Shown here: piece after piece, positions 1 to 32,000 of the stretch
Numbering within the stretch: position 1 is the first letter of the stretch
How the letters are laid out: each line of letters begins with the position of its first letter
Assembly: GCF_029953285.1 (NCBI RefSeq)
Contig: NZ_JASAOI010000058.1
Coordinates: 31,547 to 63,546 of the forward strand
Origin: Yinghuangia seranimata
Lineage (GTDB): Bacteria; Actinomycetota; Actinomycetes; Streptomycetales; Streptomycetaceae
Direction of reading: 5' to 3'
Length of the DNA stretch: 32,000 nt
The notes under the pieces: generated by a model
Told to the model about the DNA's origin: nothing
What the model saw: the letters and a program-made list of their open reading frames with translations, nothing else
Databases searched by the model: none
Translations under genes and position numbers: made by a program

Positions 1-162
1 GTCGAATCCATGAACCCAGGCGACCAGTACGCCGAGGCCGCCGGCGATCCCGGTGAGGCGGCCGACCTGGCCGTGACCACCGGCCGCGCGCACGAGTCCG
101 GAATGCCGGACGTCCCGCTCGACGAGTCCCTGCTCGAACCGGCCGAGGGGGCGACGCCGTGA
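1..162 (+). CDS. 3' end of an upstream hypothetical protein (partial, runs off the window start)
   Basis: Frame 1 is open from base 1 to the TGA at 160-162. About 47 of 53 third codon positions are G/C. The stop overlaps the GTG start of the next gene (GTGA), implying translational coupling. The visible acidic tail (...LDESLLEPAEGATP) has no recognisable motif. Confidence 0.5.
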   Translation, partial: VESMNPGDQYAEAAGDPGEAADLAVTTGRAHESGMPDVPLDESLLEPAEGATP

Positions 163-1874
163 GCCCGTCGGCCGAATCCGTCATCGGCGCCGCACGCGGC
201 GAAGTCGGTTACCACGAAGGAATGTCCCCGTCGGGGCACTGGAACAACATCCAGAAGTACAGCGAGGAAGTCCCGGGCCTGGCCTGGTCGAACGGCGAGC
301 CCTGGTGCGCGACGTTCGTCTCCTGGTGCGCCATGACGGGCGACGCCGCCGACCTGTTCCCCCGCACGGCCTCCTGCGGCGAGGGTCTGGACTGGTTCCG
401 CCGCCGCGGCCGCGGCTCCGACTACCCTGCCGTCGGCGCCCAGGTCTTCTACGGCGTAGGCGGCGAACTCGGCGACGGCGGCCACCACACCGGCGTCGTC
501 TACGCCTACGACGCCACGTACATCTACACGGTCGAAGGCAATGCCCAGCCGCTGGACGCGGCCGTTCTCACCCCGCGCGGTTACGTGCGCATGGGCGACA
601 TCGCGGTGGGGGACGATGTCGTGGATCCGGCCGGGATGCCATCCACGGTCACGGGGGTGTTCCCCAAGGGCACCCGCAAGGTCTACCGCGTCACGCTGCA
701 GGACGGCTCCACCACCGAAGCGTGCGACGAGCACCTGTGGGGCGTCGAGATCGACGCGCGCAAACCGCGCACGGTCACGACAGCCGAACTCGCCAGGGTG
801 GTGGCCAGTCCGAATATGCGGGTCCGGTTGCCGCAGATCCAGCCGGTCGAGTACCTCGTGGACGAGCCGCTCCCGCTGCCGCCGTACCTGCTGGGCGCGC
901 TCATCGGCGAGGGGCGAATGAGCGGCGTCGGACCGCACCTGACCGACCTCGACGCCGAGGCCTCTGCGGCGCTCGGGGGACTCGGGCTGTGGGGTAAGAC
1001 GGCTCGGGAAGTGTTCATCCCCGAGCAGTACAAGCGGGCGACGGTGAAGGACCGTCTCGAACTGCTGCGGGGTCTGATGGACACCGGCGGCGACATCGAT
1101 GCTGCCGGCCGTATCGATTTCGGCAGTTGCTGTGCGCCGCTGGCCGAGGACGTCGGGGAAGTCGTCCGTTCCCTGGGCGGGCACACATCGCTCAAGACCG
1201 AGGCGAACGCAGCGTGCGTGCCACCCGCCTGTCGGCTCCAGAACATCGACATGCCGTTCCACAACCCCTTCGCCGTCCCGCGCAAAGCGGAGCGGTTCAG
1301 GCCGCGGTCCGGCGCCTGGCACCGCAGGGTTGTCAGCGTCGAGTACCTGCGGGACGACGAGGTGCAGTGCATCAGGGTCTCGGCACCCTCGCACCTGTAC
1401 GTCACGGACGACTTCATCCCGACGCACAACACGAACCAGACCGGTTCGGCGGAGGGGGACGGGGTCTACTTCAAGAAGCGGTTGCGGCGGGATCCGTACG
1501 TGTTCGCGTACGGGTATCCGGCGTATCCCGGGGGGATCACCTCGGCCGATCCGGCGTGGGGTGGCGGGCCGGCTGCTCCGCCGCAGGTGGAGCAGGTGTC
1601 GTTGGCGCGGTTGCAGGCGGCGGCCAGGGCGGACGCGCCCGCGCCGGGGACGCCGATGGCGTACCGGGCGGGGACGTTGCTGGTCGAACGTGCCCTGGTG
1701 GCCGAGGGGTTGCTCGACGCGCGGTACGCGGACGGCTCGTACGGGACCAAGACCCTTGCCGCGTACGCCGCGTGGCAGCGGCGGCTCGGGTATGCGGGCG
1801 GGGACGCGGACGGGATCCCCGGGAACGACAGCCTGGCGCGGCTCGGCGCGGCGCACGGGTTCCAGGTCGTGTGA
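159..1874 (+). CDS. CHAP-domain peptidoglycan hydrolase with a C-terminal peptidoglycan-binding-like domain, interrupted by an intein (571-aa precursor; predicted spliced product 275 aa)
   Basis: CHAP signature residues are present: nucleophile context GEPWCATFVSW (Cys50), GGHHTGVVY (His109/110) and YTVEGN (third active-site motif). The C-terminus YGTKTLAAYAAWQRRLGYAGGDADGIPGNDSLARLG resembles the peptidoglycan-binding repeat common in actinomycete and phage wall hydrolases. There is no N-terminal signal peptide. Residues 129-424 form an inserted Hint/LAGLIDADG module. Confidence 0.9.
   Translation: MSPSAESVIGAARGEVGYHEGMSPSGHWNNIQKYSEEVPGLAWSNGEPWCATFVSWCAMTGDAADLFPRTASCGEGLDWFRRRGRGSDYPAVGAQVFYGVGGELGDGGHHTGVVYAYDATYIYTVEGNAQPLDAAVLTPRGYVRMGDIAVGDDVVDPAGMPSTVTGVFPKGTRKVYRVTLQDGSTTEACDEHLWGVEIDARKPRTVTTAELARVVASPNMRVRLPQIQPVEYLVDEPLPLPPYLLGALIGEGRMSGVGPHLTDLDAEASAALGGLGLWGKTAREVFIPEQYKRATVKDRLELLRGLMDTGGDIDAAGRIDFGSCCAPLAEDVGEVVRSLGGHTSLKTEANAACVPPACRLQNIDMPFHNPFAVPRKAERFRPRSGAWHRRVVSVEYLRDDEVQCIRVSAPSHLYVTDDFIPTHNTNQTGSAEGDGVYFKKRLRRDPYVFAYGYPAYPGGITSADPAWGGGPAAPPQVEQVSLARLQAAARADAPAPGTPMAYRAGTLLVERALVAEGLLDARYADGSYGTKTLAAYAAWQRRLGYAGGDADGIPGNDSLARLGAAHGFQVV
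543..1430 (+). mobile_element. Intein (296 aa, residues 129-424 of the CHAP protein) with a class-3-like WCT signature and an embedded LAGLIDADG homing-endonuclease domain
   Basis: Block A is AQPLDAAVLTPRG, which aligns with the canonical C-L-x-x-D-T-x-V-L-T-x-x-G but has Ala at position 1. Block B is TTEACDEHLW (His192, Trp194 at B12). LAGLIDADG-like motifs are LLGALIGEG and LLRGLMDTGG. Block F is EVQCIRVSAPSHLYV (Cys404 at the F4 position usually held by Asp; His412). Block G is FIPTHN followed by Thr+1. Joining the flanks gives ...YTVEGN|TNQTGS..., restoring the usual CHAP EGNT motif. Confidence 0.75.
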
Positions 1875-1886
1875 GTGAAACGTGCT

Positions 1887-1919
1887 GTGGGGCACGGCTG
1901 TTCGGTAGCCGTGCCCCAC
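1887..1919. terminator. Bidirectional rho-independent-type hairpin between the convergent CHAP and acyl-CoA synthetase genes
   Basis: Perfect 13-bp stem GTGGGGCACGGCT / AGCCGTGCCCCAC with a 7-nt loop (gttcggt). It starts 13 nt after the CHAP stop codon. Confidence 0.7.
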
Positions 1920-1931
1920 GGCGGTCGTTGG

Positions 1932-1984
1932 TCAGCTCGCGCGCCGAGAAGAGTTGTGGATCAGCTCGCGCGGGCCGAGAGGAT
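1932..1984. repeat. Near-tandem direct duplication of the 3' terminus of the acyl-CoA synthetase gene
   Basis: TCAGCTCGCGCGCCGAGAAGAG (1932-1953) and TCAGCTCGCGCGGGCCGAGAGGAT (1961-1984) share a 12-nt identical core plus CCGAGA. Copy 2 contains the real stop codon and last codons of the minus-strand gene. Copy 1 lies just outside it. Confidence 0.6.
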
Positions 1985-3451
1985 CTCGTCGACGAGTTGC
2001 TTGCGCTGGATCTGCCCGGTGGCCGGGGTGCGGGGGAGGGCGTCGGCGTAGAAGACCCGGCGCGGGTGCTTGTGGCCGGCCAGGCGGCCCTCGCAGCCGG
2101 CGCGGATGGCGGAGGGGCCGGGGATCGAGGACGGGTCGTCAGGCACGACGACGGCGCACACGACCTCGCCCCACGTGGTGTCCGGCAGCCCGATGACCGC
2201 GACGTCGCGGACGCCCTCGATGGCGGCCAGCACGCGCTCGACCTCGCTGGGGGCGACGCTTTCGCCGCCGGTGCGGATCAGGTCGCGGGAGCGGCCCGAG
2301 ATGCTCAGGTAGCCCTCGTCGTCGGTGACGGCGATGTCGCCGGTGCGGTACCAGCCGTTCTGGAGGGCGGCGGCGGTCGCCTCGGGGTCGTCGAAGTAGC
2401 CGTCGAACAGCAGCGGTCCGCGGACGCACAGCTCGCCCTCGGGATCGAGCGCCAGGTGCTGGAAGACGCTCGGGACGCCGCAGCTGCCCGGCTTGCGCAG
2501 CACGTCGGCGCCGTCGAGCGAGGTGACGTTGCCGGCCTCGGTGGAGCCGTAGAACACCCGCAGGGTGGCGTTCGGCGCGGCCTTGGCGATGCCCTGCAGC
2601 AGCTCGGGGACGGTCGCGGACGTGCCGGAGTCGGCGAACCGCAGGCTCGGCAGCGTGCCGGGTCCCGAGTCGGTCGCCTCCTCCTCGGCGAGCGCCGACA
2701 GCACGCGCTCCCACACCGCCGGGACACAGTTGAGCCGGGTCGCGGAGTGCTCGCGCACCGCGGCGACGATCGACGCGCCGTCGGTCTGCGGGACGAGGAT
2801 CAGCGTGTCGCGCGCCTGCCACTGCTGGAGCGCGATCGTCCACGCGCCCATGTGGAAGAGCGGGTAGACGCACACCATCGCGCCACGCGGTTCGAGCTGC
2901 GAACCGGGGTGGCTGCGCAGCACGTTCACGCGGTGCGACAGCACGACGCCCTTCGGCTTCCCGGTGCTGCCGGAGGTGAAGAAGATGGCGTGCGGGTCGG
3001 TCTCCGCGGGCTCCGGCGTCTCCGGCGGGTCGGCGGACTCGGCGTCGGCCGCGGCGGTCAGGTCGGCGAGCGCGAGGTACGGGACGCCGATCCGCTCGGC
3101 GACCCTGGCGCCGTCCACCCGTCCGTCGCCGAGCAGCAGCGCGGGCTTGGCCGCGCGGGCCAGGGCCTCGGCCTCGTCGGCGGGCAGCGCGGGGCCGACC
3201 GGCACGTACACGGCGCCGATCCGGGCGAGGGCCGCGAAGACCGGCAGGATGTCGAGGGACGTCGCGTTCCAGCAGACCACGCGGTCGCCCGGCCCGACGC
3301 CGTGCGCGAGCAGCGCCCGCGCGGCGCGGTCGCCGCCCGCGGCCAGCTCGGCGAACGTGACGCTCCGGTCGCCGAGGATCGCGGCGGCGCGGCCGGGGAC
3401 GGCACGGGCCGCGCCCGCGAATATCTCCCCGATGACGAGTCCCTGCCCCAC
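1961..3451 (-). CDS. AMP-forming acyl-CoA synthetase / fatty-acid-CoA ligase family protein
   Basis: AMP-binding motifs are present: FFTSGSTGKPKGVV, YGSTEAG, WYRTGDIAV and GRSRDLIRTGGESVAPSEVE. I place the start at the GTG at 3451 because GGGAGG lies 5 nt upstream. The 41 codons further upstream, back to the ATG at 3574, have only about 70% GC3 and an Arg-rich nonsense-like sequence. The alternative start is 3574. Confidence 0.88.
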   Translation of the reverse strand: MGQGLVIGEIFAGAARAVPGRAAAILGDRSVTFAELAAGGDRAARALLAHGVGPGDRVVCWNATSLDILPVFAALARIGAVYVPVGPALPADEAEALARAAKPALLLGDGRVDGARVAERIGVPYLALADLTAAADAESADPPETPEPAETDPHAIFFTSGSTGKPKGVVLSHRVNVLRSHPGSQLEPRGAMVCVYPLFHMGAWTIALQQWQARDTLILVPQTDGASIVAAVREHSATRLNCVPAVWERVLSALAEEEATDSGPGTLPSLRFADSGTSATVPELLQGIAKAAPNATLRVFYGSTEAGNVTSLDGADVLRKPGSCGVPSVFQHLALDPEGELCVRGPLLFDGYFDDPEATAAALQNGWYRTGDIAVTDDEGYLSISGRSRDLIRTGGESVAPSEVERVLAAIEGVRDVAVIGLPDTTWGEVVCAVVVPDDPSSIPGPSAIRAGCEGRLAGHKHPRRVFYADALPRTPATGQIQRKQLVDEILSARAS

Positions 3452-3581
3452 CCGAACCTCCCTGGTCACGCCCCGTTGCCGTGCATGCCGTGCACCGTCG
3501 TCGTGCACTGACGCACGTACGCTAAGCGCCTGGCCGCGCACTGGGAAGAGCCGCGCGCACGCGTGATCGATCACCTGGCGG

Positions 3582-3905
3582 TCAGGCGTCCTTGAGTTCG
3601 ACGATGATCTCGTAGTACGGCCGGTCGCCGACGTTGACCGCGGTCTCGACGCCGCCGCGCTTCATGGGCACGACCACGCCGGGCACGACGTCGGCGGCGA
3701 AGAACTCCTTGAACTCGCCCTCGCTGTCCGGCTCGGGCTCGACGGCGATGCGGTCCCCGGCCACCTGCACGAGGTAGTAGTCCAGGTCGTGGCGGTGGAC
3801 GTCGCTGCGCTCGCCGGGGGCGAGGGCCAGCTCCCAGATGCGGACCCGGTCGTCCTCGAACAGGACCTTGCTGCCGATGCCGCCGAGTTCGCGTTCCGCT
3901 GTCAT
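3582..3905 (-). CDS. Small cupin-domain protein (107 aa)
   Basis: Single-domain beta-barrel pattern with cupin-like metal-ligand spacing (GERSDVHRHDLDYYLV ... VETAVNVG). GC3 is high. It sits 24 nt downstream of the dehydrogenase stop. Confidence 0.7.
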   Translation of the reverse strand: MTAERELGGIGSKVLFEDDRVRIWELALAPGERSDVHRHDLDYYLVQVAGDRIAVEPEPDSEGEFKEFFAADVVPGVVVPMKRGGVETAVNVGDRPYYEIIVELKDA

Positions 3906-3929
3906 ACGGGCCTCCTCTGTGTGGGCCGG

Positions 3930-4991
3930 CTAGTAGCCGGCGGTCGGGTCGACGGTGTTGCGGAGCGGTTCGCCGGCGAGGTACCGCGCGAGGTTCTCGC
4001 GGAAGAGCCGGAACACGCCGGTGAAGTGGTCGCGGGCGTCGCTGGAGCAGTGCGCGGACAGGTAGAGGTTGGGGGCGTCCCACAGCGGGTCGTCGGCGGG
4101 CAGCGGCTCGGTGCGGGCGACGTCCAGCGCGGCGGCGCCGAGGCGGCCGCTCTCCAGCGCCTTGATCAGGTCGTCCTCGACGACGAACGAGCCTCGGCCG
4201 ACGTTGCAGTAGAACGCGCCGGGGCGCATGGCGGCGAAGGCCGCGGCGTCCATGGTGTCGACGGTCTCGGCGGTCTCGGGCGCGGCGGAGACGACGGCGT
4301 CGCAGCGGCCGAGCATGTCGTGCAGGTCCTCGGGGCGGAACAGCCGGTCGACGTTCGGCGCGGGGACGTCCGTGCGGCGCCGCGTCGCGTACACGGTCAT
4401 GCCGAACGCCTGGGCCCGCTTGGCGATCTCGCCCCCGATGCCGCCGACGCCGACCAGGCCGAGCGTGCGCCCGGAGACCAGCGTCCCGAAGACCGCCTTC
4501 CAACGGTGCTCGCGCTGCCGTTCGTCGAGCTCGCGGTGCCCCTTGAAGTGGGCGAGCAGGCGGGCGAACGCGAACTCGGCGATCGGGACGCCGTTGACGC
4601 CCGCGGCGGTGGTGGCGGCGACGCGCGGCGTCGGCAGGCCCGCCGAGACCAGTTGGCCGTTGCCGGCCGCGACGCTCTGCACCCAGCGGAGCCGGGGCGC
4701 GGCGTCGGCGACGTCGAACGGAAGGTCGGCGACCAGCGCGACCTCGATCCGTGCCAGCGCCGCCCGCTGATCCTCGGTCAGTTCCGGGGCGAGGGCGCGC
4801 AGTCCGGGGTCGGCCGCGGAGCCGGGGCGGCCGCGGGCGGTGCGCAGCGCGTCGTCCTCGACGTACCGGCAGTCGACGATCTCGACGCGCGGGTCGAGCG
4901 CGCGCAGCGCGGCGAGGTCGGCCCGGTAGGCCTCGGCGGGTCTGATGTCCCAGCGCGGCGGGTACATGATGCCGACGACCAGGGGGTTCAT
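3930..4991 (-). CDS. D-isomer-specific 2-hydroxyacid dehydrogenase family, NAD-binding (353 aa)
   Basis: Rossmann motif GLVGVGGIGGEIAKRA. Catalytic-region pattern NVGRGSFVVEDDLIKAL...AALDV...EPLP...LSAHCS (Arg/Glu/His triad context). The ATG at 4991 follows GAAAGGAAG. Its start overlaps the upstream stop by ATGA. Confidence 0.88.
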   Translation of the reverse strand: MNPLVVGIMYPPRWDIRPAEAYRADLAALRALDPRVEIVDCRYVEDDALRTARGRPGSAADPGLRALAPELTEDQRAALARIEVALVADLPFDVADAAPRLRWVQSVAAGNGQLVSAGLPTPRVAATTAAGVNGVPIAEFAFARLLAHFKGHRELDERQREHRWKAVFGTLVSGRTLGLVGVGGIGGEIAKRAQAFGMTVYATRRRTDVPAPNVDRLFRPEDLHDMLGRCDAVVSAAPETAETVDTMDAAAFAAMRPGAFYCNVGRGSFVVEDDLIKALESGRLGAAALDVARTEPLPADDPLWDAPNLYLSAHCSSDARDHFTGVFRLFRENLARYLAGEPLRNTVDPTAGY

Positions 4992-5848
4992 GTGGTGCTT
5001 CCTTTCGGCGCGGGGGTGCGGAACTCGAGTCCCTTGCGGGCGTCTTTGAGGACGCCGGGGCGGTGCGTGGCGGCGAGCGCGCTGTCGAGGTAGCCGGGGG
5101 CGTCGACGGTGTCGACGAACCAGCCGGTGGGGCACATGGTGAGGATCTCGACGAACGAGAAGCCCAGACCTTCGCGTTGGGTGCGGAAGGCGTCCTTGAT
5201 CATGCGGTTGGTGCGGGTGATGTTGACGGCGTTGTTGACCGCGCCGCGGGCGACGTAGGCGGCGCCGTCGAGCGCCGCGACGAGTTCGGCGAGCCGGATG
5301 GGGTGGCCGTGCCGCGCCGCGTCCCGGCCCTCCAGGGTGTTCTTGGTGCGTTGGCCCAGGACGGTGGCGGCGGTCATGTGGCCGCCGGTCTCGCCGAAGA
5401 CGCCGTTGTTGAGCATGAAGCAGGTGACGTTCTCGCCGCGTGCGGCGGTGTGCAGGACCTCCTGCAGGCCCTCGTTGACCATGTCGCCGTCGCCCTGCAC
5501 GGTGAAGACGAGGGTGTCGGGGCGGCAGCGCTTGACGCCGGTGGCCAGCGACGGGGCGCGGCCGTGCAGCGCCTGGAGCACCTCGATGTCCAGGTTGTTG
5601 GAGTAGGCGGTGTAGCAGCCGATGCCGAACACCGCGATGGCACGGGACACTTCGCCGAGCTCGTCGACCTGCTCGACCATCGACCGCATCGCGATCGGCT
5701 CGCCGCAGCCGGGGCACAGGTGGTGGGCGCCGACGTCGATGAGCGCGGGCGTGAAGTCGTGCAACAGCCGTGCGGGGGCGTCGGGTGGGGCGTCGGTGTC
5801 GACGAAGACCGGTAGGCGGGTGCGGTGTTCGGGTTCGGGCGGGGTCAC
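4988..5848 (-). CDS. 2-oxoacid:ferredoxin oxidoreductase, beta (TPP-binding) subunit (286 aa)
   Basis: CPGCGE motif near the N-terminus. TPP-binding region VQGDGDMVNEGLQEVLHTAARGENVTCFMLNNGVFGETGGH. The GTG start at 5848 overlaps the alpha-subunit stop (GTGA). Confidence 0.88.
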   Translation of the reverse strand: MTPPEPEHRTRLPVFVDTDAPPDAPARLLHDFTPALIDVGAHHLCPGCGEPIAMRSMVEQVDELGEVSRAIAVFGIGCYTAYSNNLDIEVLQALHGRAPSLATGVKRCRPDTLVFTVQGDGDMVNEGLQEVLHTAARGENVTCFMLNNGVFGETGGHMTAATVLGQRTKNTLEGRDAARHGHPIRLAELVAALDGAAYVARGAVNNAVNITRTNRMIKDAFRTQREGLGFSFVEILTMCPTGWFVDTVDAPGYLDSALAATHRPGVLKDARKGLEFRTPAPKGSTT

Positions 5849-7017
5849 GGCCGGCTCCTCGGGTGCTCGCGATGCGGCGGCTCGGGCTCCGGCCCGCGTC
5901 GGCGACCCGTCACGGCGTCGTGGAGATCGGCGATGCGCCGCTTGAGCAGCGCGACGTCGAGGTCGGGCGCGATGCCGAAGCCGGACGGGTCGAGGCTGAG
6001 CCCGCCGATGAAGCGCACGTCGGCGGAGCCGAGGACGGCGAGCCGCACGTCGTCGAGCATCTGCCCCTGGTTGTTCTCGTAGACGGCGACGCTGCCCGCG
6101 CGCCGGGCGGCCTCGGCGACCACGTCGGACGGGAACGGCACGAGGGTGATCGGGCGCAGCCAGCCGATCCGCCGTCCCTCGGCGCGCAGTTCGCGCACGG
6201 CCTGACGCACGTAGCCGCCGGGGGTGCCGTACGCGATCACGACGAGCTCGGCGTCGTCGGTGAACCCGGCCTCGTGGCGCGGTGGTTCGTCGGTGACCAT
6301 GCGTTCCATCGCGGCCACGTGCCGGTGGTAGAACTCGGCGAGGTCGTAGCCGGCGTCGGCGCGTCCGGCGGCGTGCCGCTGCTTGGCGTCGCTGAGCGGC
6401 GAGACGAGCTTGGCGGCGCCGGTGCCTCCGGTGGAGCCGTCCAGCGCCCAGTCGCGCGGCGGGAGGGGGCCGAAGTCGAGCGGCGTGACGGAGACGGACT
6501 GGTGGGTGTGCGCCAGGTAGTAGTCGCCCATGACCAGTACCGGCGCGCGCCACTTCTCGGCCAGGTGGAAGGCCAGCTGGGTGAGTTCGGCGGCCTCGGG
6601 GACGCCGCACGGCGCGAGGACGAGGTGCCGGTAGTCGCCGTGGCCGCCACCGCGGGTGGCCTGGAAGTAGTCGCCCTGGGCGCGGGCCATGTTGAGGACG
6701 ACCAACGGCAGCCTGGAGTACACGATTTCGGCGAGCGACTCCTGCATGAGCGACAGGCCCTGCCCGGTGGAACCGGTCGCGGCGGGGGTGCCGGTGGCGG
6801 CCGCGCCCCACGCCATGCCGACGGCTTCGAGCTCGCTCTCGGCGTTGACGCACACACCGCCGACGTCGGGCAGCCGTGCCGCCATGGTCTCCAGGACCTC
6901 GGTGAACGGGGTCATGGGGTATCCGGCGAAGAACCGGCATCCGGCGGCGATCATGGCCTCGGCGATCGCGGCCGAGCCGGGCATGATGCGGGCGCCGGCG
7001 TGTGCGGTGGCGGTCAT
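5845..7017 (-). CDS. 2-oxoacid:ferredoxin oxidoreductase, alpha subunit (390 aa)
   Basis: N-terminal pyrimidine-binding pattern GSAAIAEAMIAAGCRFFAGYPMTPFTEV, NAESELEAVGMAWGAAATG and GQGLSLMQESL. The ATG at 7017 overlaps the ferredoxin stop (ATGA). Confidence 0.88.
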   Translation of the reverse strand: MTATAHAGARIMPGSAAIAEAMIAAGCRFFAGYPMTPFTEVLETMAARLPDVGGVCVNAESELEAVGMAWGAAATGTPAATGSTGQGLSLMQESLAEIVYSRLPLVVLNMARAQGDYFQATRGGGHGDYRHLVLAPCGVPEAAELTQLAFHLAEKWRAPVLVMGDYYLAHTHQSVSVTPLDFGPLPPRDWALDGSTGGTGAAKLVSPLSDAKQRHAAGRADAGYDLAEFYHRHVAAMERMVTDEPPRHEAGFTDDAELVVIAYGTPGGYVRQAVRELRAEGRRIGWLRPITLVPFPSDVVAEAARRAGSVAVYENNQGQMLDDVRLAVLGSADVRFIGGLSLDPSGFGIAPDLDVALLKRRIADLHDAVTGRRRGPEPEPPHREHPRSRP

Positions 7018-7259
7018 GCGCCGGCCTCGTGCGTCTGGGGCTGCTCGTACCGGTAGACCTGGAAGACGAAGTCGGGGCATATCGCGGTGCACGCCTTGCA
7101 GGCGATGCAGCCGGGCAGCAACCGCGGGTAGCGGTAGCCGCGTTCGTTGACCTGATCGGTCGTCATGCGCAGGACGCGCGGCGGGCACGCGTCGATGCAC
7201 AGCTCGCACCCTTTGCACGCCTCGGTGTCGATGACGAGGGTGCCGAGGCTGTCGGTCAT
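7014..7259 (-). CDS. 2-oxoacid:ferredoxin oxidoreductase delta subunit, 2x[4Fe-4S] ferredoxin (81 aa)
   Basis: Two cluster motifs: CKGCELCIDACP and CIACKACTAICP. The ATG at 7259 overlaps the gamma-subunit stop (ATGA). Confidence 0.85.
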   Translation of the reverse strand: MTDSLGTLVIDTEACKGCELCIDACPPRVLRMTTDQVNERGYRYPRLLPGCIACKACTAICPDFVFQVYRYEQPQTHEAGA

Positions 7260-7843
7260 ACGGGTGCCTCCTCGGGCGTGTGCTCGACCGCCCACGCGTC
7301 GACCAGCGGTAGGGCGGCGGCGTGTCCGGCGCGCAGCGCGGCGCGGTTCACGGCGAGGTGCCGGTGGCGGTACGGCGGCAGCACGTCCGGCAGAACCGCG
7401 TCGAGCGTGTCGAGCCGGACGACCGCGGTCGCGGCGGCGTAGGCGCCGAGCGCGACCATCGTGACCGCGTTGGTGCTCCCCGCGGCGGCGGCGATTTCGG
7501 TGGCGGGGATCCGGACGACGGGCCCGGGGTGGTCCGAAGCGGCGACGCACAGCGTCGTGTTGAGGACGAGGACGCCGTCCGGCCGCAGCCGCGCGAGGGG
7601 GCCCGCCGCGTGCGCCGGGTGCAGGACGAGTGCCGACCAGGCGGACCCGACGGTCGGCGGGGACTCCACGGGGGCGTCGCCGAGCACCAGGGTGGTCTCG
7701 GAGTTGCCGCCGCGCATCATGCCGCCGTACGAGCCGAAGAACATCGCGTGGCGGCCTTCGGCGAGCGCCGCGTGGGCGAGCAGTTCGGTGCCGAGCTGGA
7801 CGCCCTGGCCGCCGATGCCGGTCCAGAGGATCTCGCGTTGCAC
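7256..7843 (-). CDS. 2-oxoacid:ferredoxin oxidoreductase, gamma subunit (195 aa from the GTG at 7843; the ORF extends to the ATG at 7876)
   Basis: Gamma-subunit signature ILWTGIGGQGVQLGTELLAHAA...SYGGMMRGG. The GTG at 7843 follows GGGAGG at 5-nt spacing. The alternative ATG is at 7876. Confidence 0.85.
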   Translation of the reverse strand: MQREILWTGIGGQGVQLGTELLAHAALAEGRHAMFFGSYGGMMRGGNSETTLVLGDAPVESPPTVGSAWSALVLHPAHAAGPLARLRPDGVLVLNTTLCVAASDHPGPVVRIPATEIAAAAGSTNAVTMVALGAYAAATAVVRLDTLDAVLPDVLPPYRHRHLAVNRAALRAGHAAALPLVDAWAVEHTPEEAPV

Positions 7844-7861
7844 GCGCGCCTCCCGGGCTGG

Positions 7862-7920
7862 GAACAACTGCAACAACTATGAGAACGTTGTTCTGAACAG
7901 TAGCGTGGCGTGTTCTGAAC
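7862..7920. promoter_or_regulatory. Candidate TetR operator array in the divergent promoter region
   Basis: This is the lowest-GC stretch of the 94-bp intergenic region. The near-palindrome GTTCTGAAC occurs twice (7890-7898, 7912-7920), 22 bp centre to centre. It overlaps AGAAC-gtt-GTTCT (7882-7894). A further GAAC lies at 7862-7865. Confidence 0.55.
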
Positions 7921-7937
7921 GGGAAGGGGCGTGACCG

Positions 7938-8717
7938 GTGACGGGCGAGGACGGGACGGCAGGCGGCCGCGGAGCCGACGCGCGTGAGGCCGCTCCGGCG
8001 CCCGTCGGGCTGGTCCGCGAGGCCGTGCGCCGCCCGCTCGCCGCGCGCTGGGCGGTCTACACCGAAGAGGTGCAGCGCCTGGTCGACGCGACGTACCGGG
8101 TCGTCGAGCGCACCGGCAGCCTCGACCCGACGGTGCGCGAGATCCTGCGCGAGGCCGGCCTGTCCAACCAGGCCTTCTACCGGCACTTCCGGTCCAAGGA
8201 CGAGCTGCTGGTCGCGCTGCTGGACGACGGGCGCCGCAGGATGGCCGAGTACCTGCGGCGGCGGATCGCCGGAGCCGCTCACCCGGCCGGGCAGGTGCGG
8301 GCCTGGATCGAGGGCGTGCTGGCCCAGGCGGGCGACCCCGTCGCGGCCGCCCGCACGCGGCCCTTCCTGGCCCACCAGGACCGGCTCGCGGAGCTGTTCC
8401 CGGACGAGCAGCGGCAGTCCGCGGAGGCCATGCTGGAGCCGCTGCGCGAGGTCCTGCGGCAGGCGTACGCCGAGCGGGCCGCGCGGCCGGCCGTCGGCGA
8501 CCCGGCCGCCGCGCCCGACGCCGACCCGGCCGCCGACACCGCGACCGACCCCGCCACCGCCCCCGGGCTCGATCCCGACGCCGACGCGACCGCCGTCTAC
8601 CGCCTCACGCTGGCCTGCCTCCACGACCACCTGCGCGCGCGTACCGCGCCCACCCCGGCGGAGACCGCCCACCTCGTCCGCTTCGCGTGCAACGGCCTGG
8701 GCGTTCCAGTTTCCTGA
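7938..8717 (+). CDS. TetR/AcrR-family transcriptional regulator (259 aa)
   Basis: HTH signature TVREILREAGLSNQAFYRHFRSKDELLVALLD. GTG start 8 nt after GGGAAGGGG. Divergent from the oxidoreductase operon. Confidence 0.9.
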   Translation: MTGEDGTAGGRGADAREAAPAPVGLVREAVRRPLAARWAVYTEEVQRLVDATYRVVERTGSLDPTVREILREAGLSNQAFYRHFRSKDELLVALLDDGRRRMAEYLRRRIAGAAHPAGQVRAWIEGVLAQAGDPVAAARTRPFLAHQDRLAELFPDEQRQSAEAMLEPLREVLRQAYAERAARPAVGDPAAAPDADPAADTATDPATAPGLDPDADATAVYRLTLACLHDHLRARTAPTPAETAHLVRFACNGLGVPVS

Positions 8718-8808
8718 CGCTCAGTCAGTCGATGTGACGGGTCCGCCCCCGACGGCGCCACCGAAACGGTTTGCGTGGCCCGATACAGTGTGCGCGTGAG
8801 GTAGCTCA

Positions 8809-8886
8809 CAGAATCGGCTCTATCGATGACAGTACGTCGCCGATTCTGAGCCCACTGTGATTCAGTTTCCCTGGAATCGGCCGATA
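8809..8886. promoter_or_regulatory. Repeat-bearing leader/operator region upstream of the diguanylate cyclase
   Basis: Perfect 10-bp inverted repeat CAGAATCGGC (8809-8818) / GCCGATTCTG (8839-8848) with a 20-nt spacer containing ATCGAT. A third GAATCGGC (8873-8880) is fused to the palindrome ATCGGCCGAT (8876-8885). The region is clearly less G+C-rich than its flanks. Confidence 0.4.
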
Positions 8887-8972
8887 CCTGTTCAGAAGAT
8901 GCTCACGGCCAAGAGCACCGACGAACGAGAGAACCACCCCAGAAGCACTGTCGCCGACGCTCGGGGAGACCG

Positions 8973-10529
8973 ATGACCGCCGAGACGGAAACACACGTCC
9001 GGTTGGCGACCCTGCGCCTCCTCTACCGGGTCGTCGCGGACCTGAACGCCACCCGCGACCTGCGCGACACGCTGCAGGCGGTCGCCGACGGGGTCGTCTC
9101 CGGGCTGGGCTTCGGCGCCGCCGCGGTCAACCTGGTCCGTGCCGACGGCGACCTCGAGGTCGCCGCGGTCGCCGGGTCCGAGGACCTCGCCGCCGCCATG
9201 GCCGGCCAGATCGGCCCCCGCACCGACTGGGAACGCCTCCTCGACAGCGCCGAACGCTGGGGTCCGCTGCGCTTCCTGAACCACCGTCAGGGTCCCGCCG
9301 ACCCGGGCCGGGTGCCCAGCTGGGTGCCGGACATCCCGATCAGCGACCACCCGGACGCCTGGCACCCGTACGACGCGCTCCTCGCCCCGCTCACCACCCC
9401 CGAGGGCGACCTGGTCGGCGTGCTGTCCGTCGACCTGCCCGTCGACGGCCGCCGCCCCGGCCCGTGGCGCTGCGAAGTGCTCGGCATGTTCGCCGCACAG
9501 GCCGCCATCGCCGTCGACAACGCCCGCCTGCGCAGCGAGATGGTCCGCGCCCTCGCCCGCCTGGAGGACGAGCAGCACGCCTTGCGGGCCAGCGAGGAGA
9601 GCTTCCGCCACGCCTTCGAGTACGCCCCCAGCGGCATGGTCATGACGGGGGTCCGCGGCCACGACCGCGGCAGGCTCCTGCGCGCCAACGACGCGCTGTG
9701 CCGCATGCTCGGCTACCCCGCCCCCGTGCTGCGCCGCCTCGGCCTGGCCGCCGTCGTCCACCAGGACGACCGCGACCTGCTCGCCGGGCACCTGGGCGGC
9801 TCGGCGCCCGTCGAGGGCTGCACGGAACTGCGGTTGGCGCGCAGCGACGGCACGTACCGCTGGGTGTCGCTGCGCACGTCCCACGTCGGGGACGGCGACG
9901 GCAATCCGCGCTTCCTGCTCACCCACGTGGAGGACGTCGAGGACCGCAGGCTGCGCGAGCAGGCCCTCGTGCACCAGGCCAGCCACGACCCGCTGACCGG
10001 GCTGCCCAACGGCCGCGAGCTGCGCGCCCGCCTCGACGCCACCTTCACGCGCGCGCCGCAGCTCGCCGACCTGCCCGCCCATCTGGCCACCGTCGAGGTC
10101 GGCACGGCGGCCGCGGTGGCGGGCGACGGAAAGGGCCTCGCCCTGCTGTTCTGCGACCTGGACGGCTTCAAGCGCATCAACGACGAGTACGGCCACCACA
10201 TCGGCGACGTCGTGCTGGTCGAGGTCGCCCGCCGGCTGACTGCGGCCGTCCGCGAAGGCGACACCGTCGCCCGGCTCGGCGGCGACGAGTTCGTCGTCCT
10301 CGCCGACGGGATAGGGCGGGACGAGGCGCACGACCTGGCTGTGCGGCTGCGCCGCGCGCTGTCCGTGCCGATCCGTGCGGAGGGCGAGACGGTGCCGCTC
10401 GACGGTGCGAGCTTCGGTATCGCGTGGGCGGATTCCACGATGACGCCGGACGATCTGCTGCGGGTCGCCGACGAGCGGATGTACCGGCAGAAACGCGGCC
10501 GCGAGCGGGCCCAGCGGCGGGCCGGTTGA
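8973..10529 (+). CDS. Sensor diguanylate cyclase, GAF-PAS-GGDEF (518 aa)
   Basis: The N-terminus is GAF-like (LNATRDLRDTLQAVADGV...AAIAVDNARL). A PAS region follows (EESFRHAFEYAPSGMVMTG...RWVSLRTS). The GGDEF domain reads LTGLPNGREL...FCDLDGFKRINDEYGHHIGD...RLGGDEF, with an RxxD I-site (REGD) five residues upstream of GGDEF. The ATG follows GGGGAG. Confidence 0.9.
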   Translation: MTAETETHVRLATLRLLYRVVADLNATRDLRDTLQAVADGVVSGLGFGAAAVNLVRADGDLEVAAVAGSEDLAAAMAGQIGPRTDWERLLDSAERWGPLRFLNHRQGPADPGRVPSWVPDIPISDHPDAWHPYDALLAPLTTPEGDLVGVLSVDLPVDGRRPGPWRCEVLGMFAAQAAIAVDNARLRSEMVRALARLEDEQHALRASEESFRHAFEYAPSGMVMTGVRGHDRGRLLRANDALCRMLGYPAPVLRRLGLAAVVHQDDRDLLAGHLGGSAPVEGCTELRLARSDGTYRWVSLRTSHVGDGDGNPRFLLTHVEDVEDRRLREQALVHQASHDPLTGLPNGRELRARLDATFTRAPQLADLPAHLATVEVGTAAAVAGDGKGLALLFCDLDGFKRINDEYGHHIGDVVLVEVARRLTAAVREGDTVARLGGDEFVVLADGIGRDEAHDLAVRLRRALSVPIRAEGETVPLDGASFGIAWADSTMTPDDLLRVADERMYRQKRGRERAQRRAG

Positions 10530-10811
10530 GCGGGCCGGGCGGCCGACGTGACCAGGCGGTATCGGCGTCGCGGCGGGGGGTGGCGACGCGGGGGTGGCGG
10601 GGTCGTCGGGCCGTGCGGTTGGGGCCGTCCGGTGGAATCGTCAGGCGGACGTTTGTCGTCCAGGCGATGGACTGTGGCCATCCTCGGGCCCGTCGCCCGT
10701 TAGTGTGATGCGTCAGCCTGTCGTCGGAGCCCGGCCCGGCTCGAGTGGGATCGGGCCTCGCGCGGCAGGCGGTGCAGCCGCACACAGTCTCACAGGAAGG
10801 GCGAGAACCCG

Positions 10812-11765
10812 ATGACGGTGGGTAACGAGGGAGAGCCGGACGACCCGTACGGCTACCTCTACCGCCCCGGCCCGGGTGACGCGCCAGCCGGGAGCCAGAG
10901 CGCACCTGCGGGGTTCGGAACGTCGCCGTACGTGCAGGTCGGCCAGACCAGGTACGGGCAGCCGCCGCCGCCATACGTCCCGTCGCCCGACGCCCAGGCG
11001 ACCCAGGCCGTCCCGGGCGTCCACCCGGACCAGCAGCAGACGGTCTACCAGCCCGCGCAGCCGGGCGGACCGGGGCAGCCGCCCGCGGTCCCGGGGCAGC
11101 GCCGCGAAGGCGGCGGGCACGGCAGCGGCGGTTCGCGCGGCGGCCGCGGCCCGGTGATCGGCGCCGTCGTCGCGATCGTGGTGGTGATCGCGGTGATCGC
11201 GGCCGTGATGGCGCTGAACGGGGGCGGCGACGACAAGAAGAAGGCCGCTCCGCCGCCGTCCACGCCTCCGGGCAGCAGCGCCGCGTCGAGCGCGCCGCCG
11301 AGCAGCGCCCCGCCGTCCTCCGCGGCGCCGACCAAGTTCGGTGAGACGGAGGCCGAGACCGCCCAGCTCGCGGGCGGCGCGGTCGTGGCCAACAACGCGC
11401 AGAAGTTCAGCGGGTCCGGCTTCGTCGCCGGCCTGACGCAGCCCGGCGCGTCGATCACGGTGTCGTTCGACGCGCCCTCCAAGGGCAGCTACTCGCTGTA
11501 CGTGCTCTACGCGAACCCGGACCCGACGAGCACCTCCGGGCAGCCGAACCGGCCCAAGAAGACGATGACCGTCGTCGCCAACGGGTCGAACAAGTACGGG
11601 CAGATCAACCTGTACGGCACCGGCAGCCCGGACAGCTGGTACACCACCTACCGGACGATCGACCTCAACGAGGGCCCGAACACGGTCACCCTGGCCTGCC
11701 AGCCGGGTGACTCCTGCAACGTGACCGTCGACAAGATGTGGGTCGGCGCCAACAAGTCCTCGTAG
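10812..11765 (+). CDS. Single-pass membrane protein with a Pro/Gln/Tyr-rich N-terminal region and a C-terminal CBM6/CBM35-like carbohydrate-binding module (317 aa)
   Basis: Disordered N-terminus (PYGYLYRPGPG...QPPPPYVPSP). One TM helix (VIGAVVAIVVVIAVIAAVMAL). An S/P/A linker. The C-terminal roughly 140 aa have the pattern AE.AQLAGGA.V......FSGSGFV.GL...GASITV.F.A...G.Y.L.VLYAN...T.TVVANG......NLYGTGS.DSW......I.L.EG.NTVTL, typical of CBM6/35-type lectin modules. Confidence 0.7.
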   Translation: MTVGNEGEPDDPYGYLYRPGPGDAPAGSQSAPAGFGTSPYVQVGQTRYGQPPPPYVPSPDAQATQAVPGVHPDQQQTVYQPAQPGGPGQPPAVPGQRREGGGHGSGGSRGGRGPVIGAVVAIVVVIAVIAAVMALNGGGDDKKKAAPPPSTPPGSSAASSAPPSSAPPSSAAPTKFGETEAETAQLAGGAVVANNAQKFSGSGFVAGLTQPGASITVSFDAPSKGSYSLYVLYANPDPTSTSGQPNRPKKTMTVVANGSNKYGQINLYGTGSPDSWYTTYRTIDLNEGPNTVTLACQPGDSCNVTVDKMWVGANKSS

Positions 11766-11779
11766 GCGCACGGACACGG

Positions 11780-11811
11780 GAGCCGGAGGGCGTGGTTCAG
11801 CCCTCCGGCTC
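11780..11811. terminator. Bidirectional hairpin between convergent genes
   Basis: Perfect 12-bp stem GAGCCGGAGGGC / GCCCTCCGGCTC with an 8-nt loop. The loop contains the stop codon (tca, 11797-11799) of the minus-strand SAM hydrolase gene. Confidence 0.65.
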
Positions 11812-12657
11812 CGTCGTGTCCGGGGTCTCGGCGTCCGCCTCGACCCGCTCGTCGTCGGCGGCGACCCCGATCACCAGCAGGTCGCCCGGCACCAGGTCGA
11901 AGTGGGCCGCGGCATCGGCCCCGTTGCACACCAGCGCGACGCGGTCGGACGAGTCGACCAGCACCGCGGGGGTGCCGCGCGGCACGTGCCCGAAGGTACC
12001 TACGTAGTCGACGCGCCGGTCCTCGTGCGGTGTGCGCACGGCCAGTTCGGTGCCGGGCGCCGCGCCGATCTCGTCGAGCCGTGCGGCGTCGAGCGACGTC
12101 TGCACGTTGCCGAACCGGTCGACCGCCAGCACCTCGCCGTGCGCGCGCCGGTCGGCGACATAGGCGACCGGCTCGGGCAGCCGCACCAGTTCGTCGACCG
12201 GGACGGGGGGCCCGACGCTGTGCGGCGGCGTGCCCAGCGCGAGGTGCGCGGCGACCGGCGCGAAGACGTCGCGGCCGTGGAACGTCGCGGAGACGCGCGG
12301 CAGCATCAGCGCACGCTCGGTCAGCTCGTACGCCGCCACCGCGCCGCCCAGCGCGTCCGCCGCCCACATCAGCAGCCCGTTGTCCGGCCCGACCATTAGG
12401 TGTTCGGCGGTCCGCACGAGCACGCCGCGCCGCAGGGTGCCGACGCCGGGGTCGACGACGGCGACGTGCACGCCGGGCGGCAGGTACGGCAGCGTCTGCG
12501 CGAGCACGACCGCGCCGCGCCGGATGTCGCCCGGCGGCACGGCGTGCGTGATGTCCAGCACCGGAACGGCGGGCGCGATGCGGGCGATGACGCCGTGGCA
12601 CGCCGCGACGAAGCCGTCGGTGAGGCCGTAGTCGGTCAGGAACGAGATGCGCGGCAT
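11797..12657 (-). CDS. SAM hydroxide adenosyltransferase (DUF62 / SAM hydrolase, fluorinase-chlorinase superfamily) (286 aa)
   Basis: Family-typical N-terminus ISFLTDYGLTDGFVAACHGVI, then DITHAVPPGDI, VAVVDPGVGTLRRGV, GPDNGLL and SATFHGRDVFAPVAAHL. Confidence 0.82.
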   Translation of the reverse strand: MPRISFLTDYGLTDGFVAACHGVIARIAPAVPVLDITHAVPPGDIRRGAVVLAQTLPYLPPGVHVAVVDPGVGTLRRGVLVRTAEHLMVGPDNGLLMWAADALGGAVAAYELTERALMLPRVSATFHGRDVFAPVAAHLALGTPPHSVGPPVPVDELVRLPEPVAYVADRRAHGEVLAVDRFGNVQTSLDAARLDEIGAAPGTELAVRTPHEDRRVDYVGTFGHVPRGTPAVLVDSSDRVALVCNGADAAAHFDLVPGDLLVIGVAADDERVEADAETPDTTEPEG

Positions 12658-12780
12658 GCGCTCACGCTACGTGTGCGGGCGCGGCGGTCGGGCGCGACGC
12701 ACCGGAACGGCGGCCCCGACCGGGCACCTTGCCGGATCAGGCACGCAGCCCGGACACGCGCACGCCGCCGGACGCGGGCG

Positions 12781-15579
12781 TCACTTCGCGGGTGAGGGCC
12801 CGTTCGACGGCGTGCCGGTGCTCGGGTCGGCCGGTGCGTCCGCGCCCTTGGTGGCCTTCGGGCGCAGCGAGTAGGCGATCGCGGTCGCCGCCTCGGCGTC
12901 CTGGTCGGTGGCCGCGACGACGTGCAACTCGTCGTCGTCGCCGGTCAGTCCGGAGATCTGCGGGAGCCGCGCGTTGAAGCGCCACCGGAGCCTGCCGGTC
13001 TTCGCGTCGACGCCGAGGACCGCGCCGTTCTTGCCGTCGCCGTCCGACATGCCGACGCACACCACGTCGTCGACGACCTGCGGTTCGGACAGCCAGCCGG
13101 TGCCCCCGGTCTCGAACGTCCACAGCGGGGCGCCGGTGCGGACGTCGACCGCGTAGACCCGGCCGGTCCGCTTGAAGCCGCCCTCGGGCGCGGACGGCGT
13201 GGCGGTGGGCGACGCGGTGCCGGACCCGCGCGGGACGGTGCCGGACTGCTGGCTGGTCGGCGTGCAGGCGACGTACGCGGCGTCGCCGGAGACGACGATG
13301 TCGCTCGCGTTCCGCTCCTGCGGCGCGAACTGCCACCGCAGGCCGCCCGTGGTGGCGTCGAACGCCTGCACCCACGCGGAGGTCTTCTCGGAGTCGCTGC
13401 CCGAGGTCACCACGAGGACGTAGCCGGTCGCGGCGTCCGTCCTGGGCACCGAAGGGCCCCAGCCGGCGGGCAGGTCGGTGGTCCGCCACACGGGCTTGTG
13501 GTCCGCGGCCTTGCCGAGGTCGAGGGCGGTCAGCGTGCGGTTCTCGGCGTAGGCCGACGACGAGGACGAGGTGCTGCACCGCAGGAAGGCCTTGCCGTTC
13601 AAGACCGCGGGCGAGGCGCACCACTGCTCCTTGGCCGCGCTCCAGGTCCACCGCGTGTCGCCGTTGGCCGCGTCGAGGGCGTACACCGCGGCGTAGGCGT
13701 TGCCGTAGGAGCCGGTCGGGGGCTGGCAGGCGACGACGAGCGTCTTGGTGGCGTCGTCGTACCAGGGGATCTGCATCTCCGGCGTGTTCGAGCCGGGCGC
13801 GGCCCGCCACTTCGTGGCGCCGGTGCGCGGGTCGAGGGCCAGGATCTGGGCGGTTCCCGCGTCGCTGCTGGAGCCGGACTTGGTCCCGACGCACACGAAC
13901 AGCGCGCCGCCCTTGGTCTCGCGCGCGAGGTGCATGCTCGTGGTGGCGAAGTCCTGCTGCCACAGCGGGGTTCCGTCGGCGAGGGAGAGCGCGTAGAGGG
14001 TGTGGGCCTTGGTCTGGTCGTAGCTGTTGGCGGCGTCGCTCCACGCCACGACGTAGACCGCGTCCGGGCCGACCACCGGTGCTCCGGCGTACCGGCCGCG
14101 CAGGCTGCGCGACCACGCCTGCTGACCCTTGTCCAGGTCGATCGCGACGACACCGGACGCGACCGAGCCGTTCTTCGACACGGCGCCGTCGGCCGCGACG
14201 ACCAGCAGGTTCCGGTCCGGCTTGGCGGACGTCACCAGGACCGACTCGGCGTTCTGCAACTGGCCGAGCGGGAACCGGCCGGCTATCAGGCCGCTGTCGG
14301 ACGAGCCGCCGGACAGCGCCCAGCCGGCCGCACCGCCCACCGCCGCGACGCCCACGACCGCGCCGCCGACCAGCAGCGTGCGGCGGCTCAGGCCGCCGCG
14401 CGCCGACGCGTCCGCGGCCGTGCCGGGCGGGCCGATCACGACCGGGGCGTCCGTGGCCGCCTGCGTCAGCGCGGCGGTCGGCGGCGTCGTGGGCGGCGCC
14501 TCCGGGGGCCTGGGTCCGGGGAGCGGCACGGTCACGCCGGGCGGCGGTGCCGGCACCGTGCCGTCGGTCGGCGCGACGGCCGCGAGCGGCGTGACGGCCG
14601 CGGTGGGCGCCGCGGCCGGGTCGAGGGCCTCGGTGGCGACGTCGTCGCCGTTCGCGTCGGGGCCGAGCGGGTCGGGGCCGATCGGGTCCGCGTTCTGACG
14701 TCGGATCAGCTCGGCGGCGAGCTCCGCGGGCACCCACGCGCCGCCCGCCGCGGCCGCCGCGACGTCCGCGTCGCCGACAGTGCGCTGCAGGATGTCGGTC
14801 AGCGCGGGCCGCGCCGCGGGGTCCTTGGCCAGGCAGTCCACGACGAGGCCGCGCAGCCCCTCGGGAACCCCGTCGAGGTCCGGTTCGCCGTGGATGATCC
14901 GGTACATCAGCTGGATCGGGCTGTGCGCCGGGCCGGAGAACGGCGCGCGGCCGGTCGCCGCGTACGCCAGCACCCCGCCGAGCGCGAAGACGTCGCTGCG
15001 GTAGTCCACCTCGCCCGCCGCGCCGGCCTGTTCGGGCGACATGTAGCCGGGCGAGCCCACCGCGCCGCCGGGCGAGGTCAGCGCGTGCGTCATGTCCGCC
15101 GCGTACGAGATGCCGAAGTCGATGACGCGCGGCCGGTCCCGGCCCAGGATCACGTTGGACGGCTTGAGGTCGCGGTGCACCAGGCCCGCGCGGTGGATCG
15201 CCATGAGCGCCTCGACCAGCTGCGCGGCCAGCACGCGGACGGCGCGCTCGGGCAGCGGGCCGTACCGGGCGACCGCCTCGGACAGCGGCATGCCGGTCAG
15301 GAACTCGGTGGCCAGCCACGGCGGGTCGGAGTCCGGGTCGGCCTCCGCGATGGGCGCGGTCCACGCGCTGTCGACGCGCCGCGCGGCGGCGACCTCGCGG
15401 CGGAACCGGTCGCGGAACCCGGGGTCGTGCGCGTACTCGGGGCGCACCGTCTTCACGGCGGCGCGCAGCCCCGACGGGGAGACGCCGAGGAACACCTCGC
15501 CCATGCCGCCCTCGCCGAGCCGACCGCGCAACCGGTACGGGCCGAGCTGCCGCGGATCCCCCGGGCGCAGCGCCTCCAT
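12781..15579 (-). CDS. Membrane Ser/Thr protein kinase with an extracellular PQQ-like beta-propeller domain (932 aa)
   Basis: Hanks kinase motifs are present: GEGGMGEVF, AVK, HRDLKPSNVIL, IDFGIS and GSPGYMSPEQ. These are followed by a Pro/Ala-rich linker, a TM segment (LLVGGAVVGVAAVGGAAGWAL) and repeated ...G...W beta-propeller units (ALSLADGTPLWQ, ALDPRTGATKWR, ALDAANGDTRWT, AFDATTGGLRWQ, AVDVRTGAPLWT, GVDAKTGRLRWR). The ATG is at 15579. The ORF track runs on upstream to 16929 as antisense read-through of the next gene. Confidence 0.88.
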   Translation of the reverse strand: MEALRPGDPRQLGPYRLRGRLGEGGMGEVFLGVSPSGLRAAVKTVRPEYAHDPGFRDRFRREVAAARRVDSAWTAPIAEADPDSDPPWLATEFLTGMPLSEAVARYGPLPERAVRVLAAQLVEALMAIHRAGLVHRDLKPSNVILGRDRPRVIDFGISYAADMTHALTSPGGAVGSPGYMSPEQAGAAGEVDYRSDVFALGGVLAYAATGRAPFSGPAHSPIQLMYRIIHGEPDLDGVPEGLRGLVVDCLAKDPAARPALTDILQRTVGDADVAAAAAGGAWVPAELAAELIRRQNADPIGPDPLGPDANGDDVATEALDPAAAPTAAVTPLAAVAPTDGTVPAPPPGVTVPLPGPRPPEAPPTTPPTAALTQAATDAPVVIGPPGTAADASARGGLSRRTLLVGGAVVGVAAVGGAAGWALSGGSSDSGLIAGRFPLGQLQNAESVLVTSAKPDRNLLVVAADGAVSKNGSVASGVVAIDLDKGQQAWSRSLRGRYAGAPVVGPDAVYVVAWSDAANSYDQTKAHTLYALSLADGTPLWQQDFATTSMHLARETKGGALFVCVGTKSGSSSDAGTAQILALDPRTGATKWRAAPGSNTPEMQIPWYDDATKTLVVACQPPTGSYGNAYAAVYALDAANGDTRWTWSAAKEQWCASPAVLNGKAFLRCSTSSSSSAYAENRTLTALDLGKAADHKPVWRTTDLPAGWGPSVPRTDAATGYVLVVTSGSDSEKTSAWVQAFDATTGGLRWQFAPQERNASDIVVSGDAAYVACTPTSQQSGTVPRGSGTASPTATPSAPEGGFKRTGRVYAVDVRTGAPLWTFETGGTGWLSEPQVVDDVVCVGMSDGDGKNGAVLGVDAKTGRLRWRFNARLPQISGLTGDDDELHVVAATDQDAEAATAIAYSLRPKATKGADAPADPSTGTPSNGPSPAK

Positions 15580-15668
15580 GACCACCCATCCCCGTTCGGC
15601 TGTCCGCCTCCTTCGCGCGTGTGGTCCGGCGGAGGACGACCGCCAGCGTATCGGCGGTCGACGCGCCG

Positions 15669-15697
15669 GGGACGGCCCGGCGGTCGCGGGCCGTCCC
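15669..15697 (-). terminator. Hairpin downstream of the GH65 gene
   Basis: 11-bp stem GGGACGGCCCG / CGGGCCGTCCC with a 7-nt loop, about 50 nt past the GH65 stop codon. No U-tract, as is common in high-GC actinomycetes. Confidence 0.4.
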
Positions 15698-15746
15698 GGC
15701 GGGGTGGTCTGACGGAGGTCCCTCACGGCGGCCCGGGGGCGGGCCG

Positions 15747-18152
15747 TCACTCGGGCTCGTGGGCCTCCGTCAGGTCGCCGGACGCCAGGCTCGGCCCGGA
15801 CTGGGCGTGCCTGCGCGCCGGTTCGCGTCCGGGCGGCTGGCTGAGCCGCTCCAGCGGCACCGGCCTCGGGATGGGGCGGCTGAGCGGCTTGCCCGGCAGC
15901 ACGAGCAGTTCCTCCTCGTCCTGCACCACCTTGATCGCGTCGCCTTCGAGGAGCGTGTAGGTGGCCTGCGCGCGGGTGATCTCGGTGCGCAGCACGATCT
16001 TGCCGCGCAGCCGCATGGAGAACGCCACGCGCGTGAGGCCGGACGGCAGGCGCGGCCGGAACACCAGGTCCTCGTCGTGGTCGCGCAGCCCGCCGAAGCC
16101 CGCGACCAGCGCGATGCACGCGCCCGCGAGCGACGCCATGTGCAGGCCGTCGCGGGTGTTGCCGCCCAGGTCGTGCAGGTCCATCAGGGCGGCCTCGGCC
16201 AGGTAGTCGTACGCCAGGTCCAGGTGCCCGACCTCGGCCGCGATGACCGCCTGCGTGCACGCCGACAGCGACGAGTCGCGGACCGTCAGGCGCTCGTAGT
16301 ACGCGAAGTTGCGGGCCTTCTCCTCGGCGGTGAACGCGTCGCCGCGCACCTGCATGGCCAGCACCAGGTCGGCCTGCTTGACGACCTGCTTGCGGTACAG
16401 GTCGTAGTACGGGAAGTGCAGCAGCAGCGGGTACTTGTCGGGCGGCGTGTTCTCGAAGTCCCACATCTCGTGGTTGGTGAAGCCCTCGGCCTGCGGGTGG
16501 ACGCCCAGCTTCTCGTCGTACGGGATGAACATCGCGGAGGCGGCGTCCCGCCACTGCGCCATCTCCTCGGTGTCGACGCCGAGTCGGGCCGCCTCGTGCA
16601 GGTGCCGGGTCGCGGAGTCGGCGGCGGCGCGCAGGTTCGCCTGCGCCATGAGGTTCGTGTAGACGTTGTTGTCCGCGATCGAGCTGTACTCGTCGGGCCC
16701 GGTCACGCCGTCGATGCGGAACCGGCCCTCGGCGTCGTGGTGGCCCAGCGAGCGCCACATGCGGGCGGTCTCGACCAGGATCTCCATGCCGAAGTCGCGT
16801 TCGAAGTCGGTGTCGCCGGTGGCCCGCACGTAGCGTTCGACGGCGCGCGCGATGTCGGCGCCGATGTGGAACGCGGCGGTGCCGGCCGGCCAGTACCCGG
16901 AGCACTCCTCGCCGCGGATCGTGCGCCACGGGAACACCGCGCCGGCCAGGCCCAGTTGCGCGGCCCGCTCACGCGCCATCGGCAGCGTGGCGTGCCGCCA
17001 GCGCAGCGCTTGGGCGACGGCCTCGGGCAGGCAGTAGGTGAGCACCGGCAGCACGAACGTCTCGGTGTCCCAGAAGCAGTGCCCGTCGTAGCCGGGCCCG
17101 GTCAGGCCCTTCGCCGGGATCGCCCGCTCCTCGGTCCGCGCGCCCGCCTGCAGCACGTGGAACAGCGCGAACCGGACGGCCTGCTGGAGCTCGACGTCGC
17201 CGTCGATCTCGATGTCGGAGTGCTCCCAGAAGTCCGCGAGGTACTGGCGCTGCTCCTCGACCAGGCCGTCCCAGCCGGTGAAGCGGGCGGCGGTGAGCGC
17301 GGCGGCGACCTGGTCGCGGACGGCCGGCAGCGAGCGGGCGGCCGACCAGCCGTACGCGATGAACTTGATCAGCCGCAGCTTCTCGCCGGCCTTCAGGACG
17401 GTCGTGACGCTGTAGCGGGCCTGGTCCTCCTCGGTCTCGATCTCGCCGAGGTACTGGTTGTCGCACTCGACGACGTGGTCCATGGAGGCCGCCACCCGCA
17501 GTCCGCTGAACCGCGTCTGGTGGACGAGGACCGCCTTGGTCCCGTTGTGCGAGTGCTGCTCGGCGACCAGCGGCGCCTCGAGCACGGCGGACGCGCGCGG
17601 GTCGCCGTTCGCCGACGGCAGCTGCTCGTTCGCGACGAGTTCGGACTGCAGGACGATGCGGGCCGGGCCGTCGACCGGCTCCACCTCGTACGAGATCGCC
17701 GCGACGGCGCGCTGGGTCAGCGACACCAGCCGGGTCGAGGTGACCTTGACGGTGCGGCCGGCCGGCGACGTCCACACGGCGCGGCGGCGCAGCAGGCCGT
17801 CGCGGAAGTCGAGGCGGCGCTCGTGCTGCTTGACGTCGCCGTAGCGCAGGTCGAACGGCTCGTCGTCGACCAGCAGCCGGATGATCTTGCCGTTGGTGAC
17901 GTTGATGACGCTCTGGCCGGACTCCGGCTGGCCGTAGGCGGCCTCGGCGTACGGCAGCGGGCGCAGCTCGAAGACGCCGTTGAGGTAGGTGCCGGGCAGG
18001 CCGTGCGGCTCGCCCTCGTCGAGGTTCGCGCGCAGCCCGACGTGTCCGTTGGACAGCGTGAACACCGACTCGGCGCGGGCCAGCATCTCCAAGTCCAGGG
18101 ACTGCTCGTGCAGGCCCCACGGGTCGACGGTGTAGGCGTCGTGTGCGGTCAT
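15747..18152 (-). CDS. Glycoside hydrolase family 65 disaccharide phosphorylase (trehalose/maltose/kojibiose phosphorylase type) (801 aa)
   Basis: Size and N-terminal pattern (FTLSNGHVGLRANLDEGEP...YLNGVFE) fit, as do the central (alpha/alpha)6 region motifs (GLTGPGYDGHCFWDTE, ADNNVYTN, VVKQADLVLAM). The gene is translationally coupled (ATGA) to a beta-phosphoglucomutase, the classic GH65 partner. Confidence 0.88.
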   Translation of the reverse strand: MTAHDAYTVDPWGLHEQSLDLEMLARAESVFTLSNGHVGLRANLDEGEPHGLPGTYLNGVFELRPLPYAEAAYGQPESGQSVINVTNGKIIRLLVDDEPFDLRYGDVKQHERRLDFRDGLLRRRAVWTSPAGRTVKVTSTRLVSLTQRAVAAISYEVEPVDGPARIVLQSELVANEQLPSANGDPRASAVLEAPLVAEQHSHNGTKAVLVHQTRFSGLRVAASMDHVVECDNQYLGEIETEEDQARYSVTTVLKAGEKLRLIKFIAYGWSAARSLPAVRDQVAAALTAARFTGWDGLVEEQRQYLADFWEHSDIEIDGDVELQQAVRFALFHVLQAGARTEERAIPAKGLTGPGYDGHCFWDTETFVLPVLTYCLPEAVAQALRWRHATLPMARERAAQLGLAGAVFPWRTIRGEECSGYWPAGTAAFHIGADIARAVERYVRATGDTDFERDFGMEILVETARMWRSLGHHDAEGRFRIDGVTGPDEYSSIADNNVYTNLMAQANLRAAADSATRHLHEAARLGVDTEEMAQWRDAASAMFIPYDEKLGVHPQAEGFTNHEMWDFENTPPDKYPLLLHFPYYDLYRKQVVKQADLVLAMQVRGDAFTAEEKARNFAYYERLTVRDSSLSACTQAVIAAEVGHLDLAYDYLAEAALMDLHDLGGNTRDGLHMASLAGACIALVAGFGGLRDHDEDLVFRPRLPSGLTRVAFSMRLRGKIVLRTEITRAQATYTLLEGDAIKVVQDEEELLVLPGKPLSRPIPRPVPLERLSQPPGREPARRHAQSGPSLASGDLTEAHEPE

Positions 18153-18940
18153 CGCGTACCTCGATCCGTTCCGTTGCCCGAGGGGCCCGGCCCCTGCGCG
18201 GGGTCGGCCAGCAGGTCGGCCAGGTCGGCGACCACCACGTCGGCGCCGTGCGCGCGCAGCGCGTCCGCCTGCCCGACCCGGTCCACGCCGACCACCCGGC
18301 CGAAGCCGCCGGCCCGGCCCGACGCGACGCCCGCCAGCGCGTCCTCGAACACCACGGCGTTCTCGGGCTCGTAGCCGAGCTTGCGGGCCGCGGCCAGGAA
18401 GGTGTCGGGCGCCGGCTTGCCCGGCAGGTGCTCCTGCTGGGCGACGATCCCGTCCACGATCACCTCGAACATGCCGTCGAACCCGGCGGCGTGCAGGACG
18501 TCGCGGCAGTTGGCGCTGGAGGACACCACCGCGCGCGGGGCGTTGAGCTCGGCGAGGCGCCGCACGTAGGCCAGCGAGCCCGGGTAGGCGTCCACGCCCT
18601 GCTCGCGGATCATGCGCAGCACCGTGTCGTTCTTGAGGTTGCTCAGGCCCTGCACGGTGCGGGTGCCGGGCGGGTCGTCCGGGGCGCCCTCCGGGAGCGT
18701 GATGCCGCGTGAGGCCAGGAACTCGCGCGTGCCGTCCAGTCGGGGTCTGCCGTCCACGTAGGTGTCGTAGTCCGCGCCCGTGTCGAAGGGCACGAACGGG
18801 GTCCCCGTGCGCTCGGCCTCGGCGCGCAGGAAGCCGTCGAACATGTCCTTCCAGGCCGCGGCGTGCACCTTGGCGGTCTGCGTCAGCACACCGTCGAGGT
18901 CGAAGAGGAAGGCGTGGATGGCGTCCGGCAGTCCCAACAT
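18149..18940 (-). CDS. pgmB: Beta-phosphoglucomutase-family HAD hydrolase
   Basis: HAD motif I FLFDLDGVLTQT. Motif II VVSSS. Motif III/IV GKPAPDTFL...VVFEDALAGVASGRAGG. The start is uncertain between the ATG at 18940 (MLGLPDAIHAFLFDLDG, chosen) and the ATG at 18973. Its stop overlaps the GH65 start (ATGA). Confidence 0.82.
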   Translation of the reverse strand: MLGLPDAIHAFLFDLDGVLTQTAKVHAAAWKDMFDGFLRAEAERTGTPFVPFDTGADYDTYVDGRPRLDGTREFLASRGITLPEGAPDDPPGTRTVQGLSNLKNDTVLRMIREQGVDAYPGSLAYVRRLAELNAPRAVVSSSANCRDVLHAAGFDGMFEVIVDGIVAQQEHLPGKPAPDTFLAAARKLGYEPENAVVFEDALAGVASGRAGGFGRVVGVDRVGQADALRAHGADVVVADLADLLADPAQGPGPSGNGTDRGTR

Positions 18941-19051
18941 GGGCGTCGTCTTACCCCTTGCGCGGGCGATCATCCCCGATCGGGGGCAACTCGGCGTGCC
19001 TCGGATACCCGCTACGGTGGGCCCCAGCCTCGGGGAAGGGGAGGGTCGGGC

Positions 19052-19258
19052 ATGGCGGACGTTGAGGTCACGCTGTCGCTGCCGGGTGAGCTGGTCACCG
19101 CGGTCGGCGAGGCGTCAGGGGGCGAGATCACGGCGTACGTGGTCAAGGCGCTGCGCTCGGCGCTGCTGATGGACGCGATGCGCGAGGTCGCCGACGCGGG
19201 GCATCCGCCCCCGCCGCCGGACGACGTGCTGCACGCGGCAGAGACGGACCTGCGATGA
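19052..19258 (+). CDS. Putative ribbon-helix-helix antitoxin (68 aa)
   Basis: The ATG follows GGGGAAGGGGAGGG. It has an RHH-like beta strand plus helices (VEVTLSLPGELVTAVGE...ITAYVVKALRSALL). Its stop overlaps the toxin ATG (ATGA). Confidence 0.6.
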   Translation: MADVEVTLSLPGELVTAVGEASGGEITAYVVKALRSALLMDAMREVADAGHPPPPPDDVLHAAETDLR

Positions 19259-19560
19259 GGCGCGGTCAGGTCTGGCGCATCCCGACCGTGGGACGCGAGC
19301 GCACCGTGCTGGTCGTGGGGGCCGACGAGGTGACCGCGATGTACGGGCAGGCGTTGTGCGTCGTCGTCCACGAGCCCGGCGCGTTCCCCGAGTCGCTGGT
19401 CACGGTGCCGCTGGAGGAGCCCGTGCAGGGCGTCGTCGGCGTGCCGGACGTGGCCGGCTTCCGGCAGGCGCGCTTCGACCACGGCAAGCTGCTGGGGCGG
19501 GTCGACTCGGACACAATGGAGCGCGTCGAGATCGCGCTGCGGGCGATCCTCGAGCTCTAG
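19255..19560 (+). CDS. PemK/MazF-like type II toxin (101 aa)
   Basis: The N-terminus RRGQVWRI...GRERTVLVVGADE matches the MazF/PemK RGD[IV]W...RP.LV[VI]S pattern. The size, the VVH...V...D....L..LG...M..V..AL...L layout and the 4-nt overlap with a small upstream gene fit a type II TA module. Confidence 0.68.
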   Translation: MRRGQVWRIPTVGRERTVLVVGADEVTAMYGQALCVVVHEPGAFPESLVTVPLEEPVQGVVGVPDVAGFRQARFDHGKLLGRVDSDTMERVEIALRAILEL

Positions 19561-19800
19561 GGCGTGCCTGGGGGATCTCTCCGGGCCCGCGCCGCGTGGC
19601 ACGCATCCGGGCCTAGACGGCCCTCCTCACTCGCTGCGCTCGCTCCGCCGCGTTGCAGGACCTCGCGAGTACGACCGAGTACGAGCAGCCGGGCCTGGCG
19701 GCCCTCCCAAGTCCTGCGCCTCGCTCGGGAGGGCCGCCAGGCCCGGCGCGCACGCACCACGCGACGCGGGCTGATCCGAAGAGATCCCCCAGACACGCCC
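19560..19800. mobile_element. MITE-like 241-bp palindromic element with 21-bp terminal inverted repeats flanked by TA
   Basis: The left end is GGGCGTGCCTGGGGGATCTCT (19560-19580). The reverse complement of the right end is GGGCGTGTCTGGGGGATCTCT (19780-19800), a 20/21 match. TA dinucleotides flank it at 19558-19559 and 19801-19802. The interior consists of imperfect inverted copies of one unit, including a perfect 20-bp stem CCGGGCCTGGCGGCCCTCCC (19689-19708) / GGGAGGGCCGCCAGGCCCGG (19727-19746) and a tandem CGAGTACGA x2 at the centre. There is no coding capacity. Confidence 0.45.
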
Positions 19801-19839
19801 TATGGCTCCTTCGCCCTCTCGGTTCCCTTCGCCGTCGGG

Positions 19840-20694
19840 TCAGCCCTTCGCGACGACGGTGAGCAGGTGCGCGACGGTGTCCGCCATCGCCTGGCGGGCC
19901 GCGGTCAGGCTGGGGCGCGGGTCGGTGCGCTCGGGGTGTGCGGCGAGTTCGGCGCGCAGGGCGGCGGTGTAGGCGAGGTTGAGCGCCGTGCCTATGTTGA
20001 TCTTCGTCATGCCGTGCGCGGTCGCCGCGCGCAGCTCGTCGTCCGGGACGCCAGACGAGCCGTGCAGCACCAGCGGCACCGCGACCGCCGCGTGCAGTTC
20101 GGCGATCAGGTTGTGGTCGAGCGCCGCCGTGCGGGTCGTCATGGCGTGGCTGCTGCCGACGGCGACGGCCAGCGCGTCGACACCGGTCGCCGCGACGTAG
20201 TCGACGGCCTCGTCGGGCCGCGTCCGCGCGCCGGGCGCGTGCGCGTCGAGTGCCGGCTCGCCGGCCTTCCCGCCGACCTGGCCGAGCTCGGCCTCCAGCC
20301 ACAGGCCGCGGCCGTGCGCCCATGCGGCGGCGGCGCGGGTCGCGGCGACGTTGTCCGCGTAGGACAGCTTCGACGCGTCGAACATGACCGAACTGATCGC
20401 CGTGCCCTCGACCGCGAGCAGGAGCTCCTCGGAGACGACGTGGTCGAGGTGCAGGCCCACCGCGACGGACGCGGAGTCGGCGAGCGCCGCGCACGCGTCG
20501 GCGAGCGGGCGCAGGCGACCGTCGTGGAACCGCACCGCGTTCTCGCTGAGCGCCACGATGACGGGGAGGCCGACGGCCTCGGCGCCGGCGACGATCGCCT
20601 CGGCGTGTTCGAGCGTGATGGCGTTGAAGGCGGCGGCCCCGCGTCCGGCCTCGCGTGCCGACGCGACGATGTCACCGGTGACCGTGAGCGGCAT
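19840..20694 (-). CDS. Class II ketose-bisphosphate aldolase (tagatose-/fructose-1,6-bisphosphate aldolase family) (284 aa)
   Basis: Family motifs AFNAITLEHAEAIV, VGLHLDHV, LEAELGQVGG, AVAVGSSHA, LVLHGSSGVPDDEL and TKINIGT. Confidence 0.85.
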   Translation of the reverse strand: MPLTVTGDIVASAREAGRGAAAFNAITLEHAEAIVAGAEAVGLPVIVALSENAVRFHDGRLRPLADACAALADSASVAVGLHLDHVVSEELLLAVEGTAISSVMFDASKLSYADNVAATRAAAAWAHGRGLWLEAELGQVGGKAGEPALDAHAPGARTRPDEAVDYVAATGVDALAVAVGSSHAMTTRTAALDHNLIAELHAAVAVPLVLHGSSGVPDDELRAATAHGMTKINIGTALNLAYTAALRAELAAHPERTDPRPSLTAARQAMADTVAHLLTVVAKG

Positions 20695-21805
20695 GGCCGT
20701 TCCCTTCGGGGGTTTGGGGTGCGGGGGCGGAGGGCTCGGCGGGGGCCTTGCCTCGCAGGGCGGTGGAGAGGCTGGCGGCGGGCTCGCCCGCCTGGGCGGC
20801 TCCGCCGCGCTGTGCGGTGCCGGGCCGGAGGTTCAGGCCCGGTGTCCCGGCCCCGGGATCCCGTTGGCCGTGGGGCGGTTCGACGGCGCCGACCAGGACG
20901 TGGGCGCGGGCCGTGACGTATGTCGTGCGGTCGACGCTGCCGGCCACCGGCGCCGCGACCGCCGAGGCGGACCACGCGACGGCCTCGGCCAGGCGGTCGG
21001 GCCACGGGCGTCCGGCGGTGAGGCCGGCCAGGAGGGCGGCCACACCCGCGTCGCCCGCGCCGGTCGGATTGCCCTGGATGGCGTACGGGAGACGGGCCCG
21101 CCACCAGCCCGCGGCGGTCGCGGCGAGCAGGCCCTCGGGACCGAAGGAGGCCACCACCGCGTCGCCGCCCGCCGCGCGCAGCTGGGCGGAGAGCGCGGCG
21201 ACGGCGCGTGCCGGATCGGACTCGCCGGTGGCCTCACGGAGTTCGTCGGCGTTCGGCTTGACCAGGTCGGGGCCCGCGGCCAGGCCCGCGTGCAGGGCCG
21301 GGCCCGACGTGTCCAGGAGCACCGGCACACCCGCGTCGCGGGCGCGGCGGACCAGGTCGGCGTACGCGTCGGTCGGCACGCCCGGCGGCAGGCTCCCGCA
21401 CAACGCGACCGCGTGCGCCTGCGGCAGCAGGCGGTCGAACGCCTCGCACAGCGCGGCCCATTCGCCTGCACTGAGCTCGGGGCCGGCCTCGTTGAAGACC
21501 GTCGTCTCGCCGGCCGCCGCGTCCACCACGGTCGTCGTGCGGCGCGTCTCACCGGTGACGGGCACGGTCGCGTCGCGCGGGCCCGCCTGCGCGAGGTCCT
21601 CGCGCACCCCGTCGCCGGTCCGCCCGCCGAGCGGCCCCAGCACGGTGGCGGGTATGCCCAGCGCGGTCAGCACGCGGGCGACGTTGAGCCCCTTGCCGCC
21701 CGCCCGCGCGGATATTCGCTCGACGCGGTTGCTGCCGTCCCAGACCACCTCGTCCAGGTGATACGTGACGTCCAGCGCCGGATTGGGGGTGACCGTGAGG
21801 ATCAT
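20672..21805 (-). CDS. PfkB-family hexose-phosphate kinase (1-phosphofructokinase / tagatose-6-phosphate kinase type) with a roughly 70-aa low-complexity C-terminal tail (377 aa)
   Basis: MILTVTPNPALDVTY, RISARAGGKGLNVARVL, LVKPNADEL and NPTGAGDAGVAALLAGL (the PfkB anion-hole/ATP motif). The start ATG at 21805 shares one base with the NagA stop (TGATG). The tail overlaps the aldolase start by 23 nt. Confidence 0.85.
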   Translation of the reverse strand: MILTVTPNPALDVTYHLDEVVWDGSNRVERISARAGGKGLNVARVLTALGIPATVLGPLGGRTGDGVREDLAQAGPRDATVPVTGETRRTTTVVDAAAGETTVFNEAGPELSAGEWAALCEAFDRLLPQAHAVALCGSLPPGVPTDAYADLVRRARDAGVPVLLDTSGPALHAGLAAGPDLVKPNADELREATGESDPARAVAALSAQLRAAGGDAVVASFGPEGLLAATAAGWWRARLPYAIQGNPTGAGDAGVAALLAGLTAGRPWPDRLAEAVAWSASAVAAPVAGSVDRTTYVTARAHVLVGAVEPPHGQRDPGAGTPGLNLRPGTAQRGGAAQAGEPAASLSTALRGKAPAEPSAPAPQTPEGNGHAAHGHR

Positions 21806-22971
21806 CAGGCGTCCAGGCCGTCGCCGACCCAACGCCCGCCCCACAGCACGGCGTCCACCTTCAGATCCTCGTCCAGCACGATCAGGTCGGCCTGCTTGCC
21901 CGCCTCGATCGAGCCGACCTTGTCGGCGATGCCGAGCGCGCGCGCCGGGGTCGCGCTCAACGCGGTGACGACGTCCGTGATCGGCAGGTGGTTCTCGCGC
22001 ACCGCGGTCCGCAGCGCGCGGTCCAGGGTCAGCGTGCTGCCCGCGATCGAGTCGCCGTCGGCGAGCCGCGCTATTCCGCCCTCGACCCGGGCGGTCATCG
22101 GGCCGAGCGGATACGTGCCGTCAGGCATGCCGGCCGCGCCCATCGCGTCGGTGATGAACGCGACGCGCGACGAACCGGCCGCCTGGAACGCCAGGTTGAC
22201 GATGCCGGGATGCAGGTGCACGCCGTCGTTGATCAGCTCGACCACCACATCGCTGTCCTGCAACAGCGCGGTCACCGGGCCCGGTTCGCGGTGGTGCACG
22301 CTGCGCATCGCGTTGAACAGGTGCGTCGCGACGCTCGCACCCGCCGCGAGCGCGGCCTGCGTCTCGCGGTGCGTGCCGTCGGTGTGGCCGACGGCCGCCA
22401 GCACACCCGCGTCCACCAAACGGTGCACGAGGTCGACACCGCCCGGCAGTTCGGGCGCCAACGTCACCATGCGGACCGTCCCGCGCCCGGCCTTGAGCAA
22501 CGCGTCGACCTCGGCCCGGTCGGGCTCCCGCAGCAGGTCGGGATCGTGCGCGCCGCACCGGGCCCGGCTCAGATACGGGCCCTCCAGGTGCACGCCCGCC
22601 AGCACGCCGTCCTCGACCAGGCCCGCCAACTCCGAGACGCTACGAAGGAGTTCGTCCTGCGTCGCGGTAACCAGCGAAGCCATCGTCGTGGTCGTGCCGT
22701 GCGCCCGGTGGAACGCCGCCACCCGCAACGCCTGGTCGGCGTCCCCCGCGGTGTACGACGCACCGCCACCCCCGTGCACATGCATGTCCACGAACCCGGG
22801 CACCAGCCAACGCCCGCCCAGGTCGTGCACCGTCGCACCAGGCGTCTCCGGCAACGAGCCGGGCCCACCGACCGCCGTGATCAGGCCGTCGGCCACGGCC
22901 ACTTCGCCGCCCTCCAGCACACCGGACGACAGGACCACACGGGCCCCAGTGAATCGGGTCTGACGGATCAC
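21805..22971 (-). CDS. nagA: N-acetylhexosamine-6-phosphate deacetylase (NagA/AgaA family amidohydrolase) (388 aa)
   Basis: GFVDMHVHGGGG, LEGPYLS, APELPGG, GHTDGT, THLFNAM, LINDGVHLHP, ITDAM and AGKQADLIVLD. The GTG at 22971 overlaps the ROK stop (GTGA). Confidence 0.88.
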   Translation of the reverse strand: MIRQTRFTGARVVLSSGVLEGGEVAVADGLITAVGGPGSLPETPGATVHDLGGRWLVPGFVDMHVHGGGGASYTAGDADQALRVAAFHRAHGTTTTMASLVTATQDELLRSVSELAGLVEDGVLAGVHLEGPYLSRARCGAHDPDLLREPDRAEVDALLKAGRGTVRMVTLAPELPGGVDLVHRLVDAGVLAAVGHTDGTHRETQAALAAGASVATHLFNAMRSVHHREPGPVTALLQDSDVVVELINDGVHLHPGIVNLAFQAAGSSRVAFITDAMGAAGMPDGTYPLGPMTARVEGGIARLADGDSIAGSTLTLDRALRTAVRENHLPITDVVTALSATPARALGIADKVGSIEAGKQADLIVLDEDLKVDAVLWGGRWVGDGLDA

Positions 22972-24269
22972 CTGGCAACCTCGAAGATGTCCCAGGCCAG
23001 CAGTGCCGCGCCGTGGCACCCGGCGTCGTCGCCGAGCGCCGCGGCCTCGATCCGCGGCACGAACTGGACGGTCGCACGCGCGGCGAGCGCCTCGCGCAAA
23101 GGGGTGAACAAGGTCTCGCCGGCCCGCGACAGGCCGCCGCCGATGACGACGAGCGAGGTGTCGAGCAGCGCCAGCGCGATCAGCAGGCCGTCGGCGAGCG
23201 CGCTCACCGACTCCTCCCACACCCGCGCCGCGACCGGGTCGCCCGCCCCCACCCGGGCCGCCACCTCGGCGGCGGTCGCGTGCCCGCCGGGCACCGCCTC
23301 CGCGTAGCGGCGGGCGACCGCCGGACCGGAGATCTCGGCCTCCAGGCAGCCGCGGGCGCCGCAGCCGCACGGCGTCCCGCCGGGGCGCACGATGATGTGG
23401 CCGATCTCGCCGGCCCGGCCTTGGGCACCGGCGTACGGCACGCCGTCCACGACGAACGCGCCCGCGACGCCGGTACCGAGTGGCAGGAACAGGAAGTTCG
23501 CACAGCCCTTCGCGGCCCCGAGACGCCCCTCGGCGAGCCCGCCTGCGCGGACGTCGTGGTCGAACGCGACGGGCAGCCCAGTGCGTTCGGCGACCAGGTC
23601 GCGCAGCGGCAGATCACGCCAACGCAGGTTCGCCGACCAGACCGCGATGCCGGCTGCGGCGTCGACGATCCCGGGCACGACGACCCCGACGGCCCGCGGG
23701 TTCAGACCCTCCGCCAGCGCGGTGCGGCGCAGGTCGTCCGCGAAGTCGACGATTCGAGCGGTGACCGCCTCGGGACCGCCCTCACGCCCGGTGGCCCGAC
23801 GCTCGGTGTGAAGGAACGTACCGCCGGGCGCGACGAGCCCGCCCTTGATGATGGTGCCGCCGACGTCCAGGGCGATGACACAGTCACCCCCGACGCGCAC
23901 ACGCGCGTCCGGACCACCGACGGGACTGACGGCCGCCCCATGGTCAGGCGAACCGCCGGTGGGCCCCGACGGGTTCGCCGGAGCCGACGAGGCAGAGAGT
24001 GACGTTATGGGGCCGCCGCCGGCCGACGCGGCTGCCGGAACATCTCGACCCGCGGCGGTCGACTCGCCGCCGACCTCGGCCTGGGCGTCGGCGGACGACG
24101 CCTCCGAACCGGTGCCGGCCGCGGAGCCCCGCGGCGGCACAGCCGATCCACCCGTGGGAGCCGACGGGTTGGCGGGAGAGTGCGGAACCGCGCCCGCCGC
24201 CGTGCGGGTCGGCTCGACGCCGTCCGCGGGGGCGGCGTGCGGGTGGTTGTGGTCGTCGTACGCGCTCAC
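22968..24269 (-). CDS. ROK-family sugar kinase with a roughly 125-aa low-complexity N-terminal extension (433 aa)
   Basis: ROK core: IALDVGGTIIKGG (ATP-binding DxGGT), LPLGTGVAGAFVVDG, and GEIGHIIVRPGGTPCGCGARGCLE (ROK Zn/Cys motif). The GTG at 24269 follows AGGAG at 6-nt spacing. Sequence upstream of it in the same frame is Arg-rich, with GC3 no better than the other frames. Confidence 0.82.
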   Translation of the reverse strand: MSAYDDHNHPHAAPADGVEPTRTAAGAVPHSPANPSAPTGGSAVPPRGSAAGTGSEASSADAQAEVGGESTAAGRDVPAAASAGGGPITSLSASSAPANPSGPTGGSPDHGAAVSPVGGPDARVRVGGDCVIALDVGGTIIKGGLVAPGGTFLHTERRATGREGGPEAVTARIVDFADDLRRTALAEGLNPRAVGVVVPGIVDAAAGIAVWSANLRWRDLPLRDLVAERTGLPVAFDHDVRAGGLAEGRLGAAKGCANFLFLPLGTGVAGAFVVDGVPYAGAQGRAGEIGHIIVRPGGTPCGCGARGCLEAEISGPAVARRYAEAVPGGHATAAEVAARVGAGDPVAARVWEESVSALADGLLIALALLDTSLVVIGGGLSRAGETLFTPLREALAARATVQFVPRIEAAALGDDAGCHGAALLAWDIFEVAR

Positions 24270-24711
24270 TGGTGCTCCTGCTTTCGGCCACGGCCGTGTA
24301 CGGCAAAAGCCGTTCTCGCCGGGCCGGTTCCCTCGGTGGTGGCGGTCGGGCCCGCGCGATGGCAGGCCGTATCCATGGTCGAGGCGCGTGAGGGAGCGCG
24401 CCGGGTGTCGCGATGTGCGGTGCGGGAGGGCCCGGCGGGGTGGCCGGCCACGGTCGAGGGACACCGCACGCCGCGGGAGCGCCCGCCCCTGATGAGACCG
24501 CCACCACCCGCGCCCGCACCGGTGTGATGTCCGGCCACGGCTGCGGAACGGTACCCCCTGAAGAGTTGGCCCCGCGACCCGCCCCACCCCGATCCGACGA
24601 GGGCCCGAGCGCAGGCGGGCTGCCCGCACAGGCGGGACCCGGCGACGGGGTGTGCGTCACCCGACCGCGGTGCGCGCACGCCGTCGCTCGTTGGGCGTCC
24701 GGTTCTCACTG

Positions 24712-25644
24712 TTACCCCTGGTCCAGGACGACGGACCTGGTCAGGTTGCGGGGGCGGTCGGGGTCGAGGTTTCGGGCGTAGGCGACCGCCGCGGCGAGGC
24801 GTTGGGCGCGGATCAGGTCGGCCATCGGGTCGCCCGGGTTGGAGACGAGGTGGGCGCCGGTGGGGGCGATGTCGGTGGCGAGGCCTTCGGGGACGGGGCC
24901 GAAGATCCAGGTCACGCGGCCCGGGGCGGCGATGCTGATCGGGCCGTGGCGGTATTCCATGGCCGGGTAGTGCTCGGTCCAGGCGCCGTTGGCCTCGCGC
25001 ATCTTCAGGGCGGCCTCGGCGGCGAGGCCGACCGTCCAGCCGGTGCCGAGGAAGGTGAACTGCTCGGCGGCGAGCAGGGCTTCCGGGAGCGGGTCGGTGA
25101 CGGCGACGGCCGCGTCGCGGATCGCGGCGGTGAGGTCCTCGCCGAGGTGCGCGCGCAGGAGGGCGAGTGCCGTGGTGGCGAAGCGGGTCTGGACGACGGA
25201 CTGCTCGTCGGCCCAGTCCAGGAGGATCGCGTGGTCGGCGGCGGTGACGCCGGGGGTGCCCGGGGAGCCGGTGATCACGGTCGTCGGGACGCTGCCCCGC
25301 AGGCGGTCCAGCAGGTCGAGGACCTCGGTGGTGGTGCCGGAGCGGGTGAGCGCGACGACGCGGTCGTAGCCGCGGGTGTGCGGGTACTCGGACGCGGCGA
25401 GCGCGTCGGTCCAGCCGTGGCCGGCCTGTTCGCGCAGGACGGCGTACGCCTGGGCGATGAACCAGGACGTGCCGCAGCCGACGACGGCGACGCGTTCGCC
25501 GGGGGCCGGGAGGCCCTCGGGCGGGTTGTCCTTGTCGGTCGCGAGGGCCGCCGCGCGTGCCCAGAGATCGGGTTGTGTGGCGATCTCCGCCACGGTGTGT
25601 CCCGCTCCGACGGCGGGGCCGTCCGTGGTCTGGCTCGGCGTCAT
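24712..25644 (-). CDS. SIS-domain sugar-phosphate isomerase/deaminase (AgaS/GlmS-C-terminal-like) (310 aa)
   Basis: Two SIS modules: VAVVGCGTSWFIAQAYA...LTRSGTTTEV and FTFLGTGWTVGLAAEAALKMRE...EYRHGP. The ATG at 25644 follows GGAGG. TAA stop. Confidence 0.83.
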   Translation of the reverse strand: MTPSQTTDGPAVGAGHTVAEIATQPDLWARAAALATDKDNPPEGLPAPGERVAVVGCGTSWFIAQAYAVLREQAGHGWTDALAASEYPHTRGYDRVVALTRSGTTTEVLDLLDRLRGSVPTTVITGSPGTPGVTAADHAILLDWADEQSVVQTRFATTALALLRAHLGEDLTAAIRDAAVAVTDPLPEALLAAEQFTFLGTGWTVGLAAEAALKMREANGAWTEHYPAMEYRHGPISIAAPGRVTWIFGPVPEGLATDIAPTGAHLVSNPGDPMADLIRAQRLAAAVAYARNLDPDRPRNLTRSVVLDQG

Positions 25645-25678
25645 CGGCGCTGCCTCCAAGGGGCCGGATAGTTCCCGG

Positions 25679-25726
25679 ACTGCTCGAATGTGCTCATTGA
25701 ATAGCAGTTGAAAGCATAAAACTGCA
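25679..25726. promoter_or_regulatory. Candidate operator half-sites in the divergent SIS/DeoR intergenic region
   Basis: ACTGCT (25679-25684) and AGCAGT (25703-25708) form a 6-bp inverted repeat with an 18-nt spacer. AGCAGTT and AACTGC(A) (25720-25726) form a second one around GAAAGCATAA. This is the AT-richest part of the 160-bp intergenic region. Confidence 0.4.
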
Positions 25727-25804
25727 AGAACGCCATAGGCTGTGCTCCACAGAGTGTGCGTGCCCGCGGGCCCGCTGTGAGCGGACCCGGCCGGACCGGG
25801 CAGG

Positions 25805-26626
25805 ATGAACCCCGACGACGGGGGCGACAGGGAGGTCACGGTGAGCCGGTACGAGCGGTGGGGCGCGCTCCTGGAGCTGCTCGCCAAGGAGGGGCGGCTC
25901 GAGGTCGAGGAGGCCGCCGAGGCCCTCGACGTGTCCGCCGCGACCATCCGCCGCGACCTCGACCAGCTCGCGCAGCAGCAGATGCTCACGCGCACCCGTG
26001 GCGGCGCGGTGGCCCACTCGGTCTCGTACGACCTGCCGCTGCGCTACAAGACCGCCCGCCGCGCGTCCGAGAAGCAGCGCATCGCGGTGGCCGCCGCGGC
26101 GCTCGTGCAGCCCGGCCAGACCGTCGGCATCAACGGCGGCACGACGATGACCGAGGTGGCGCGGGCCCTGGTGACGCGCGCGGACCTGCACGCCGACGGC
26201 GACGCGACGTCGCTGACGGTGGTGACCAACGCCCTGAACATCGCGGGCGAGCTCGCGGTGCGCCGGCACGTGAAGATCGTGGTCACCGGCGGTGTCGCGC
26301 GCCCGCAGTCGTACGAGCTGATCGGCCCGCTGGCCACCGGCATCCTGCGCGAGGTGGCGCTGGACGTGGCGATGCTGGGCGTCGACGCGGTGGACGTGGA
26401 GCACGGCGCGAGCGCGCACCACGAGGGCGAGGCGAGCATCAACCAGCTGATGGCGGCCGGTGCCGAGCGGGTCATCGTGGCGGCCGACTCGTCGAAGCTC
26501 GGCCGGCGCGCGTTCGCGCGCATCTGCCCGGTGGACGCGATCGACACGCTGGTGACGGACTCCGCGGCGCCGGACGCTGTGGTAGCCCGGTTCACCGAGG
26601 CCGGCGTGCGGGTCGTCCGGGTCTGA
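25805..26626 (+). CDS. DeoR/GlpR-family transcriptional regulator (AgaR-like) (273 aa)
   Basis: N-terminal wHTH RYERWGALLELLAKEGRLEVEEAAEALDVSAATIRRDLDQLAQQQMLTRTRGGA. C-terminal DeoR sugar-phosphate sensor domain (IGINGGTTMTEVARAL ... VVTGGVARPQSYELIGP ... ADSSKLG). Confidence 0.9.
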   Translation: MNPDDGGDREVTVSRYERWGALLELLAKEGRLEVEEAAEALDVSAATIRRDLDQLAQQQMLTRTRGGAVAHSVSYDLPLRYKTARRASEKQRIAVAAAALVQPGQTVGINGGTTMTEVARALVTRADLHADGDATSLTVVTNALNIAGELAVRRHVKIVVTGGVARPQSYELIGPLATGILREVALDVAMLGVDAVDVEHGASAHHEGEASINQLMAAGAERVIVAADSSKLGRRAFARICPVDAIDTLVTDSAAPDAVVARFTEAGVRVVRV

Positions 26627-26805
26627 TCCGGCCTTCGGCCGCACCCGTTCGGGGCCGGTTCCCCGCCGGGTTCCCTGACGGAGCGTCAGCGCTCAATCGT
26701 TATCGATCGAAAACCTTACGTTTTTAGTCCGATTCGCCCAGGTTTGTGGGTCTCTGCGGCATGCCTGGAGCCATGTCGACAAGATCGCGTCTAACTATTC
26801 GGCAA

Positions 26806-26821
26806 ATTGGTGTAGACCTTT
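26806..26821. promoter_or_regulatory. DasR-responsive-element-like site (dre)
   Basis: ATTGGTGTAGACCTTT matches the Streptomyces dre consensus A(C/G)TGGTCTAGACCA(C/G)T at 12 of 16 positions, including the GGT.TAGACC core. It lies 14 nt upstream of a TTGACT -35-like hexamer. Confidence 0.45.
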
Positions 26822-26835
26822 TCCGGAACGGGGTG

Positions 26836-26908
26836 TTGACTGCGTACCGGCGGAGTCCCAAGATGCTCGTCACTGCTTAAAAGTTTGCACTGCGATCACG
26901 TTGCAAAC
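26836..26908 (+). promoter_or_regulatory. Putative promoter and leader operator of the ABC importer operon
   Basis: TTGACT (26836-26841), a 17-nt spacer, then CAAGAT (26859-26864). Downstream lies a perfect 7-bp inverted repeat GTTTGCA (26883-26889) / TGCAAAC (26902-26908). ACTGC pentamers occur at 26839, 26872 and 26889, all in the same orientation. Confidence 0.35.
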
Positions 26909-26997
26909 ACTTATGCGCAAGACCAAGCAGGCGGCTCCGTCCTCCCGGAGCCGACGGCGAACCAAGTCGTGTCTCCGGTGGAAAAGGTGGTTTCAGG

Positions 26998-28320
26998 GTG
27001 AAGCGTCACCTGATGGCGGCGGCCGCGATAGGCCTCTCCGCGACGATGATGTTGACCGCGTGCGGTGGCAGCAGCGACGACAAGGACGACGACAGCCCGT
27101 CCTCGGCCGCGCCCGGCGGCAGCGGAGGCGCGGCGCCCGCGCCCAAGGACGGCTCGATCAAGCTGGTCGTGGCGGACTACGGCAGCGGCGACGGCAGCAC
27201 GCAGAAGTACTGGGGCGGCGTCATCTCCAGCTTCAACGCGAAGTACCCCGGCATCAAGGTCGATCTCCAGGTGATCAACTGGGACGACATCGACAAGCAG
27301 GTCCAGACGATGGTCCAGAACAACCAGCTTCCGGACATCCTGCAGACCGGCGGATACGCCGACAAAGTCGCCGACGACCTGCTCTACCCGGTGAAGGACG
27401 TCATGTCCGACGCCACCCGGGCCGACTTCATCGACTCGTTCCTCCCGGCCGCTACGGTCAAGGGCGAGCAGTACGGCATCCCGTTCACCTCGAGCACCCG
27501 CCAGCTCATCTACAACAAGGACCTCTTCGCGAAGGCCGGCATCACCGACCCGCCGAAGACGTGGGACGAGCTGAAGGCCGACGCCGAGAAGCTGAAGGCC
27601 GCGGGCGTGCAGACGCCTTTCGGCCTGCCGCTCGGCAAGGAGGAGGCCCAGGGCGAGTTCATGAACTGGATGCTCGGCAACGGCGGCGGCTACAAGACCG
27701 GTGACAAGTACACGGTCAACAGCCAGGCCAACGTCGACACCATGAACTGGGTCAACGACAACCTGGTCAAGACCGGCCTGACCGAGCCGAACCCGGGCAC
27801 CAAGAACCGCAAGGACGTCTACACCGAGTTCTACGGCGGCACCGTCGGCATGGTGAACAGCAACCCGACGATGCTGACCCAGATCAAGGCCAAGTACCCG
27901 AACCTCAACTTCGGCACGGCCGCGATCCCCGGCAAGACCGGCCCGCTGGACTCCACGCTCGGCGTCTGCGACTGGGTGATGGCGTTCAAGAAGAACGGCA
28001 AGAAGGACCAGATCCGGGCCTTCCTCGACGTCGCCTTCAACACCGAGAACTCGCTGCGCTTCCAGCAGGAGAACTCGTTCGCCCCGGTGACCAAGTCGGT
28101 CATGCAGAAGATGGTCGCCGACCCGGCGAACGCCGGCCTCAAGCCGTACATCGACCTGCTGCCGAAGGCGAAGTTCTACCCGCTGAACGACACCGCGTGG
28201 GACGTGCTCTCGCCGAAGATCAAGGAGCAGCTGGGCCTCGCGGTCTCCGGAAAGTCGCCCAAGGACGTCCTGGACCAGCTCCAGAAGGAAGCCGAGAACG
28301 CGGTCCAGCAGCAGAAGTAG
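26998..28320 (+). CDS. ABC transporter extracellular solute-binding lipoprotein, carbohydrate (family 1) type (440 aa)
   Basis: Signal peptide with lipobox (LSATMMLTAC), then a G/S/D/P-rich tether. Typical family-1 sugar SBP patterns follow (IKLVVADYGS..., WDDIDKQVQTMVQNNQLPDI, YGIPFTSSTRQLIYNKDLFAKAGI..PPKTWDEL). Confidence 0.9.
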   Translation: MKRHLMAAAAIGLSATMMLTACGGSSDDKDDDSPSSAAPGGSGGAAPAPKDGSIKLVVADYGSGDGSTQKYWGGVISSFNAKYPGIKVDLQVINWDDIDKQVQTMVQNNQLPDILQTGGYADKVADDLLYPVKDVMSDATRADFIDSFLPAATVKGEQYGIPFTSSTRQLIYNKDLFAKAGITDPPKTWDELKADAEKLKAAGVQTPFGLPLGKEEAQGEFMNWMLGNGGGYKTGDKYTVNSQANVDTMNWVNDNLVKTGLTEPNPGTKNRKDVYTEFYGGTVGMVNSNPTMLTQIKAKYPNLNFGTAAIPGKTGPLDSTLGVCDWVMAFKKNGKKDQIRAFLDVAFNTENSLRFQQENSFAPVTKSVMQKMVADPANAGLKPYIDLLPKAKFYPLNDTAWDVLSPKIKEQLGLAVSGKSPKDVLDQLQKEAENAVQQQK

Positions 28321-28448
28321 CCCCGCTGCTCCCGCTTCCCGTCCCGCTCCACCCGTCCTGACCGAGGCCACGCCGCCCCGGACGCGCCCGTCGCGTCCCG
28401 GGCGGCGCGGCCGCGACCGACCCCCTCGCCCCGAGGGAGGAGTTCACC

Positions 28449-29408
28449 GTGCGCGAGACCGCGTCACCACCCACGTCGCGGAAACCGTCCGGGGACGACG
28501 GCCAGGCCGCACCCGCCGCCCGCCGCCCCTTTTCCGCCCGACTGCGCACCGCGCTCGGACCCCTGCCGTGGATCAGCCCCGCGATCATCCTGATCGCGTT
28601 CGTCGTGCTCTGGCCCGTCGTCGAGATGGTGCGCAGTTCGTTCCTGCGCATCCGCCGCAGCGGCATCGTCAAGGGCTCGAACGGCACCGACAACTACAAG
28701 AAGCTGTTCGACGAGCCGGACTTCACCCACGTGCTGTGGAACACCATGGTGTGGGTGGTCTGCGTCGTCGGCATCACCATCGTGCTGTCGCTGGCCCTGG
28801 CCCAGCTGTTCAACCAGCAGTTCCCGGGACGCCGGGTGGCGCGGTGGGCGCTCATCATCCCGTGGGCGGCGTCGGTCTTCATGACCGCGATCGTGTTCCG
28901 CTGGATGCTGCACCACAGCTACGGCGCCATCAACACGCTGCTGGTGGACCTGCACGTCATCGACGAGGGCAAGGACTGGCTCGGCGAACCGTCCACCGCG
29001 TTCCCGTGGATGATCGGCGTCGCGGTGTTCGTGTCGCTGCCGTTCACCACCTACACGCTGCTGGCCGGCCTGCAGACGATCCCCGGCGAGGTGTACGAGG
29101 CCGCCCGCATGGACGGCGCGTCGACGTGGCGCACCTACCTGAGCGTCACGCTGCCGCTGCTGCGTCCGGCGATCCTGGTGGCCGTCGTCATCAACCTGAT
29201 CAACGTCTTCAACTCGTTCCCGATCATCTGGGCGATGACCGGGGGCGGACCGGGCTACGAGACCGACACGACGACGACGTTCATGTACAAGATCAAGGCC
29301 AGCGACATCGGCGAGAGCGCGGCCCTGTCGGTCGTCAACTTCGGCATCATCATCGTGCTCGTACTGCTGTACCTGGGCGTCAACCGCTGGAACAAGGAGG
29401 CGGACTGA
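28449..29408 (+). CDS. Carbohydrate ABC transporter permease (MalF/UgpA-like) (319 aa)
   Basis: Six predicted TM segments. EAA loop EAARMDGASTWRTYLSVTLPLLRP. The GTG follows GGGAGGAG. Confidence 0.9.
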   Translation: MRETASPPTSRKPSGDDGQAAPAARRPFSARLRTALGPLPWISPAIILIAFVVLWPVVEMVRSSFLRIRRSGIVKGSNGTDNYKKLFDEPDFTHVLWNTMVWVVCVVGITIVLSLALAQLFNQQFPGRRVARWALIIPWAASVFMTAIVFRWMLHHSYGAINTLLVDLHVIDEGKDWLGEPSTAFPWMIGVAVFVSLPFTTYTLLAGLQTIPGEVYEAARMDGASTWRTYLSVTLPLLRPAILVAVVINLINVFNSFPIIWAMTGGGPGYETDTTTTFMYKIKASDIGESAALSVVNFGIIIVLVLLYLGVNRWNKEAD

Positions 29409-29409
29409 C

Positions 29410-30330
29410 ATGGCGGACCTCGTCGTCACCCAGGAGACCGAGCCGCCGGCGGACAAGCGTCCCGACCGGAAGCGCGCCGACAAGAAGCGGACGCGTCCCG
29501 CGTTCCTCGGCGAGCGGGGCTGGGGCAGGAAGTGGACTCTCGCGGTCGTCGCGTGGTCCGTCGCGCTGATCTTCGTCGCGCCGTACGCCGAGATGTTCAT
29601 CGGCGCGCTGCGGCCCAGCGACGAACTGACCAAGCCGGGCTACCTGCCCTCGACGTTCGAGTGGTCGAACTTCGTCAACGTGTGGAAGGACTCCACGCTC
29701 GGCGACAACCTCCAGGTGTCGCTGCTGGTCGCCGGGCTGTCCACGGTGCTGGTGATCCTCGTCGCGCTGCCGGCCGCGTACTACACCGCGCGCCGCCGCT
29801 ACCGGGGCCGCGGGGCGTTCCTGCTGCTGGTCCTGGTGACCCAGATGTTCCAGCCGACCGCGCTGCTGGTCGGCCTCTACCGCGAGTTCTACAACGCCGA
29901 CCTGCTGGACTCGGTGTGGGCGCTGGTGCTCGTCAACGGCGCGTTCAACCTGGCGTTCGCGGTGTGGATCCTGACCGCGTACTTCGGCTCGATCCCGGTG
30001 GAGCTCGAAGAGGCCGCGATGATCGACGGCGCGTCGCGGTTCGGTGCGCTGCGCCGTGTGACGCTGCCGCTGGCCATGCCCGGCATCGTGACGGCCGTCA
30101 TCTTCGCGTTCATCACCGCGTGGAACGAGTTCGTGGTCGGCCTCGCGCTCATCACGACGCCCGAGAAGCAGCCGCTGACGGTCGGCATCAACAGCTTCCT
30201 CGGCGCCTACGAGGTGCAGTGGCAGTACCTGTTCGCGGGATCGGTCATCGCGATCGTGCCGGTCGTGATCCTGTTCGCGTTCATCGAGAAGCACGTGGTG
30301 TCCGGCCTGACCGCCGGTTCCATCAAGTAA
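29410..30330 (+). CDS. Carbohydrate ABC transporter permease (MalG/UgpE-like) (306 aa)
   Basis: EAA loop EEAAMIDGASRFGALRRVTLPLAMPG. Multiple TM segments. The ATG comes 1 nt after the upstream stop. Confidence 0.9.
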   Translation: MADLVVTQETEPPADKRPDRKRADKKRTRPAFLGERGWGRKWTLAVVAWSVALIFVAPYAEMFIGALRPSDELTKPGYLPSTFEWSNFVNVWKDSTLGDNLQVSLLVAGLSTVLVILVALPAAYYTARRRYRGRGAFLLLVLVTQMFQPTALLVGLYREFYNADLLDSVWALVLVNGAFNLAFAVWILTAYFGSIPVELEEAAMIDGASRFGALRRVTLPLAMPGIVTAVIFAFITAWNEFVVGLALITTPEKQPLTVGINSFLGAYEVQWQYLFAGSVIAIVPVVILFAFIEKHVVSGLTAGSIK

Positions 30331-30370
30331 GCCCCGCGCCCGGTAGGACCGGGCCGGGTCGGAAAAAACC

Positions 30371-30417
30371 CGAGAGGCCGAGCGGGCACACCCCCGATGC
30401 GCCCGCCCGGCCTCTCG
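30371..30417. terminator. Strong bidirectional hairpin between the convergent permease and cupin genes
   Basis: Perfect outer 10-bp stem CGAGAGGCCG / CGGCCTCTCG, plus an inner GCGGGC / GCCCGC pairing after a one-base mismatch. An A-run (GGAAAAAACC) precedes it on the plus strand. Confidence 0.7.
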
Positions 30418-30430
30418 TCCGTGTTACCGC

Positions 30431-30796
30431 TCAGAGCTGGATGACGTACGCCTTGCGCAGCGTCTCGTGGACCGTCCACGTGGTCTTCGCGCCCTCTTCG
30501 AGCACGCACGCGTCGCCGGGGCCGACCTCGATCGTCGGGCCGCCCTCGACCTCGATGGTCGCGCGGCCGCTGACCACGACGAACATCTCGTTCGCCTCGG
30601 TGTCGGTCACCACGCCCGGGGTGATCTGCCACAGCCCACGCAGGATCTTGCCGTCCTCGGACTCCCACAGCAGCTTGCCGGAGACCTCGGGCGAACCGGA
30701 GACGATCTGGGCCGGGTCGAGCGGGTCGGGTTCGAGCTCGGCGTCGGGGATGTGAACCGCGAACGTGCCGTGGGACGTGGAGTCAGAGGTGGACAT
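30431..30796 (-). CDS. Cupin-domain protein, DUF861/EutQ-like (121 aa)
   Basis: Pattern G.W.ITPG......EANEMFVVVSGRATIEVEGG.TIEVGPGDACVLEEG.KTTWTVHETLRKAYV, typical of the small cupin_3 family. ATG at 30796. Confidence 0.7.
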   Translation of the reverse strand: MSTSDSTSHGTFAVHIPDAELEPDPLDPAQIVSGSPEVSGKLLWESEDGKILRGLWQITPGVVTDTEANEMFVVVSGRATIEVEGGPTIEVGPGDACVLEEGAKTTWTVHETLRKAYVIQL

Positions 30797-31007
30797 GGGG
30801 CTGGAGCTTAGTGCCCGATTGAGCCCGGTCTGACCGCGGGGCGCGTACCCTACAGCGCGTCGCCGGGCAGGCGGGTGAATCAGGTGGTTTTCCCGGCCTG
30901 TTGGATGTGGCGGTGCAGGGTGGCGTCGGAGCGGCCGGGCAGAATGACGGCACGGAGGCGCGGGCCCGCCACGCGGGGGCCGCGACGCAGGAAGAGGGGC
31001 GACGAGG

Positions 31008-31403
31008 ATGAACGACCGGGACACCGAAGCGCGCGAGGCGACCATCTCGATACCGCTGGGCGGAGAGGTCGCGGTCGTCCCGCCGCAGGCGCCGGAGCCG
31101 CGTCGCGTCGACGCCGAGGCGGCGCTCGACCCGGCCGGTGCCGAGCGCACGGAGTCCGGGCTGTCCGAGCGCGACCTCGACATCCTCGACTTCGAACGCC
31201 AGTGGTGGCGGCACGCGGGAGCCAAGGAGCGCGCGGTCCGCGACCGCTTCGGGTGCACGCCGACCCGCTACTACCAGGCGCTCAACGCGCTGCTCGACCG
31301 TCCCGAGGCGCTCGAACACGATCCGATGCTGGTCTCGCGCCTGCGCAGGCTGCGTACCGCGCGCCAGCAGGCGCGTTCGGCCGTGCGTCGGCACGGGGGC
31401 TGA
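31008..31403 (+). CDS. DUF3263-domain protein (131 aa)
   Basis: LSERDLDILDFERQWWRHAGAKERAVRDRFGCTPTRYYQALNALLDRPEALEHDPMLVSRLRRLR closely follows the conserved actinobacterial DUF3263 sequence. Confidence 0.8.
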   Translation: MNDRDTEAREATISIPLGGEVAVVPPQAPEPRRVDAEAALDPAGAERTESGLSERDLDILDFERQWWRHAGAKERAVRDRFGCTPTRYYQALNALLDRPEALEHDPMLVSRLRRLRTARQQARSAVRRHGG

Positions 31404-31500
31404 CGCCGGCCCGCCCACCCGGACCCGGTGGCGGTTCGCCGCTCCGTTCGCTCACGCCGTTCACGCCCGCGCGTCGTCCCCGCCGGGCGTCGTCGCGTCG

Positions 31501-31553
31501 TTTCGCCCTCGCCCCTTCTTTCTCTCCCGTCCCTTCTCTTCCTCTTCTCTCTC
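31501..31553 (+). repeat. Polypyrimidine (CU-rich) tract in the 5' leader of the last gene
   Basis: Bases 31512-31553 contain 42 nt with a single purine (ccccttctttctctcccGtcccttctcttcctcttctctctc). This is exceptional for the window. Confidence 0.8.
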
Positions 31554-31571
31554 GACCCCGGAGAGACGCCG

Positions 31572-32000
31572 ATGCGCCTTCCCCGTCCGCCCCGCCTGTC
31601 CGGACCGCGCCCCGCTCGGCGCCGTGTCCTGCCGGACCTGACCGATCCGGGCCGGACGTTCGCCGGGTTCGGTCGGACGGGCGGGGTGTGGCGGCGGCCC
31701 GACCACCTCGCCGACGCGGCGTTCGGGACGGGCGCCGCGCGGCGTCCGCTGGAACGGCTCGGCCCCGCGGGCACCGCGACCATCGCGGTCTCGGTCGCCG
31801 CGGCGCTGGCCGCCGTGCTGCTGGCGGGGTTCGGCGGCTCGTGGGGTGACCCGGATCCGCGCGCGGACGACGCGCCGGCAGCGGCGGCGAGCCCGGCCGC
31901 CGTCCTGCCCCCGCCCGCCGCGGCCGCCGCGGGCCAGGCCGCGGTGCCCCCGCCCGACGCCCGGACCGGCTCCGGGGAGGTCGTCGTCCTCGGCCAGGGC
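31572..32000 (+). CDS. Membrane-anchored protein, 5' part only (possibly a LytR C-terminal-domain protein, the usual neighbour of DUF3263)
   Basis: The ATG is 5 nt after GGAGAGA. The frame stays open to the window end with high GC3. It has a basic N-terminus, one TM helix (TIAVSVAAALAAVLLAGFGG) and an Ala/Pro linker, then EVVVLGQG, where LytR_C domains typically begin. The ORF track omits it because it has no stop in the window. Confidence 0.45.
   Translation, partial: MRLPRPPRLSGPRPARRRVLPDLTDPGRTFAGFGRTGGVWRRPDHLADAAFGTGAARRPLERLGPAGTATIAVSVAAALAAVLLAGFGGSWGDPDPRADDAPAAAASPAAVLPPPAAAAAGQAAVPPPDARTGSGEVVVLGQG

Follow-up and report, generated by a model that had tools for sequence, protein, structure and literature searches.

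A probable class 3 intein with a degenerate endonuclease in a chromosomal endolysin homologue of Yinghuangia seranimata

A gene of Yinghuangia seranimata that encodes a CHAP-type cell wall hydrolase carries an in-frame insert of 296 codons, and the question is what this insert is, whether it still acts and what becomes of the protein that it interrupts. The gene lies at positions 159..1874 (+ strand) of the 32,000-nucleotide stretch of DNA analysed here (the window), and has a GTG start and 571 codons plus stop. Its product is 100% identical to the NCBI entry ‘CHAP domain-containing protein [Yinghuangia seranimata]’ and is laid out as a CHAP domain, the insert and a C-terminal peptidoglycan-binding domain. 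The insert is very likely a class 3 intein with a degenerate endonuclease, residing in a lone chromosomal endolysin homologue and predicted to splice out and leave a hydrolase of 275 aa.

The host protein and its insertion site

The N-extein (aa 1–128; 159..542, + strand) comprises the N-terminal part of the CHAP domain and contains every candidate catalytic residue: Cys50 (306–308), His110 (486–488), Glu126 (534–536) and Asn128 (540–542). This pattern is that of CHAPK, Cys54-His117-Glu134-Asn136 (PMC4126393), and C50, H110, E126, G127 and N128 do not vary among 17 homologues with the intein. The Pfam CHAP match (aa 44–128, E=5e-8, 33.7 bits with a cut-off of 26) runs through to the final profile position (81/81) and so ends at ...YTVEGN, exactly where the first-pass annotation had seen the domain stop. 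The C-extein (aa 425–571; 1431..1871, + strand) starts with the +1 Thr (1431–1433), continues with the remaining beta strands of the CHAP fold up to about position 1570, then a linker, and ends with the peptidoglycan-binding domain at about 1683–1844 (+ strand; NCBIfam PG_bind_siph, aa 510–562, E=3.5e-8).

The intein (296 aa, aa 129–424, with a class 3 signature) occupies 543..1430 on the + strand; these coordinates, taken over from the first reading, are confirmed on the DNA. It is inserted in frame and within a single fold, between the Asn128 and the Thr of a Glu-Gly-Asn-Thr motif. The earlier description of a split active site is correct for the active-site loop, which is interrupted after Glu-Gly-Asn, but not for the CHAP catalytic residues, all of which are in the N-extein. 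Removal of the insert yields TVEGN|TNQTGSAEGDGVY, and the predicted ligated junction reads ...YTVEGN-TNQTGSAEGDGVYFK. That excision should restore an EGNT motif, as had been proposed, is borne out by alignment of intein-less CHAP homologues across the junction: all 16 aligned sequences, which are bacterial or prophage, read TVEGNTNxNGSxEGDGVY free of gaps, continuous at EGN|TN and with G127 and N128 invariant, and in a further 71 of 71 endolysin records from Streptomyces phages the match to the spliced sequence is unbroken. Since residues 128 and 424 are both Asn, excision of residues 128–423 or 129–424 would give an identical product; the boundary is placed at Ala129/Asn424 on the grounds of intein chemistry, which calls for a C-terminal Asn followed by Thr, and of the family alignment across other hosts.

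The spliced extein has no sequence match in the PDB by phmmer or by a 13-sequence profile, and its CHAP fold was therefore shown by structure prediction and Foldseek. The model of the spliced product has a pLDDT of 85.6, with strands present after the junction, and its best PDB matches are the CHAP endolysins PlyPy, Ly7917 and PlyGRCS, at a modest TM of 0.46–0.53. In the catalytic domain the spliced sequence is 52–63% identical to annotated Streptomyces phage endolysins. By sequence, then, the host protein is a homologue of the CHAP endolysins of Streptomyces phages and a predicted hydrolase. It shares with phiC31 gp50-type endolysins, which combine CHAP with peptidoglycan-binding repeats, the EGNTN motif and a similar C-terminal binding domain. 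These phage enzymes are encoded in lysis cassettes and none of the 71 has an intein, whereas the Yinghuangia gene stands alone in the chromosome behind a small acidic ORF.

This ORF is represented by its 3' part (1..162, + strand), being cut by the window start, and its stop codon (TGA) shares bases with the start codon of the hydrolase gene (GTG) in the sequence GTGA. One relative (L001) has a 65-aa counterpart at the same position, and in two homologues (P0088 and P0101) a similar sequence is fused to the hydrolase as an N-terminal extension; no transmembrane segment was found in the small ORF. On the other side, where the hydrolase and acyl-CoA ligase genes converge, lies a perfect 18-bp hairpin (1883..1923, no strand assigned; MFE -41.4 kcal/mol, z = -6.1), which is likely a terminator lacking a T-run; canonical promoter and terminator scans made no call.

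No holin or prophage genes adjoin the hydrolase in the window, which includes 158 bases upstream of it, and the downstream genes are metabolic. Two relatives, L001 and L005, are likewise lone chromosomal genes with no holin or phage genes beside them. As no location in a lysis cassette is seen, the gene is termed an endolysin homologue and not a demonstrated endolysin. The previous description was of an ‘endolysin- or conjugation-type’ hydrolase; the gene is a solitary chromosomal endolysin homologue with no visible prophage. No synteny beyond the gene itself was found between the flanks in the window and those of the closest relatives, L006 and L001, which are 95% identical and so count as one lineage. 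Such isolation and the non-syntenic flanks would suit a dead relic of a degraded prophage, in which splicing has ceased and an inactive precursor slowly decays. However, two Kitasatospora species carry an intact, syntenic orthologue, and the 571-codon frame has stayed open in a genome of 73% GC. An intein-less Kitasatospora homologue is found in a prophage, directly behind the tail genes, and one intein-bearing homologue is on a phage-like contig, where three small ORFs, membrane or lipobox, precede it; the phage context of genes with the CHAP intein comes from two metagenome contigs only (L002 and L004).

Splicing residues, class and proposed mechanism

The N-terminal splicing half (543..860, + strand), with blocks A and B, aligns to gp41-1, MsmDnaBi1 and Bethlehem gp11. 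It contains Ala1 (543–545), Cys61 at block B position 7 (723–725), His64 (732–734) and Trp66 (738–740), the last two being His192 and Trp194 in precursor numbering. The C-terminal half (1263..1430, + strand), which aligns to solved inteins and to Bethlehem gp11, contains block F, EVQCIRVSAPSHLYV (1359–1403, + strand), with Cys276, or Cys404 of the precursor, at 1368–1370, and block G, Thr422-His423-Asn424 (1422–1430, + strand), followed by Thr425 (+1; 1431–1433). Blocks A, B, F and G are thus in order, the last residue is Asn, a nucleophilic Thr follows at +1, and position 1 is Ala129 and not Cys, Ser or Thr. The residues named in the first-pass annotation (His192, Trp194, Cys404, Thr422 to Asn424 and Thr425) are all verified at the DNA level; of its canonical block A, Ala1 holds but position 2 is Gln, not Leu.

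Searched against the PDB with phmmer, the insert matches inteins only, among them gp41-1 (6e-11) and the class 3 intein M. smegmatis DnaBi1 (4.5e-9). Because inteins alone were matched, and with both the N- and the C-terminal halves aligned, a chance likeness is excluded. Searches with Hint and LAGLIDADG profiles, the check suggested at the outset, give matches, but these are weak and below the curated cut-offs (Pfam Hom_end_hint, E=0.055–0.14, 12.6–13.9 bits against 32.1; Pfam LAGLIDADG_3, E=0.018). The AlphaFold model of the precursor (pLDDT 84) matches PI-SceI (E=9e-12), TliVMA, MchDnaB-1 and MsmDnaBi1, with a TM of about 0.8 on the target for the class 3 inteins 6riy and 6bs8, and so predicts a HINT fold.

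Class 3 inteins are defined by a non-nucleophilic residue 1 together with a Trp-Cys-Thr triplet at positions B12, F4 and G5 (PMC2807308). Their prototype, the Bethlehem gp11 ‘DnaB’ intein (Tori et al. 2010, PMC2807308), can be aligned over its full length with the Yinghuangia intein by BLASTP (E=2e-24, 29% identity). In this alignment H64, W66, C276, I277 and H284 correspond to His65, Trp67, Cys320, Ile321 and His328 of Bethlehem, and Y286, T294, H295, N296 and T+1 to Phe330, Thr339, His340, Asn341 and Thr+1; the Bethlehem residues are those that were mutated and tested in PMC2807308. The placement of Trp194, Cys404 and Thr422, on which the original class assignment depended, is accordingly that of Trp67 (B12), Cys320 (F4) and Thr339 (G5). 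Both inteins have Cys-Ile in block F, an aromatic residue at +10 from the block F Cys and a LAGLIDADG endonuclease nested between the splicing halves. They differ at position 1, which is Pro in Bethlehem and Ala here, and at Bethlehem Asp324, whose substitution by Ala reduces splicing and which is Ser in Yinghuangia. The Yinghuangia intein is also shorter, at 296 aa against 341 aa, because its endonuclease is truncated, with one catalytic Asp gone. The host in Bethlehem is a phage ATPase; here it is a chromosomal peptidoglycan hydrolase.

The M. smegmatis DnaBi1 mini-intein (PDB 6BS8; Kelley et al. 2018, PMC6195587) is alike in Ala1, in the ALxLD...TP.GW of block A, the HxW of block B, the V.C of block F and the PTHN end, and in its fold (TM about 0.8), but unlike the Yinghuangia intein it has no endonuclease and occupies a helicase P-loop. 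A redox pair like Cys48-Cys118 of DnaBi1 was considered and rejected, since the regulatory Cys48 aligns with Val in the Yinghuangia intein, which has Cys61 at block B position 7.

With the Trp-Cys-Thr triplet on the prototype residues and a fold model that matches solved class 3 inteins, the class 3 reading stands, and the insert is very likely an intein of this class, probably competent for splicing, in a host protein of a new type. Class 2 inteins of the KlbA type also have Ala1, and a comparable route, with direct attack of Thr+1 on the N-terminal junction and no block F thioester, may be envisaged. However, class 2 inteins have no Trp-Cys-Thr triplet and rely on Cys at +1 (PMC2807308), whereas the triplet is present here and invariant in the family, and Thr, the +1 residue, is ill suited to direct attack on an amide; this route is hardly credible.

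A class 3 mechanism, modelled on the Bethlehem prototype, would begin with translation of the 571-aa precursor. Given Ala at position 1, the block F Cys404 is the expected attacker of the Asn128–Ala129 peptide bond, aided by His192 and Trp194 of block B, and the attack would give a thioester-linked branched intermediate. The N-extein would then be transferred to the side chain of Thr425, after which cyclisation of Asn424 would free the intein and an O-to-N shift would create a native peptide bond. The predicted products are the free intein and a hydrolase of 275 aa whose active-site loop, ...TVEGNTNQTG..., is intact. The intein would persist because its host gene depends on its splicing.

Cleavage-only HINT domains are known among bacterial intein-like domains, and the insert could in principle be one of these, cutting at its N- or C-terminal end and yielding no ligated hydrolase. 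Off-pathway N-terminal cleavage by mutants of class 3 inteins (PMC2807308) is in keeping with such behaviour. Here, however, the residues for ligation are complete (Thr+1, the C-terminal Asn and the penultimate His), and the insertion is inside a single fold whose halves rebuild the consensus of the intein-less enzymes. Furthermore, the same family sits in helicase P-loops and in portal and tail-tube proteins, which need religation to work. Cleavage without ligation is therefore very improbable.

Endonuclease decay and the intein family

Between the two splicing halves lies a LAGLIDADG homing-endonuclease module (861..1262, + strand) that is degenerate. The first motif, PYLLGALIGEG (882–914, + strand), keeps its Glu in ...LIGEG, but the second, RLELLRGLMDTGG (1053–1091, + strand), has lost the catalytic Asp; it reads LLRGLMDTGG, with Gly where 11 of 17 relatives of the CHAP intein carry Asp. 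Two LAGLIDADG-like motifs are therefore present, as first annotated, but in a decayed module. Compared with relatives of 340–350 aa, about 50 aa after motif 1 and a further 10 aa are deleted, and the precursor model has no beta strands in the first half-domain. Active LAGLIDADG enzymes have two LAGLIDADG helices that each end in a catalytic Asp or Glu, and complete alpha-beta-beta-alpha-beta-beta-alpha half-domains that build the DNA-binding saddle; set against these, the module is incomplete in both its catalytic residues and its half-domains. Given the deletion of about 50 residues and the missing catalytic Asp, the Yinghuangia copy of the intein is probably no longer mobile. Intein and exteins have the same GC3, which marks the intein as a long-term resident.

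The visible decay of the endonuclease could also be taken as a sign of the dead prophage relic, as could the dN/dS of 0.54 that the N-extein shows in one of the pairs, where constraint is not strong. However, dN/dS is 0.19–0.28 in the splicing halves against 0.42–0.48 in the endonuclease, and in 16 of 16 pairwise comparisons conservation is higher in the splicing halves than in the exteins. Relaxation is thus limited to the endonuclease, as expected for an intein that is fixed but still splicing, and every splicing residue and every CHAP catalytic residue is kept. A dead relic is therefore improbable, and the locus shows an intein late in its life cycle, with the endonuclease decaying and the splicing domain under purifying selection.

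Among 78 related inteins, from about ten unrelated types of host protein, the His, Trp, Cys, Thr, His and Asn of the splicing centre are each conserved in 78/78. The +1 residue is Thr in 74 and Ser in 4, and position 1 is Ala in 61 and Pro in 14. The initial view that class 3 inteins are rare does not hold in this setting: they make up 287 of 784 actinophage inteins (bioRxiv 10.1101/2025.01.02.630785), and at least 591 loci of the present family exist in species genomes. The family is abundant in actinobacteria and their phages. The Yinghuangia CHAP intein has counterparts in about 17 related protein clusters, and a CHAP N-extein was found in none of the 80 best intein loci in IMG/VR. A neighbour-joining tree of the inteins, made without bootstrap support, is to be read as a hint only.

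Host range and possible regulation of lysis

The survey of actinophage inteins lists four types of class 3 host protein, and no lysin among 19 host genes (bioRxiv 10.1101/2025.01.02.630785). The class 3 inteins concerned, in terminase, Cas4 exonuclease, helicase and minor capsid genes, are of the same class as the Yinghuangia intein, have LAGLIDADG endonucleases and belong to the same gene pool. In an earlier survey all phage intein hosts and 85% of bacterial ones bind nucleic acids or nucleotides (Kelley 2016, PMC5050341). Neither survey names a lysin, in agreement with the first impression that a wall hydrolase is an unusual host, and a literature search with incomplete journal coverage brought up no relevant report of naturally occurring inteins in endolysins, CHAP domains or peptidoglycan hydrolases. 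The Yinghuangia intein and its counterparts show that the same class 3 lineage has entered the active-site loop of CHAP endolysins, which extends the host range of inteins to a cell-wall enzyme.

Whether inteins regulate their hosts is debated, and lysins with a CHAP intein form a natural test bed for the idea, as their activation has an all-or-nothing read-out, namely lysis. The catalytic cysteine of DnaBi1 is sensitive to redox conditions and to zinc, and oxidants or zinc reversibly block its splicing. By analogy, the Yinghuangia intein might act as a post-translational safety catch, the precursor staying inactive, with 296 residues wedged into the loop behind Glu-Gly-Asn, until thiol-dependent class 3 splicing takes place, though on balance this is doubtful. 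If it were so, phages would possess an extra layer of lysis timing, and the chromosomal copies in Yinghuangia and Kitasatospora could be domesticated, conditionally activated autolysins, a view that would include the translationally coupled small acidic ORF. Self-activating lysins of this kind may also find use in engineering.

The hydrolase gene and its insert

The hydrolase gene is an ORF of 571 codons on the forward strand (159-1874, GTG start), and its product is 100% identical to the NCBI entry 'CHAP domain-containing protein [Yinghuangia seranimata]'. A CHAP domain occupies aa 44-128 (Pfam), the profile being used to its last position and the match stopping at ...YTVEGN, and a peptidoglycan-binding domain lies at aa 510-562 (NCBIfam). 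Between the two are 296 residues (aa 129-424, nt 543-1430) that the first-pass annotation had taken for a class 3 intein; the residue numbers it gave were all correct when checked at the DNA level. Once these residues are removed, the window sequence aligns without gaps to all 16 insert-free homologues, which read (T/A)(V/I)EGN(T/S)N.. with G127 and N128 invariant, and the deduced spliced product, TVEGNTNQTGSAEGDGVY, agrees with their consensus, TVEGNTNTNGSAEGDGVY. With the spliced catalytic domain as tblastn query against 50,697 phage records, 71 Streptomyces phage records were matched at 52-63% identity, nearly all annotated as endolysin or lysin and including gp50 of phiC31 and phiBT1; each matched in one piece, and the insert was absent from the CHAP site in 71/71. 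The 296-aa segment is a precise insertion in a CHAP protein. As Asn is found at both 128 and 424, there is a formal boundary ambiguity of one residue. The N-terminal boundary is placed at Ala129 because of how the element is bounded in other hosts (e.g. GK|AQPL...THN|T); intein chemistry demands a C-terminal Asn, then Thr.

The spliced catalytic domain was modelled with a pLDDT of 85.6, and the best PDB matches of the model are the CHAP endolysins PlyPy, Ly7917 and PlyGRCS and the E. coli Gsp amidase, at modest TM values of 0.46-0.53. The conserved CHAP pattern of the protein, Cys50 ... His110 ... Glu126-Gly-Asn128, mirrors Cys54-His117-Glu134 and Asn136 of CHAPK, in which Glu134 is the end of beta-strand D and Asn136, a candidate oxyanion-hole residue, belongs to the D-E loop lining the substrate groove (PMC4126393). 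The intein sits directly after the equivalent of Asn136. It does not split the catalytic residues apart, as all of them lie in the N-extein, and it parts strand D from the remaining CHAP strands at the edge of the active site, which makes it plausible that the unspliced precursor is inactive.

Class 3 features of the intein

The PDB chains matched by phmmer are all inteins, including gp41-1 (6e-11) and the class 3 M. smegmatis DnaBi1 (6BS8; 4.5e-9), and the alignments take in blocks A and B of the N-terminal part as well as blocks F and G of the C-terminal part. The prototype of class 3, the intein of mycobacteriophage Bethlehem gp11, reproduced the published numbering exactly when translated here (Pro1, His65, Trp67, Cys320, Ile321, His328, Phe330, Thr339, His340, Asn341 and Thr+1). 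The window intein aligns with it end to end in BLASTP (E=2e-24, 29% identity), and the prototype residues from His65 onwards pair in order with H64, W66, C276, I277, H284, Y286, T294, H295, N296 and T+1. Mutating these positions in the prototype blocks or impairs splicing (PMC2807308). On sequence criteria, the window element is class 3 throughout: the class is defined by a non-nucleophilic residue 1, by Thr or Ser at +1 and by Trp-Cys-Thr at B12/F4/G5 (PMC2807308), and the element has all three.

The AlphaFold model of the precursor (mean pLDDT 84) matches PI-SceI (E=9e-12) and the TliVMA and PhoVMA inteins, and its TM against the class 3 inteins MchDnaB-1 and MsmDnaBi1 is ~0.8, normalised to target. 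Matches to Pfam Hom_end_hint and LAGLIDADG_3 are weak and fall under the curated cut-offs. Across 78 related inteins drawn from the homology search, six residues never vary (78/78 each): His(B10), Trp(B12), Cys(F4), Thr(G5) and the following His and Asn; the +1 residue is Thr in 74 and Ser in 4, and residue 1 is Ala in 61, Pro in 14 and Cys, Phe or Gly in one each. The observation made in the first-pass annotation is confirmed, and its class 3 interpretation is supported by the PDB matches, the prototype alignment, the conservation within the family and the predicted fold.

Cys61 of the window intein (nt 723-725) is block B position 7, and Cys is found there in 14/17 CHAP inteins (alignment A3). 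Class 1 inteins usually carry Thr at this position. Cys61 might form a pair with the catalytic Cys of block F.

Spread of the family and decay of the endonuclease

The related inteins are carried by CHAP hydrolases, tail-tube-like, portal, PhoH, DnaB, RecA, terminase and TraM-recognition proteins and Snf2-type helicases. When 1.84 billion cluster representatives were searched exhaustively with phmmer, 3,901 matched at E<=1e-30, for the most part through the intein in a different host protein; ~17 of the best 150 representatives combine CHAP and intein across the junction. All 11 of these ~17 that were sequence-checked show (E/D)GN|x...THN|(T/S), HxW and the block F Cys, with variants that include Gly1, Ser1 and Cys1. 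The Ser1 and Cys1 proteins (P0153 and P0164, respectively) have a complete Trp-Cys-Thr triplet at the CHAP site; the mechanism of such rare inteins, with both triplet and N-terminal nucleophile, was left open in 2010 (PMC2807308).

Class 3 inteins had been called rare in the first-pass annotation, which does not hold here. In species-representative genomes, chiefly of Streptomyces, at least 591 loci of the family were confirmed, and IMG/VR has at least 580; class 3 accounts for 287 of 784 actinophage inteins in a 2025 PhagesDB survey (bioRxiv 10.1101/2025.01.02.630785). The rarity belongs to the host protein, not to class 3 inteins in this setting. According to Kelley et al. 2016 (PMC5050341), nucleic-acid binding is a property of all phage and 84.9% of bacterial intein hosts, and no lysin is listed there; the PhagesDB survey lists 19 host genes, again without a lysin, and class 3 in four host types. 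Full-text literature searches, incomplete in coverage, turned up no description of a natural intein in a peptidoglycan hydrolase, an endolysin or a CHAP domain. This supports, short of proof, the view that an intein in such a protein is previously undescribed. Databases already contain such proteins under generic names, e.g. 'LAGLIDADG family homing endonuclease'. The window intein stands out by its host protein and by the possible conditional activation of a lytic enzyme.

In a simple NJ tree without support values, most CHAP inteins form one clade, neighboured by inteins of tail-tube-like proteins at GGMN|TT. In several lineages, the -1 residue is Asn and the +1 residue Thr (EGN|TN, QGN|TS, RQFN|TD), and several unrelated hosts share these residues with a Gly nearby: CHAP EGN|TN, tail tube GGMN|TT, an unknown protein QGN|TSN and portal RQFN|TD. 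The common Asn/Thr junctions hint that the intein has switched hosts through short stretches of similarity, or that splicing favours Asn at -1. One tail-tube protein (P0029, 499 aa, PF06841) carries two tandem mini-inteins of the family, lacking the endonuclease and nine extein residues apart (...PTHN|TTTQKMPGQ|AQPLDAQ...THN). In P0121, P0122 and other phmmer matches of 1200-2300 aa, the intein is matched in 4-7 separate stretches, which implies at least two family inteins per protein.

In relatives on metagenomic and phage-like contigs, the intein is 330-351 aa long, with the motifs ...G(D/E)G and ...D(S/T/A)DG. The window intein, at 296 aa, is shorter by ~50 residues behind motif 1 and by another ~10 further on; in its motif 2, LMDTGG, the second catalytic Asp is lost, and the first endonuclease half-domain of the model has no beta-strands. 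In other chromosomal copies (P0003, P0005-P0008), stretches have been deleted and motifs lost independently. Conservation of the two splicing halves exceeds that of the exteins in 16/16 pairwise comparisons. In two orthologue pairs, Nei-Gojobori dN/dS reached 0.42-0.48 in the endonuclease, against 0.19-0.28 in the splicing halves and 0.21 in the C-extein; the samples are small and the values carry no significance test. GC3 is 0.88 in the intein and 0.90-0.92 in the exteins; the GC content of the whole window is 73%. This is the picture expected of a long-resident, fixed intein, in which the homing function would decay and splicing would be retained because the host gene depends on it.

Genomic setting of the host gene

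A perfect 18-bp GC-rich hairpin (1883-1923; -41.4 kcal/mol, z -6.1) separates the convergent hydrolase and acyl-CoA ligase genes; having no T-run, it was missed by a consensus terminator scan. The genes beyond it are metabolic or regulatory (acyl-CoA ligase, 2-hydroxyacid dehydrogenase, 2-oxoacid:ferredoxin oxidoreductase, TetR, GGDEF, GH65 and aldolase); on the upstream side, the context is limited by the window start. The closest relative, 65% identical, is a lone gene on contigs L001 and L006; ArsC and an M1 peptidase are its neighbours, the small acidic ORF precedes it as well, and its flanks are unrelated to those of the window. These contigs are 95% identical over 21.8 kb; the labels of L006 and L001 are Yinghuangia aomiensis JCM 17986 and Uniformispora flossi, names that probably denote very close relatives. 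The intein-bearing gene of Kitasatospora belongs to a conserved core region with MurJ, inositol-1-phosphate synthase, PBP and rpsF, and its position is syntenic in two species.

A Kitasatospora homologue that lacks the intein (P0035) is part of a prophage, where it comes immediately behind the tape-measure and minor tail genes and is followed by small membrane ORFs; an intein-bearing homologue (P0010) follows three small membrane or lipobox ORFs on a phage-like contig. From these settings, the host protein is a member of an endolysin family, and the window copy is a chromosomal orphan of it. By inspection, the window hydrolase has no signal peptide, and no holin adjoins its gene in the window, which limits the upstream side.

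The small acidic ORF is present in the window as a tail only (1-162, +), cut by the window start; it ends in a TGA that overlaps the GTG of the hydrolase gene (GTGA). It has a counterpart in the closest relative (L001, 9807-10004), and the intein-less homologues P0088 and P0101 carry a similar sequence (..AGDPGxAAxLPVxTGRxPEAGxPD..) as a fused N-terminal extension. The ORF has no transmembrane segment and no Pfam match, and may encode a partner or inhibitor of the hydrolase. On L004, a 92-kb phage-like contig with a CHAP-intein lysin, there are also GIY-YIG/NUMOD3 homing-endonuclease-like genes and a second long LAGLIDADG ORF (15675-18159, 19919-21920); this phage-like genome is rich in selfish elements.
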